Part shown: positions 1 to 64,000 of the stretch, in pieces | Layout: each line of letters opens with the position of its first letter | Numbering within the stretch: the stretch's first letter is position 1 | NCBI GenBank assembly: GCA_041937175.2 | Contig: CP166615.1 | Location: 1,440,001-1,504,000 of the forward strand | Reading direction: 5' to 3' | From: Limnothrix sp. BL-A-16 | Lineage (GTDB): Bacteria; Cyanobacteriota; Cyanobacteriia; CACIAM-69d | DNA: 64,000 bases | Position numbers and translations under genes: made by a program | Notes under the pieces: generated by a model | Database searches by the model: none | What the model was told of the DNA's origin: nothing | Seen by the model: only the letters and a program-made list of their open reading frames with translations

Positions 1-936
1 GGCGGACTTGGTGAGGGCGGAACCGGCGACCGTCTTGGCTACGGCGCGGGCGGCGGCTTCGTCGGGCGCACCGCTGACGGCCACTTCAATCAAGCAGGTG
101 GCCCCTTCGCCGTCCCGGGCGATCGCCTTGGCCAAGTGGGTGCAAACCGCTGTCAGCATGGCTTCTAGCTTTTCGGCTTCTGGGCCCCATTGGGTGATTG
201 CCGGGGTGCGCGACTGACCGTTGGCCAGGGCAAAGAGGGAATCGTTGGTGCTGGTGTCGCCATCGACGGTGATTTGGTTGAAGCTGCGATCGCCCGCCCG
301 CGACAGCATTTCTTGCCAGAGCTGGGGCGACACAGCCGCATCGCAGGTGACGAACGCCAGCATCGTCGCCATGTTCGGGTGAATCATCCCCGATCCCTTC
401 GACATCCCGCCAATCCGCACGGGGCGATCACCGATCGTAGTTTCCAGGGCGATCGACTTGGCCACCAAATCCGTTGTCAAAATCGATTTTTCGGCGCTGG
501 CTCCCCCCTCGTCGGACAGGGCCGCCACCACCTGGGGAATTCCGGCCCGCATCGGTTCCATCTTGATCCGCTGCCCGATCACGCCCGTGGAAGCCAGCAA
601 GACCGTGTTGGGATCAATATCCAGTTCTTTAGCCAGCAGTTGGGCGCATTCTTCCGCGTCAGCCACGCCAGCGGCTCCCGTGGCGGCGTTGGCTTGACCG
701 GCGTTTACCAAAATGGCGCGGGCGCTGGGCTTGGCTTGCAGGCGATCGCGACAGTAGTCCACGCAGGCGGCCCGCACCTGGCTGGTGGTGAAAATCCCAG
801 CGGCGATCGCCTCCACTTCAGAGTAAATCAGGGCCAAATCTGGCGCACCCGAGGGTTTCAAGCCCGCCGTAATGCCCGCCGCCTTGTATCCCTTAGGAGC
901 CGTTACGCCGCCGGAAATCACTTGCCAATCTGCCAT
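1..936 (-). CDS. argJ: Bifunctional glutamate N-acetyltransferase / amino-acid acetyltransferase (3' end runs off the window)
   Basis: Not in the ORF track. Manual minus-strand translation from ATG at 936 gives MADWQVISGGVTAPKGYKAAGITAGLKPSG...KGSGMIHPNMATMLAFVTCD, which contains the ArgJ autoproteolysis motif (ATML). Confidence 0.95.
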   Translation of the reverse strand, partial: MADWQVISGGVTAPKGYKAAGITAGLKPSGAPDLALIYSEVEAIAAGIFTTSQVRAACVDYCRDRLQAKPSARAILVNAGQANAATGAAGVADAEECAQLLAKELDIDPNTVLLASTGVIGQRIKMEPMRAGIPQVVAALSDEGGASAEKSILTTDLVAKSIALETTIGDRPVRIGGMSKGSGMIHPNMATMLAFVTCDAAVSPQLWQEMLSRAGDRSFNQITVDGDTSTNDSLFALANGQSRTPAITQWGPEAEKLEAMLTAVCTHLAKAIARDGEGATCLIEVAVSGAPDEAAARAVAKTVAGSALTKSA

Positions 937-1039
937 GAGTCGATCGCCCTTTCACGATTGCTAAGTTGCCCAGAGTCCGGGCAATTGGGTGATTATAGCA
1001 AGGTCATTTCGGGCGATCGCGCTGCTTCTGTCACAGGAT

Positions 1040-1200
1040 CACGATGCAAGTATTTTTGACATCCTCCCCACCGCAAGCGGGCGGAGAAACCCAAGCCTCA
1101 CGACTTGGGTTTCTGCTTCATAGCACCTGCCTTCCAAGACTTGCTCTCTTCGGGTCTTACGGTCGCTCCACAGACTGAAACCGCTAGCCCAGCAGCCATC
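1040..1200 (-). ncRNA. Putative TnpB omegaRNA/reRNA scaffold plus ~16-nt guide
   Basis: Overlaps the tnpB tail and right end. It has the hairpin AGAAACCCAAGTC-GTGA-GGCTTGGGTTTCT and a second GC-rich hairpin before TCAA. The guide would be the flank AAATACTTGCATCGTG. Confidence 0.6.
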
Positions 1201-1237
1201 TATAAACTTAGCACGCCTTAAATCCCAGAATTGCTTG
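1056..1237 (-). mobile_element. Non-autonomous IS200/IS605-family mini-element (tnpB internally deleted)
   Basis: On the minus strand it is preceded by TTGAT (1242-1238) and ends in GGATGTCAA with subterminal hairpins. It contains the 33-aa mini-ORF 1199-1098, MAAGLAVSVCGATVRPEESKSWKAGAMKQKPKS, which I recognise as a cyanobacterial TnpB C-terminal tail. Confidence 0.8.
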
Positions 1238-1285
1238 ATCAAAATAGCCGATCATTCCGACAAATTGCGGCAATTTTGAATCAAT

Positions 1286-2557
1286 TTATTTTGGATTAAT
1301 TGGTAAACGAATCAGAAATTGAGTGCCTCGCCCTAGTTCTGACTGCACTTCCAAAGTACCGCTATGCTTTTCAGACACAATCTGATGGGCGATCGCTAGG
1401 CCGAGTCCTGTGCCCTTGCCAACGGGCTTGGTTGTAAACAGCGGCTCAAATAATCGTTGCTTGACTAACTCATTCATGCCAATTCCATTGTCAGCAATAC
1501 AAACCGCGATTTGCTGATCATTGGTAGTCTGAGTTGTAATTTGAATTTGCAGCCCAGAATCGAGGGTTTGGCCTTTCAATGCGCTCTCATCTAGGGCATC
1601 GATCGCATTGGCTAGCAAATTCATAAACACCTGATTGATTTGCCCTGGATAGCAAGGCACGAGTGGCAATTCGCCATAGGACTTGAGAACCGAAATTTCA
1701 GGACGATGATCACTACTTTTCAATCGATGTTGCAAAATCATCAAAGTGCTGTCCAGACCTTCATGCAAGTTTGCTGGAATTTTAGTTTCGGTGTCAGAGC
1801 GAGAGAAAGTACGCAGCGATGTGGAAATGCCGCGAATTCGATCAGCTCCCAGCGTCAAGGAATTGATGATCTTGAGGCTATCTTCAAAAATAAAATCCGG
1901 TTCCAAATCTTCCAAAACGGCGGCTAATTCTGGTGAAGGCTGTGGATGTTCTTGCTGATAGAATCGCAAGATTTCTGCCATGTTGTTGATGTGCTCTCGC
2001 AGCGGATCTACATTGCTAGCAATGAAGTTGATGGGATTATTGATTTCGTGCGCAATCCCCGCAAGCATCTCTCCTAAGCTGGATAGCTTTTCCTGCTGAA
2101 CCAGTTGGACTTGCATCTTTTGTAGATCGGCTGTGCGTTCATGGACTTGATGTTCCAGGGACTCCGTTAGTTTTTTGAGTTTGAGGTGAACCTGTAATCG
2201 AGCTAAAACTTCTGTTTGATCAAATGGCTTGGGAATGTAGTCTACTGCTCCGAGGGCAAAGCCTTTAGCTTTGTTTTCTGTGTCTGAAAAAGCAGTTGTA
2301 AAAATAACTGGAATAGACCTTGTGAGTGGATTGGCTTTGAGGCGGCGGCAAGTTTCAAAGCCGTCAATACCTGGCATTTGGACATCTAGCAAAATAAGAT
2401 CTGGAGGATTGCGATCGACCTGCGCCAACGCACTTTCACCATCGATCGCCACGCGAAAACGCAACCCGGCACTATTCAGCGCCTCCGATAAAACCGCCAA
2501 GTTAGTTGGATTGTCATCCACAACTAAAATAAATTCATTCGACGCAGATGCTGACAT
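1286..2557 (-). CDS. Response regulator receiver - histidine kinase hybrid
   Basis: N-terminal REC (ILVVDD, LLDVQMP, YIPKP); H-box AHEINNP; N-box NLLANAIDA; G-boxes DNGIG and GTGLGL. Confidence 0.93.
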   Translation of the reverse strand: MSASASNEFILVVDDNPTNLAVLSEALNSAGLRFRVAIDGESALAQVDRNPPDLILLDVQMPGIDGFETCRRLKANPLTRSIPVIFTTAFSDTENKAKGFALGAVDYIPKPFDQTEVLARLQVHLKLKKLTESLEHQVHERTADLQKMQVQLVQQEKLSSLGEMLAGIAHEINNPINFIASNVDPLREHINNMAEILRFYQQEHPQPSPELAAVLEDLEPDFIFEDSLKIINSLTLGADRIRGISTSLRTFSRSDTETKIPANLHEGLDSTLMILQHRLKSSDHRPEISVLKSYGELPLVPCYPGQINQVFMNLLANAIDALDESALKGQTLDSGLQIQITTQTTNDQQIAVCIADNGIGMNELVKQRLFEPLFTTKPVGKGTGLGLAIAHQIVSEKHSGTLEVQSELGRGTQFLIRLPINPK

Positions 2558-2689
2558 AGGTCATCAGGAGTTGATTTGGTTGTCCGGTGAGTGGGAGAGA
2601 CTATGCAAGTATTTCCCAAAATTTGCTGAATCTTTTTGAAGTGTTGAGGATCATTCAATCGAGAGAACCAAGCTCAACGACGAAAATAG

Positions 2690-5134
2690 CTATTGAGCTA
2701 AATAGTGTTCAAGCAATGTTTGTAGCTGTTTAAGCTGGAAGCGAGCCGCCAATTGAGTGACCTGCTCAGAAAAAGGTGCCATGCTCGGGTTAGACTCTGC
2801 CAGCTCAGCAACCATGGATAAGATTTCTTGAGTATCACCGTCCATCAGGAGATCGTGCAACCGTTGCACAATTTCTGAAGCGGGAGGAATGACATCTTGG
2901 GTTTGAAGGGGTTCAGTTGTTGAGGCAGTATCAGGGATGGTGGATTGCTCATAAACCCAAGTCAAATTAAGTTGCTCTTGCAAGATTTGGAGCAGCACTT
3001 CAGCCTGGACTGGTTTGGGCAAAAACAAGTTAGCCCCCGCATCGATCGCCTCTTGCTGATTGCTTTCAAAGACACTGGCTGACGAAGCGATCGCCACAAC
3101 ATTGCGCAAAGTTTCAGAGGTGCGAATTTGTCTGAGTAGTTGATAGCCATCCATAACATGCATCATCAAGTCCGTAATGATTAAGTCGGGAGCATGATTC
3201 AGTGCAGTTTCCCAACCATCTTGACCATTTTGGGCTTCCACAAGCTTGAAACCAAGTGGCTCTAGGAGGCTAACAATCACAGAGCGATTCTCCCAACGAT
3301 CATCTACCACAATGATGGTGCGCTGCTTGCCTTCATAACCCACAATGGTTCCTTGGTCAATTGTTCTAGAAGCGATTGCCCATTCTTTGGCCTCCGGTAG
3401 CTGCACATCAAACCAAAAGGTACTGCCTTGGCCCAGCGTGCTCGCCACTTCAATTTGGCTACCCATTAAGGACACAATTCTGTGGCTGATAGCGAGTCCT
3501 AAACCAGTGCCTTCTGACTGCCTTTTGCTATTGCCCACTTGTTCAAATGGCAAAAAGATTTTTTCTAATTGTTTTGGTGTCATTCCCACGCCCGTGTCCT
3601 CAACCTGAAATCGCAGACAATATAGGGACGGATCATCGAGTTTTTGGGCTTGAACGCGAAATATCACTTGTCCTTTATCAGTAAACTTGATCGCATTGCC
3701 GAGGAGGTTAATCAAGACTTGGCGTAGTCGCTTCTCATCAGCACGAATCCCGATCGGTAAATCTGAATCGGCTCGATAGGTAAAAGCAATGCCTTTTTGC
3801 TCAGCACGGATCCGACAAATTTCGCAAACGCCCTGTAGAAATGAGGGCAAATGAAATTCATTGATTGCCAGATCAAGTTTACGAGCTTCAATTTTAGAAA
3901 GATCTAAAATGTCATTAATTAAGGTCAGCAGATGAGTTCCACACTGATGAATAATTTGGATGCCATCCTGTTCTTTTTTGCCCCAGGTTTTGGAACGGCT
4001 GAGAATTTGGGCATAGCCCAAAATGCCATTCAGGGGTGTGCGTAACTCATGGCTCATGTTTGATAGAAATTCGCTCTTGGCCTGATTAGCAAAATCCGCT
4101 GCGGCCTTGGATTGTTTGAGCTGTGCTTGTTCCGTGGATTGGACATAGACCAAAACGCCAATCAGCGTGCCCACGAGCAGCAAAACAACGATCGCAATGC
4201 CATCCAGTAGCTGAAGCTGAGATTCAATATTCTGGCGCGGAATCACCAGTGCCACAGACCATTGCGCTTCGGTGAGCGGTCGAAAACCCACATAGCTTTC
4301 AAGTCCGTCAATTTTGACCAATTGAATGTCCTGTTGCCGATTGACCATCTGTTGGGCAATGTGGGCCAATCCTGCGTCTTGGGCAATTACCAAGCTCGGC
4401 GCAGGCTTTTCGAGGGTGGACATGAATGCTGAGTTGGGATGCACGATCGCTTCGCCCTTGGAATTGAGCACAAAGGCATAGCTGCGATCGCCATATTTCA
4501 ACTGATTGGTGACTTGCTTGATCCGATCGATCGTGACCACTCCATGGATTACCCCAACGGGCTGCGGTTTGGAGTTTTGATCTTTAAAAATTTGATCTTT
4601 AAAAATAGGCGCGGCAATAGCCACACCAGGAACACGAGTGATCCGAGCAATCATGGGATCATCGACATAAATTTGCCCAGTGATTGCCTTTTGAAACCAT
4701 CGGCGATCGCGCACATCGGCCGGCTTGGTTTTGGGAACAGTGCTTTGGCGAATTCCTGCTGCTGTGGTGAAGCCAAAGAACGAAAAATCTCCAATTCGTT
4801 GATCTTCAGCTCTTAGATAAGGACTGGCGATCGCCCAGTCCATCGATTGCACCACCTCAACGTGGGATAACATTTCCACGCGTGTTTTCAACAATGCCAA
4901 CCAACTATCAATATCCTGAGACCTGCTGGTCACACGGGATAGTGCATCCTGTTTCAAGTTTTCCAGCGTTGCTTGGCGCACGGTTTGATAGCTAATATAT
5001 GCGCCCACGCCCACAAGTAGTGCCGTGCCTCCCAAAATCAGCCGCATCAGCAGGTTGCGGGACAATTTCAGGCTGAGAATGTTTGGCAGCGTGGCTGAAA
5101 ACTTTCTGTCGGTTGTCTGGGAGTGCAAAATCAT
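2690..5134 (-). CDS. dCache-domain hybrid sensor histidine kinase (TM-Cache-TM-HisKA-HATPase-REC)
   Basis: Two TM segments flanking a Cache-like region; SHELRTPLNG; NAIKFT; GTGLGL; C-terminal REC (IIVVDD, ITDLMM, LPKP). Confidence 0.92.
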   Translation of the reverse strand: MILHSQTTDRKFSATLPNILSLKLSRNLLMRLILGGTALLVGVGAYISYQTVRQATLENLKQDALSRVTSRSQDIDSWLALLKTRVEMLSHVEVVQSMDWAIASPYLRAEDQRIGDFSFFGFTTAAGIRQSTVPKTKPADVRDRRWFQKAITGQIYVDDPMIARITRVPGVAIAAPIFKDQIFKDQNSKPQPVGVIHGVVTIDRIKQVTNQLKYGDRSYAFVLNSKGEAIVHPNSAFMSTLEKPAPSLVIAQDAGLAHIAQQMVNRQQDIQLVKIDGLESYVGFRPLTEAQWSVALVIPRQNIESQLQLLDGIAIVVLLLVGTLIGVLVYVQSTEQAQLKQSKAAADFANQAKSEFLSNMSHELRTPLNGILGYAQILSRSKTWGKKEQDGIQIIHQCGTHLLTLINDILDLSKIEARKLDLAINEFHLPSFLQGVCEICRIRAEQKGIAFTYRADSDLPIGIRADEKRLRQVLINLLGNAIKFTDKGQVIFRVQAQKLDDPSLYCLRFQVEDTGVGMTPKQLEKIFLPFEQVGNSKRQSEGTGLGLAISHRIVSLMGSQIEVASTLGQGSTFWFDVQLPEAKEWAIASRTIDQGTIVGYEGKQRTIIVVDDRWENRSVIVSLLEPLGFKLVEAQNGQDGWETALNHAPDLIITDLMMHVMDGYQLLRQIRTSETLRNVVAIASSASVFESNQQEAIDAGANLFLPKPVQAEVLLQILQEQLNLTWVYEQSTIPDTASTTEPLQTQDVIPPASEIVQRLHDLLMDGDTQEILSMVAELAESNPSMAPFSEQVTQLAARFQLKQLQTLLEHYLAQ

Positions 5135-5304
5135 AACGATCTGAAATCGGTGGCGGGTGATCAGGTCATGAACTTGGACTGTAAAATCTGCTTAAAATTA
5201 TGGACAGATCAAGTAACTTATCTGTTTCATTTCAAAGCAAATAGCAGCTCCCATTTCCCTTGTGTCCTTAGGTTGATTGCTGACTGCCAACTCTATCGGA
5301 GCTT

Positions 5305-5380
5305 TGTAAAAAAATCGTGAAAGAAATTGATTGGGTGTAAAAAATTACACAAGAAAATATTCGAGTGTAAAAAATCGCAC
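5305..5380. promoter_or_regulatory. Tandem operator-like sites upstream of the two-kinase cluster
   Basis: Palindrome GTGTAA-AAAA-TTACAC at 5335-5350, variant GTGTAAAAAATCGCAC at 5365-5380 and a degenerate copy near 5305, with ~30-bp periodicity. Confidence 0.4.
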
Positions 5381-5716
5381 AAAAAAATCCAATATCTTTA
5401 CCCTATCAAAATAAATTTGCGATCGACTCGGCAAAAGTAGGCTGACTCAAGATAACACCTAAGATTAGTTTTAGGCAGCAATATCACTCTAACTTCAGAA
5501 TGAATGGCGGCTTTAGGCAGTGATTTGTAGCACTGACAGGCAAGACTGATCTAGTTTTTTAGAATCAGTTGGTATATTTGCATTCATAGAATAAACTTCG
5601 ACACTGTCTGCAAAGTGATGATTTCCAGTGCAAGATTGCTTGTCCAGAAAGGCTGTCACCTGTTCATCATTACTGAGTTGCAGTACTACCTGATTGTTGA
5701 ATCAATCAATCTTTAA

Positions 5717-5849
5717 GAGAATGTCTGGAAAGTCCAAGTTGCTACGCTGTATGCCCCCATGATCGACGCAGGCAAGGGGCTTTAGCCCCTTGCCCTCTAC
5801 AATTTCGCCACGATGGAATCGGGTTTTTGAGCGATTTGACGATCAGCCC
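5717..5849. mobile_element. MITE copy 1 (central AAGGGGCTTtAGCCCCTT palindrome)
   Basis: Left end GAGAATGTCTGGAAAG, right end GCGATTTGACGATCAGCCC, flanked on both sides by TAA; similar to other copies in the window. Confidence 0.7.
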
Positions 5850-5955
5850 TAAGCCCTTTCTCCCTCAGCCATTGGTGCTTCACCATTGCCGTAAATGACC
5901 GCTCAACCACCCTCACGACGGTGGATGCTTGACAGACTGGCGTTGATCTAGAGGC

Positions 5956-6858
5956 TCATGCACGATCGGTTGTGCCATGTAGTAAATCCGTGACTGCTTG
6001 GGCCACATCCGGCTGACGCATCAGGGATTCCCCCACCAACACGGCTCCGGCTCCGGCATTCATTACCCGATCGAGATCCGAACGATTGCCCAAGCCCGAT
6101 TCGCTGACCACCAAAATATCGCGCGATCGCAGTTGCTCACCCCGTTGTTCTAAGAGGGCGATCGTGGTTTCCAGCGTCACCTGAAATGTGGCTAAATCCC
6201 GATTATTGATCCCCACCAATTTCACCCCATCCAGGGCCAAAACCCGGTCTAATTCGGCCAAGGTATGCACCTCAATCAATGCCGTCATTCCCAAGGCATT
6301 AATAATCTTCAAGAAATATTGCAGATCCGTATCAGTCAAGATGGCTGCAATTAACAAAATGGCATCGGCCCCGAGCGATCGAGCCAGATAAATTTGGTAA
6401 GGATAAAGCACAAATTCTTTACAGAGCAGCGGCAAATTAACCGCCTGCCGAATTTGCGCCAAATAATCGAAACTGCCCTGAAAAAACTCCTGATCCGTCA
6501 GCACCGACAAACAGGCTGCACCGCTGGCCTCATAGGTTTGGGCGATCGCCACCGGATCAAAATCCGCACGAATTACGCCCTTGCTGGGGGAGGCTTTTTT
6601 CACTTCCGCAATTAGCGCTGGTTGAGGGGCTGGCGGTTGGCGCAATGCGGCTAAAAAGTCTTGAGGGGGCTGGGTTTCTCGCACCCGCTGCTGAAGTTTA
6701 ACCAGGGGTAACGATTCCCGCAGCCGATCGACCTCTGCTTCCTTGTGCCAAACGATTTTTTCCAAAATATGGCGAGGCTCGCTATCGGGCATACGCACTT
6801 GATAGCGCAAGGTGTCAACGGCAATGGCCGGATTGGGTTGAACGCGGCGAATTTGCAT
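5956..6858 (-). CDS. trpC: Indole-3-glycerol phosphate synthase
   Basis: [25 protein letters not shown] and VSESG motifs; probable start MQIRR at 6858. Confidence 0.96.
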
Positions 6859-7737
6859 AGAATTTAGAAGCAGTGAATCGCTAAATGAAGAAAGGGATGA
6901 GTTTTGCCGATTCTGATGTAGGCTAATGGGCATCGGAGCATCGATAGCCGACCAATTAAATGGGCCAATAAGCCAAACAGCAAAATTGGTGCTTTAATTG
7001 GCAATTTGCTAACGAGCAATTTATCCTGACCAGAGGAGATGAAAAGCGATCTTTGGGTTAGGGTTCAATGGTCGAAATGCTCTCGATGATCTATTGACCT
7101 TCGTGACCGTTTGGACGATTGATCGCTTTAGCAACGCTCTCCCGGTAACGAGCGAGCCATTGCTTCAAGGCCCTGTAGGCCACCGCCACCCTCTCAACTG
7201 CTACTTCTCAAGATCCAGCACCCAAGTCCAGTAGCGACGAATTTGGGTTGAATTGGTTTGCCCACTCGTCTTGGCTTGAGCGGCCCTAATCATACGCGAA
7301 ATCAGTTGTTGCCGGATCGATCGCCCCAGAACTGGCCTGAAATGCCTTGAAATCGCTCTCAGAGAATTTCTCAAGGAAATCTTGTAAAAAACTGGTGATT
7401 GCTCTGGATTGCGCTGGAATCTAGGAAGCTGGAATCTGGAAAATCCAGATCATTCATCCCGTGGCTGATTCCATGAATGCCTAACCTAGGAATATCTAAC
7501 CTAGGAGACGAGCACTGGGACACCATGGGGGTGCGATCGCGATCGCTCAGATTGACGACAACGATCGACAAGGCCGCCGAGCACTGTCACGCGCCACGGG
7601 CTGAACCATCACTGGCTCGATCGGGCGATCGTGACACAATTCAAGTACAAAGCAATTCACCCAGAAAGCATCTATCCCGCATCGGTTGAGCGATGCAACT
7701 CCTACCTCTACCCTTCACCCAAAAGGGAGGTTCATCA

Positions 7738-7845
7738 ATGTCTGTGCTACTCGTAATTGCCGTTTTGTTTGCGCCGGTTCTGCTGTCCTCAATGATGGTA
7801 GATGAAAGCTTTGATGAAGCTTTGGGTCATCCCAATCGCCATTGA
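7738..7845 (+). CDS. Candidate 35-aa small membrane protein
   Basis: Strong SD (AGGGAGG) 7 nt before the ATG; MSVLLVIAVLFAPVLLSSMMVDESFDEALGHPNRH has one hydrophobic helix and a charged tail. Below the ORF-track cutoff. Confidence 0.45.
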   Translation: MSVLLVIAVLFAPVLLSSMMVDESFDEALGHPNRH

Positions 7846-8136
7846 AGCGATGTTTGTGTCATTCCTGCTGGAATTTTTGTCACAACTGATTGCAGCATTA
7901 GTTGATCACAATTCATTAGTTGCAGGGGTAAATGGGTTTTCAGTAAATGGGCCAGAAATAATGGGCAGGAAGCGCCTAAGCCCGACTGAAGCCGATTTCA
8001 GCAATTGTATATCTGCACCACCTGTCAACTCCTAACGCCACAGCTTCGACGTTACTCAGATCCCCTTCAAGATTTAATCTACCGCAGCTCTTCAAGCGCA
8101 GTTCAGACGAAGCGCAACCCTAAAGAAGTGCAACCA

Positions 8137-8187
8137 TAAAAAAGGAGAGGATGCTGGTTCATTGAAATTTGAACGCATCCTCTCCTT
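8137..8187 (-). terminator. Intrinsic terminator downstream of pstB
   Basis: AAGGAGAGGATGC...GCATCCTCTCCTT inverted repeat, followed on the minus strand by a T run. Confidence 0.65.
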
Positions 8188-8201
8188 CGTTTAAGCATTT
8201 A

Positions 8202-8470
8202 GAGGCTGTCTGAAAAGCCAAAATGGCTACCTTGTGGGTTGGCACCGACCGACGAAGACAAGGGGCTTAAGCCCCTTGCTCCCAACGATCTCGTTACGGT
8301 GGAATCAGAGCTTTGGGCGATTTGACGACACCCTCTAAGCCCCTTGCTCCCAACGATCTCGTTACGGTGGAATCAGAGTTTTGGGCGATTTGACGACACC
8401 CTCTAAGCCCCTTGCTCCTACAGCTACTAGCGCCTTTGCAAGCGCCCCAAGTTACTTCCCAGACATCCTC
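8202..8470. mobile_element. Composite MITE copy 2 with internal 68-bp tandem duplication
   Basis: Ends GAGGCTGTCTGAAAAG / CCCAGACATCCTC. The unit starting TAAGCCCCTTGCTCC occurs at 8268, 8336 and (partially) 8404. Confidence 0.8.
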
Positions 8471-8503
8471 TGAGGATTCTTTTCAGGGCTATGGTCTTTG
8501 GCT

Positions 8504-9298
8504 TTAGCCGAATCGACCGGTTACATAATCGCGAGTGGCTTCTTCTACGGGATCGTGGAAAATGCGTTCCGTACGATCGTACTCCACCAAATAACCAACC
8601 TTGCTGCCCGAGTCGGTGGCTTGGGCGTTGAAGAAGGCCGTGCGATCGCTCACCCGCGAAGCCTGTTGCATGTTGTGGGTCACGATCACGATCGTGTAGT
8701 CACCACTCAGTTCCTTAATCAGTTCCTCAATTCGGAGGGTGGAAATCGGATCCAAGGCCGAGCAAGGCTCATCCATCAGGATTACTTCCGGTTGAATGGC
8801 CACGGCGCGGGCAATGCAAAGGCGCTGTTGTTGCCCACCGGAAAGGGCCAAGCCACTGTCGCGCAGCTTGTCCTTCACCTCATCCCAAAGGGCAGCCCGC
8901 CGCAGGGAGCTTTCAACTAGCTCATCCATGTTGCCGCGATAGCCATTGATGCGGGCCCCAAAGGCAATATTTTCGTAAATGGATTTGGGGAAGGGATTCG
9001 GGCGCTGGAACACCATCCCAATGCGGCTACGGATGGAAACGGCATCGACCTTGGGGCCGTAGAGGTCTTCTTCGTTGTAGGTGATTTGTCCCTCAACGCG
9101 GGCGCTGGGAACCAGGTCGTTCATTCGGTTAAAGCAACGTAAAATCGTGCTCTTGCCACAACCGGAGGGGCCAATGAAGGCCACAATTTCGCCCCGGGGG
9201 ATGTCTAGTGATGCGTCGCGCACCGCGATGCTGGGACCGTAGTAGACCGAGACTGATCGGGCAGATAACACCGCATTGGACGTGACAGAAGATTGCAT
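8504..9298 (-). CDS. pstB: Phosphate ABC transporter ATP-binding protein
   Basis: [47 protein letters not shown]; probable start MQSSVT at 9298. Confidence 0.96.
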
Positions 9299-9522
9299 AC
9301 CAGTCAAACCTGAACTGAAAAGTGAAGAAGCAAGGGAGAAGGTCGAAACATCAGCATCCAGCGCGGTCGATCTCAACCCCATCATCTGGATCCGGTGATT
9401 ACGGGCCATGAGAAGGGTATGAGTTCTAATCTGATCGATCAACCGCAGAACGTTTGCAGAACTATAAAACGTACCGGTTACCAGAATTCCCAAAAAACCA
9501 GGAATCCTAGGAATCCTAAGCA

Positions 9523-10434
9523 CTAGTTGAGGGCCTTCTGGAACCGGTTGCGCAACAGAATTGCCGTGCCATTCATGGCCAACAGAACAATCATCAAGAT
9601 GACAATCCCGGCGGCGGCGTTGATGTGGAAACCTTGCTGAGGTCGGGAGACCCAGTTGTAGATCTGGATCGGCAGCGCCGTGAAGGGGCTTTGGGGATTG
9701 TTGGGGATGAAGGGAACGAAGGTTAAGGCTCCAATGGTGATCAGCGCGGCGGTTTCCCCGATCGCCCGGGACAGGGCCAAAATGGTTCCGGTCAAAATCC
9801 CCGGCAGGGCCAGCGGCAACACATGGGCCGAAACCACCTCCCAACGGGTTGCCCCCAGCGCAAAACCTGCCTGACGCAGACCGTCGGGGACGGTGCGCAG
9901 GGCTTCGCGGGTGGCCACGATGATCACCGGCAAAATCAGCAATGAGAGGGTTAGGGCCCCAGTCAGAACGCTGCGGCCGCCGGTGATGGGTTGCAGCCAG
10001 CGAGCAAACACCTGCAATCCCAGCAAACCATAAATGATCGAGGGTACGCCAGCCAGGTTGGAGATGTTGATCTCAATCAGGCGAGACCACCAAGATTCGA
10101 GCGAAAATTCTTCCAGGTACAGGCCCGCACCCACCCCGATCGGGAAAGCAATCAACGCTGTCAGCGCCAGCAGCCAAATGGAACCACCCAATGCTGCGCC
10201 CACCCCGGCCAACTCCGGCTTACGCGAGGGCAGGCTCGTGATGAATTGCCAGCTAATGCGGGGCATTCCATCGATGAAGGTATCCACCAGCAGCACCACC
10301 AAAATCAGGATGGCGAACCCAGTGGCCACCCAGGTGGCCCCAGCAAAGATGTTGTCCTTGACGTAGCGCTGATCCAGACGAGGGTTGAAGAGCAACGCGC
10401 GCGATCGCCCTTGGGATTCGTTTGAAATAGCCAT
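9523..10434 (-). CDS. pstA: Phosphate ABC transporter permease
   Basis: [29 protein letters not shown]; operon context. Confidence 0.95.
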
Positions 10435-11360
10435 TAGTCGTATTTTTCCTGGAAGCGACGCACAAACCAAAAGCTGAACACGTTCAACACCAGGGTCATC
10501 ACAAACAGGGTGGTACCCACTGCGAACAGGGTTCGGTAGGCGATCGACCCGGCCGGCGTATCCCCAAGGCTGACCTGCACGATGTATGCCGTCATGGTCA
10601 TGGCGGAAACAAAGGGATTCAGACCCAAAGTGGCATTCTGACCCGCTGCGATCGCCACGATCATGGTTTCCCCGATTGCCCGCGACACCGCCAAAATCAC
10701 CGAAGCCACAATCCCCGACAAGGCCGCCGGTAGCACGACTGCAATGATGGTTTCGCGCTTCGTGGCCCCCAACGCATAGGAACCATCTCGCAAACTCCGG
10801 GGCACGGCATAGATCGCATCCTCACTCAGAGAGGCAATCAGCGGCGTGATTGCCACACCCAACACAATCCCCGCACTCAGGGCATTAAACCCTTGCAGTC
10901 CGGGGATGATTTTCTGAAGCAGCGGTGTGACAAACAGCAGAGCAAAGTAGCCATAGACCACCGTGGGCACACCCGCCAACACCTCTAGGGCCGGCTTCAG
11001 CACCTGTCGCACCTTGGGGCTGGCATATTCACTCAGGCAAACGGCCGACAGCAAACCCAAGGGCAGAGCCACCAAAATGGCGATCCCCGTGGTCAGCACC
11101 GTGGCACTGATCAGGACGATGATCCCGAATTGGGCGCTGGCAAAGAGCGGAGTCCAGCGGGTTTCTGTGAAAAATCGCCAAATGGGAATGATTCTGAAGA
11201 AATCGACCGTCTCAAAGATCAGGGTGAAAACAATCCCGATCGTTGTGGCAACCGATACAAATGAAAAAAGACCCAAAATCAGTCGAACGATCAACTCTGT
11301 ACGGTGACTCGCTTGACGATTGGGCTGCCAAAGTGCGCGATCGCGCAGGGAACTCTCCAT
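10434..11360 (-). CDS. pstC: Phosphate ABC transporter permease
   Basis: [30 protein letters not shown]; its stop overlaps the pstA start. Confidence 0.95.
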
Positions 11361-11659
11361 AGGGAAGGGGTGCGGGAACCCGCAAAAATCTTTTCGATTT
11401 TCTCTAGATTTAACTGCAAACCGGCAATGGGCTGATCAAAACTCAACGCCTGTTGCGTTCCCCTGGTCATGGGCTGGGGCGGCCGAACCTTCGCGAATTC
11501 TGGATGTTCGGCCGCAAATGTCCCATTCCAAGGATCTGCCACAGGCCGAGGCCATCAGCCAAGACCAACGGCCAAGGGATGATCAGACCCGCCATCTAAA
11601 GCCCCCGTGAGGATTTTAAAGACCCGGGCGATCGCCCCTCAGCACCAGGCTCAACCCGT

Positions 11660-12763
11660 TTACTTCTTCTCGGCACCGCCGGCCTTTTCAGCCGCCAGCA
11701 GATCCGACAGTTTAGCCCCGGCCGGAGCCTTGCCACCGAACACGGAACCGGTCACTCCCTTCTCCAGGCGCTCCTTCGCCAGCGTCAGCACCTCATCGGG
11801 CAGCGGCAAATAGCCCGTATCCGCAATGATTTGCTTGTTGGCCGCATCAATTTGGAATGCCACAAAGGCCTTCACCTCAGGACGGCTGAGGGCATCCTTG
11901 CGGACGTAAATGAATTCCGGACGCGACAGGGGTTCATAGGAACCGTCGGCGATCGAAGTCGCGCTCGGAGCAACGCACTTGCCGTTCTTGCCCTTGATTT
12001 CCACCAGCTTCAGCTTATCCTTGTTTGCTTCGTAGTAGGCATAGCCAAAGAAGCCCAGAGCACCTTCATCACCCGACACGCCCTGCACAATCACATTGTC
12101 GTCTTCGCTCGGCGTGTAGTCCCCACGGCTCTTACCTTCTTCACCGGTAATGGCCTTGGTGAAGTAGTCATAGGTTCCCGAATCTGTACCGGGGCCGTAG
12201 AGGGTCATCGGCTTGTCGGGGAACTTCGGATCCACATCCTTCCAGCTCTTCACCTTGCCTTCTGCGGCCGGTTCCCACATCTTCTTGAGCTGATCAACGC
12301 TCAAGCAGGCGGCGAAGTCATTTTTGGGGTTCACCACCACCGAGAGGCCATCAAAGGAGATGGGCAACTCCACATATTCCACGTTGCCCTTCTTACAGAG
12401 TTCAATTTCTTCTGTTTTGATGGGTCGCGAAGCGTTGGAAATATCGGTTTCCCCAGCGCAGAACTTCTTGAAACCGCCACCGGTTCCCGACGATCCCACA
12501 ATCACCTTGGTGCTGGTGTTGACTTTCATGAACTCTTCAGCCATGGCTTCCGAAATCGGAAACACGGTGCTGGAGCCATCAACCTTAACGGTGGTCGTTG
12601 CTTCTGCCGCAGCGGGGCTAGCACCGGCAGCAGGGCTTTCGCCAGCGGCGGGGCTGTTGCCTGCTTGGGGTGCGCCACCACAGGCGGCTAGGGAGAGGGC
12701 CAGGGCTGCGATCGAGCCAGCAGCCGCGTGACGGGTCATTCGACGCAGGAGTGAGTAATTCAT
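11660..12763 (-). CDS. pstS: Phosphate-binding lipoprotein (PstS/SphX family)
   Basis: Lipobox [35 protein letters not shown]; probable start MNYSLL at 12763. Confidence 0.93.
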
Positions 12764-12969
12764 AGAGCTTCCGTAAGGGGTGAAGTCAATCAACCGATCG
12801 AGTCTGAGGTCTGAAATCTGAAACCTGATTTGAAATCGGCGATGAGCTGAAGTCGAGTGGGTTGCTTTACGAGGAAACTGCCTCGCGGCGGCTAAAACTG
12901 CCGATTGCGCCGCCCGTTGGTGTGTGGTGAATAATGACAGGGGCAAACGGCGGCTAGCATAAACCGCTT

Positions 12970-12988
12970 GGGTAAAGAAAAGGTTAAT
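12970..12988 (-). promoter_or_regulatory. Putative Pho (SphR) box
   Basis: Minus strand ATTAACCT-ttt-CTTTACCC: two PyTTAAPyPy-like repeats with 11-bp period upstream of pstS. Confidence 0.6.
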
Positions 12989-13330
12989 GGGTCTGATCCG
13001 CTTGCTGTCGCGATCGCTACAAATTTTGGAGTTTTGGGCCCAGGCTCCTAGTCGCCCAGAGTTGCCTACCGATTTTCGCACCCCTCCGCAGAAATTTCGC
13101 TCATCCGCTTGGGTATAGTTAAATTGGGGCTGCATCTTAAGGTTTCTTTTAAAGTTTTCGTCAATCTCACTCCAAAGCCCCGATTTTCCGATTTGCGTCA
13201 GACCAAGCCGCGCGATCGTCAAATCCGGTCTTTGGTCGTCGCCTTTGTCGCTCGGTCAATCGGTTGCGACAGGGTTAATTGGTTGTCTACGTCCTTTTCT
13301 TAATTTCTTCGATCGTCACGAGGAAGCATC

Positions 13331-16069
13331 ATGCCTACCACCCTGACCCCCGGCGACATCGCGATCGTTGGCTATAACCGCACCAGTGGTGATTTTCTTT
13401 TCATTAATCTAATTCCTCTCACAGCAGGAACCGAAATTTACTTCACTACAAAAGGCTGGACGGGAACCTCCCTAAGAACTGGTAACAATGAGGATCTGAT
13501 TAAGCTTACGGTGGGTGCAGGCACAATTCCTCGGGGGGTAGTGATTAGTAGTGCTGCTACATCGTCATCATCATTCACTTGGACAACTACTGGGACAGTT
13601 ACTGGAACCAGTTCTGGAAACTACAGTAGCTTGATCTTAGACAGTGCTGGTGATCAGATCATCGCTTTTCAAGCCTCTAATTCGAGTAACCCATTTGGCT
13701 CTACTTCTGCTTCGCAAACTATTTATCAATTAGACTTTACAGGTAGTTTTGAATCCAGTCCCTTAGCAAGCCCAGGAGAAAATGGAAGTGCAAAAGTTAA
13801 TGAACTAGATGCCAATAAGTCTTTTGCTTTATTGACTAACGCGACTATTCGTGAATTCTCCAACCTCAGTAGTTTTTCTGGTACTAGACAACAATGGCTA
13901 GATGCCATTAACAATTCTGCTAATTGGGGATCCCCAAGTAGTCTCACGCTGTATGCTGCGGGTGATTATAAGTCGGTTCAAATTCCTGTTCAGATTACAA
14001 CCAGCGCAACCACTGGTTCCGAAGCTGGAACAACAGATATCACTGTCACTGCGACGACTGATGATGGAAATGCTGCAACTGATGATTCAGTCGTAGGAAA
14101 TCAGACAGTTACCTTAACGGTCACCGGAACAGGAATTACAACCGGTGACTACACCTTGAATGGGCTAACAAGCAGCACAGCCACTATCACAATTCCTGAT
14201 GGAAAGACTTCGGGAACAGCTACTTTTAAGGTCGTCAATGACTCCATTGATGAGGATGACGAGACCGCAACCCTAACTCTCAGCAGTCCCTCAAGTCGAC
14301 TGGTCTTGGGCACGACCACTTCTCAGAATATTACAATTACTGATAATGATACGGCGGGCTTAACCGTTACACCAACGACGGGTTTAACAACCACCGAAGG
14401 CGGCGGAACAACAGACTTTACGGTCAAGCTCCAATCTCAGCCTACCAATGATGTAACTGTTTCTTTAACAAGTACAAACACGAGTGAAGGAACAGTTTCT
14501 CCAACTTCTTTAACGTTTACACCTAGCACTTGGAATACTGATCAAACGGTTACCGTCAAAGGTGTTGATGATCTCGTTAAAGATGGTAACCAGTCCTATC
14601 AAATCAAACTTGATCCCAGCTCCACAGATACCAAATATAATGGACTCAGTGATGTAGCGGTTAATATCAGCAACACAGACGATGACACGGCCGATATTGT
14701 ACGCACACCAGCATCAGGACTAATTACTACTGAAGCTGGCGGCACGGCAACCTTTACGCTAGTGCTGACCTCGCCACCCACCAGTAAAGTCACTGTTAAT
14801 TTGACCAGTTCTGACACCACTGAGGGAACTGTTTTACCCGCTTCAGTGGAGTTTGATAACACCAACTGGAGCACAACCAAAACTGTGACCGTTACGGGTG
14901 TTGATGACTCACTGGTGGATGGCAATATTGCCTACAGTATCAATGGCTCCCTAACGAGCAGTGATGCTAATTACTCAGGTAAAACCTTCACGATTACAGC
15001 TAGTAACACCGATAACGACACGGCTAGCGGAGGTGGTTCCTCTGGAGGCGGCACTTCTGGAGGCACATCAGGAGGCAGCACACCAACCGGTGGAAGCAGC
15101 ACACCAACCACCAGTGGCCCGGGAGTCGTGATCGATGCGTCGCGGGGCATTGTGATTAATGGCGGATCGAACTCGGGGTCAGGAGTCACTTTCCCGAATA
15201 TTTCGACGATTACGCCGATCGGTAGTTCACGGGCCCCTGTTTGTAATCTGGCGACGCAGCCAGCACCGCCGCCCTTGCCCGATTTACCCGGGGTGCAGTT
15301 TCGGCCGAACTCGATCGCCCAGCCGGCCACGTTGGGCCGCAACTCCAGCGATTTCATTACCGGATCGGGACGCAGCGAAGAGATTCGGGGTGGCGAGGGA
15401 GCCGATCGCCTCTTTGGGCTAGGCGGCAACGATAACCTCTACGGCGACACGGGCAACGACCAGCTCAACGGCAACGCGGGGGATGACGTGGTGCAAGGGG
15501 GCCCCGGGCGCGATCGGATCTTTGGGGGCAGTGGTCAGGATGCCCTGTGGGGCGGCCGCGATGATGATTTTCTGTGGGGCGATTTGGGCCAAGACCTGCT
15601 GGTGGGCGGCGCGGGCAACGACACCCTGTTTGGTGACCTTGATGGGGGAGTGACCCGAGATCTCCTGGGCAGCGAAGCGGATGCCGATCGGCTGTTGGGT
15701 GGTGAAGGCAATGATCTGTTGGTTGGTCAGAATGGCGACGATACCTTGGGCGGTGGCAATGGCAATGACACCCTCTTTGGTGGTTGGGGCAAAGATCTGC
15801 TGTTAGGCAACGATGGAGATGATTGGCTAGACGGTGGCCAAGGCGACGATACCTTGGGCGGTGGTGCGGGACGCGATACGTTCGTGTTGGGCGATCGCCC
15901 CGGAACCGTCACAATTCTGGACTTTGAGCGAGGAGCCGATCGCATCACCGGTCTCGATTTTGGTCAGGTCACCTTCGAGTCTGTGGGCTGCGATACGAAG
16001 GTGCTGCTGGGTAATCGAGTGGTGGCATACCTGGTGGGCGCTCCCGCTGACGGCATTAGCGGCTTTTAG
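13331..16069 (+). CDS. Secreted surface protein: variable N-terminal domain, Calx-beta-like repeats, Gly/Ser linker, RTX Ca-binding repeats
   Basis: Repeats of the type DNDTAG/TTEGGGT..FTV/VDD.VDGN; many GGxGxDxLxG nonapeptides at the C-terminus; no Sec signal peptide (type I secretion is an inference). Confidence 0.85.
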   Translation: MPTTLTPGDIAIVGYNRTSGDFLFINLIPLTAGTEIYFTTKGWTGTSLRTGNNEDLIKLTVGAGTIPRGVVISSAATSSSSFTWTTTGTVTGTSSGNYSSLILDSAGDQIIAFQASNSSNPFGSTSASQTIYQLDFTGSFESSPLASPGENGSAKVNELDANKSFALLTNATIREFSNLSSFSGTRQQWLDAINNSANWGSPSSLTLYAAGDYKSVQIPVQITTSATTGSEAGTTDITVTATTDDGNAATDDSVVGNQTVTLTVTGTGITTGDYTLNGLTSSTATITIPDGKTSGTATFKVVNDSIDEDDETATLTLSSPSSRLVLGTTTSQNITITDNDTAGLTVTPTTGLTTTEGGGTTDFTVKLQSQPTNDVTVSLTSTNTSEGTVSPTSLTFTPSTWNTDQTVTVKGVDDLVKDGNQSYQIKLDPSSTDTKYNGLSDVAVNISNTDDDTADIVRTPASGLITTEAGGTATFTLVLTSPPTSKVTVNLTSSDTTEGTVLPASVEFDNTNWSTTKTVTVTGVDDSLVDGNIAYSINGSLTSSDANYSGKTFTITASNTDNDTASGGGSSGGGTSGGTSGGSTPTGGSSTPTTSGPGVVIDASRGIVINGGSNSGSGVTFPNISTITPIGSSRAPVCNLATQPAPPPLPDLPGVQFRPNSIAQPATLGRNSSDFITGSGRSEEIRGGEGADRLFGLGGNDNLYGDTGNDQLNGNAGDDVVQGGPGRDRIFGGSGQDALWGGRDDDFLWGDLGQDLLVGGAGNDTLFGDLDGGVTRDLLGSEADADRLLGGEGNDLLVGQNGDDTLGGGNGNDTLFGGWGKDLLLGNDGDDWLDGGQGDDTLGGGAGRDTFVLGDRPGTVTILDFERGADRITGLDFGQVTFESVGCDTKVLLGNRVVAYLVGAPADGISGF

Positions 16070-16463
16070 GCCGGCTGGCTGAGGGTTGCTGGTGGGTGCT
16101 GGCCAATGGCTGGGGAAATGGGGCCGATCTTGAAGCGATCGGCTCCCTTTTCAGGATCGTTTGCTCAAAATTTGGGAGCTGGTTTCAGGGCGATCGACTC
16201 CTAGAACCTCTATCAGCTACGCCATTAATCGAAAACTATAGAAGTATTTAGGAATCTCAAGTGAAATCGATCGTCATCGATCAGAATCAGGCGCAAATGG
16301 CCAGTAACTGCCAATAGATGAGCTATATATGAATGAGCGGATCGAATATCCTAAAATTCGTCATAGCTGACCGCATAATCGCTACCATTGCAAACCCGCA
16401 CTGGTATTCTGACCGCAAAGGCAAAATCGATGTTTAGGCCCTCAAAGCCTGAGTCATCGGTTA

Positions 16464-16590
16464 GGGAATGTCTGAAAAGCCAAAATGGCTATCTTGTGGG
16501 TCCCATCGATCGACGACAAGGGGCTTAGGCCCCCTGCCCCGAAGGCAACTTTTGCCTTGCCAGTACCCCAAGTTACGTCTCGGACATTCT
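16464..16590. mobile_element. MITE copy 3
   Basis: GGGAATGTCTGAAAAGCCAAAATGGCTA... with central CAAGGGGCTTAGGCCCCCTG and right end CGGACATTCTC; the left arm closely resembles the 8202 copy. Confidence 0.75.
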
Positions 16591-16670
16591 CCTAGGGGTG
16601 CAACAGGATATTCGTAACTGTCTTCAGTTTCAGGTTCAACTGCTAATCATCGCGTGATTCGCACGGTTCT

Positions 16671-17666
16671 ATGACTTCGCAGCCGACTAGTATTGGTGTT
16701 TCAACTGTGGCTGGAACCACTGAAACGGTTCTTCATATCCCTGAGCGCCTCTCTGTTCTGGAAGCCGTTGATTTTAAGGACACCTGCAAAATGCTCTGTG
16801 AATCGGAATCGCTTCCGGTTCAAATCACTCTGGACTTCAGCCGCACCGCTTTTGTGGATAGCAGCGGTATCGGTGCATTGGTCAGTAGCTATAAGCTGGC
16901 CCATGCGACGGGTGTGAGCTTTGTGCTGCGGGATGTGCAGCCGCCAGTGATGGCCGTGTTGTCCATGACTGGCTTGGATGCGATGTTGCCGATCGAACGG
17001 GCCACCGCCCCCATGAGCGCTAAGGCCGGATCAGAAGAGGTGTTGCCACCGGCCACTCACCCTTCGGTGCGATCGTGGGTGAAGCGCACCCTCGATATTG
17101 CGGGTTCGTTGGTGGGGCTGACCATTTTGGGCGTTTTGTTTGTTCCCCTCGCGATCGCGATTCGTCTTGATAGCCCCGGCCCCATTCTCTTTAGCCAGTC
17201 CCGTTGCGGTTGGATGGGTAAGCGGTTTCGGCTTTGGAAATTTCGCTCCATGGTTTCTGATGCAGAAGCCCGGCGTAAGGAGGTCAAAAACCAAGCTGAG
17301 GGTGCGTTCTTCAAGAATGACAACGATCCCCGCATTACTCGCATTGGTCGTTTTTTACGCCGCACCAGCCTGGACGAGCTACCCCAATTCTGGAATGTGT
17401 TGCGGGGAGATATGAGCCTGGTGGGCACTCGGCCGCCCACGCCTGATGAGGTGGAGCGCTATGAGGTTCCCCAATGGCAGCGGTTAGATGTGCGTCCTGG
17501 AATGACCGGTGAGTGGCAGGTTAATGGGCGATCGACGGTGAAAAAATTTGAGGACGTGATTCGCCTAGACCTGAAATATCAGGAAAACTGGAGCTTGCAG
17601 CACGATTTAAAACTCATTCTCAAAACCGTCGCACTTCTGTTTTCCCGCAGCAGCGGCGCAATGTAG
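16671..17666 (+). CDS. STAS (anti-anti-sigma) domain fused to a bacterial sugar transferase (priming glycosyltransferase)
   Basis: LDFSRTAFVDSSGIGALV (STAS, phospho-Ser motif); KFRSM, DPRITRIGRFLRRTSLDELPQ, GDMSLVGTRP, RPGMTG. Confidence 0.92.
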   Translation: MTSQPTSIGVSTVAGTTETVLHIPERLSVLEAVDFKDTCKMLCESESLPVQITLDFSRTAFVDSSGIGALVSSYKLAHATGVSFVLRDVQPPVMAVLSMTGLDAMLPIERATAPMSAKAGSEEVLPPATHPSVRSWVKRTLDIAGSLVGLTILGVLFVPLAIAIRLDSPGPILFSQSRCGWMGKRFRLWKFRSMVSDAEARRKEVKNQAEGAFFKNDNDPRITRIGRFLRRTSLDELPQFWNVLRGDMSLVGTRPPTPDEVERYEVPQWQRLDVRPGMTGEWQVNGRSTVKKFEDVIRLDLKYQENWSLQHDLKLILKTVALLFSRSSGAM

Positions 17667-17679
17667 TTAGGCGAGTCAC

Positions 17680-18291
17680 ATGGGCGCGCGTCCTCAAGGT
17701 TCGATCAAATCAAACCGCTTTAAATCTCTGCGCGGCCGCCTTGCCTGGTTGCGAGATTGCTTGCGGCCCCGTCGCTGGCAGCAATGGTGGACTCAGGGGT
17801 TGGGGCCCCGTTTGCACCATTGGTGGGACTATCAAACGGATAACCGCTGGATGCCCACCAGCCATCAATCGCACCTACACCTCACAACGGATCTTCAGGA
17901 ACTTCCTTCGTTGTTGCAGTGGTTTGATGTCATTTTGAAGCGGGCTATTCCTGAATCGCTGCCGCCACAATTTTTGTGGGAGTGCCAGTTGATTTTGACG
18001 GAAGGATTTACGAATGCAGCTCGCCATGCGCACCATCACCGCCCTCCCCACACCCCGATCGTGGTTGAAGTGGGCCGTTGCGGGCGTTGTTTAAATATTC
18101 AAATTTGGGATTACGGCGATCCCTTTGATTGGGACGCGAAGTTGGCTTTACTGAAACAAGAAAAGCGCAGTCCTTTGGAGAAGGAATCAGGACGGGGATT
18201 GATGTTTATGGAGCAATTGTCGCGGCGGGTGCGTTACCGTCGCTATGGAAAACGCAATTGCTTGATGGTCCAAAAATCGTTCCCCAGTTAG
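17680..18291 (+). CDS. RsbW/SpoIIAB-type anti-sigma factor Ser kinase (start uncertain)
   Basis: LTEGFTNAARHAH, IWDYGDPFD, ESGRGLMFM (HATPase_c_2 boxes). Confidence 0.85.
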   Translation: MGARPQGSIKSNRFKSLRGRLAWLRDCLRPRRWQQWWTQGLGPRLHHWWDYQTDNRWMPTSHQSHLHLTTDLQELPSLLQWFDVILKRAIPESLPPQFLWECQLILTEGFTNAARHAHHHRPPHTPIVVEVGRCGRCLNIQIWDYGDPFDWDAKLALLKQEKRSPLEKESGRGLMFMEQLSRRVRYRRYGKRNCLMVQKSFPS

Positions 18292-18344
18292 CTTTCCAAT
18301 TCGCTGTTAGGGGTCAGAGTTTGTGATCTGTTGTCCTGTCCTGG

Positions 18345-18540
18345 GATCCAGTGAAAGCGGTTGATCTGCCATCCTCTAATCAACCCAGACAAGGGGCTTA
18401 AGCCCCTTGCTCCCCAAGATCCCGTGAAAGCGGTTGATCTGCCATCCTCTAACCACCCCAGACAAGGGGCTTAAGCCCCTTGCTCCCCAAGATCTGTTCA
18501 CGGTGGAATCAGGGTTTCAGGCGATTTGACGACAGCCCCT
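18345..18540. repeat. MITE-family element with a 73-bp tandem duplication (two central palindromes)
   Basis: GTGAAAGCGGTTGATCTGCC...CAAGGGGCTTAAGCCCCTTGCTCCCCAAGAT occurs at 18351 and 18424; ends in GCGATTTGACGACAGCCCC. Confidence 0.75.
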
Positions 18541-19735
18541 AGGAACTTTGGGTTAAGGGGCGGCCGCGCCAAGTCCATCCCCAACCGGTTTCGACTTTGA
18601 TGATTGAGGCGATCGCGATCGCGAAAACCAAAACGCCACCCACCCCCATCAGCCACCAGTAGCGTAGGGATTGGTCAGTTTGTTGGGCGATCGCCCAGCG
18701 CATCCCGCAAACGGCGATCGTGGTGGCAAGTGCCAGCCCAAAGGACACAAAGCCAAGGGGTGAGGGGCCGTCAATCAGTAACCCGATCGCTCCGATCAAC
18801 AGCCCCAGCCAGGGCATGGCAAACACGCCAAATAACCCCGCTGCTGAGATCAGGGTTTTGGGGATGTTGTTTTGGTTGGCAATGTGCCAATGCTTAGTCC
18901 AGCCTTCCCACAGGGCCGCAAAGTTCTGGTACATCCGCACGCGCATTAACCCCAGCCCCAGCGCGAAATGGAGCGATCGCCCACTTTGGCGAATCTGGCG
19001 GGCGAGGGCCAGGTCTTCGGTTAATTCATGGCCCACGGCGGCATGGCCACCAATGGCGGCATAGCTCGATCGCCGAAAGAACATGAAGGGCCCCGCCGCA
19101 AAGGCCGTGGGTGATCCGGGATCGTTCAAGGTGCGGAAGTCAAAGGCAATGGCCATGGCGCTGGCCACAATGGGCTGCACCAACCATTCTGAGAGGCAGC
19201 CACAAACCAACAGGGGAGCGCAACTGAGCAAGTCGATTTGTTGGCGATCGGCGAGGGTCAGGGCGGCCCCGATCGCCCCAGGAGCCAACCGCACATCGGC
19301 ATCAATAAACAGCAAATAATCTACGGTTTCCCCGATCGCCTCTGTCACTTGGACACAGGCCCAGTTTTTACCTAACCACAATTGCTCCGTGGGGCGCGGG
19401 GGCACTCGCAGCACCCGCAACCGAGCATCGGTGGGCATCAAGGCTGCGGCCAGGGCCAAGGTGCGATCGCTCGATTGGTCATCAGCGACCCACACTTGTA
19501 ATTCCACAGCGTCCGGTAGCTCACTGGCCAAGACCGATCGCACGCAATCCACGATATTTACTTCTTCGTTGTAGGCGGGGATCACCACTGCAATCGATCG
19601 AGCCGGAACCTCCGCGAGATCCACCGGCTCCAGCCGCGATGCACCGGCCAAGGACTGGCACGATCGCACCCAAAAGATCCCGATTCCTAACCCAGACAGG
19701 GCCAAGAGTCCATCCAGAATCAGCCAACCCACCAT
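18539..19735 (-). CDS. Family 2 glycosyltransferase (CruG-like carotenoid glycosyltransferase possible)
   Basis: VIPAYNEE, DDQSSDRT, WLGKNWAC, FIDADV, TEDLAL, WEGWTK; C-terminal TM helices. Confidence 0.85.
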   Translation of the reverse strand: MVGWLILDGLLALSGLGIGIFWVRSCQSLAGASRLEPVDLAEVPARSIAVVIPAYNEEVNIVDCVRSVLASELPDAVELQVWVADDQSSDRTLALAAALMPTDARLRVLRVPPRPTEQLWLGKNWACVQVTEAIGETVDYLLFIDADVRLAPGAIGAALTLADRQQIDLLSCAPLLVCGCLSEWLVQPIVASAMAIAFDFRTLNDPGSPTAFAAGPFMFFRRSSYAAIGGHAAVGHELTEDLALARQIRQSGRSLHFALGLGLMRVRMYQNFAALWEGWTKHWHIANQNNIPKTLISAAGLFGVFAMPWLGLLIGAIGLLIDGPSPLGFVSFGLALATTIAVCGMRWAIAQQTDQSLRYWWLMGVGGVLVFAIAIASIIKVETGWGWTWRGRPLTQSS

Positions 19736-19861
19736 AGTCTCATCACCAGTCTTGTCACCGCTGCTGTGCCTGATCGCGCAGGTATCGATACCCTATGCAC
19801 CAATCCCTATGCACCAATCCAATGGATTCGTACCCAACCAATGCACTCATCCTAAATGACA

Positions 19862-19894
19862 AGCGATCGGGCAGGTTATCCCTACCCGATCGCT
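19862..19894 (-). terminator. Hairpin downstream of dnaK
   Basis: AGCGATCGGG...CCCGATCGCT inverted repeat. Confidence 0.5.
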
Positions 19895-19989
19895 CCTGGA
19901 ATGACTCTGAAACAACCCTAAAACGAAGTGAATTTCAGCGGCTGAGCTTCACCTGAGTTTTAGGACCAGGTTTCGCACCCGAGTTTGGG

Positions 19990-21888
19990 TTACTTCGTTT
20001 CCGAGAATTCCGCATCGATCACATCATCACCATCGCTACTGGTCGAACCATCCCCAGCGGGTGCATCCGGAGCGGCCGCATCCGGGGCCCCTTGTTGATA
20101 CACCGACGACCCGATCGTATAGAGCGCCTGTTGCAGGGCCTCCACCTGGGTCTTGATGGCCGGGTAATCTTCCTTCTGCAACGCATCCTTCAGGCTGGCG
20201 ATTGCGGCCTCGGCCGTGGCCTTTTGGTCGTCAGAGATCTTGTCTTCCAGTTCCTTCAGTTGCTTCTCAGCCTGGTAAACCAGCGAGTCGCCTTGGTTCT
20301 TCAGGTCGATTTGTTCGCGGCGTTCCTTGTCGGCGGTGGCGTTGCGTTCCGCATCCTGCACCATTCGCTCCACATCGTCCTTCGGCAAGGTCGATGCACC
20401 GGTAATGCTGATCGACTGTTCCTTGCCCGTGCCCTTGTCCTTGGCGGTCACGTTCAGGATGCCGTTCGCGTCGATGTCGAAGGTGACTTCGATTTGCGGC
20501 ACGCCCCGGGGTGCAGCCGGAATCCCATCCAAGCGGAAGGTTCCCAAGCTCTTGTTATCGTTGGCGAACTCGCGCTCCCCTTGCAGAATGTGAATTTCCA
20601 CATTGGTTTGGCCGTCGGCCGCCGTCGAGAACACCTCGGACTTCTTGGTGGGGATGGTGGTGTTGCGAGGGATGATCTTGGTCATCACGCCGCCCAGGGT
20701 TTCCACACCCAGCGACAGCGGAGTCACATCCAACAACAGGATGTCCTTCACTTCCCCAGCCAGCACGCCGCCTTGAATTGCAGCGCCCACGGCCACCACT
20801 TCATCGGGGTTGACGCTTTGGTTGGGTTCCTTGTCCAGAACGCGGCGCACCAGGTCTTTGATGGCCGGGATCCGGGTTGAACCGCCCACCAACACCACTT
20901 CGTCAATGTCAGTCTTGGTCAGCTTGGCATCGCGCAGGGAGTTCTCAACGGGGATCCGGCAGCGATCGATCAGATCAGCGCACAGCTCTTCAAACTTGGC
21001 CCGGGTCAGGGTCAAGTCCAAATGCTTGGGCCCGTCCTGAGTCGCCGTAATGAAGGGCAGGTTGATTTCGGCTTGGGTAACGCTCGACAGCTCAATCTTG
21101 GCCTTTTCGGCGGCTTCCGTCAGCCGTTGCAGGGCTTGCTTGTCCTTGCGCAGGTCAATGCCTTCGCTGGCTTGGAACGTGTCGGCCAGGAAATCCACAA
21201 TCTGCTTGTCGAAGTCATCGCCGCCCAGGTGGGTATCCCCCGAGGTGGCCAGCACTTCAAACACGCCGTCGCCCACTTCCAGCACCGATACGTCAAACGT
21301 ACCGCCGCCCAAGTCGAAGACCAAAATCGTTTCGTTTTCTTTTTTATCAAGACCGTAAGCCAGCGATGCGGCGGTCGGTTCGTTGATAATCCGCAGCACC
21401 TCTACGCCTGCGATTTTGCCTGCGTCTTTGGTGGCTTGGCGTTGGGAGTCGTTAAAGTATGCGGGAACCGTAATGACCGCTTGGGTAACGGGTTCACCGA
21501 TATATTTGCTGGCATCTTCGATCAGCTTCCGCAGCACTTGGGCGGAAATTTGTTCCGGAGCGTATTTTTCACCCTTAGCTGTGCAGTCAATGCGAACGTT
21601 ACCACTGACGTTAGCGACCGTGTAGGCTACCTCGGTGGCTTCGTGGGTGATTTCTTCAAAGCGACGACCAATGAAGCGCTTGACCGAGTAAAAGGTGTTC
21701 TCGGGGTTCATCACCGCTTGGCGCTTGGCAATTTGACCAACGAGTTTGTCGCCGTTTTTTGCGTAGGCCACGACTGAAGGGGTTGTTCTGAAACCTTCGG
21801 CGTTGGCGATGACGGTGGGTTTGCCGCCTTCCATTACGGCAACGCAAGAGTTGGTGGTTCCGAGGTCAATTCCGACGACTTTGGCCAT
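19990..21888 (-). CDS. dnaK: Molecular chaperone DnaK (DnaK2 type)
   Basis: [27 protein letters not shown]-terminal [12 protein letters not shown]. Confidence 0.98.
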
Positions 21889-22243
21889 AGGGGTATTGCT
21901 GCTTCTGAGGCGATTGGGAAAATTTGGCTGTATTTCTTGCTTTCTATAGTGGTTCGTGGGGGCGAGATGATGAAGGGGTATTTACCGAACCGGCTTGATG
22001 GCGGTTTTAGGCGTTGGGGGCATGGTTGAGGCAAGTTTGGGCCCTGGCGATCGCCCTTTGGGAAACCACCGGGGATACCTACGAGAGCTGGCGATGTGGT
22101 TGTGATTCACAGCAAATTTGGGGTGAATTTGGGGTGAATTGGGATCAATTGGGGGGTCAATGGGATCAATCTGAATCACTCGTAAATTGATCAAATTAAT
22201 CACCCCAAGCGCGATCGATTGCCTGGGGTGATCATTAGGAATG

Positions 22244-23038
22244 CTATGCCTCGGATCCTGTGGAAGCGGATCGAAACAGCTTCCCAATTCCTTGGATTAA
22301 GCTGCTGCGGGGCATGAATCGGCCGGCGTTCACCAAAATTTGATTGGCCAAGCCGCCCGTAACGCAATTGGGCTTCCCTTGGGCGATCGCCTGGAGTGCC
22401 TCTTGAACAACGGCTTCGGGAGTGGCGATATCGTTGGGCATCTTCAGGCTGCTGGGGAATTCGGCCACGGCGGCAAAGTTGGTTGCGGTGGGGCCCGGAC
22501 AAAGGGCCATTACCTGCACGCCGCGGCCTTGGCACTCGACCCACAGACCTTCGCTGAAGCTGAGGACAAAGGCCTTGGTGGCGGCATAGAGCGAGAGGTA
22601 GGGAATGGGCTGAAAGGCGGCAGTGGAGGCAACGTTGATGATTTGTCCTTGGCCCCGATCGAGCATGGGTTGCAAGAAGTGGTGTGTTAGCTCCATGAGG
22701 GCCACCACGTTCAGGTTTAACATCGCCCGCTGCTTGGCCAAGTTGCGAGTGGCGAATTCCCCAAAATCTCCGAAACCGGCATTGTTAATTAACCAATCGA
22801 TCGGCTGACCGAGGGCTTGTATTTGGGTGGTCAACTGGTCGGCTGCGCCCGGCTCACTGAGGTCGATCGACAGGGCGATCGCCTGGATGCCAAATTGGGT
22901 GGTTAAGGCCTGGGCTAACTGTTGAAGGGTTTCGGTCGATCGAGCCGTCAAAATCACATTCACGCCACGGGCCGCGAGGGCTTGGGCAAAGGCTGTGCCA
23001 ATGCCGCTAGAAGCGCCGGTAATTAGGGCTGTTGCCAT
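22244..23038 (-). CDS. Short-chain dehydrogenase/reductase
   Basis: TGASSGIG, NNAG, YAATK; probable start MATALITG. Confidence 0.92.
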   Translation of the reverse strand: MATALITGASSGIGTAFAQALAARGVNVILTARSTETLQQLAQALTTQFGIQAIALSIDLSEPGAADQLTTQIQALGQPIDWLINNAGFGDFGEFATRNLAKQRAMLNLNVVALMELTHHFLQPMLDRGQGQIINVASTAAFQPIPYLSLYAATKAFVLSFSEGLWVECQGRGVQVMALCPGPTATNFAAVAEFPSSLKMPNDIATPEAVVQEALQAIAQGKPNCVTGGLANQILVNAGRFMPRSSLIQGIGKLFRSASTGSEA

Positions 23039-23371
23039 GGGAAAGCCTCTCTTTGGGCGATCATGAAGGTTCAATCGTGAAAGAAATCTTAGGATCGATA
23101 CTGTGCCAATTGCGTCAATGGCACTGCTGGACAGGTTCCCCGGTAAATGCCGGTTTGGAAACCGTGCCATTCTGGACAACAGACCCCTATGAAGCAGCCG
23201 ATAGTAATCGGGCATGGGTGGTGGGGCTAATCAGTGGTCAGCTGTGGCCTGAGATGTGGCCTGAATGAATACCTGAACGAGTGCCTGAACATTAGTACCT
23301 AACCCTATTTTGGGTTGAATTTTGGGTTGAAGCAGGTATCAACCCGATTGAGAAAGGAGAAGGAGTGGATC

Positions 23372-24346
23372 ATGGCTCGATCGATCAAACAACCTCAAGC
23401 AGTTCAGCAAGCTCCCCTGTTGGGTCAACGTGCCATTCGCTGGATTGGCCGAGTTGGCAGCGTAGCCCTGGGAAGTGGCTTGGCGATCGCCTTGGCTGCC
23501 GGTCAGGCCCTGGCGCTGGATAAGTTAGTGCTGCGGTTACCGGGCCTGGGTGATGTGGATATCACCATGGCGGAGCTAAAAACGTTTGCGGAAACGGGGC
23601 AAGCCAGCGGCGACTTTGGGCAACTGCTGAGCGATCCCAACGTGGCCAAGCAGGTGAGCCGAGCCGATTTGCAACGGATTTTGAAAAGCCCCTTCCAGGT
23701 GGGCAGCGCGGCGGCTCGCACGGCTCCGTCTGTGTTGAAAAGCTGTCCCGGTGAGTTGGTGATCGGCTCCATTAGCCAGGTGCTTTATGCCGACAATGCC
23801 CAGGGCAATGCTCAGCCCCTGACCGCCGCGATCGAGAAGGTGCTGTCCCGCGCTTCGGCGGCACCCGTCACGGCCTTGGATGTGTTGATGCAGCTTGAAC
23901 CGAAAACCATGACGGTGGATGCGGGTGAAGCCCTCAAAATCTATACCCGCGTTAAAACCAAGGTGCAGCCGATTATCAGCAAGGTGGGCGGCCTGACCGT
24001 GCGGGAACTGACCAGCATGGATTCGGCCAAGCTGAACCAATTGCTCTCAGAAGCTGGGGTGACCAGCAGCGACATCAGCAAGATTCAAGGGGCAATTCAG
24101 GCCTTTGGCACGATCGACCCGGGTTCCGACCTGGATAAACTGTTGCGCCAAGTGAATCTTGGTTCCCTGCTGCAAAAGGCGGCGGCTGGCGACTTTTCGG
24201 CGTTGCTGTCGGAATTGGGATCGATCAACGTGAGCCAAATCGATCTGAAACCTTATGAAGGACGCGTTAGTGGGTTCATGGCAGCCATGATGGAAGTCCT
24301 CGGGTTGCCGGTGAATCGGGGTGCAGCCTGTCGGGCGGTGATGTAA
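23372..24346 (+). CDS. Exported protein with DUF1400-like N-terminal domain
   Basis: Signal peptide ending ALA; pattern LDKLVLR...ITMAELKTFAETG; SD-like GGAG upstream. Confidence 0.6.
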   Translation: MARSIKQPQAVQQAPLLGQRAIRWIGRVGSVALGSGLAIALAAGQALALDKLVLRLPGLGDVDITMAELKTFAETGQASGDFGQLLSDPNVAKQVSRADLQRILKSPFQVGSAAARTAPSVLKSCPGELVIGSISQVLYADNAQGNAQPLTAAIEKVLSRASAAPVTALDVLMQLEPKTMTVDAGEALKIYTRVKTKVQPIISKVGGLTVRELTSMDSAKLNQLLSEAGVTSSDISKIQGAIQAFGTIDPGSDLDKLLRQVNLGSLLQKAAAGDFSALLSELGSINVSQIDLKPYEGRVSGFMAAMMEVLGLPVNRGAACRAVM

Positions 24347-24603
24347 GACCCCTGCGGTTCTTGACGATTTCCCCTGACCCGGGCCGCCACACCAAGGCAG
24401 CAACCAGTCTGATTGAAGCTGATCGCAAACTGACTTGCAAACGAACACCATCGCAAGCTTGATTGCCATCAACCATCAATACAGACTGGTTGCGACTCCC
24501 TGAAGTCTCTGATGCTGAAGCGTTGGTCGAAACGGTGCAAAAGCATTGTTAATCGGCCACGAGTCCCCATCCCACGAGTCCCCATCCAAGGACGGTACTG
24601 CTG

Positions 24604-25251
24604 ATGGTTATGTCTGTAGGTTCTCTCTTGTCGGATTCCGGGCCGGGGTGTGCGATCGCCCCTGCTAGCCCGCTGGGTGCTGCCCCGGCAAAATCCCTTG
24701 CTTGCCTGTTGCGTCGCGGGCGTTTCGCCCTGCTGGGGGCTGGAGCGGCGTTGTTGTCGCTGGCTCCCATGGCCCAGGCGGCGGATCAGGTTCAAATTCG
24801 CTATGGCCCGATCGGGGTCAGTGCCACCCTAAAGGATCTGCAAGCCTTTGCGGCTGATAAACCGGTTTCCGATAGCTTTAATAGCTTGCTGGGGCAAATC
24901 GAGTCCTATGGTAAGGTGCCGCGCGATCGCCTGCGGGGCTATCTGAATACCTCGATCGACCTGAAAGTTTTGGGCATTGATCCCGCCGACGCGGTGAAAT
25001 TGTCCTATGGTTTCGTCGGTGAGCGGTTGCTGAAGCGAGTGAGCGAAGTCATTTATCCCCCCTACGATCGGGGTAACTTCTACGCCCTGCGGGGGGCCCT
25101 GGTCACGGCGATCATGGACGACGGCAAAATTTCAGTTTTGGAAGTGCTAGAGGATTACGGCCCCAGCGTCGTGCGCCTGGATGCGGCCGGAGCCATGGGC
25201 ATGGCCAACGAAATTCGCGACGCGATCGGGCAATTCTTACCCGGCAAGTAA
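24604..25251 (+). CDS. DUF1400-like exported protein
   Basis: AQAADQVQIRYGP, ALRGALVTA, ISVLEVLEDY. Confidence 0.7.
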   Translation: MVMSVGSLLSDSGPGCAIAPASPLGAAPAKSLACLLRRGRFALLGAGAALLSLAPMAQAADQVQIRYGPIGVSATLKDLQAFAADKPVSDSFNSLLGQIESYGKVPRDRLRGYLNTSIDLKVLGIDPADAVKLSYGFVGERLLKRVSEVIYPPYDRGNFYALRGALVTAIMDDGKISVLEVLEDYGPSVVRLDAAGAMGMANEIRDAIGQFLPGK

Positions 25252-25521
25252 GATCCAGTGAGCAAGATCCAGTGAGCGGGCGGACGGTGGCCGAAGTCTC
25301 GGTCAGGATTCTTTAAGAATCCGCATCTTCCGCAATTTCCAAATCGTCGCCCCTTGCCAAACTGGGCTGCTCAACAGCTAGTCTAAACAACGCAATCAAC
25401 GCAATCATTGGGATGCTCAGGGCACTGGTTTTGGATGGCAACATGGCCCCAACACCAGTCCCGACAGCAAAAATCCCCAGCGATTGCGTTGTTTTCGCGC
25501 GTTTTTTTAGATTGCTCAACC

Positions 25522-26250
25522 ATGCGCTTTGACCTTGTCACCCTGTTTCCAGACTTTTTTGAATCCCCCCTGCGATCGGGCTTGGTGGGCAAAGCGCTGC
25601 AAAAAAAAATTGCCGAAGTCTTTGTCACCAATCCCCGCGACTTCGCCACGGACAAACATCGCAAGGTGGACGATGAACCCTACGGTGGCGGCGTGGGCAT
25701 GGTGATGAAGCCGGAGCCGATCGCGGCGGCCCTCGACTCTTTGCCGCAACTGCCCCGTCGGGAAGTGATTTACTTCACGCCCCAAGGGCAACCCATGACC
25801 CAATCTCTGTTTAAGGCCCTATCTGCCAATTGCGATCAACTGGTGTTGCTCTGTGGGCACTACGAAGGGGTGGATGAGCGGGTGATGAGCCTGGTTGATC
25901 GGGAAGTGTCCTTGGGGGATTTTGTGCTGACCTGCGGCGAAATTCCGGCCCTCACCCTCCTCAATGGGGTGTTGCGTCTTCAGCCGGGCACGGTGGGCAA
26001 GGAAGAATCCCTGAAGGCCGAAAGCTTTGAGGAACCGCTGCTGGATTATCCGCACTATACCCGGCCGCCGGAGTTTCGGGGGCTAACCGTACCAGCGGTT
26101 TTGATGTCTGGAAATCACGGGGCGATCGAGCAATGGCGACGCGAAGAACAAATTCTGCGCACCCGCGAGCGTCGTCCAGATTTGGATCGCCCCCCGCCCC
26201 CTTGCCCCCCCATCCCCCTTGCATGGGGCCCGATCAATGGACTCAGGTGA
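25522..26250 (+). CDS. trmD: tRNA (guanine37-N1)-methyltransferase
   Basis: MRFDLVTLFP, VDDEPYGGGVGM, CGHYEGVDER, SLGDFVLTCGE, YPHYTRP. Confidence 0.96.
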   Translation: MRFDLVTLFPDFFESPLRSGLVGKALQKKIAEVFVTNPRDFATDKHRKVDDEPYGGGVGMVMKPEPIAAALDSLPQLPRREVIYFTPQGQPMTQSLFKALSANCDQLVLLCGHYEGVDERVMSLVDREVSLGDFVLTCGEIPALTLLNGVLRLQPGTVGKEESLKAESFEEPLLDYPHYTRPPEFRGLTVPAVLMSGNHGAIEQWRREEQILRTRERRPDLDRPPPPCPPIPLAWGPINGLR

Positions 26251-26687
26251 AGTGGGTGATTCAGCGCCTAGAGGCTGATCAAATTCGCTATCAAGTGACG
26301 GGCGGCCTGGCGGGAAATCTCTATGGCTCCGCTTGGCCCCTGCATGATTTGGATGTTGATGTGGCCATGGCCGACTTCGATCGTGCCTATGCCTGTTTTC
26401 AGGATTGGGCGATCGCCCCGCCCGATCGATACATTGATTCGGAATTTGACCTTTTGCTACTGCGCCTCAATGTGAATGGGCTGTTGGTTGATCTTTGTGC
26501 CGATGAAGCCGCCTACGCCATTCGAGGGCAAAAACGGTTGTCCCTGAATACCGATCTCAAAACCGCCCACCGCACCCGCTACTTTGGTCAACCCCTATGG
26601 GTGCAGTCACTTCATCATCTGATTGCCTATAAGGAGCGGCTGGGGCGATCGGCCGATCTGGCTGAGCTGCGGCAACTGCTGCGTTAG
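26223..26687 (+). CDS. Nucleotidyltransferase-fold protein
   Basis: GGLA..YG....DLDVD motif and C-terminal K..LGR..D; overlaps the trmD 3' end. Confidence 0.65.
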   Translation: MGPDQWTQVKWVIQRLEADQIRYQVTGGLAGNLYGSAWPLHDLDVDVAMADFDRAYACFQDWAIAPPDRYIDSEFDLLLLRLNVNGLLVDLCADEAAYAIRGQKRLSLNTDLKTAHRTRYFGQPLWVQSLHHLIAYKERLGRSADLAELRQLLR

Positions 26688-26692
26688 GGACA

Positions 26693-27115
26693 TTAATCAT
26701 CCGGCTCTTGCAAATGCTCCAAGACCTGTTGATAGAGCACCAGGATGTGGCTGTCCTTGAGTCGGTAATAAACATGGCGGCCCTGTTTGCGGTAAGCCAC
26801 CAAGCGCTGGCTACGCAAAGCCCGCAACTGATGAGACACGGCCGATTCACTCATGCCAACGGCTTCGGCCAAATCGCAAACACAGAGTTCTTGATGAACC
26901 AGGGCCGACAAAATCCGCAGGCGGTTTGGATCACCCAACAGGGCAAACACTTCCGCCATCCGCTGGGCCATGTTGGTTGAAAGCACCCGATCGCTCAAGG
27001 CATTCTCCACCAAGGGAGCAGATGCTGTTGTTTCGTCGGGCGATCGCTTGTCGATCACCAAACGGTTTGAGGGACTTATAGTGGATAGCTCTATGCAGGA
27101 ATGATCGGCAGCCAT
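26693..27115 (-). CDS. ArsR/SmtB-family metal-sensing repressor (SmtB/ZiaR-like)
   Basis: [26 protein letters not shown]; alpha5 site DSH...EHLQE. Confidence 0.9.
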
Positions 27116-27613
27116 ACCCAGAATCCTTGTCAGTACTACGTTGCATTAACTGCTCGATGCCAAGCCAAGACCCCGTGCGGGAGTCATGGTGCTCTCAATT
27201 CTCTAGTACTACTCACTGGCGATCAAAACCAATCAAAACCAGGGTACTGCGTTTCGTTTTCTCGGAAACCGAGAACAAAAAATGATTGGCTTTTGTGAGG
27301 TGATATGAGAAGGACATCACTGAGCGAGGCTTCGAGAAGCGATCCCTATGGTTTCAAGATCCTTCCCACACCATATCGTGCCGCTTCCGGAGATGGACAA
27401 GCCCAGAAAGCCGGGATCGCACCAGCCCAGCTCAACTCCGTGGAAAATGAGAAGAGACTGGCCCCGAAGCACAAAGCGCTGGAGTCCTAGGAATTTAGGA
27501 ATTAGAGTCAGTTGACGATGGTTGATTGCAAATCTTGCGATCCCACCTTGTGGTGCTGTTAGCGCTTTCTGATAACATCTTATAAAAAGTTAACGATTAG
27601 TAACGAGTCCCTC

Positions 27614-28597
27614 ATGAGCATTCTTGTCGTTGGCGGAACCGGCACCCTCGGCAGGCAAATCGTGCGTCGCGCCCTGGATGAGGGACATACGGTGCGGTGC
27701 CTGGTTCGCAGTTACAGCCGGGCCTCATTCCTGCGGGAGTGGGGAGCAGAGCTGGTGGGCGGCGACATTTGCGATGCGGAGACGATCGCCCCGTCCTTTG
27801 CCGGTGGTGAAATTACCGCTGTGATTGACGCGGCCACGGCCCGGGCAACGGATTCCCTGGGGGTGCGCGATGTGGATTGGCGCGGCAAGGTCAATCTGAT
27901 TCAAGCGGCTAAGGAATCGGGAGTCGATCGCTACATTTTTCTCTCCATTTTGAATGCGAATCAGTTCCCCAAAGTGCCGTTGATGGAAGTCAAGCGCTGC
28001 ACGGAGGAATACCTGAAGCAATTGGAGATGAATTACACAATCCTGCGGCCCTGTGGCTTTTTGCAAGGATTAATTAGCCAGTACGCCATCCCGATTTTGG
28101 AAAATCAATCGGTGTGGGTGCCTGATCAGGGATCGCCCGTGGCCTACATGGACACCCAAGATATTGCGAAGTTTGCGGTGCGGGCCCTGACGGTCACGGA
28201 AACGGAGCGTCAGGCCTTCCCGGTGGTGGGGCCCAAGGCCTGGACTCCGGCGGAAATTATTGCCCTCTGCGAAAAACTGTCCGATCGCCAGGCAAAAGTC
28301 ACCAGTCCTCCCACGGGTCTGCTGAACTTGGTGCGCAGTGCGGCCCGCTGGTTTAAGTGGAGCTTGAATGTGGCCGATCGCCTGGCTTTTGCGGATGTGT
28401 TTTCTTCGGGTCAACCGCTGACGGCGGAGATGGCGGAAACCTATCGCGCGTTTGGCATTGATCCGGCGGAGATCAGCACCCTGGAAGCCTACCTGGAAGA
28501 ATATTTTGGGCGAATTCTGAAAAAACTGAAGCAAATTGACTACGAACAGTCGATCGCAGCGAAGGAAAGTAAGCGTAAAAAAACCTTGCGGTTTTAA
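27614..28597 (+). CDS. ycf39: Ycf39-like NAD(P)-binding protein (PSII assembly)
   Basis: GGTGTLGRQIVRRALDEG, FLREWGAELV, QYAIPILE, YMDTQDIAKFA. Confidence 0.88.
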   Translation: MSILVVGGTGTLGRQIVRRALDEGHTVRCLVRSYSRASFLREWGAELVGGDICDAETIAPSFAGGEITAVIDAATARATDSLGVRDVDWRGKVNLIQAAKESGVDRYIFLSILNANQFPKVPLMEVKRCTEEYLKQLEMNYTILRPCGFLQGLISQYAIPILENQSVWVPDQGSPVAYMDTQDIAKFAVRALTVTETERQAFPVVGPKAWTPAEIIALCEKLSDRQAKVTSPPTGLLNLVRSAARWFKWSLNVADRLAFADVFSSGQPLTAEMAETYRAFGIDPAEISTLEAYLEEYFGRILKKLKQIDYEQSIAAKESKRKKTLRF

Positions 28598-28730
28598 GGC
28601 GATCACAGTGGCATCCGGCTGGGGCACGATAGGATGAGTTTCGCCTGATTCGGTCACCAGGACGGAATCCTAGCCTGACTGACTCATCCACCGATTTGCT
28701 CCGCCCATCTCACTCCTTCGGTCGTTGCCC

Positions 28731-29663
28731 GTGTCTGACAGCGCCTGCCCAAACGTTGGAATTATCTATAACGATGCCAAACCCGTCGCGGAAAAGACGG
28801 CGGCGGATTTGGTCGAACAACTGTCGGCCCAGGGCTGTCGGGTCATTTCCACCACGGGATCCGGTGGAATTTTGGGTTGCTCGCGGCTGAACCATCCCGT
28901 TTGTTCTTCGCCGCTTGAACAGTTGGTGCCACCGGGGTTTGATCAATCGCTGGATTTCGCGATCGTGTTGGGTGGTGATGGGACGGTACTCTCGGCCTTT
29001 CGACAGCTAGCCCCGATCGGGGTGCCCTTGCTGACCGTCAACACCGGGCACATGGGGTTTCTGACGGAAATTTACCTGAGCCAACTTCCGGCTGCGATCG
29101 AACAGCTACGGGCGGGTAATTTTTCCGTGGAAAGTCGCTCCATGTTGGAGGTGCGGGTTTTTCGGGATGATGATCCCCTCTGGGAGGTGTTGTGCCTGAA
29201 TGAGATGGTGCTGCACCGGGAACCCATGACCAGCATGTGCCATTTTGAGGTGGCGATCGGGCATCACTCTCCTGTGGATATTGCGGCGGATGGCATTATT
29301 TTGTCCACGCCCACCGGCTCCACGGCCTATGCCCTGTCGTCGGGAGGGCCGGTGATTGCGCCGGAAGTGCCGGTGTTACAACTTGCGCCCATTTGTCCCC
29401 ACTCCTTAGCCTCTCGGGCGTTGGTGTTTTCCGAAACAGAGCCGGTCACAATTTTTTCGGCAACCCAAAACCCGATCGTGATGGTGGTGGATGGGAATGC
29501 GGGATGTTATGTGCAGCCGGACGATCGGGTGCGGGTGAATCGATCGGCCTATTCAGCCAAGTTCATTCGGTTACAACCGCCGGAATTTTTCCGAATTTTG
29601 CGTGAAAAGCTGGGCTGGGGGCTGCCCCACATTGCTAAACCCACATCGGTAGAACTGCCCTAG
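28731..29663 (+). CDS. nadK: NAD(+) kinase
   Basis: [35 protein letters not shown]. Confidence 0.93.
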
Positions 29664-29738
29664 GGGGTGCTTCAGGATGGATCAATCACCGATCGAAGCA
29701 CCGGGTAAATTTTCATCTAATCAAAACCCAACTACCCT

Positions 29739-31121
29739 CTAGCCTTTGGGTTGCTGTAGCCATTCCGTGACCAACGTGGCGAGTTTTTCGGCGGCTCCCG
29801 GTTCTCCCCGCACGGCCCGCAACCGATCGCCCATGGCCTGGAGCTGAGCGGGGTTGGCCAACAGGGCGATCGCTTGGTCAGCTACCAAAGTTGGCGTGAG
29901 CGGCCCCACCAGTTCCGGTACGATCGCTTCCCCAGCCCACAGGTTCGGCCAAGCCAACATCCCCAACCGACGCAGGGCCAAGCCATTAATCAACTTGGCA
30001 AAGAGGCCGCCCAAACCCGGCAGGTTTGCCAACAGCCCCGGAATGCCATTCCAGGCCCGCATGGCATCTAACTGCTGAGTAGGCAACAACACCAGCATGG
30101 GGCGAGCCAATGCGCCTAATTCGGCTGTATTTGCGCCGACGGTGGTGAGGCAGAGGTCACAGGTGCTGAGTAAGTCCCAGGCGGGCGATCGCTCCCAAAG
30201 CCAAATTTTTGTGCCCGCCGGGGTTTCCAGGTAAGGCAAGTTCTGGAGCGATCGGGGATCGGCCGGGGCGATCGATTCAGGCATTACCAGACGGGCTGTT
30301 GTGCCTGAAACCCAATCAATCACAGGATTGTGGGCGCGATCGGCATAGCGAGCCAAGGTGGACAGGTCGATCGTGGGAGCCACGGGAATCACAAATTCCG
30401 TTTGGGGCCGATCGGCTCGAATTTGATCGGCCGTGCCCAGCAATAACGGCACGCCTTGGGTGAGTTTGGCACTTTTGGAGCCGGGCAGCAGGGCTAGCCG
30501 TTCCCGATCGCCCTGCGGTGAATGGGTTAAACGGCCGGCCTCCAGCATCAGATCGCCTACCACGGCGACTTTGTGGGTGGCCCAGGAGGGAACTTGGGTG
30601 GCCAACCGGGGCAACCGCACCCCCACCCGATCGACCCAACGAAGCCAGCGTAAATCCCATTCCGCATAGATCACACTGCCATAGCCCAGGCGGCGGGCGA
30701 TCGCCACGGCAAAGAACTGATCGCCGCCCAAAAACAACACCACACCTCGATCGCGCCAGTCCCACCCTTCCGCCGTTCGTCCCCAAAGCAAAAAGGGCCA
30801 AAAGGCCGCAGCCCCTTGCACCCGATCGACTTCTGGAAATGATTGCACCACGGCCGCTTCCTGACCCGTTGCATTGGGACAGGGGGCCAAAACCACGGAA
30901 ATTCGCAGGTGCGATCGATCCGCTCCCCACTGCTGCCGCAAGGCCTGCACCACCGGGCGCACCCAGGTGGTGACCTCTCCGGGGCCGTTAGACAAAATCA
31001 AGAGATCCAGCGGCTCGGCAACAGTTGACATCATCTCAGGGGCGATCGGGCGGGAAGTCGGCATGATTGGTGCAGCCCAATGGGGTGCAGATCCAGCAGG
31101 GTGATGAACAGGATCGGCCAA
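29739..31121 (-). CDS. Lipid-A-disaccharide synthase-like glycosyltransferase (start probably near 31034)
   Basis: SNGPGE, GGDQF, LLPGSK, TTVGANTAE, AWPN...VPEL. Confidence 0.75.
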   Translation of the reverse strand: MADPVHHPAGSAPHWAAPIMPTSRPIAPEMMSTVAEPLDLLILSNGPGEVTTWVRPVVQALRQQWGADRSHLRISVVLAPCPNATGQEAAVVQSFPEVDRVQGAAAFWPFLLWGRTAEGWDWRDRGVVLFLGGDQFFAVAIARRLGYGSVIYAEWDLRWLRWVDRVGVRLPRLATQVPSWATHKVAVVGDLMLEAGRLTHSPQGDRERLALLPGSKSAKLTQGVPLLLGTADQIRADRPQTEFVIPVAPTIDLSTLARYADRAHNPVIDWVSGTTARLVMPESIAPADPRSLQNLPYLETPAGTKIWLWERSPAWDLLSTCDLCLTTVGANTAELGALARPMLVLLPTQQLDAMRAWNGIPGLLANLPGLGGLFAKLINGLALRRLGMLAWPNLWAGEAIVPELVGPLTPTLVADQAIALLANPAQLQAMGDRLRAVRGEPGAAEKLATLVTEWLQQPKG

Positions 31122-31217
31122 TGGGCTAGTGAATGGGTTGCATCAGCTAGCCGATTGTCTCAGACGGTCGATCTTCCTTGCTACCCAACTTCTCCGCCCC
31201 GATCGCCAGAATGGGGC

Positions 31218-32087
31218 TTAAAGGCAATTCAGCACATTCAGTTGATCCGTGGGCCGGTTGAGCGATCGCACGGGAATCCATCCCTGAACCGGCTGGTTAA
31301 TTTGCATCCACACAGCCCCTCCGGCCGTCGTGGACTCCCGATTTAACAACTGCACTTCACTCCCGGCCGCCACACCACCTCGCCGGGGGCTGGTCAGATC
31401 GGGGTTGGCATGAACCGATAGGCCTTCGCCATAGACCACTCGACGGCACAATTCCGGTTTGATTGGATTTTGGGGATTTTGGGCCGTGGTGCAAGGACGC
31501 AAGAAGGCCGCCGCCGCCCAGCCTTCGACCGTGCGCGAGCCGCTGCCCGTGATCACTGTTGCCCGCACAGGAACCCAGCCATTGCGGGCGCTGCCCGTGA
31601 CTTCCAGGGTGCGACCCTTGGCGATCGTGCCCAAAATGGGTGCGTCGTCATCGGCCCGGCTGCGAATATTCAAGGGGCGATCGCTCGTGGCCACCACTCG
31701 GCAGGTGCGGGGCGGCGTGGCCACTGCACAGGGCCGCAGAAAACTGCTGGCCACCCAACCTTCCACCGTGCGTGAGCCGTTGGCGGTAGGTACGGTGGCG
31801 CGAACTTGTACCCAACCATTTTGAGGGCCGCCAATCACGTCCAGGGTGCGACCCTTGGCGATCGTGCCCACAATGGAGGCGTTACTGTCGGCGCGACTGC
31901 GAATATTTAAGGGCGAGCCGTTGGTGGTGACCATGCGGCAGTTGGCTTCAGCGGCCGCAGCCGGTTGGGCCGTTGCCCCCATTGCCAACCCACCGGCCAC
32001 CAGGGCCACCGTCAACAGCATTGCTTGGCCATAACGCCGAGCCAGGTGGACTGAGCGAGTCCGAAGACCGAAAAGTGACTGATCCAT
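31218..32087 (-). CDS. Exported protein with three SH3b-like domains
   Basis: Signal peptide; repeated C-x-V-T...LNIRSRAD...GWV...FLRPC units, also repeated at the DNA level. Confidence 0.8.
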   Translation of the reverse strand: MDQSLFGLRTRSVHLARRYGQAMLLTVALVAGGLAMGATAQPAAAAEANCRMVTTNGSPLNIRSRADSNASIVGTIAKGRTLDVIGGPQNGWVQVRATVPTANGSRTVEGWVASSFLRPCAVATPPRTCRVVATSDRPLNIRSRADDDAPILGTIAKGRTLEVTGSARNGWVPVRATVITGSGSRTVEGWAAAAFLRPCTTAQNPQNPIKPELCRRVVYGEGLSVHANPDLTSPRRGGVAAGSEVQLLNRESTTAGGAVWMQINQPVQGWIPVRSLNRPTDQLNVLNCL

Positions 32088-32322
32088 AGGAAAAATCTGC
32101 AACACAGCAAGCATGGTGATTCGTCCTGAAGCTGGATCCCTGCGCTGGTTATAGAGCGAAGGAGGCAGGTTTGCAGGAGTTGCTCCCATTCTGGTCGAGC
32201 GGTTGAGCGATCACCCAGGATTTGGATCGATCGGTCAATTGACCATTTCGAGCCGCCTCGATCGAGGGGCGATCGAGCAAGATTTTGCCCCCATGCGACG
32301 ATGCTGCTGAGAACCCCGCAGG

Positions 32323-33636
32323 CTACAAGTCCCGATGGGTAAAGGGTTTAGCATCGGCTCCGGCATAGGTGGCCGCCACATGCCCCTGGCCCGTTAGGCG
32401 ATACTTATAGGTCACTAGACCTTCTAGCCCAACGGGGCCACGCGGTGGGAGGCGATTGGTGCTAATCCCCACCTCTGCTCCGAATCCATAGCGGAAGCCA
32501 TCGGCAAAGCGCGTGGAGCAGTTGCGATAGACCCCGGCCGCGTCCACTTCGGCCAGGAAGCGATCGGCGGCGGCATTGTCTTCCGTCACAATGGCTTCCG
32601 TATGGCCCGATCCATAGGTGGTGATGTGGTCGATCGCCTCGTCCAAGTCCGCCACGATTTTGATCGACAAAATCAAATCGCTATATTCCGTTGCCCAATC
32701 GGTTTCCGTGGCCGGGGCGATCGCGCAAATGCCTTGCAATAATTCACAGGTGGCCGCATCCCCGCGTAATTCCACCCCCTTGGCCACCAGGGCCCGGGCC
32801 AGCTCCGGCAACCCCTGCGGGGCGATCGCCCGGTGAATCAACAGGGTCTCGATCGCATTGCAAGCGGACGGATATTGGGTTTTAGCATCCACCGCGATCG
32901 GCACTGCTTTGGTTAAGTCCGCGGCCTCATCTACATAGAGATGGCAAATGCCGTCCGCATGGCCCAGCACCGGAATCCGCGTGTTGTTTTGCACAAACTG
33001 CACAAAGGCATTGGATCCCCGAGGAATAATCAAATCCACGTAGCGATCGAGTCGTAGCAGTTCCAAGGTTTCCTCCCGCGTGGTCAGCAGTCGCACGGCC
33101 GCCGGATCCACCGCTGAGTTTGCCAAGCCCCCGTGAATCGCCTCAATCAGCGCTTGGCAGGAGCGCACCGCCTCCTTGCCCCCTTTCAGGATCACCCCAT
33201 TCCCGGAGGCGATCGCCAGGGCCGCAATTTGCACCACCGCATCGGGGCGAGCTTCAAAAATCACCCCCAACACCCCCAGCGGACAGGTCACCCGCTCCAA
33301 AACCAGCCCTTGATCCAGTTCCCGGTGAATTTGCCGATCGCCCAAGGGATCCGGCAACTGGGCCAAGTCGCGCACTCCAGCGATCGCCCCCGCCAGCTTC
33401 ACCGCATCCAGCTTGAGCCGGCCATAAAGTGCCGAAGAAATTCCCTCCGCTTGGGCCGCTGTGCAATCTGCTTCATTGGCCGCCACAATCGCCGCCGCCC
33501 GATCGCTCAAAGATTGGGCCACCGCTTCCAAGGCCGCCCGTCGATCGGCCGTCGGCAGCAGCGCCAAAGCGCGGGCCGCCTGGCGGGTTTGGCGCGCAAG
33601 ATCAACCAACGTGGTCGCAGATGAAGCAACAGTCAT
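32323..33636 (-). CDS. proA: Gamma-glutamyl phosphate reductase
   Basis: [46 protein letters not shown]. Confidence 0.96.
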
Positions 33637-33799
33637 GATCGCAACAGCACAGGGAGCAAAAGGGGTAAAAGACAGTATAGGCAAGGACGGCCCATCCCAT
33701 GGGCCATGACTCCGTTTGGGATCGGGCGGGGTTGGTTAACGGGGTTTGAAGGTTGACGGGGTGGCGATGCATCCCGATCGGGAGGGTTTATGAAGATGG

Positions 33800-33817
33800 T
33801 TTATAAAATTTTGTAAC
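33800..33817 (-). promoter_or_regulatory. Possible HLR1 (RpaB) site
   Basis: Minus strand GTTACAAA-AT-TTTATAAA, one mismatch to the (G/T)TTACA(T/A)(T/A) direct-repeat pair. Confidence 0.35.
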
Positions 33818-34096
33818 AACACCCAAACCGGGTCTCAGGGGGGCAAAAGGTATCTAGGCGGGCGATCGCAACGATTTTTGATCCTTAATGTCCAATCGTT
33901 ACTCAGTCCCACAGAACCGAGAAAGGCTTGTGAAATAAAGGCTTTCGCCATTGTCAACCGCGATTTAACGGACTGCCATTGGGTCACGCGCTGTCTTGGA
34001 ACTGGCTCAAACCCGCGAAGTTGCTACAAAACTTTCACTTCACATCGAAAATTGTCGGGCTAGAATCGCTGGAAATACCGAACTTGAGGCGTTTCC

Positions 34097-34372
34097 ATGA
34101 ACAAGGGCGAACTGATTGACCAAATTGCAGCAAAGGTCAATACCACCAAAAAGGAAGCAGATGCCATCTTGACCGCTGCCATTGAAGTGATCATGGATGC
34201 CGTGGCAGAGGGCGAAAAGGTGACCCTGGTGGGGTTTGGTACGTTTGAGCGCCGCGAGCGCCAGGCCCGCGAGGGGCGCAACCCGAAGACCGGCACGAAA
34301 CTGAAAATCCCCGCTACCAAGGTTCCGGCCTTTTCAGCGGGCAAACAGTTCAAGGAGTCGGTTGCTCCTTAA
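34097..34372 (+). CDS. hup: DNA-binding protein HU
   Basis: MNKGELI, GFGTFE, GRNPKTG, PAFSAGK. Confidence 0.97.
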   Translation: MNKGELIDQIAAKVNTTKKEADAILTAAIEVIMDAVAEGEKVTLVGFGTFERRERQAREGRNPKTGTKLKIPATKVPAFSAGKQFKESVAP

Positions 34373-34467
34373 TTGTCGGCGCAAATTCTAGGCGCAAATT
34401 CCAACTCCCAGGCTCAACCCCCTAACCATTGTTCGATGGTTAAATTGTTCAATTTCTGTTGGCAAAG

Positions 34468-34511
34468 GAAAGCCCCGAGCTGGTTTCGCCAGGCCCAGGG
34501 CTGTTTTTTTT
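34468..34511 (+). terminator. Intrinsic terminator between convergent hup and dacB
   Basis: AGCCCC...GGGGCT stem followed by a T run. Confidence 0.55.
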
Positions 34512-34513
34512 AC

Positions 34514-35743
34514 CTAGGGGGTGAGTTCCGATGAACTGGGGGCATTGGGCCGGGGCACACCCGGTCGCCACCAAGGCAGCAGGGGCCGCAATGTGCCGTC
34601 GGGTTCGGTGGGCTGATTCAGCATGGGGTTGGCTTCGGTGTCCCACCCATCACAGGGCCGCATCTGAGCGAGGGTCAACACCACTCGATCGACCGCTGCA
34701 ACCAAGGTGTCGCCATCTTGACCCGGTTGATTGACCAACACGCTAAAAACCAAGGTGTTGTAAAGCGGGTGTTCCATGTAGCCCGATAGGGCCCGGACTC
34801 CCCGGAGCGTGCCGGTTTTGGCGGAAACACGACCTTGAACCGGTGTGTTGCGGAAACGACGGCGCAGCGTGCCGGTTTGGCCCGCGATCGGGAGGGAGCT
34901 GCGGAAAATGTCGCTTCCCTTGGCTTCGGTCATGGATTCCAATAAATGGACAAAGGCACGGGGCTGCACGGCATTGCTGCGAGACAGGCCAGACCCGTCA
35001 CTCATGCGATATTCACCACGATTAACGCCCAAGGGAGCCAGGGCCCGCTGCACGGCCCCGGAGCCGCCAATCGATCGAAACAGGGAATCGGCGTAGCCAT
35101 TGTCGCTGTTGACGTTAATGGTGCGCACCAAGGTGCCCAAGTTGGAGTTTTTGAGTGGGGTTTGACCGTCATAGAGTTGCAGGGCCGCCGCCGTCACAAA
35201 CAATTTCATGTTGGAGGCGGGAATCAACGCTTGGATGCTGTTGCGATCGAACAGGACGTTATTCCCGGCCAGGGTTTCTACCCGAATCCCCCAGCGGGCC
35301 GATCGAAAAGCAGGGGCATCAATAATGCGGCTTAAGGCTCCGGCCAGTTGGTTGCTGCAAACCCGAGGCGTTTGGGCCAGCAGGGACTTGCCTTCCACGG
35401 TTTCGATCGGCTCCTGCTTGGCGGTTTCCGGTTCGATCGAGTCCGGCTCAATCAATTCGGTTTCGCTAACTGGCTTGCGAGTGATGGTGGTTCCGGGAAC
35501 CAACTCCGTTGCAGAAGTCGGATTCAGCGCCTTAGACAGCGGTTTTGGAGCGCGCGCGGGATCCGTCGTGGGGTTGGGCGCGGAGGCCGCTGACGGCGAG
35601 ATCGCCTCGGTTTGTGAAACGCTAGTCGGTTCAACGGCTGGGGTTGCTTGGGCGTTGGCCAGGGCTGGTTCAGTCAGCAAACCACCACCCAACGCCAAAC
35701 CCAAACCAGCCAAACCAGCGATCCATCGGGGTTGCTCAGACAT
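34514..35743 (-). CDS. dacB: D-Ala-D-Ala carboxypeptidase/endopeptidase (peptidase S13)
   Basis: PASNMK (SxxK), SDN (SxN), DGSGLSR, AKTGT (KTG). Confidence 0.9.
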   Translation of the reverse strand: MSEQPRWIAGLAGLGLALGGGLLTEPALANAQATPAVEPTSVSQTEAISPSAASAPNPTTDPARAPKPLSKALNPTSATELVPGTTITRKPVSETELIEPDSIEPETAKQEPIETVEGKSLLAQTPRVCSNQLAGALSRIIDAPAFRSARWGIRVETLAGNNVLFDRNSIQALIPASNMKLFVTAAALQLYDGQTPLKNSNLGTLVRTINVNSDNGYADSLFRSIGGSGAVQRALAPLGVNRGEYRMSDGSGLSRSNAVQPRAFVHLLESMTEAKGSDIFRSSLPIAGQTGTLRRRFRNTPVQGRVSAKTGTLRGVRALSGYMEHPLYNTLVFSVLVNQPGQDGDTLVAAVDRVVLTLAQMRPCDGWDTEANPMLNQPTEPDGTLRPLLPWWRPGVPRPNAPSSSELTP

Positions 35744-36395
35744 CTGTTGGATTTTCCTTAAAGGCACGACCGTTCTGCACATCCCTGCGAGTCAGTCCAA
35801 TCCTCAGGATTAGGACGGGACACCTGAACCAGTTCCACAAGGCCCCAACCGGTGATAGGCGGCCGTGTTCAGCGGCTGCCCCCTTTGGCGGTGGGAGAGG
35901 AACGGCGCGATCGAGCAGGATCGGTGACCCCAAGCATTGATCGCACTCAGAACCAGCCCATTGACTCGGATGGCAACTCCGAGGACTTAGCGACTAGGGC
36001 GATCGCAAAAACGGGTGTGAGTCGCGGCGATCGTCCAACGGCCTTGGCCGAATGGCGCTAACCCTCAGCAAATCTGAGGTCATCAGGCTCGTGATGGCCC
36101 ATCAGCACAAATTGCCCTCAAGAATATCAGACCTCGGCCAGTGGCCTAGCTGGATCAACCGGCCGGCGATCCCCGTCCAAACCAGTTCTTCACCATCCGA
36201 AAACTCCCATCATCACTAGCTTTTTCCCGATTCTGGTTTGGGGATCGCTGCTGCGGCTGTTCGTCAGCAAATCCTGAACTATCGGAAAAATTTGGGCGAT
36301 CAATTTGGGCGTAGGGGTGGGGTCTCCCCGCCTAGCCCCCGTGATCTATACAACTCAATGCAATTGGCGTGCAATGGTAGGATGGCTTCTGGTTT

Positions 36396-36413
36396 ATTGC
36401 AAGTTATTCTCAG
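36396..36413 (+). promoter_or_regulatory. Putative Fur box
   Basis: ATTGCAAGTTATTCTCAG, a near-palindrome immediately upstream of an iron permease. Confidence 0.5.
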
Positions 36414-36422
36414 GTTTTGGGC

Positions 36423-38144
36423 ATGACCGTCGCCGATCGCCGCTGGCCGCCGCTGAATTTTAATCGCTTCCGTTTGCACCCCTTCAGCTTCACGGAAGGG
36501 TTGTGGATCTGTGCAACGGTGTTGGCGGCGGTGGCGGTGGGCGTGCCGCTCCTGGCCTCAATTGCAGCCGCCCTAAGCGCCAGTGGCCAAACCTGGAACC
36601 ACCTGACCCGAACCGTGCTGGGGGAATATGTGTCGGCTTCGGTGGGGTTGGCCATCGGGACGGCGGGCCTGGCGATCGGTCTGGGGGTGGCTACGGCTTG
36701 GCTGGTGGCGGCCACCCAGTTTCCCGGGCGGCGATGGTTTGAATGGCTGTTGCTGTTGCCCTTGGCCTTCCCGGCCTATCTGTTGGCCTATGTCTACACG
36801 GATTTGCTGGATTTTTATGGGCCCATTCAGTCTTGGGTGCGATCGCTTACGGGCTGGAAATTCGGTGAATATTGGTTTCCCCCCATTCGATCGCTGCCCG
36901 GGGCCATTTTGATGATGGGCCTAGTGCTCTATCCCTACGTCTACATGCTGGCGCGGGTGGCCTTTCTGGAGGGGGCAGCCAGCCTGCTGGAGGCGGGCCG
37001 CACCTTGGGTCTGAATCCCTGGCAGGGGTTTTGGCGGGTGGCTTTGCCCATGGCCCGGCCCGCGATCGCGGGAGGCGCAGCCCTGGTGATGATGGAAGCC
37101 CTGGGCGATTACGGCACGGTGGAATTTTTTAGCGTTAACACCTTTGCGGTCGGTATTTATCGAACCTGGTTTGCCATGGGCGATCGCCCGGCGGCCTGTC
37201 AACTGTCGGCCCTGCTGTTGGGGACGGTTCTGTTGTTGGTGTGGGTGGAGCAACGATCGCGCGGCGGGGCTGGCTATCGATCGGGCGGGGCCTATGCGGT
37301 GCAAGCACCCTACTCCCTCAGGGGTGCGCGGGCGATCGGGGCCTGGGTGGTTTGTGGGTTGCCGCTGTTTTTGGGCTTTGGGTTGCCGGCCCTGCTTCTG
37401 GCCAGCATGGCAATTCGCAATCCCAATAGTCTTCTTGATCCCAGCTTCTTGCTCTACGTGCGCAACACCGCCGTAGTGGCTAGCTTGGCGGCAGTCACGG
37501 CGGCGATCATTGCCGGAACTGCCGTGTATGGGGTGCGGGTGGTTTCGGGCCCCCTGATGCGGTTCCTGTTGAAAATCATGGCGCTGGGCTATGCGATTCC
37601 CGGATCCGTGGCCGCCGTGGGCGTTTTGATTTCAGTCGGTTGGGTTGATCAACAGTTGGCGACTCAACCCTTGGCGATCGCCCCGGAAGCGGGAGCCGCA
37701 TCTTCGGGTTTGTTGTTGAGCGGCACGATCGGGGCCTTGATTTTTGCCTATTGGGTCAGGTTTTTAGCCCTGGCCCTGAACCCGATTGAAGCGAGCCTCG
37801 ATCGAATTGTGCCCAACCTGGATGGGGCGGCCAGAATTGCCGGATTGTCGCCGGGGGGCGTTTTGTGGCGTGTCCATGTGCCCATGCTGCGCGGGGGGCT
37901 GCTGACGGCCTTGCTGTTGGTGTTTGTGGATACGGTGAAGGAGTTACCGGCCACGCTGATTGTGCGCCCGTTTAATTTCGATACCCTGGCCGTGCGGGCC
38001 TATCAATTGGCCTCCGATGAACGGATTGTGGATGCGGCGGGGCCCGCTTTGGCGATTGTGGCGGTGGGGATTGTGCCGGTGGCGCTGTTGAGTTGGCAAA
38101 TTTCCCGATCGCGCCCCCGTCGCCTCCCCAACGAGTTTAGGTAG
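36423..38144 (+). CDS. futB: Fe(III) ABC transporter permease
   Basis: LPLAFPAYLLAYVY, YPYVYMLAR, LGYAIPGSV, KELPATLIVRPFNFDTLA. Confidence 0.9.
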   Translation: MTVADRRWPPLNFNRFRLHPFSFTEGLWICATVLAAVAVGVPLLASIAAALSASGQTWNHLTRTVLGEYVSASVGLAIGTAGLAIGLGVATAWLVAATQFPGRRWFEWLLLLPLAFPAYLLAYVYTDLLDFYGPIQSWVRSLTGWKFGEYWFPPIRSLPGAILMMGLVLYPYVYMLARVAFLEGAASLLEAGRTLGLNPWQGFWRVALPMARPAIAGGAALVMMEALGDYGTVEFFSVNTFAVGIYRTWFAMGDRPAACQLSALLLGTVLLLVWVEQRSRGGAGYRSGGAYAVQAPYSLRGARAIGAWVVCGLPLFLGFGLPALLLASMAIRNPNSLLDPSFLLYVRNTAVVASLAAVTAAIIAGTAVYGVRVVSGPLMRFLLKIMALGYAIPGSVAAVGVLISVGWVDQQLATQPLAIAPEAGAASSGLLLSGTIGALIFAYWVRFLALALNPIEASLDRIVPNLDGAARIAGLSPGGVLWRVHVPMLRGGLLTALLLVFVDTVKELPATLIVRPFNFDTLAVRAYQLASDERIVDAAGPALAIVAVGIVPVALLSWQISRSRPRRLPNEFR

Positions 38145-41100
38145 ACTCATTCCACTCGGGCTGCTCGATCGGGATTTCGATCAAGAACTCCGTGCCGCCT
38201 CCCTCTGCGGGGCGACAATCAAGGGTTCCGCGATGTTTTTCCACCACAATTTGATAGGAAATGGACAGGCCCAGCCCCGTACCTTGGCCCACGGGCTTGG
38301 TGGTGAAGAACGGATCGAATAGCTTAGAGCGCACTTCATCGCTCATGCCGTTGCCATTGTCGGCAATCAGAATTTGTACCCGTTCTCCAACCATCAATTC
38401 CGTGGTGATCGTCAGCCGGGGCATCACGAGCGAGGTTGCAATGGGCCGCTCCTCAGGGTTTTCACTAATCCAAACCTTGCTGTTGTTGCTGCTGCCGGCC
38501 ACGAGAGAGGCTTCTTCTACCTGGGCCGATCGCAAGGCTTGGGCTCGCAAATTGCGCGATCGCCCATACCGGTCTTCCAAGGCATCGATCGCATTGCTAA
38601 TCACATTCATAAACACCTGGTTCAATTGCCCCGCGTAGCAAACCACCAGGGGCAGATCACCATAGTGTTTTTCCACTTCAATTCCAGGGAAATTGCTATT
38701 GGCTTTGAAGCGATGTTGCAAAATCAGCAGCGTATTTTCGATTCCCTCGTGGATATTCACCGGCTTCATTTCCGCCTGATCCAAGCGCGAGAAGTTCCGC
38801 AAAGAGGCGACAATTTGCCGAATTCGTTCCGCTCCTAACTGCATGGATTGCAGGGTTTTGGGCAAATCATCACAGAGGAAGTCCACGTCAATGTCCCGCG
38901 AGAAATTGGCCACCGCTTCCGTCGGCACAGGATAGCTATCCCGGTAATGCTGAATGAGCGAAAGCAACTCTTGCGTGTAACGGCGGGCATAGGTCAGGTT
39001 GCCATGGATGAAGGTGGTGGGGTTGTTGATTTCATGGGCAATCCCGGCCACCATCTGCCCCAGACTGGACATTTTCTCGTTCTGAATGAGCTGGGTTTGG
39101 GCGGTTTTCAGCTCCTGGAGGGCGGCGCTCAGGCGCTTGGCTTGATCTTGGGCCTGCACAGCGGTGACCTGGGCCTTGGCATAGAGTTCCGCTTGGTCGA
39201 TCGCGGTGGATAGCTGGTCGGTCACAGCGCGCAACAGCTCCACTTCCCGCTCACTCCACGTGCGCACCTGGGCACTTTGGCCGCATTCAATCACCCCGAT
39301 CGCCCCGGAGCGGGTTTGCACCGGCAAGGCTAGCAGGGAACGATAGCCCCGATCCTCCATCGTTTGCCGCAGGGTGGGATTATCCAACCGCGACACATCA
39401 TCGGCCCGCACACACTTGCTCCACATCAACTGCTGGAGGAAGTAGCTGGCGTGGATATGGTGATAGGGGCCGAGGGCACTGGGCACGGCCGGGGTGCGGG
39501 ACTCGTTCACCACATCCCAAGCCGGAATGCCACCGCCCGCATCGGTGATATACCAAGCGAAAAGACAGCGATCGGTATCCAACAGGTTACGGATACCTTG
39601 GACGGCCGATTCCAGCACCGTATCCAAATCCAGGGAGTTGCGAATTTGGGCTGCCAACTGAAACAACAGGGCCTCGCGGCGAGTGGTCAGTTCCTGGCGG
39701 GCTTGGGCGCGGTCAATCCCCACGGCGATCGCGCTGGCCAACCAACCCAGGGCATCCTGAACCGCTTCCGCGAAGGGTTCCACACGATAGAGCGCCAACG
39801 CGCCCACCAGCCGATCCTCCACCACCAACGGGAAGCCCGCAAAATGCACTTCTGTGCGGGATTTGCCTTGATGGGGAATCAGGGCGCATTCACTGCGGAA
39901 CAGGGGATTGCGCGATCGAGCCACGGCCGCCACCGTGGACAACTCCGGAGTGCTCAGGCTGATTTTGTCTCGCAGGGCATCATCCAGCAGGGGAATATCC
40001 AGGTGCAGTGTGTTGTTGGTATTGCGATTGACCTGGGCTTGCAGGGTCAAGTAGGTGGGGTCTAAGTCCACCGTCCAGACGCGGGCCAGGTTGCAATCCA
40101 GTTGGCCGGCCATCATTTCGGCACAGGTTTGCAAAATTTCCGAGAGTTCGCCCCGTTGACAAAGGGCCACACCCACTTCCGCTTCCAAAATCGAAAGGCG
40201 CGATCGCTCCATCAGGGTTTCCTGGGCCCGTTTGCGATCGGTGATGTCCTCAACGGTTCCTTCATAACAAACCAGCCGCCCAGCTTCGTCGAGCAGGGCG
40301 GAGGCATTTTCCGAGATCCAGATATGTTGCCCATCCGCTCGGTACACTTCCGATTCAAACCCGGAAACGCTGCCGCTGGTCTCCAGCATGTTCAGCAGTT
40401 CCCGCGCCCGATCAATCTGGACGTAGGGCGGCCCACCCATCCGATCGAACGCTTCGATCAGCGCGGCTGGTGACTCATAGCCATAAAGGCGAGCCATGGC
40501 CGGGTTTGCACTCAGGTAGCGACCATCGGGCAAGGCTTGGTAAATACCCTCGATCGCGTTTTCAAAAATGCTGCGGAACCGTTCTTCGGCTTCGCGCACG
40601 GCCCGTTCTGCTTCCTTGCGCTCGGTGATGTCGATCCCCAGCACAAAGGCCGCTTGGTCGTTGTTGTATTTTTGGGCCACCACCAAATAGCTTTCGATGC
40701 GATCGCCCACCGGTCGCGACACTTCGCGCGTGGCCTCTTGGATCGGAGAAGCAAAAAATTCCGCCACAAATTCTCGGAATTCTTGGCCATACCCCAAAAA
40801 GCCGATGTCTTGGCCAATAAACTCTTCTGGGGCGCGGCCGAAGCTTTCGGCCAAGTGGTGGTTGACTTCCAGATAACGCAAATCACGGCCCACTCGCGAC
40901 ACCGTGCCGGGCACAGCGGCCAAAATCGCTTCCAATCGATCCTTCAGGGTGCGCAGGCTGGCTTCCGATCGGCGGCGCTCCGTGATGTCTTCAACCGTGC
41001 CTTCGTAATAGAGCAATTCGCCGTCTTCGTCGTAAACCGCCCGGGCCGATTCGGAAATCCAAATTCGGCGACCATCGGCCCGGTAAACCTCCGACTCAAA

Positions 41101-42774
41101 ATTGGAGAGAGATCCCTTTTGACGAATTTGTTCAACGAATTCCTTGCGTCGGTTGGGATTGACGTAGAGATTTTGGGTGGCATTCAGGGCCAGCAGCAGC
41201 ACATCGGGCCCGCTGTAGCCATAGATGCGGGCCAAGGCCGGGTTTGCACTCAGGTAGCGACCATCGGGGGTGGTTTGGAAAATGCCCTCGATCGCGTTTT
41301 CAAAGATGCTGCGGTATTGGGCTTCGGCGGCGCAAACGGCCGATTGGGACACTTGCAGGCGATCGAGCGTGGCGTTCAAAATAGCCGCCAACTCCGACAA
41401 CTCATCGGTTCCGGGCATCACCTCCACCCGCTGAGTGGGGTTGCCGCTGGTACCGATCGCGCTGACTTGTTCACTCAGCCGCATCAACCGCGCCAACACC
41501 AAGCGCTCCAGCAGCAGCAGGGTAATGGCCCCAAAAATTAAGCCCCCCAACACCAACAGCACCAGGGTGTAGCGAAGGCTAATTAGCCCTCGGTTATAGA
41601 TGGCGCGATCGAGTTCAACCCGCACCAACCAAGCCGGCTGTCCATACAAATCATCCAACAGGGCATAGCTGGCCAGACGATTATCGGAAAGGGTTTCGAT
41701 CGCCACCGTTTCTGTGCCCAACAGCAGGGCCTTCACCGCCCGATGGCGCAAAACCTCCGGCCCCTCAGTTCCCGAGTTCGATCGGGAATCGTCGATGGCC
41801 GGGGGCATTGTCGCGGCGGAAATTCTGGCAACTTTGGGCGACTGAGGTGATTGGGGTTGGGTAGATTCGGGTTGAACGGATTCTGGGGGCGTAGAACTCA
41901 GCCGGGTTGATTGCGGTTGAATCTGTTCAGTGGGCTGAACCAGTGCTGATGGCTTCGATCGCTCAGGTGTTGATGTAGGGGGGGTTGGTGTGGACTGTTG
42001 CGGTGTGGACTGTTGTGGCGCTGGCGTAACGTCAGGAGCCGATCGGGCAACGAGGGGCAACTTGGTAAGGGCTGAAGGTAGCAAAGACCGGCGACCGGAA
42101 CTGGCCGGGAGCTTGGCCCAAGCACCTGAGGGTTGTACGATCCCATGCAAACTTTGCAGGCTCAGGTTGAGTTGAGTTAAGCGGCTGACCCGTTCAATTT
42201 CCGGCCCAGCCAGAAACCGCCCCAGTAACAAGGTTCCGCGAATTGGCCCCTCCGCCTCGCTGGTGACGATCGGGCGGGCCGCCACCATCATCGGCCCCTC
42301 GGGCAACTGCAACAGGCCATGAACGGCACTGGTGGTTGATGAGTGGGTGAGCAGCGGGCTGCCCGGTTGCAAGTGTTCCCAAAGGCTGCGGGGAATCGGT
42401 GCGCGCTGCCGGCTTTCCAGGTTGTAGCCCTGTTGCAGGAGGGGCTTTCCCGATCGATCCAGCAAAATCAGAGCATTCAGCCGCAAGTAGTCGAAGGTGC
42501 GATCGACAAAGTTCGATCGCTCATAGGCAGGATCATGGGTTTCCACAAAGCTGTAGGTGGTGTCCCATTCGGAATAGTCCCGCGCCGTCGCATCCAGATC
42601 CGTGGCGTTGTCCATCAAGACGCTGATGGCCCGCTGCACATCGCGCTCCACCTCACGCCGCTCAAGCTGGCTATAGCCATCTAGCAGGAGGTTGGAGGAT
42701 GTTGTGAACATCACCAAGTTTAAGCAGAGCAGCGCTAGTCCAACAATGACCAGCGTTTTGAGCCGTAATTTCAA
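38137..42774 (-). CDS. Multi-sensor histidine kinase (CHASE4-HAMP-3xPAS-2xGAF-HisKA-HATPase)
   Basis: TTG start with SD GGAGG; DYSEWDTTYSFV (CHASE4); repeated SIFENAIEGI...YEGTVEDIT (PAS); AHEINNP; GTGLGL. Confidence 0.9.
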   Translation of the reverse strand: MKLRLKTLVIVGLALLCLNLVMFTTSSNLLLDGYSQLERREVERDVQRAISVLMDNATDLDATARDYSEWDTTYSFVETHDPAYERSNFVDRTFDYLRLNALILLDRSGKPLLQQGYNLESRQRAPIPRSLWEHLQPGSPLLTHSSTTSAVHGLLQLPEGPMMVAARPIVTSEAEGPIRGTLLLGRFLAGPEIERVSRLTQLNLSLQSLHGIVQPSGAWAKLPASSGRRSLLPSALTKLPLVARSAPDVTPAPQQSTPQQSTPTPPTSTPERSKPSALVQPTEQIQPQSTRLSSTPPESVQPESTQPQSPQSPKVARISAATMPPAIDDSRSNSGTEGPEVLRHRAVKALLLGTETVAIETLSDNRLASYALLDDLYGQPAWLVRVELDRAIYNRGLISLRYTLVLLVLGGLIFGAITLLLLERLVLARLMRLSEQVSAIGTSGNPTQRVEVMPGTDELSELAAILNATLDRLQVSQSAVCAAEAQYRSIFENAIEGIFQTTPDGRYLSANPALARIYGYSGPDVLLLALNATQNLYVNPNRRKEFVEQIRQKGSLSNFESEVYRADGRRIWISESARAVYDEDGELLYYEGTVEDITERRRSEASLRTLKDRLEAILAAVPGTVSRVGRDLRYLEVNHHLAESFGRAPEEFIGQDIGFLGYGQEFREFVAEFFASPIQEATREVSRPVGDRIESYLVVAQKYNNDQAAFVLGIDITERKEAERAVREAEERFRSIFENAIEGIYQALPDGRYLSANPAMARLYGYESPAALIEAFDRMGGPPYVQIDRARELLNMLETSGSVSGFESEVYRADGQHIWISENASALLDEAGRLVCYEGTVEDITDRKRAQETLMERSRLSILEAEVGVALCQRGELSEILQTCAEMMAGQLDCNLARVWTVDLDPTYLTLQAQVNRNTNNTLHLDIPLLDDALRDKISLSTPELSTVAAVARSRNPLFRSECALIPHQGKSRTEVHFAGFPLVVEDRLVGALALYRVEPFAEAVQDALGWLASAIAVGIDRAQARQELTTRREALLFQLAAQIRNSLDLDTVLESAVQGIRNLLDTDRCLFAWYITDAGGGIPAWDVVNESRTPAVPSALGPYHHIHASYFLQQLMWSKCVRADDVSRLDNPTLRQTMEDRGYRSLLALPVQTRSGAIGVIECGQSAQVRTWSEREVELLRAVTDQLSTAIDQAELYAKAQVTAVQAQDQAKRLSAALQELKTAQTQLIQNEKMSSLGQMVAGIAHEINNPTTFIHGNLTYARRYTQELLSLIQHYRDSYPVPTEAVANFSRDIDVDFLCDDLPKTLQSMQLGAERIRQIVASLRNFSRLDQAEMKPVNIHEGIENTLLILQHRFKANSNFPGIEVEKHYGDLPLVVCYAGQLNQVFMNVISNAIDALEDRYGRSRNLRAQALRSAQVEEASLVAGSSNNSKVWISENPEERPIATSLVMPRLTITTELMVGERVQILIADNGNGMSDEVRSKLFDPFFTTKPVGQGTGLGLSISYQIVVEKHRGTLDCRPAEGGGTEFLIEIPIEQPEWNEST

Positions 42775-42890
42775 ATTTGCTACCTCCTACTCAAACCCCT
42801 GGATGCGTCCCTGAATGACCGGCCCGAATTTGGGTTTGGGTCTTGGCCGCGATCGGGCGATGTGTCTCTGTGCCTTGATGGGAACCGCCA

Positions 42891-43044
42891 CAGATTGTCC
42901 GTTGCAGATTGTCCACTGGAAACCATCTGTTGCTGACTGCCAATCGCAGACTATCTACCGCAGGCTACCCATTGAAAACCGTCTGTTGCAGACTGTCTAT
43001 CGCAGGCTACCCATCGCAGACAAGCCATCACAGACAAATCATTG
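42891..43044. repeat. Degenerate 14-bp tandem repeat (about 11 units)
   Basis: cagattgtccgttg / cagattgtccactg / ... / cagactgtctatcg / caggctacccatcg / cagacaagccatca / cagacaaatcattg. Confidence 0.7.
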
Positions 43045-43548
43045 ACGAGCTGCCTCGCGCTGGCCGACTCGGCTGGGCAGTGTCTGAATGATGGTGACCC
43101 ATGGGGGCTGCCGTTTCTTGTTTCAGTGATCGCAGCCCAAAGTCGGGACTGAAATCGAGTAGCGCCCTATTCCCTATTCTGGATCGAATTGATCAAATCT
43201 TAAGGAAATTGGATCCCAGCCGGGGCCACCCTGAGTCTAAATAACCGCCTAATCGCACCCTAGCCAATCCCCGACGAAGCGTTTTGATTAAATGAGGCTC
43301 GTCTGCGATTTTGATGCACCGATGGAATGGTCTTTGGGGGGTAGCACCCCAGAGCTGTCGAGCTGCCAACTCCAATTGTTAGCCTAATCCAATCGTCGAA
43401 TAGCCGTCGGTTATTCTAGCGACTTGTGGATGGGGATGTTGTCATCAAACAAACAGGTTGAGGAGTTCAAGTCAGAAATTCCAGGGTGGGCATGTGGGGC
43501 GATCGCCGTTGCGGAGCCTGCAGACCCCCTCTAAACTTCGGGTTCTTG

Positions 43549-44670
43549 CTAAGTTTCAAGGGCGGCACTAATGGCCTGGGCGATGGTTTCATTGCCATCC
43601 AAGGTAAACCGTTGGCCGGGCTGGGAAGGCGTGGGCGCTGCTTGTAGAAAAGACCAATCTCCTTCAAAAAATTCGATCGGTTGCAAAATTTGGTGGGAGG
43701 TTTGGGCTTGAATTTGGTCTAGCAAAATGGGGGCTTCGGCAAATCCATCGCGGGTGAGGGTCGCCACGGTTGGGCCTGTGCGGCAGGCTTCGGCAAAGGT
43801 TCCGTAGCCGGGTTTGGAAACGATGCGCCCACAAAGGGGCATGAAGTCCACGGGCCGAAAGGGGCGATCGCTCGCGTGGTGTTCGATCGGGTCGAGCACT
43901 TGGTACAGGTTGGGCAAGTCCGGGGCCGATCGGTCAAAGGTGATGAAGAGCCAGTCGGGAAATTGCCGCAGCCGTTCATAGGGAATTTGTTGCAGCCCCA
44001 GACCGCCAAAGGTGAGCAAAACGGTGCGATCGCGTGGGACATCTGGTAAACCCAGCTTATCGCGCAATTCCGCCGCGCCGTAGCGGGGTGCGCCGCCCGT
44101 TAAGCCCACATCGGTTTGCTGGGGAAAGCTGGCCATGGGTTCGTGAAACGGCAACCGAAAGAGGCGATCACACCGACGGAAGCGATCGGCAATCCAGTCC
44201 GCCTCTTGCTCAAATTCGCCACCCCAATCTCGGTAAATGAAATCCCAGCCGAAGTTACCGACCGCCCAGCAGGGCAGACCCGCCGCTTGGGCAATGTCGA
44301 TCGCCAGGGGGGGCAAATCGGCCAAAACCAAAGCCACACGCCCATTTTTGACGGACATTTGCCGAATGAAGTCCACCTCTGCCGCCACAATGGCCGCCGC
44401 CCGCGATCGCAGAGCCTGGAGTTGCTCCAGAGTTGTTTGCCGGTCAATTTGCAAACTATCTTGCTGCACCACACCCACATCCAGCGCCCTGGGCCGGTAA
44501 AGAAATTCACCGCTGATATAGGAGCCGAGGAGCCAACGGGGGGCGGTGGTGACCAAAATGGGCAACAGGTCGGGCCGCAGCCGTTGCAGGGTATCAACTA
44601 AAGCAGCCGCTCGGGTGGCATGGCCAAATCCATGGGCAGTAATGGCAACGTAAAGAATGGGACGGGTCAT
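43549..44670 (-). CDS. GT-B fold glycosyltransferase
   Basis: HGFGHATR, NFGWDFIY, LTFGGLG, SKPGYGTFAEA. Confidence 0.82.
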   Translation of the reverse strand: MTRPILYVAITAHGFGHATRAAALVDTLQRLRPDLLPILVTTAPRWLLGSYISGEFLYRPRALDVGVVQQDSLQIDRQTTLEQLQALRSRAAAIVAAEVDFIRQMSVKNGRVALVLADLPPLAIDIAQAAGLPCWAVGNFGWDFIYRDWGGEFEQEADWIADRFRRCDRLFRLPFHEPMASFPQQTDVGLTGGAPRYGAAELRDKLGLPDVPRDRTVLLTFGGLGLQQIPYERLRQFPDWLFITFDRSAPDLPNLYQVLDPIEHHASDRPFRPVDFMPLCGRIVSKPGYGTFAEACRTGPTVATLTRDGFAEAPILLDQIQAQTSHQILQPIEFFEGDWSFLQAAPTPSQPGQRFTLDGNETIAQAISAALET

Positions 44671-44700
44671 GCGGCTGGGGGGTGGGCCATGAAATCCGGT

Positions 44701-45447
44701 CTAGAGGTCTCGAAACAGGGTTTGCACTTTTTCCCAGGCATCGGCGGCGGCCGCTGGATGGTAGCTCGATCGACGATCGCAGAAGAATCCATGGTCTGCG
44801 TCGCGGTAACGGAAGATGCGGAAGTTGCGCCCGTGGGTCACGAGGGCCGCTTCTAGGCGATCGAGCTGGTCAATGGGAATCAGCGGATCGGCCAAGCCTG
44901 CGAAAAACCAGAGCTTACCGTGAATTTGGGAAGTGCGGGTGACAGTTGGCTCGCCGCCCCCGGGGCAAAAGGTGGTGATCCCCGCGCCATAGAACGCAGC
45001 GGTGACGGCGACTTGGGGCAGGGTGGCCGCCAAATAGGCCACGTGGCCCCCAAAACAAAAGCCGATGCAGCCCACAGCTCCGGCTTTGGCATTGGGTTGT
45101 TTTTGGGCAAAGGCGATCGCGGCTTGGATATCTGCCAGCAGTTGATCCGCCTTGGTTAAATCCTTGTGTTGTCGGCCGAGGGCAAGATCTTCGGCGCTGT
45201 AACCCACGGCAAAGCCCGGAGCGGTGCGCTGAAACAGGGCTGGGGCGATCGCCACATAGCCGCACCCTGCCAGGCGATCGCACAGATCTCGAATGTGATC
45301 ATTCACTCCAAACACTTCTTGAAGAACCACAATCACCGGATAGGAACCGGCGGCTCGGGGGCGGGCTAGGTAGCCCTGGAGGTCAATCCCTAAGCCAGGC
45401 TCCTGGGCGGGAATGATAGTAACTTCGCGGCAAATTTCAAGAACCAT
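44701..45447 (-). CDS. Dienelactone hydrolase family protein
   Basis: QEVFGVNDHI, GFCFGG, DPLIP, HGFFCD. Confidence 0.92.
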   Translation of the reverse strand: MVLEICREVTIIPAQEPGLGIDLQGYLARPRAAGSYPVIVVLQEVFGVNDHIRDLCDRLAGCGYVAIAPALFQRTAPGFAVGYSAEDLALGRQHKDLTKADQLLADIQAAIAFAQKQPNAKAGAVGCIGFCFGGHVAYLAATLPQVAVTAAFYGAGITTFCPGGGEPTVTRTSQIHGKLWFFAGLADPLIPIDQLDRLEAALVTHGRNFRIFRYRDADHGFFCDRRSSYHPAAAADAWEKVQTLFRDL

Positions 45448-45568
45448 AGGCGCAACCTGGCAACGGAGTCATTACATCGCCGCGATCGTTTGCGATTGTT
45501 ACTGCGATCGTGACTGCGATCATCGATGCGATGAACTTCCGCGAACTTCCATGAACTTCCGTTTCAGT

Positions 45569-46753
45569 CTACCGGGTTCGGCGAATTTCGCCGTAAGCGG
45601 CGATTAACTGCTGGGCAATGGCTGACCAACTGTAGCGATCGCCCGCACAGCGTCGGGCGTTTTGGCCGCGCTGTTGTCGTTCGGCGGGTTGGGTCAAGGC
45701 CTCGCGCACGGCCCCGGCAAAGGAAGACACATCACAAGTGCAAACCCAGCCCGATCGGGTGTCGGCCACATCGGGCCAAATATGTACCTGATCAGAAATC
45801 ACCACCGGCACTCCGGCGGCCATCGCTTCAGCCACCGCAATTCCGAAGTTTTCATAGTATGACGGCAACACAAACAAATCGGCTTGGGCCAGGAGCGATC
45901 GCTTCTGTTCCCCGGTCACGAAGCCCACAATTTCCGTGCGATCGCTCAGGTGCGATCGAGTCAAATAATCTGAAATCGATTGTTCATAATCGGGATCCTG
46001 CACATTGGCCCCCGCCAATACAAACCGAAAGGGCAGCCCCGACACGGCCAACGTTTCCAGCGCAGGAATCACAATATCCAATCCTTTTTTGCGATCGAGC
46101 CGTGACATAAACAGCACCATCGGCCCCACTTCCTTGGCCGGTCGTGCCGTGGGTTGCTCACGGAGCGGCGGCAATGGAACCCCCAAAGGAATCACCCAAT
46201 CGCGGGAAATGGCCCCAAACCGTTCAGAGATTTTGCACTCCTCCGCACTGGTGAAGTGAACAGCGGCAGCCTTGGCTAAATTTCGCCGCTCCAGTAGTCG
46301 CCCATACCACCATTTCAACCTGGCCTTTTTCCGCAAATCCAGCGGATCCAGCGTGCCCAGGGGCCGCAGCACGTAGGGCAACTTGCGCCACCGACAGACA
46401 ATCGCTGCCATGGTGCTGATGGGCGAAAACAGGGCATGGATGTGGGCCACGTCGTATTCCGGTGCGTGTCGCCAGAGCCACCACAACAGCCCGATCGAGA
46501 ACTTATAGCGTCGCCAGGGGGCGCAGCGAAAGTAATAAATCCTATAGTCCTTTTCCAACACGGGCTGGGCGATCGGCACATCCAACGGAGCCTGCCCCGC
46601 ATCCCCATTGCTGTCGGTGGTTAGCAGCGTCACCTGCGCCCCCGCTGCGCCCAGGGCCTGACTTAGCCCCAACACCATCTGGCTCGGCCCGCCATAAACC
46701 AAGGACACGGATGGCACAATTTGCAACAGGCGCAAGGGGCTTGATTCGGTCAT
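45569..46753 (-). CDS. hpsP: Family 4 glycosyltransferase (hormogonium polysaccharide HpsP-like)
   Basis: LQIVPSVSLVYGGPSQMV, RPLGTLDP, ENFGIAVAEAM. Confidence 0.8.
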   Translation of the reverse strand: MTESSPLRLLQIVPSVSLVYGGPSQMVLGLSQALGAAGAQVTLLTTDSNGDAGQAPLDVPIAQPVLEKDYRIYYFRCAPWRRYKFSIGLLWWLWRHAPEYDVAHIHALFSPISTMAAIVCRWRKLPYVLRPLGTLDPLDLRKKARLKWWYGRLLERRNLAKAAAVHFTSAEECKISERFGAISRDWVIPLGVPLPPLREQPTARPAKEVGPMVLFMSRLDRKKGLDIVIPALETLAVSGLPFRFVLAGANVQDPDYEQSISDYLTRSHLSDRTEIVGFVTGEQKRSLLAQADLFVLPSYYENFGIAVAEAMAAGVPVVISDQVHIWPDVADTRSGWVCTCDVSSFAGAVREALTQPAERQQRGQNARRCAGDRYSWSAIAQQLIAAYGEIRRTR

Positions 46754-47665
46754 GAGAGGCGGACTCCAGCAAGAGGCGATTAGAGCGGGGGGATGAATGT
46801 GATTGCCGGGGTCGCACGGCCTGGGTGCGTCGCGCCCGTGGATTAACGATCCTGAATGATCCCGATCGAAGGGGGGATCTGAATCATGATGATCTCAATC
46901 ATTCATCCAGTTCTTTACCCGTGTTCAGCACCCGTTTTCAGCAAGATTGGCCAAAACCGGGTTTTCCAACCCTAGCCTACCGAAGTCCAACTGGGAGCGG
47001 GCACTGCTAATCGGCCGTCCAGACCCATGATCGTGTTGCGGTTCTTAATCAGTCATTGATGCCGGCATTGATGCCGATATTGATGCCGAAAATACCCCCC
47101 AGTCTATTCAATTGCCGTTTGGCGTTCGATGAGTTTGATTGCAATCAGACCTATTTCAACCCCATTCGTAGCCTAGATAACTGATCTAAACTATGGTTAA
47201 TGACATCTTCGTCAAGATTCTCTAAAAGTCAGCGATTCAAATCAGTTTCCATGGCTCAGTTTTCATGGCTCAGTTGCTGATGCTAACGGCACAATTTGCC
47301 CACAAGATGGGTGTGTGCCAAGGGCAAGGCTGAAACCCCCTGAAAACTGCTGATCTTTGCTTCCTTGACCCACTTCGATCGCCCCTGGGTCGCCCTAGAC
47401 AGTCGGTGAGCAGGAGTTTTTACTCACCACTTTCTTAAAAAATGCTGCGTAATAAGACCGAATATGCTGACAAAGTTACCTTCGTTGATGTAACACTTTG
47501 AGTCAGCATGATGATACAGGCGAAATAACGAGCGATTCCCCCCATAACTTCGCTGCAATTCAGCAAAAATCACTAAGTAAAAATACACATTGCCCATTTT
47601 GAATGGTGCATTCTGATTTTGTTGATCATGCGGGCTAGCTAGCAAGTCATTTTGAGGCGTAAGCC

Positions 47666-48178
47666 ATGTCTCTTGGGTTTTTGGTGCCGACTTTGATCTG
47701 TGTGGCTGCGGTTTATCTGGCTCCAAGATGGCAAGATGAACCGTCGCTGATCCTGAATGGTGTGGCGATTTTGAGCTTTCTGGTGGCCTTGGTCTTGGCT
47801 CCCTGGGAAGTTCAGGTGTTGCTGTTGCTGTCGGTGTGGTGGGTGGCGCGGTATGGCCTTCGGTCTCCGGAGCCGGTGGAGGTGCTGGAGTCGGAGGCCT
47901 TGGCCGATCGGGCGGAGTTGGCGGATGAGGCGGAATCTATGGCGGCCCATACGGCGACCAATGCAGCGAATGATTCGATTTTGGGACATCCCCATTTGGC
48001 GGTAACCGATCGGGTGTATCGCGGTGTAATTTGGCATATGCCCGATCGCGGAGGGCTGAGAATGCCGAAAAAACGGCAAGAGGTCACTTCCGAAACCATC
48101 GAAGCCCCAGAAGTTGAAGCAGCTAACCAAACGATCGAGCTGAAATATCGCGGGGCCACGTTCCGCCGCCAGGTCTGA
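47666..48178 (+). CDS. Hypothetical membrane protein with DUF4278-like YRG motifs
   Basis: Two N-terminal TM segments; VYRGVIW and LKYRGATF motifs. Confidence 0.6.
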   Translation: MSLGFLVPTLICVAAVYLAPRWQDEPSLILNGVAILSFLVALVLAPWEVQVLLLLSVWWVARYGLRSPEPVEVLESEALADRAELADEAESMAAHTATNAANDSILGHPHLAVTDRVYRGVIWHMPDRGGLRMPKKRQEVTSETIEAPEVEAANQTIELKYRGATFRRQV

Positions 48179-48290
48179 CCCAAGGTTTAACCCAAGGCTT
48201 AACCCAAGGTTTAACCAACGATCGAGCTGAAATATCGCGGGGCCACGTTCCGCCGCCAGGTCTGACCCAAGGCTTAACCCAAGGCTTAAC
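48124..48290. repeat. 87-bp duplication of the gene 3' end plus 12-bp CCCAAGG(T/C)TTAA units
   Basis: ACGATCGAGCTGAAATATCGCGGGGCCACG...TCTGACCCAAGG at 48131 and 48218. Confidence 0.85.
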
Positions 48291-48385
48291 TGCTGCTGGA
48301 CTCAAGCTAGCGGTTCCCCTCAAATTCCGCTGAGGTTTGCCATTTCGATTTTGGCCAAGCGGATGCCATTGCTAATATCAACGGC

Positions 48386-49567
48386 ATGGCGATTATTTCT
48401 TCCAAGTCAACCGGTGGCGGCAACCCTGATCCCCAGCCTCCCCGCAAGCCAGCTCGACGATCGAATTCCCCGCGATCGTCCGTTTCGCCGTCGCTGTTGG
48501 ATCCGGCGGCTACCCCCGAGGAAGCTCACCAAGATGCGGCCAAGCCCGCCAGCCAGTCTCCTCAGGGCGATCGGCCCGATGAGCGTGTGCGCCCCCAACG
48601 ACTGGCGGACTATGTGGGTCAGCAGGATTTGAAAGACGTGCTGACCATTGCGATTCAAGCGGCCCAGGGTCGCCGGGAGCCGCTGGATCACCTGTTGCTC
48701 TATGGGCCGCCAGGCCTGGGCAAAACCACGATGGCGCTGATTCTGGCCGGCGAGATGGGTGTGTCTTGCAAAATTACGACCGCACCGGCCCTGGAGCGCC
48801 CTCGGGATATTGCCGGGCTGCTGGTAAATTTGCAGCCGGGGGATTTGTTGTTTGTGGATGAAATTCACCGGTTGCCCCGGGTCACGGAAGAAATTTTGTA
48901 TCCAGCAATGGAAGATTTTCGGCTGGATGTGACGGTGGGCAAGGGTCAGAGCGCCCGCACCCGATCGATCCCGTTGCCCAAGTTCACCCTCGTGGGTGCA
49001 ACAACCCAGGTGGGGGCCCTCAGTTCGCCCCTGCGCGATCGCTTTGGCCTGATCCAGCGGTTGCGGTTCTATGAACCCGAAGAGCTGGCCCGGATTGTGT
49101 TGCGGACGGCGACGATCTTGCAGGTGGCGATCGAGCCGGACGGGGCCGCAGAAATTGCCCGGCGATCGCGCGGAACCCCCCGGATCGCCAACCGCCTGTT
49201 GCGGCGTGTGCGGGACTACGCACAGGTGAAAGGGGCGGAAACCCAGGGCAAAACAACCATTGACGGGGCGATCGCGGCGGCGGCCTTGGAGCTGTTCAAT
49301 GTGGATCCTCGGGGGCTGGATTGGACCGATCGCCGACTCTTGAGCGCCATCATTGAGCAGTTCAACGGCGGCCCCGTGGGTCTGGAAACCTTGGCAGCCG
49401 CCACCGGGGAAGATGCCCAGACGATCGAAGAGGTCTATGAACCCTATCTGATGCAAATTGGCTATCTTCAGCGCACTCCTCGCGGCCGCGTTGCCACCCC
49501 CGCCGCTTGGAAACACCTGGGCTACTCTAAATTTCTCCCCACGTCTCTTGACTCTCTACTGGACTAG
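48386..49567 (+). CDS. ruvB: Holliday junction branch migration helicase
   Basis: [46 protein letters not shown]. Confidence 0.97.
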
Positions 49568-49764
49568 AGAATAGAGAATGGATGTGCTGCCCAGCCCTAG
49601 ATCCCAAGATCCTGTCAGTACAATCTTGTGGGCAGCTTTTTTCAGTCTTTTTGATCGTTTCGATCGGCCGGCTCCCAACGCTACAGGTAGACTCTCTGGG
49701 CTGCCCCGGCTGATCGCAGGCGTAATCGTATCCTCAAAACGCCCCACCGCAGTGCTGGCAGCCG

Positions 49765-50250
49765 TTAGGGATTCAGGAGACCAAATTCTTGAACCGCTGG
49801 CAAAAAGTTGCGGTTTTCGTGGCCGGGTTGGCTGAGCTTAATGAGCGCAAATCGCTGCAAGTCACTGAGCGATCGCCACTGTTGCTCGCTCACGGTGACT
49901 CCAACCCGCGCTGCTTGTGCTGCGACTGAATCGGGCAAGTCGGCACTCAGCCAAGGAAACGGGTTTTCCAGGGGCAAATCTTTGGGAATTTCACCCGATC
50001 GGGCTGCCACCAACTCACATAGCTCCTGGCGATAGGTTTCCTGCTCGGGCAAGGTGTCGCAAGGAGCCAAAACTAACTGCAAGCGATCGGCCTCGGACAG
50101 TTGGTTCCAGTGGTGCAGTTTGAGTTTAATGCCGACTCGATCGAGTCGGTAGCGAACCACCATGGGGATGCACCGTAACCCAGTGATGAAGTCTTGCTCA
50201 AACCGAAAGAAAGGTGACATTTCCGAAACAATTTTTGGGCGATCGGCCAT
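49765..50250 (-). CDS. Nitrate reductase-associated protein (NarM-like)
   Basis: FFRFEQDF..LRCIPMVVRYRLD..GIKLKLHHW; LQRFALIKL..PGHENRNF. Confidence 0.78.
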   Translation of the reverse strand: MADRPKIVSEMSPFFRFEQDFITGLRCIPMVVRYRLDRVGIKLKLHHWNQLSEADRLQLVLAPCDTLPEQETYRQELCELVAARSGEIPKDLPLENPFPWLSADLPDSVAAQAARVGVTVSEQQWRSLSDLQRFALIKLSQPGHENRNFLPAVQEFGLLNP

Positions 50251-51208
50251 TGTGAGTGAATTGGTTGCTGAATGTTTCGTGACTGACTCAAAACCCATAG
50301 GAACCCTGAATACTCTGCTCTTGATGTTCTCAAGAGAGTTCTGAACCATGGAATCATAAATTGCAGCTTGCTATTTTTGACGATCTTTCTCTGAAATTTC
50401 TGACCAAGGACTGCAATTTTAGGCTTGTTTGGATTTAATCAGCGATGGGTGATTGCTGCGAAGTTTTGCGCTAGCATTGCCTTAACTAAATATTAACCAA
50501 TCTCAAGGGATCACCGAAAATGCTCCTAAAAAACTAAATCCAAGATGCAATCATTCACCAGGACTGCCAACCTGGGACTTGAATTTCTTGGAATTTTCAG
50601 CCAGTCTCTAACCATCCTGATCCACCTTGACGATGACTAAGTAATCCGATCGCCCGATCAATCCCGCCAATTCATCAACTCACCCCTGCTAAACATCCAA
50701 CGAAACAGCAGCTCTGAGAACCATACAGAGAAGCCTGTATTAAATCATTCCTGATTCGTAGATAAAATTACGGACTCAACGGGTGAGTTCACCGCTCTGT
50801 CTTCATTTTGACCGGGTTGAATTGATGGCTGTTGTATGACTGACCAGGTGATCGTTGATCGGTTCAGGTCTGCCACTCCCCCCGCCAGGAGTCGCTTTTG
50901 GGACTTGTTCCAAACATTCAAAGTAACCTTTAAATCGGTCACTAACCGATCTAATGACAACTGCTGTTTATGTCAGATCATGACTTGAAAGATAGCGCGA
51001 TTCAATGAGGCAGCGGCATCCGTTACCTTCGGCTGAAAACCTTTGGGAAGCGTATCAACCTGCCAATCAATAGTCTGTTTAATTTCTTCAGAAGCCCCCA
51101 AGTTAACTGAAGAATAGGACTAAACCTATGCTTTAAAGCAATTGATTCCACTGCATCCTTACAACAGGCCAAGCCTGCCACTGAAATTCCAGATCAGGAC
51201 ATCAACAT

Positions 51209-53059
51209 ATGGCGATTGATCTCAAGCAAATGGCGCAGGAGTTGCGACGTGCTCCTATTCTTGCCGATTGTTCTGTGCAAGAACTGGCAAGAGTTGTGCC
51301 CTATGCCGTGGAACATTTTCTGGAAAATGGCCAACCCTTATTTCAGTCAGGTAATCCTGCTTTAACCCTCTATTTTGTGCGCCGAGGTAAAGTGCAACTT
51401 TGGGCTGGGGGGCGCGTCATTGCGGAGGTGGAACATGGTTTTGTGGGCGAAGAGGCGGCCGTTGCCTCCGACTACTACATGGCTGATGCGATCGCGGTTG
51501 ACAACACGGAAGTGATTGCCTTGCCTCGCGAGGCTATTACCAAAGTGGCCGGTGTTGGCACTCCAACCATCGATCGATTCTACGCTTCCCTGCTCAGTCA
51601 TTACAGCGGGCAGCCTAACCGAGAACTGGAGAGTCGATCGCCCATTAATCAGCTCAAACGGAATGACTGGGTGCAATCCTGTGGCTGGATTTTATCAGTG
51701 CTGATCCCCGGTATTTTGTACTTAGCTTTGAGGGAAACTGCGGAATTTGACTGGAATTCCCAGATGTTTTTGATCGTACTCACATCCACGATCGTGATGT
51801 GGGTTTTTGGGATGGTTCCTGAATTTATTCCTGGTCTTTTTTGCATTCTGTCATTGCTAATTTTAGATATTGCTCCCAGTGAAGTCATTCTTTCTGGCTT
51901 TGCATCGGGCAGCTTTTTTATGGCACTCAGCCTCTTTGGGCTGGGAGCCGTTTTGATGGGGTCTGGATTAACCTATCGTCTAGTTTTGTGGCTCTCCCGA
52001 TTCATTCCCAAAACAGAAAGTTGGTATGCCACTGCTTTGTTTTTAACCGGATTGGCCATGACCCCAATTCTGCCTTCGGCGAATGGTCGAATTGGTCTGT
52101 TATCGCCTATTCTAACGGACACCATTGATGCCACAGGAGCCAAACCAGGTGGCAAAGCTGCCAGCCATCTAGCCTTTGCTGCCTTTAGTGGGGCGAGCTT
52201 GCTTTCCCATGTATTTCTGAGTAGTAAATCCGCCAATTTTGTGGTTTATGGTCTCTTGCCTTTACAGGTTCAACAACAATTTAGTTGGGTCTATTGGTTG
52301 CAAGCGAGCTTAGTGGTGGGGATCGTGACCCTAGTGCTGTACTTTATTTCCACAAAATTCCTATTTAGCAATAATCAAGCCTTTGAAATTTCCCAACAAC
52401 AGGTGGAAGCTCAGGTGGAAACCCTGGGCCCCTTGAGCAGCCAAGAGTGGATTTCGCTGGTCAGCACGATCGTGTTGTTGCTGGGAATCGTCACCGCATC
52501 CATTCACAAAATCCAATTGCCCTGGATTGGTTTGGGGGTTCTATTTCTGGTGCTATCGCTGGGGATTTTGAAAAAAAATGAATTTCGCACTCAAATTGAC
52601 TGGCCATTTTTGATTCTACTGGGCAGTTTGGTCGGAATTGCAGAAGCCATGTCCTACTTAGGTCTTGATACTCACTTTGGTGGGTATTTGACTTGGCTTA
52701 GCGATTCTATGAACTCCAATTTTCCTCTTTTTATCTTTTTATTGAGCCTGACAATTCTGGTTGTACGATTTGTGATCCCCAACACGACTGCCGTTGCAAT
52801 TTTTGCCACAATATTAATCCCGATGGCGGAAAGCAATGGAGTGAATCCTTGGATTGTGGGAGCGATTATCCTGAATATCAGCGATGCTTGGTTTTTTCCT
52901 TACCAATGTTCTTACTATCTACAATTTCAGGAGCTATTGGACAAACAGCAACTTTTTAATGAGCGTTTAATTTTACGAGGCAACTTACTGACAACGCTGA
53001 TTCGCTTCTTTTCAATCTATCTATCATTAGGATATTTTCGTACCCTTGGAATTCTCTAG
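51209..53059 (+). CDS. Cyclic-nucleotide-binding domain fused to an SLC13/DASS anion permease
   Basis: N-terminal cNMP fold (LFQSGNPA..LYFVRRGKV...GFVGEEA); multi-TM C-terminus with GLTYRL, ILPSANGR and IPN motifs typical of DASS. Confidence 0.8.
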   Translation: MAIDLKQMAQELRRAPILADCSVQELARVVPYAVEHFLENGQPLFQSGNPALTLYFVRRGKVQLWAGGRVIAEVEHGFVGEEAAVASDYYMADAIAVDNTEVIALPREAITKVAGVGTPTIDRFYASLLSHYSGQPNRELESRSPINQLKRNDWVQSCGWILSVLIPGILYLALRETAEFDWNSQMFLIVLTSTIVMWVFGMVPEFIPGLFCILSLLILDIAPSEVILSGFASGSFFMALSLFGLGAVLMGSGLTYRLVLWLSRFIPKTESWYATALFLTGLAMTPILPSANGRIGLLSPILTDTIDATGAKPGGKAASHLAFAAFSGASLLSHVFLSSKSANFVVYGLLPLQVQQQFSWVYWLQASLVVGIVTLVLYFISTKFLFSNNQAFEISQQQVEAQVETLGPLSSQEWISLVSTIVLLLGIVTASIHKIQLPWIGLGVLFLVLSLGILKKNEFRTQIDWPFLILLGSLVGIAEAMSYLGLDTHFGGYLTWLSDSMNSNFPLFIFLLSLTILVVRFVIPNTTAVAIFATILIPMAESNGVNPWIVGAIILNISDAWFFPYQCSYYLQFQELLDKQQLFNERLILRGNLLTTLIRFFSIYLSLGYFRTLGIL

Positions 53060-53179
53060 ATCATTGCTGAAGACCATGAAATCAACTTTGAGAGACTCCT
53101 CAACGAGCATTCATCTGATCTTTGCGTTTCAAGCGATGGCAGCTTAAGGCCGATCCACTTCTCCACTCACTCTCTAGCC

Positions 53180-54238
53180 ATGTCACGATTTACCTGGAAG
53201 CTTTCTAACGTTAACCGCTGGGGCAAGCAGCTTCAAAAATTGCCAATTATTTTCTTTCTGATTTGTGCCTTGGTGTTCTTTGCCTTCAGCAACTCTAGTA
53301 AGCCGCGTGTATTGGTGCTGAGCAGTTATGCCACGGACTTTGCTTGGACGAAGGACATCAATGTGGGGCTGAGCTGGATTCTGGATAAGAAGCCCTACTC
53401 GATTCAGTATCACTACATGGATACGAAGCGGAATCCTGGTGCGGCTTACAAGGAAAAGGCAGGTCAATTGGCGAGGCGGCTAATTGAGCGCTGGGAACCC
53501 AATGTGATTATTTCGATCGATGACAACGCTCAAGAGTTTGTCGCCAAGCATTTCAACAATCACCCCAAGATTGATATTGTCTACAGCGGGGTGAATGCAG
53601 AAGCCAGCGCCTACGGATTTGACAAAGCCAGCAATGTGACGGGCATTTTGGAGCGGATTCCCTTCCTTTCTCTGAAGGAGATTTTTCTGCAAATTTTGCC
53701 GCCCGATCGCCGTCGCATTGTTCACTATTCCGATGACTCAGAAACATCGGAAGCCATTCACCAAGAAATGGCAAATTTTGACTGGCGGCCGATCGACCTA
53801 ATCGAACACCGAAAAGTAGCTACCTTTGAAGAGTGGAAGCAATTTATCAAGAATTCCGGCAAAATTGCTGACTTTTTGCTGATCACGCACTATCACACGC
53901 TGCGCCGTTCCAGTACCGATGATACGGTGGTGTCGCCGAAGGAAGTGATGAAGTGGACGATCGAGAACTCACCGATCCCTGATATTGGATGCTGGGGATT
54001 TTATGTGGATGATGGCGGCATGTTAGCGGTTGGAATTTCGCCCTATGAAATGGGAGAAGTGGCCGGCAAAATGACGACGGAAATCTTGGAAAATCATCGC
54101 CGCCCCAGCGAAATTCCCAACACGAAAAGCCAGAATTTTGTGATGTATATGCGGGAGTCGCGGCTCAAGCAATATGGCGTTGATCTCCCCAAGGTGTATA
54201 AGGACTTCGCCCACGCCACCAACCACTACTACCAATAG
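53180..54238 (+). CDS. Periplasmic substrate-binding-like protein (ABC_sub_bind type)
   Basis: N-terminal TM/signal; VLVLSSY..FAWT, YMDTKR, SIDDNA, YSGVN, NVTGILE, GGMLAV. Confidence 0.75.
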   Translation: MSRFTWKLSNVNRWGKQLQKLPIIFFLICALVFFAFSNSSKPRVLVLSSYATDFAWTKDINVGLSWILDKKPYSIQYHYMDTKRNPGAAYKEKAGQLARRLIERWEPNVIISIDDNAQEFVAKHFNNHPKIDIVYSGVNAEASAYGFDKASNVTGILERIPFLSLKEIFLQILPPDRRRIVHYSDDSETSEAIHQEMANFDWRPIDLIEHRKVATFEEWKQFIKNSGKIADFLLITHYHTLRRSSTDDTVVSPKEVMKWTIENSPIPDIGCWGFYVDDGGMLAVGISPYEMGEVAGKMTTEILENHRRPSEIPNTKSQNFVMYMRESRLKQYGVDLPKVYKDFAHATNHYYQ

Positions 54239-55097
54239 GCTGGCTGAGCAATCCAGAGATTCAGTTGGGGTTTAGGGGATCCGAGCCACGGCCCCTGAAC
54301 CCCTTTAATTTGTAATTTTGGGTGTTTTGTCGAACCTTGGGCAGATATTCAGGCTGGCGATGTGGGCTGACATGAGGATCTGCTCGGGTTCTGGCAACGG
54401 GTTCTTGTTCGGTTTGCTGGGTTGGCTCGACTGGCTGAGTTGCGTTCAGTTGTGCTCAGACTTGCTCATGCTAGCAGCGTGACCCATTCAGCGTGATCTA
54501 TTCAGGGCGACCCATTTAGGGCGACCCATTTAGGGCAACCAACGAGGAATTTATGTTCAATCGAAGGGGTTTCTACGTAGAGGGTTGGTGATCGATTTTA
54601 CTTGAATTGATCTGGTTGGCTTTGCTCTTCTTGAGTGGCAATGGCTTAGCCAGAATATGTTTAGGGCACTCTTTTGAATATCGCTCTTGGAATCTCAAGC
54701 TTAATGTCAGTGTAATTTGATGCGCTTGAGTCAAGATCTTTCGGTCTGAGACTAGGTTCGATCATAAAAGCCTATTGAAATTGAGTAGATCTTGTTAGAA
54801 CTTTAAAGATTGTTGTCAATTGCGATTTTGAAATTCCATGAAGAGTAATAGACCATTTTTTGTGAAATCTTGATGATGTTGTTTGATTTTTCTGCGGATT
54901 TTGAAGCAGGAAGATTGAACAGTCAAGGGAAGGCGATCGCGAATTTGAGAATAGGAGACTGAGCATCTTTTGCTATCTCGCTGGGCGGAGCTTGGAGCGA
55001 TTGACCAGCACCCATGACTCTGTTCCTGGATCATGAGCGCTGGGTAAGATGAAGGTGGGGGTAAACACTCGCATCGCATCTCGCTAGCTGCGGATTC

Positions 55098-57218
55098 ATG
55101 GCTGAAGACGAATCAAAGTCATGGTGGCCGCTGCTAAACCTACATTTTGAGTGTGTCTCTCTGAGGTTGTTTGTGAACCGCTGGCGTTGGAGTTGGAATC
55201 CGGCTCGCTGGAAAATTGCGCCCAAGCTGTCGGCGGCTTTGTTGGCTGCGTCGCTGCTGCCAATGAGTCTGACGGCGTTTTATAACCTTCGCCAAAGCCT
55301 GTATACGGTCAAAATGGCGGAGTATAAAAATCTGGAGCTGTTGGCAAAAAGTGTAGCGGCTCGACTGGATCAGTTGCTGATTGACACGCAACGGGTGGGG
55401 ATTCAGGTGGCTAGTGCCCGGGACATTGTGCAATTTGCGGGTTCGGTGGCGGCGAAAGAACCTCAGGAAAAACAGAATTATTGGCGAATTTTGGCGGCTG
55501 AAGCGATCGCGAATGTTCGCAACTCCAATCCTGATTATTTTTCAGTGTTTCTGCTCGATCGCACGGGACGTTGTTTGGTTTCAACGAATCCCAGCAACAT
55601 TGGCAAGTCCTACGCCTTTCGCAATTATTTCCAAGAAGCGCGCCAAGGCAAACTCTACATTTCGGAATGGACGGTGGGATCCACAACGGGTCAGCCGGGG
55701 ATTTTCCTTTCGGTGCCGGTGGTAGCTAAGGGCACGCGCAATCTGCTGGGCGTGGTGGTGATTAAGCTGCGATCGGAGGCAGTGGGCCGCTTGCTCACCA
55801 GCTTGAACCAAAAGGAAGGCGGCTCTGCTTTCTTGGTCGATCAAAACGGAATTGTGATTGCCCACACGGATCGGCGTTGGGTCTATCGCAGCTTGTTGCC
55901 TCTGTCGCCTATGCAGTTGCGCACGATCGACCCGAAAGTCCAGTTTGGTCTCGATCGAATTGAAAGTTTGAATTTGCCGGTGTTGGCGCGATCGCTGCAA
56001 TTGCCCTCCGCTCCCACGGCTGCATCCTCGGCGGTTCCACTGCCCTCCATTACGCCCGCCGCCACCGCCACCCCCAACCAGTCAACGATAGGCCTAGGCC
56101 CGTCATCCTTCGGCAACATTGCCTATCGATCGCCCTTTACGGGCAAAACGGAAATCGTGGGTATGTCGGCTTTGGATATGCGGCCCTGGCGTTTGGCTAT
56201 CACGGAGCCAGAGTCGGTTTTTGTCACGCCGCTGAATGCACTGGCCCATCGCACCACGGCCAGTGTGTTCCTGGTGGGGGGAGCGGTGGCCCTGCTGGCG
56301 CTGGCCCTGGCCCGGAGTATTGTGCGGCCCTTGCACTTGCTCACCCGTGCGGCTCAGGAATTGCGGATGGGGCAGTTTGACCGGGCCCATGTGGACATTC
56401 AGGGCACTGATGAGCTGGGTTTGTTGGCGGCCACCTTTAACCAAATGGTTTCCGGTTTGCGGGAACGGGAACGGGAGCTGAATATTTTTGGGCGAATGGT
56501 GTCGCCTGTGGTGCGCGAACAACTATTACGGGGTGGGGTGGAGCTAGGCGGGCAAACCTGCTGGGTTTCGGTGCTGTTTTCCGATATTCGGGGATTTTCG
56601 ACCCTTTCTGAGCAATTAGATCCCCAAGGGGTGGTGGAATTTTTAAATGAATATATGACGGCGATGACGGAGGCCGTTGCGCCTTGGGGTGGCTATATCA
56701 ATAACTTCATTGGCGATGCGATCGTGGTGGTCTTTGGCGCGCCCGTACCCCAGCCGGATGCGGAGTGGTGTGCGGTGTCGGCGGCGTTGGCCATGCGCGA
56801 TCGCCTGGCGGAGTTGAATGAACATCGGCGCGCCCGTGGCCAAGTACCGATCCAAAGCGGCATCGGCATTGGCACCGGTCAGGCGGTGGCGGGTCAAATT
56901 GGCTCGCTCGATCGCCTGATTTACACCGTGATTGGGGACGCGGTGAACATTGCCGCCCGCCTGGAAACCCTGACCAAACAGTTCCCGGACTATCCCATTT
57001 TGATTAATGAAACCACTGCCCAAGCCCTGCGTGACTATCCAGAGGTGGTGCTCCATTCTCTTGGCCCACAGCGCCTGAAAGGTCGCCATGAGCCGGTGGA
57101 GGTCTATGCACCAATGCGGGCCGAAAGTGTTGTGGGCAGCGGTTCGGCGCGATCGATTGATTTGGCAAGTGATCTGGCGGTCGATCGGCAACAACATCGC
57201 CAATCCGCCACCAGTTAA
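55098..57218 (+). CDS. Cache-HAMP class III nucleotidyl (adenylate/guanylate) cyclase
   Basis: TM-Cache-TM; HAMP (DELGLLAATFNQM); FSDIRGFS, FIGDA, YTVIGDAVNIAARLE, LKGR. Confidence 0.9.
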   Translation: MAEDESKSWWPLLNLHFECVSLRLFVNRWRWSWNPARWKIAPKLSAALLAASLLPMSLTAFYNLRQSLYTVKMAEYKNLELLAKSVAARLDQLLIDTQRVGIQVASARDIVQFAGSVAAKEPQEKQNYWRILAAEAIANVRNSNPDYFSVFLLDRTGRCLVSTNPSNIGKSYAFRNYFQEARQGKLYISEWTVGSTTGQPGIFLSVPVVAKGTRNLLGVVVIKLRSEAVGRLLTSLNQKEGGSAFLVDQNGIVIAHTDRRWVYRSLLPLSPMQLRTIDPKVQFGLDRIESLNLPVLARSLQLPSAPTAASSAVPLPSITPAATATPNQSTIGLGPSSFGNIAYRSPFTGKTEIVGMSALDMRPWRLAITEPESVFVTPLNALAHRTTASVFLVGGAVALLALALARSIVRPLHLLTRAAQELRMGQFDRAHVDIQGTDELGLLAATFNQMVSGLRERERELNIFGRMVSPVVREQLLRGGVELGGQTCWVSVLFSDIRGFSTLSEQLDPQGVVEFLNEYMTAMTEAVAPWGGYINNFIGDAIVVVFGAPVPQPDAEWCAVSAALAMRDRLAELNEHRRARGQVPIQSGIGIGTGQAVAGQIGSLDRLIYTVIGDAVNIAARLETLTKQFPDYPILINETTAQALRDYPEVVLHSLGPQRLKGRHEPVEVYAPMRAESVVGSGSARSIDLASDLAVDRQQHRQSATS

Positions 57219-57440
57219 CCCAGAAGAACCATCCAGGCGATCGGCCACACGATTTAGGGCAATAGCGGCCAGCGTTTCCCTTGCCAGAGTCGCCCCTAGA
57301 CCGGGTGGCTGCCTTAATTCGCTGGGTTAAATGACATGGCTGTTACCGTCACCTGATCGTTAAGCAGCAAGATGCTCAAGCCCCTTGTTACCACGACTGG
57401 CTCCGCAACTTTGACCCAATGTATTGAGCCTGTCATGCTA

Positions 57441-58220
57441 CTAGACCGGGTGGCGCAAAACGCGGATCAGCGTGCCCTGGGGTGGCAGATTCTCTGGCCG
57501 CAGGGTCATGGTTTCCGTGTTCAAGGTTTTGATGTCGTAGCCGCTCATCAAGTTCAAGAAAGCCTCTAGACCATCCAGATCACATTGGCTATCGGCGGCC
57601 GCCGTGCGGTACTGGCTGGGGATCACCACCTTGGGTTGCAACGACTCGATCGCCCGTTTTGCTTCCTCAGCGTTATAGGCCTTCGATCCGCCGCCCACCG
57701 GCACAATCGCCACATCGGGCCGCCCCATCAGAATTTTTTCTTCCACGCCCAAAGGAGCCGCAATGCCGCCCAAGTGCAGGACGGAGATGCCCCCCTGCTT
57801 CCAGCGCCAAACCACATTGTCGCCAAATCGCCGCCCCCCAAATCGATCGTGGGCGGTGCGAATGCCTTGGAATTGGTTACCGCGAAACTCAAATGTCCCC
57901 GGCTCAAACAGCAAACTGGGATTGCCCGGCAGGTTGCTGACAAATCCCTCATCAAGCAGTTGGCTGCTGATGGTTACGAGATCGGCGGTGAAGTTGGGCG
58001 ATCGATAACCGGCGGTGCAACCCAGCGTGTTGAAAGGATTACTCAGGATCCGTAGACCACCCCCGGTGAAGGCAAAGCAAGTGTGGCCCAAGGCCTGAAT
58101 CGTTAAGCCATCGGCGGCTTGGGCTGAAGTTGCATGGCTCCCGATCGCACTGGCCAGGGCGGCCCCTGCACCCATCAGGCCATATCGCAGAATTTGCCGC
58201 CGATTGATCCACCGATCCAT
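57441..58220 (-). CDS. Tat-exported MBL-fold metallo-hydrolase-like protein
   Basis: NRRQIL twin-arginine signal; LGHTCF, HDRFGGRRFG, HLGG, PVGG. Confidence 0.8.
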   Translation of the reverse strand: MDRWINRRQILRYGLMGAGAALASAIGSHATSAQAADGLTIQALGHTCFAFTGGGLRILSNPFNTLGCTAGYRSPNFTADLVTISSQLLDEGFVSNLPGNPSLLFEPGTFEFRGNQFQGIRTAHDRFGGRRFGDNVVWRWKQGGISVLHLGGIAAPLGVEEKILMGRPDVAIVPVGGGSKAYNAEEAKRAIESLQPKVVIPSQYRTAAADSQCDLDGLEAFLNLMSGYDIKTLNTETMTLRPENLPPQGTLIRVLRHPV

Positions 58221-58491
58221 AAAATTCCTCGCACCGTTTGAGATTGATTAGGGATTGAATTGATTAGAGACTGAGTTGATCTGAATTTGGATGGGAACTT
58301 CAGGGACGCTTTGGGATCTCGCGTTGAAAACTCCCTTTGGGAAACGCTCTGAAAACTCTTTGGATGAACTCTTTGCGTAAACTTTTGAGGTGAACTTTCT
58401 TGGGAACGCTTTGCGCACTCATCAACACGATCGAATCAACGTGATTGACCCGATCGACCGCAGAAACCAGGAGCCAGGATGCTCAGGATTC

Positions 58492-59112
58492 TTAGACCAA
58501 AGCGGCAGATTGGTGGAACTGGGCCACCGCCGTCAGCCAATTCGAGAGCAGTTGCTTACCGGCATTGGTCAGAATACTTTCGGGATGAAACTGAACCCCT
58601 TCAATGTGGGGATAGTCCCGATGGCGCACGCCCATAATGGTTCCGTCAGCCACCCAAGCGGTAATTTCTAACTGTTCCGGGCAGCTTTCGCGCTCAATGA
58701 CCAAACTATGATACCGAGTCGCGGTCATGGGGGATTCAATGCCTTGAAAGACTCCCATATTACGATGCTCGATCGGGGAGGTTTTGCCATGCATCAGTTC
58801 CGGCGCACGTACCACCTTGCCCCCAAATACTTGGCCGATACTTTGGTGACCCAAACAAACCCCAAACACCGGCAGAGTTGGCCCCAACTCCCGAATGATG
58901 TCTAGGGAAATTCCCGCTTCGTCCGGTGTGCCGGGGCCGGGCGAAATGGTGATGCCATCGGGCTTCAGTTCCCGAATTTGATCCAGGGTGATCTTATCGT
59001 TGCGAAAAACCTGAATATCCCGAGCGATCGGGTGGGTTTGGCCCAACTCGCCAAAGTATTGAACGAGGTTGTAGGTGAAACTGTCGTAGTTGTCGATGAC
59101 AAGGACGGTCAT
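58492..59112 (-). CDS. trpG: Anthranilate/aminodeoxychorismate synthase component II (TrpG/PabA)
   Basis: [34 protein letters not shown]. Confidence 0.92.
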
Positions 59113-59320
59113 GGCGGGCGATCGGGAAAGGATGCAGTGCCAGAAGCGATCGGGCGATCGCCATTCTGAACCTAGGGTTTAACTATACCGGCATCGGCTT
59201 CGATCGACACGGACTCTTTGGCCAGCGGCTCCGTAGATAAGGGCCCATCGCCCCCAGCGCCCAACCCTCCCGAACATCCGAGGCAATTGGTTTCCAGCCA
59301 GCCACCCACAGACGATCTGA

Positions 59321-59451
59321 GAGGATGTCTGAAAAGTATCTTTCGGCCCGAACTAAGCACCAATAGTCGTGGCAGCAAGGGGCTTAAGCCCCTTGTTTCC
59401 GTCGATCGCTGGAGCAAGCATTGTATTAATTTTGGCTTTTCAGACATCCTC
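59321..59451. mobile_element. MITE copy with perfect 16-bp TIRs and 3-bp TGA target duplication
   Basis: TGA|GAGGATGTCTGAAAAG ... CAAGGGGCTTAAGCCCCTTG ... CTTTTCAGACATCCTC|TGA. Confidence 0.88.
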
Positions 59452-59554
59452 TGAGATTGACACCAATTTCACGCCCCTCCTATTGCTTTGAATGCCTTGC
59501 CCAAAAACTTTGGCCATTCTCTTGCCAACAGTTCTCCTCGCCACCGTTTCAACG

Positions 59555-60022
59555 TCAGCGGCGACCTCCTGACGGCCACAATTTCCCGATCAACAAACCA
59601 ATCACAAACACTGCCAATTCATAACCACCGACCAGGCCCAACAACACCAGAAAAACCGCAAAAACACCCACAGCCGGATAGTCAACAACCATCTTTTTAG
59701 ATAAAAGTTGGGCGCGATATCGCTCATAGGATTGTGAATAGGCCTCCGGGGTGAGGGTTAAACCCTTTTGATAATCCTGTTGGCTCACCTTCAGAAATAA
59801 CTGGCTGAATCCTCCTGTCACGAGCAACAACACAATCAGCTTGGCCAAGAGCCGATTCCTAGTCGATGTTTGAAAAGTAATGGTGTTGGTGGCTGCAACC
59901 GTAACTGAATGATTGGCTGAATTGCTTGATGGATTATTTCCTGGATAATTTGTAGTATTTTCAGGAATGTTTTCGGGAGTATTTTCGGGCTGAGTCTCTG
60001 CGTTTGAGCGGTCATTCGTCAT
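59555..60022 (-). CDS. Hypothetical membrane protein
   Basis: Low-complexity N-terminus and two hydrophobic segments. Confidence 0.55.
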   Translation of the reverse strand: MTNDRSNAETQPENTPENIPENTTNYPGNNPSSNSANHSVTVAATNTITFQTSTRNRLLAKLIVLLLVTGGFSQLFLKVSQQDYQKGLTLTPEAYSQSYERYRAQLLSKKMVVDYPAVGVFAVFLVLLGLVGGYELAVFVIGLLIGKLWPSGGRR

Positions 60023-60178
60023 CGATCGATCCCCCCATCTTGATTCAACTGAGCGGTGAGCTGCTGAGTTGTCACATCGAGTCATCCTCTACGGTTATCC
60101 CCTGACCGCACAAAATTGGCCAAGCTTTTTAGAATGGGAGATGGTTCCCGCTCATCCTTGCCTCCTTGAAACAGTGCT

Positions 60179-60943
60179 ATGACCCTTGCCCTGCCTAATC
60201 CTCAGCCCCGATCGCCCATTTCCGATCGCCCGCCAGTTATTCAACTCTCCGAGATCTACAAAATCTATGGCAGCGACAACACCGAAGTGCGCGCCTTGAA
60301 TGGGGTCAACTTGGTGGTGGACAGTGGTGAATATTGCTCAATTATGGGCGCATCGGGTTCCGGCAAATCCACCATGATGAATGTGATTGGTTGCCTCGAT
60401 CGCCCCAGTTCCGGGCGCTATCGGCTTGATGGCATTGACGTGGCCGAACTGAACGAAAAAGACCTGGCCACGGTTCGCAATCGAAAGCTGGGGTTTGTGT
60501 TTCAGCAATTTCACCTGCTGCCCCAACTGAGTGCCCTGGAAAATGTCATGTTGCCGATGGTCTACGCGGGGGTGTCCAGTGGGGAGCGACGACAGCGGGC
60601 CTTGGACGCTTTGGGCCGAGTGGGTTTGGGGAATCGGGTGAATAATCGACCCAACCAACTGTCTGGGGGGCAGCAACAGCGGGTGGCCATTGCGCGCGCG
60701 ATTGTGAACCGCCCGATCGTACTGTTGGCCGACGAACCAACCGGCGCACTGGACACCAAAACCACCCAAGAAGTGCTGGATATTTTTGAAGAATTAAACC
60801 AAAGCGGCATGACCGTGGTGATGGTGACCCACGAACCGGAGGTGGCCCGTCGTACCCATCGTGTGGTTTGGTTTCGGGATGGGCAGGTTTTGCACGATCG
60901 CCTCCATCCCGAAGATTTGGGACAAGTGACCTCTGTTGCCTAA
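60179..60943 (+). CDS. ABC transporter ATP-binding protein (LolD/MacB-like)
   Basis: [42 protein letters not shown]. Confidence 0.93.
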   Translation: MTLALPNPQPRSPISDRPPVIQLSEIYKIYGSDNTEVRALNGVNLVVDSGEYCSIMGASGSGKSTMMNVIGCLDRPSSGRYRLDGIDVAELNEKDLATVRNRKLGFVFQQFHLLPQLSALENVMLPMVYAGVSSGERRQRALDALGRVGLGNRVNNRPNQLSGGQQQRVAIARAIVNRPIVLLADEPTGALDTKTTQEVLDIFEELNQSGMTVVMVTHEPEVARRTHRVVWFRDGQVLHDRLHPEDLGQVTSVA

Positions 60944-61018
60944 ACGTTTGAAAAGTCTGAAATCATCAGCGATCATCGGGACTCATCAAATCACGAAAAT
61001 CCCAAGAATCAACCTTCC

Positions 61019-61453
61019 CTAAATCTGAGGCTGAGGCTCCTCAAAAAGCTTTAGCCAAACTGCCAGTTCTGGAGGCATTACGCGCCGTTTTCGAGTCTCT
61101 TGGTCAATGCAAACATGGCGCGTGAATGCCTGGGCTGTGTGAAAGTCCCGCTGCGATCCTTCAAAGAAGAATTCATATTCACACCGAAATTCGCTTTCCT
61201 GGATCGCATAAACCCGCATCACAATTTCCAGGCGATCGCCACAGGACATGGGCTGAAAAAATTTCGCTCCCGTTTCCACGATCGGCATTACCCAAGGCTG
61301 CGATCGGCTGAAAAAATGTTTGGCATTAACCCCCGAAGCCATCAGCGAGGTTTCATAGACCTCGTGGGCCCATTCCAATAGCCGCGAAAAATACATTACC
61401 CCTGCGGCATCGGTTTCGCCAAAGCGAACGGTACGATGATAGGTAAAAGCCAT
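61019..61453 (-). CDS. Hotdog-fold acyl-CoA thioesterase (DHNA-CoA hydrolase-like)
   Basis: VRFGETDAAGVMYF, PIV, HVCID. Confidence 0.82.
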   Translation of the reverse strand: MAFTYHRTVRFGETDAAGVMYFSRLLEWAHEVYETSLMASGVNAKHFFSRSQPWVMPIVETGAKFFQPMSCGDRLEIVMRVYAIQESEFRCEYEFFFEGSQRDFHTAQAFTRHVCIDQETRKRRVMPPELAVWLKLFEEPQPQI

Positions 61454-61887
61454 GAATGATAGTTTGAATTGATCAACATGAATAATAAATTGAACTGCTT
61501 AAATTAAACGTCAACCTGAGTTGCTGTGGGATGACTAATGTTTAAGGGTGCGATCGCTGGGAGACTCGGATGGTTCGATCGGGGTGGCGGTCATGGAATT
61601 CACTCCGGATTTAACTGGCGAGGAAATTGGTTGAGCCAAGGGAATAGCCGCTGAGGAACAACAACTTCGGTGCGATCGCGCCCTTGTCCCTCATCGTATC
61701 GGCACTTTAGCGGCCTTAGGGGTTGACATTCCGTGGGTTTAGTATTGCTCAACTCATAAACTGCTACAGACTATAGAAAATCAGATTTTGAAGAAAGCAT
61801 AAGATATCTATCATTGCTTGAAACTGCATGATATGGTATTCAGAGCTAGCACTTCAAAAGTGTGTGTAAAAATGCAGGTAAGTAAGC

Positions 61888-62082
61888 ATGAATGAACTGC
61901 CAGAGCAAGACGCTGAAGATCTATATTCTCAATATCTACAGCAACAGCCGGTAGAAACGCAACAGGAAGGAGATGATCTAAAAGAATACCTTCTTGAAAT
62001 AGAAGAGCGATTGGATAAATTGGAAAATCAATTTGAAAAACTAGAAAATATAGTCAGGAAGATTGCTGGCAAGTTGAAATAG
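61888..62082 (+). CDS. Small coiled-coil hypothetical protein
   Basis: 64 aa with heptad pattern IEERLDKLENQFEKLE; AT-rich surroundings. Confidence 0.55.
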   Translation: MNELPEQDAEDLYSQYLQQQPVETQQEGDDLKEYLLEIEERLDKLENQFEKLENIVRKIAGKLK

Positions 62083-62130
62083 TTCTTGTGAAGCAATTCA
62101 TGATTTTGCGGGACAAGTATTGCCTAACTA

Positions 62131-62154
62131 GTAGGGTGGGCAATGTACACCTAC
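62131..62154. repeat. Degenerate GTAG-type REP
   Basis: GTAGGGTGGGCAATGTACACCTAC. Confidence 0.5.
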
Positions 62155-62250
62155 AGTCCATACTGAAGCAGTTTGATCATGTTTCGGGAACGGGTGATTA
62201 TTGTTTTGAGGATGATTGCTGCCCTGTTTGACCGATACCCTATTGTTACC

Positions 62251-62862
62251 CTACGATAAAACGCCGACCAGAATTGGCAATAGTGCCCCTAAATCGGCTG
62301 GGACTCGATATAGATTTAAATCTTGAATAACCTGGCTATTGATTCGATCGAACCGGCCAAATTGCCAAATCGTTCCCGTTGAAACAGCTCCGTAGAGCAG
62401 CGGTGCATCCGACTCTAGCCACCGATCGAGTGCAATCATCTCGATCGCCAATTGCAAAAATCCTCGCTCTAAATCTTCATTCTTCGCTTCAATTACCAAA
62501 AATCTCGTCTGAGTTTCTAATAAATAATCCAGTGATCCTTTCAGTTGTGGACTCACCACGATCGGGTATTCCACATTTAATGTCGCTTCGGTATAGTGCA
62601 ACACCTCCATCAATACCGGCGCAATCAAGAATTCCCGCCGTGCCATTTCGCTATTCAAGCTGATACGCGGCAAGCTTTCTAGGATGCGTGACTTTAAATC
62701 CCCCAGGCGATCGAGTTCTCCTGAATAGCAAGGAAGCGTTAGCAGTTGTCGATCGAGCGCCACATTAAAATAGCTCAAGATATCTTGAGGCGCAAAATTC
62801 AGCTTGAAATAATCCGCAAAGCTATAGGCGCGATCGGGCTGAATAATTGGTAGTTTGGGCAT
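62251..62862 (-). CDS. Hypothetical protein with PD-(D/E)xK nuclease-like motif
   Basis: SEMARREFLIAP, VEY, LDYLL...IEAK, Q, GAVSTGTIWQF. Confidence 0.65.
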   Translation of the reverse strand: MPKLPIIQPDRAYSFADYFKLNFAPQDILSYFNVALDRQLLTLPCYSGELDRLGDLKSRILESLPRISLNSEMARREFLIAPVLMEVLHYTEATLNVEYPIVVSPQLKGSLDYLLETQTRFLVIEAKNEDLERGFLQLAIEMIALDRWLESDAPLLYGAVSTGTIWQFGRFDRINSQVIQDLNLYRVPADLGALLPILVGVLS

Positions 62863-62918
62863 AATCTTGGGCGATTGACACTGGGGGCATTGATTTAAGG
62901 ATAGCCAGTTTCACCCAA

Positions 62919-63024
62919 CGATCGCCCCTTGCACCCTTGCTGTCGCTTTAAGCACCGTCCGCTGGACTTCCTAGAATAGAAGATAAGCACCGGAACGCTT
63001 TGAGAGGCTCGCACACCGTGGTTG
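62919..63024 (+). repeat. 106-bp direct repeat, copy 1
   Basis: Matches 63895-64000 with 4 mismatches by manual alignment. Confidence 0.92.
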
Positions 63025-63086
63025 CAACTGTCCCCAATCCTTACGAAGACCGCACCCAGTCGATCGCCTCATAAGCTACGGTTAAA

Positions 63087-63446
63087 ATGGCGCTGGACTT
63101 GCATGGGATGCGATTGCCTATGATTTCGCTACCGATCGAGTGGCCGACTGAGGCGATCGCGGCCTGGGGCGATCGCTGGTTGGTGTCTGAGTTATCGCTG
63201 TTTGGATCGATTTTGCGTCAGGATTTTCGTGCGGATAGTGATATCGATTGTCTTGTCTCGTTCAGACCCGAGGCAGATTGGAGCCTACTCGACCATTTGC
63301 AAATGCAGCAGGAGTTAATCGAGATTTTGAGACGAGATGTGGATCTGGTGAGTAAACGGGCGATCGATCGTAGTCAGAACTGGCTCCGCCGCCAGGAAAT
63401 TCTTTCTACTGCCCAAGTCATTTACACAGGGCCGGTTTATGCCTAG
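63087..63446 (+). CDS. Minimal nucleotidyltransferase antitoxin (MntA-like; start may be 63120)
   Basis: FGSILRQDFRADSDID (GSx10DxD), RDVDLV. Confidence 0.88.
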   Translation: MALDLHGMRLPMISLPIEWPTEAIAAWGDRWLVSELSLFGSILRQDFRADSDIDCLVSFRPEADWSLLDHLQMQQELIEILRRDVDLVSKRAIDRSQNWLRRQEILSTAQVIYTGPVYA

Positions 63447-63771
63447 CCAGCGTGATCAACAAGTGCTTCTAGATATTGTTCGATCGGCAAATAAAATCAT
63501 CGAGTTTATCCAGGGACTTGATCGATCTAGCTTCCTAGCTGATGAAAAGACACAATCCGCTGTTATCTTTCAACTGCTGATTATCGGAGAAGCAACTAAG
63601 CGCCTATCTAGGGAATTTAGAGAGGAGTCTCAGCAAGTTCCTTGGGGATTAATGGCAGGAATGCGAGACAAGTTAATCCATGACTATGATGATATTGATA
63701 GCGAGGAAGTTTGGAGAACGGCGAGCCATGATATTCCAAATTTATTGCCCTTAATTGAATCACTAAATTAA
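63439..63771 (+). CDS. HEPN (DUF86/HepT-like) RNase toxin
   Basis: IIGEA and GMRDKLIHDY (Rx4HxY); overlaps the MNT stop. Confidence 0.9.
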   Translation: MPSQRDQQVLLDIVRSANKIIEFIQGLDRSSFLADEKTQSAVIFQLLIIGEATKRLSREFREESQQVPWGLMAGMRDKLIHDYDDIDSEEVWRTASHDIPNLLPLIESLN

Positions 63772-63894
63772 ACTCTATGGCTTTTAAAATCCTGCAATTC
63801 AGTAATTCAGTGATTTTCTGGGCCTGGCAACGGGTCAAATGATTGGGTGCTGCATTAGGAGTTCTAGCCATTCGGACATCGCGATCGTCTCAAT

Positions 63895-64000
63895 CGATCG
63901 CCCCTTGCCCCCTTGCTGTCGCTTTAAGCACCGTGCGTTGGACTTCCTAGAATGGAAGATAAGCACCGGAACGCTTTGAGAGGCTCGCACACCGTGGTTG
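63895..64000 (+). repeat. 106-bp direct repeat, copy 2 (runs to the window edge)
   Basis: Same sequence as 62919-63024. Confidence 0.92.

Follow-up and report, generated by a model that had tools for sequence, protein, structure and literature searches.

A probable orphan relic of a gene-less IS200/IS605 mini-element with a TnpB guide-RNA scaffold, located between a histidine-kinase gene and an argJ-like gene in Limnothrix sp. BL-A-16

The DNA analyzed here (hereafter, the window) is a stretch of 64,000 nucleotides from Limnothrix sp. BL-A-16 (G000:C1:1440001-1504000), whose 4.56-Mb genome is assembled in two contigs and reported as 100% complete. Near the start of the window, a hybrid histidine-kinase/response-regulator gene and an argJ-like gene are separated by a 350-nt spacer that harbors a short transposon-derived sequence (the relic) on the minus strand, co-oriented with both neighbor genes (Table 1). 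The relic lies 64 nt past the kinase stop codon and 56 nt ahead of TGCTATAAT. This motif, the likely -10 element of the argJ-like gene, is conserved in two congeneric genomes (G001 and G002) and was not called in our promoter scan because it has no -35 match. Comparisons were made across eight genomes of the order: these three congeners, one genome from another genus of the same family (G007), and four of genus g2. A preliminary description had read the locus as a 182-bp stand-alone TnpB guide-RNA cassette, that is, an IS605 mini-element from which a deletion had removed the nuclease gene.

The coding capacity of the relic is restricted to a 33-codon open reading frame, too short for a transposase or a nuclease, which had been described as the C-terminal tail of a TnpB protein. 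This identification proved correct. In a whole-genome tblastn search, 30 of the 33 residues (90.9%; E = 7.8e-11) were identical to the C terminus (...AAGLAVSVCGATVRPEESKSRKAGAMKQKPRS) of a 391-aa TnpB encoded by a full-length element in G002 (locus L018, positions 426-1601; hereafter, the parent). At the DNA level, the window copy is 82% identical to the 3' end and right end of the L018 tnpB element, and identities of 82 to 88% (E = 1e-36 to 1e-48) were observed to tnpB 3' ends and mini copies across G001 and G002. The parent protein contains the Pfam domains HTH_OrfB_IS605, OrfB_IS605, and Cas12f1-like_TNB and scores 377 bits on the NCBIfam model NF040570 (guided_TnpB); its scores on NF038281 (IS200_TnpB; 376.2 bits, cutoff 425) and NF038280 (IS607_TnpB; 218.5 bits, cutoff 350) are both below cutoff. 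The 33-aa tail gave no match in a Pfam search. Its ATG arose at the deletion junction, where the parent has TTG (Leu). Full-length parents and sibling mini-elements had been suggested as search targets; the parent was recovered in G002, and the BL-A-16 genome has three gene-less copies, the window copy included.

At its right end, the relic stops in TCAA as originally proposed, with GGATGTCAA as its last nine nucleotides. All copies agree on the consensus GA(G/A)GATGTCAA and diverge directly after it, which places the right end at the last A, window position 1056. The left boundary had to be revised. It had been drawn at TTGAT|CAAGCAATTCTGGG; however, CAAGCAATT(C/T)TGG(G/A)ATT is also present in the orthologous, element-free spacer of G001, so that the 17 nt following this TTGAT are host flank, and the TTGAT itself (1242-1238) is part of a T-run behind a terminator-like hairpin rather than an element edge. 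Homology to the element family instead starts at ~1221, within the loop of the left-end hairpin. In the parent and in intact siblings this hairpin reads CCGCCCT-loop-AGGGCGG; the window copy retains the 3' arm only, and the 5' arm (CCCCGCCC in siblings and parent) is missing. The element is thus ~166 nt long (1221..1056) rather than 182 bp and, lacking the TAM and the left-end 5' arm, should be immobile.

Table 1. Features of the relic locus and copies of the element in the BL-A-16 genome (window positions unless a contig is given)
Feature	Position	Strand	Basis or remark
Hybrid histidine-kinase/response-regulator gene	2557..1286	minus	Upstream neighbor of the relic
Host flank, non-element: terminator-like hairpin (1261-1247), T-run with TTGAT (1242-1238), then CAAGCAATTCTGGGATT	1222..1261	minus	Terminator scan; comparison with the G001 spacer
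Whole relic: left-end-truncated, gene-less mini IS200/IS605 (IS1341-type) element, ~166 nt	1056..1221	minus	Homology to sibling and parent copies; both flanks conserved in the element-free G001 spacer
Left-end remnant: loop and 3' arm of left-end hairpin plus linker, including TGCTAAGTT (1213-1205)	1200..1221	minus	Aligns to ...TTTCAGGGCATGCTAAATTACAG of copy G000_b
Predicted omegaRNA-type scaffold, 149 nt	1056..1204	minus	Model R1, 167.4 bits; consensus structure; covariation in 38 family members
33-codon tnpB tail ORF plus stop, MAAGLAVSVCGATVRPEESKSWKAGAMKQKPKS	1199..1098	minus	ORF list; 90.9% identity to the parent tail
Helix 1 (GGCUGCUG...UAGCGGUU)	1179..1197	minus	85.4% of cells paired; both-side changes in 6/8 pairs
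Helices 2 and 3: long-range stem UCUGU/GCAGA around an inner stem; RAGATH-18-like core CUGUGGAGC...AUGAAGCAGAA	1112..1174	minus	Subthreshold match to Rfam RF03064; pair counts
Helix 4 hairpin, CCCAAGUCGUGAGGCUUGGG	1090..1109	minus	Both-side changes in 8/8 pairs
Helix 5: subterminal right-end imperfect palindrome	1065..1087	minus	Both-side changes in 8/9 pairs
Right-end tip GGATGTCAA, cleavage-site end	1056..1064	minus	Common to all copies; divergence immediately beyond
Flank in guide position, AAATACTTGCATCGTG, 16 nt	1040..1055	minus	Homologous to G001 empty-site target CAATACTTGCATCGTG, preceded by TTCAT
TGCTATAAT, likely -10 of the argJ-like gene; context, outside the element	992..1000	minus	Read directly; conserved in G001 and G002
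argJ-like gene	936..1	minus	Downstream neighbor of the relic
Own-genome copy: window copy	C1, window 1056-1221	minus	
Own-genome copy: G000_b-type	C1:287527-287687		Orthologous to a G001 copy
Own-genome copy: cpcB-cpcA spacer	C1:3665241-3665409; intact mini-element, L003 1486-1666 (C1:3665226-3665406)	plus	Orthologous in G000, G001, and G002

By homology to the parent, the predicted guide-RNA scaffold covers the last 33 tnpB codons through to GTCAA, with the flank coming next. Eleven copies from the genus and family were aligned (149 nt, 81% mean column identity), RNAalifold yielded five helices, and from the same alignment we built a covariance model, R1, which had matches in 68 of the 151 cyanobacterial genomes sampled (E up to 0.001). 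Across 38 members fitted to R1, a procedure that favors the structure, 93.1% of cells were paired and 28 of 35 pairs showed changes on both sides; none of 500 shuffles reached these values, and slid controls paired at 39 to 48%. All five helices can form in the window copy (MFE z-score, -1.89), whose R1 score of 167.4 bits is the highest of the three copies in the genome. The two hairpins recognized in the preliminary description exist as helices 4 and 5 (1109-1090 and 1087-1065), embedded in this larger covarying structure. The helix 5 palindrome has two identities: as DNA it is the TnpA-type hairpin, and as RNA it forms the final stem of the scaffold. Helix 4 is lengthened in the window copy by two substitutions (GGGAAU to GGGUUU), leaving UUUCU after the helix; at 1088 and 1089, the metatranscriptome contigs have the consensus bases, and other strains have GGGAAU at this locus.

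When positions 700-1600 were scanned against Rfam (E up to 10), RAGATH-18 (RF03064) gave the one meaningful match, which at 22.4 bits (E = 0.17) fell short of its gathering score of 44.9. Given the homology and the predicted structure, we assign the stretch to the omegaRNA/reRNA-type scaffolds, while by score it is not a member of Rfam RAGATH-18. Matches to the rnk leader and PK-IAV models in the same interval (E about 1) were dismissed as chance. A shorter version of the core is found at the 3' ends of three nearly identical 391-aa tnpB genes of the BL-A-16 genome (G000:C1:1042431-1042533, 3988798-3988900, and 3504703-3504805). There the RAGATH-18-like motif scores 29.5 to 31.2 bits, again below threshold, which suggests that cyanobacterial variants whose inner stem is short escape the Rfam model.

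Related copies were detected by DNA search in four of the eight genomes (G000, G001, G002, and G007), and the four g2 genomes yielded none. None of the three copies in the BL-A-16 genome adjoins a tnpB gene. The copy in the cpcB-cpcA spacer is an intact sibling mini-element with its right end ~35 nt ahead of the cpcA start codon; this spacer is short and element-free in G007 and G004. The copy is sense oriented and must be co-transcribed with the phycocyanin operon. In G000 and G001, it has GUGACGUAG in place of the conserved GAUGAAGCAG motif, which has mutated.

One deletion junction is common to the window copy, G000_b, G001_b, and the copies in the cpc spacer: in each, the left end plus ~35 nt is joined to (A/G/T)TGGCCGCTGGG. 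A different and longer deletion junction is found in G001_a. Since siblings at other sites carry the junction of the window copy, that copy arrived already gene-less and did not lose its gene locally. The deletion envisaged in the preliminary description therefore holds as regards the loss of the nuclease gene and the retention of a complete scaffold and right end, but it did not take place at this locus. No repeat identifiable as its cause was found at the junction. G000_b and the cpc copy of G000 have both subterminal palindromes, and the window copy has the right-end one only; it is a truncated, not an intact, member of the PATE or gene-less mini IS200/IS605 elements. Its affiliation with IS605 was correctly recognized at the outset, as was the 16-nt flank (1055-1040) in guide position.

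ISDra2 reportedly combines a TTGAT TAM and a TCAA right end with an omegaRNA lying over the tnpB 3' end. By description only, the present family is alike in having an omegaRNA over the tnpB 3' end, a TCAA right end, and a TTNAT-like TAM. TTNAT precedes five of six independent sibling insertion sites (TTTAT twice, TTCAT twice, and TTGAT once), 9 to 13 nt before GGGTC at intact left ends; the sixth site, that of the full-length parent, has TTCAG. These sites fit an ISDra2-like TAM (TTNAT) for the family as a whole. The TTGAT at the relic locus, unlike that of ISDra2, is host sequence and not a TAM.

The orthologous spacer in G001 (locus L024) is element-free: the left part, CAAGCAATTTTGGAATT, is kept, the right part reads ...GGCAAACTTCAT|CAATACTTGCATCGTG, and R1 found no match in it with filters off. 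An empty site in a relative had been predicted in a TTGAT version; the one in G001 exists but reads TTCAT|CAATACTTGC. This arrangement fits insertion without target duplication, the left junction of the window copy itself having been deleted, and the G001 site looks like the pre-insertion state, with TTCAT running directly into what in G000 is the flank of the right end. One strain variant in the metatranscriptomes (positions 1054 and 1055) restores the exact CAATACTTGC after GTCAA.

Opposite the relic (window 1055-1220), L024 (G001:C64) has an unrelated, A+T-rich stretch of ~156 bp in which a direct repeat containing GCGATC, ATAAATTGCGATC, occurs twice. In G002, a rearrangement is seen at precisely this position, upstream of ACTTGCATCG. 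The insertion site may be a recombination hot spot, judging from these three spacers.

Among 28 loci from other genomes, 10 have full or near-full tnpB genes and 5 have partial ones (some cut by contig ends); a further locus has an internal deletion, 4 retain a short tail only, and 8 have no TnpB match. Selection for the whole scaffold was considered, as the deletion derivatives all keep at least 150 nt of the 3' end, and was set aside: the loci were found with the full-length, 149-nt RNA model, so scaffold retention here is ascertainment and not evidence. Counting the right-end tip motif recovered at least one shorter remnant.

The preliminary description had proposed that a TnpB encoded elsewhere, or a nuclease-dead derivative, could load the RNA in trans. 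Five intact tnpB genes are present in the BL-A-16 genome. Their products are 44.7% (a 426-aa protein), 38.9%, 38.9%, 38.0%, and 32.6% identical to the parent TnpB, so a search with that protein found no cognate TnpB in the genome, the outcome for which the preliminary description itself had foreseen an inert relic. G001 likewise has no cognate (best identity, 47 to 48%); among the three congeneric genomes, only G002 has one, as an intact gene and a pseudogene with three stop codons. A nuclease-dead TnpB was not evident either, and the idea was dropped: read by eye, each of the five TnpBs of the genome retains its RuvC D, E, and D motifs.

The 426-aa TnpB locus has a right end (GGAATCCCC-hairpin-GGGGAGGATGTCAA) nearly the same as that of the relic, and the last ~35 nt of the scaffold are common to both. 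Its score on R1 is 44 bits versus 167 for the relic, and the 5' two-thirds of the two scaffolds differ. As for the transposase, profile searches of the BL-A-16 genome found no canonical IS200 TnpA. The only clear Y1 (HUH) protein is a 265-aa RAYT-like ORF (L030 1459-2256; G000:C1:1721486-1722283), which adjoins no tnpB gene. It passes the Pfam cutoff and stays under those of both the REP-transposase and the IS200 models (IS200 TnpA, 22 bits; cutoff, 55); besides it, there is one weak Y1 fragment.

An extended -10-like motif had been noted at the left end. The motif, TGCTAAGTT, is indeed present ~7 nt upstream of helix 1, and the siblings G000_b and G001_b have TGCTAAATT at the same position; however, the scan of positions 850-1450 called no sigma-70 promoter-like sites, with the proviso that it requires two hexamers and that a -10-only promoter would escape it. 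The terminator scan left helices 4 and 5 uncalled and called only the weak upstream hairpin at 1261-1247. RNA data came from four of 24 runs: three metatranscriptome runs (X2, X3, and X4) and one polyA raw-read run (X21). The metatranscriptome libraries contributed two, one, and three contig pieces, unstranded and without transcript ends, that cover 800-1166, 883-1103, and 869-1040 and in which the right-end part is joined to argJ. X21 yielded no reads at the locus, and the RNA evidence as a whole speaks for neither transcription nor silence. In record 2 of run X2, a wastewater metatranscriptome, the 5' part of the scaffold runs into the coding end (...DRDVNAARNI-type) of a full-length tnpB belonging to another element; environmental RNA libraries therefore also contain full-length relatives of the parent.

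The guide-position 16-mer of the window copy has no other site with 0 or 1 mismatch in the genome, and none of its 2-mismatch sites in the own genome follows TTNAT. Regulatory retargeting of the TldR kind was dropped as well, since all three own-genome copies match only their own flanks at 0 to 1 mismatch.

Taking the observed homology, boundaries, and structure together with the absence of a cognate TnpB or canonical TnpA, we consider it likely that positions 1056-1221 are an immobilized, orphaned relic of a gene-less PATE-type mini IS200/IS605 element and that the relic is inert. The lineage is that of a tnpB-only, IS1341-type transposon widespread in cyanobacteria. Its history would have begun with a full-length element composed of a left end, tnpB, an omegaRNA region over the tnpB 3' end, and a right end. 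An internal deletion would then have fused the ~35 nt past the left-end hairpin to the last 33 tnpB codons, and the resulting mini-element of ~205 nt could have been mobilized in trans. Once the G001 lineage had split off, one copy would have entered the spacer ahead of the argJ-like gene, on the 3' side of a TTCAT. A later deletion would have cost it the TAM and the first bases of the left end, together with the 5' arm of the left hairpin and ~135 bp of flank. What remains would be an intact guide-RNA scaffold beside its original target flank, persisting passively. The chronology, the TAM, and the absence of function are our inferences; that insertion preceded the left-end deletion is suggested by comparison with one outgroup spacer.

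Could the relic instead be a working stand-alone guide-RNA gene? Transcription of such a gene would start at the -10-like TGCTAAGTT or come from read-through. A noncognate TnpB (most plausibly the 426-aa protein) would load the RNA in trans, and AAATACTTGCATCGTG would direct the complex to the allele without the element (TTCAT + CAATACTTGC...), for instance on DNA taken up from relatives. The scaffold is undecayed and structured, its right-end module is common to the 426-aa TnpB locus, the -10-like motif is conserved in the sibling lineage, an empty-site allele with a TAM is present in the congener G001, and the contig coverage would be in keeping with a transcript that crosses the right end and continues into argJ. 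Precedents include stand-alone omegaRNAs reported to be active in trans with compatible effectors (PMC10691335) and PATEs that "often encode omegaRNAs" needing TnpB in trans, in the wording of PMC10055086. Nevertheless, we regard this as unlikely: the best own TnpB is just 44.7% identical to the parent, the scaffold of the 426-aa locus differs over its 5' two-thirds and falls far short of the relic on R1, no promoter was called, the RNA contigs showed neither transcript ends nor strand, and the same orphan state is found in G001. Moreover, the absence of the left-end hairpin means that the relic would not be excised, so that the known homing role has nothing to protect. A broader version, in which the orphan scaffolds of the genus would be loaded by the 426-aa TnpB through the right-end-proximal module that is all they share with it, seems to us a long shot. 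If it were true, one nuclease would be served by a repertoire of fixed guides, in addition to the solo scaffolds that the 426-aa TnpB has of its own. The window copy would serve to tag incoming DNA that has the element-free allele ahead of argJ (TTCAT + CAATACTTGC...), and the cpcB-cpcA copy, kept in three species within a very strongly transcribed operon, would be made abundantly.

The position of the relic, co-oriented with its neighbors and at the short distances given above from the kinase stop and TGCTATAAT, would also suit a role in cis, in which the hairpins act as a terminator, an insulator, or an RNA-stability element between the kinase and argJ-like genes, or belong to a long argJ 5' leader. 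The two substitutions that extend helix 4 and place UUUCU behind it point the same way, as do the RNA-library contigs linking the right-end part to argJ. However, the terminator scan called neither helix, the MFE z-score is only -1.89, G001 has the same gene pair without the element, and other strains carry the consensus GGGAAU at this locus; we hold co-option in cis to be very improbable. Scarcely credible is the translation of the 33-codon ORF into a functional small peptide. Most sibling minis do have ATG, GTG, or TTG at the junction, and both the window copy and G000_b have an open frame, but no Shine-Dalgarno-like sequence is visible upstream (read by eye), Pfam returned no match, our reading of the alignment has the frame broken early in the cpcB-cpcA siblings, and RNA pairing accounts for the conservation pattern.

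The relic can be compared with several known elements. The IS605-type PATEs of Haloquadratum walsbyi are too small to encode a transposase, have no inverted terminal repeats, cause no target duplication, and carry subterminal palindromes, as described in PMC3119063. The relic resembles them in being too short for a transposase and in its subterminal palindrome, and probably also in having neither inverted terminal repeats nor a target duplication; unlike them, it resides in a cyanobacterial host, and the window copy has the right-end palindrome only, the left one being truncated. Gene-less, PATE-like IS elements of Geobacillus stearothermophilus encode omegaRNAs and are acted on in trans by TnpB (Meers et al., PMC10055086). 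The relic is likewise a gene-less IS200/IS605 derivative whose omegaRNA would need a TnpB from elsewhere. In G. stearothermophilus, as reported there, compatible TnpB and TnpA are encoded in the same genome and omegaRNA expression was demonstrated (PMC10055086), whereas in BL-A-16 neither a cognate TnpB nor a canonical TnpA was found and the scaffold is known from sequence. Mobilized stand-alone omegaRNAs that have no effector and are active in trans with compatible effectors were described by Altae-Tran et al. in 2021, as summarized by Altae-Tran et al. in 2023 (PMC10691335). The relic shares with them its descent from a mobilized omegaRNA without effector or transposase; it differs in that G002, a different species of the genus, is the only place where the matching effector was seen. 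RAGATH-18, according to PMC11061315, is the core of the guide RNA (reRNA) of IS607-type TnpB and is separate from the coding sequence. The relic has the core motif CUGUGGAG...GAUGAAGCAG(G)AA within the same outer stem, whereas its RNA overlaps the tnpB coding end and its score is below the Rfam threshold (22.4 versus 44.9 bits). The idea put forward in the preliminary description is already in print, because such elements are described in PMC3119063, PMC10055086, and PMC10691335; the relic is genuine yet unremarkable, a left-end-truncated, orphaned representative of a known class.

By itself, the relic carries little weight. It is a cyanobacterial example of gene-less IS200/IS605 derivatives that keep a TnpB guide-RNA scaffold, and a clean case of what follows the loss of a parent that carried the nuclease: in two of the genus's three species, orphan scaffolds are all that is kept, and one scaffold has become fixed between cpcB and cpcA. 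For annotation, it explains a structured repeat and a spurious 33-aa ORF, and the analysis yields a covariance model of a cyanobacterial omegaRNA family found in 68 of the 151 sampled genomes. Should orphan RNAs of this kind turn out to be loaded by a noncognate TnpB, this would bear on the modularity of TnpB-guide pairing.

A second gene-less scaffold family was observed in the BL-A-16 genome, homologous to the 3' end of the 426-aa tnpB gene (C1:672069-673349) and scoring 25 to 50 bits on R1. Its copies lie at G000:C1:2102748-2102914, 3908959-3909126, 1228926-1229100, 3639875-3639989, and 1071439-1071587, and the matching 426-aa TnpB is present in the same genome.
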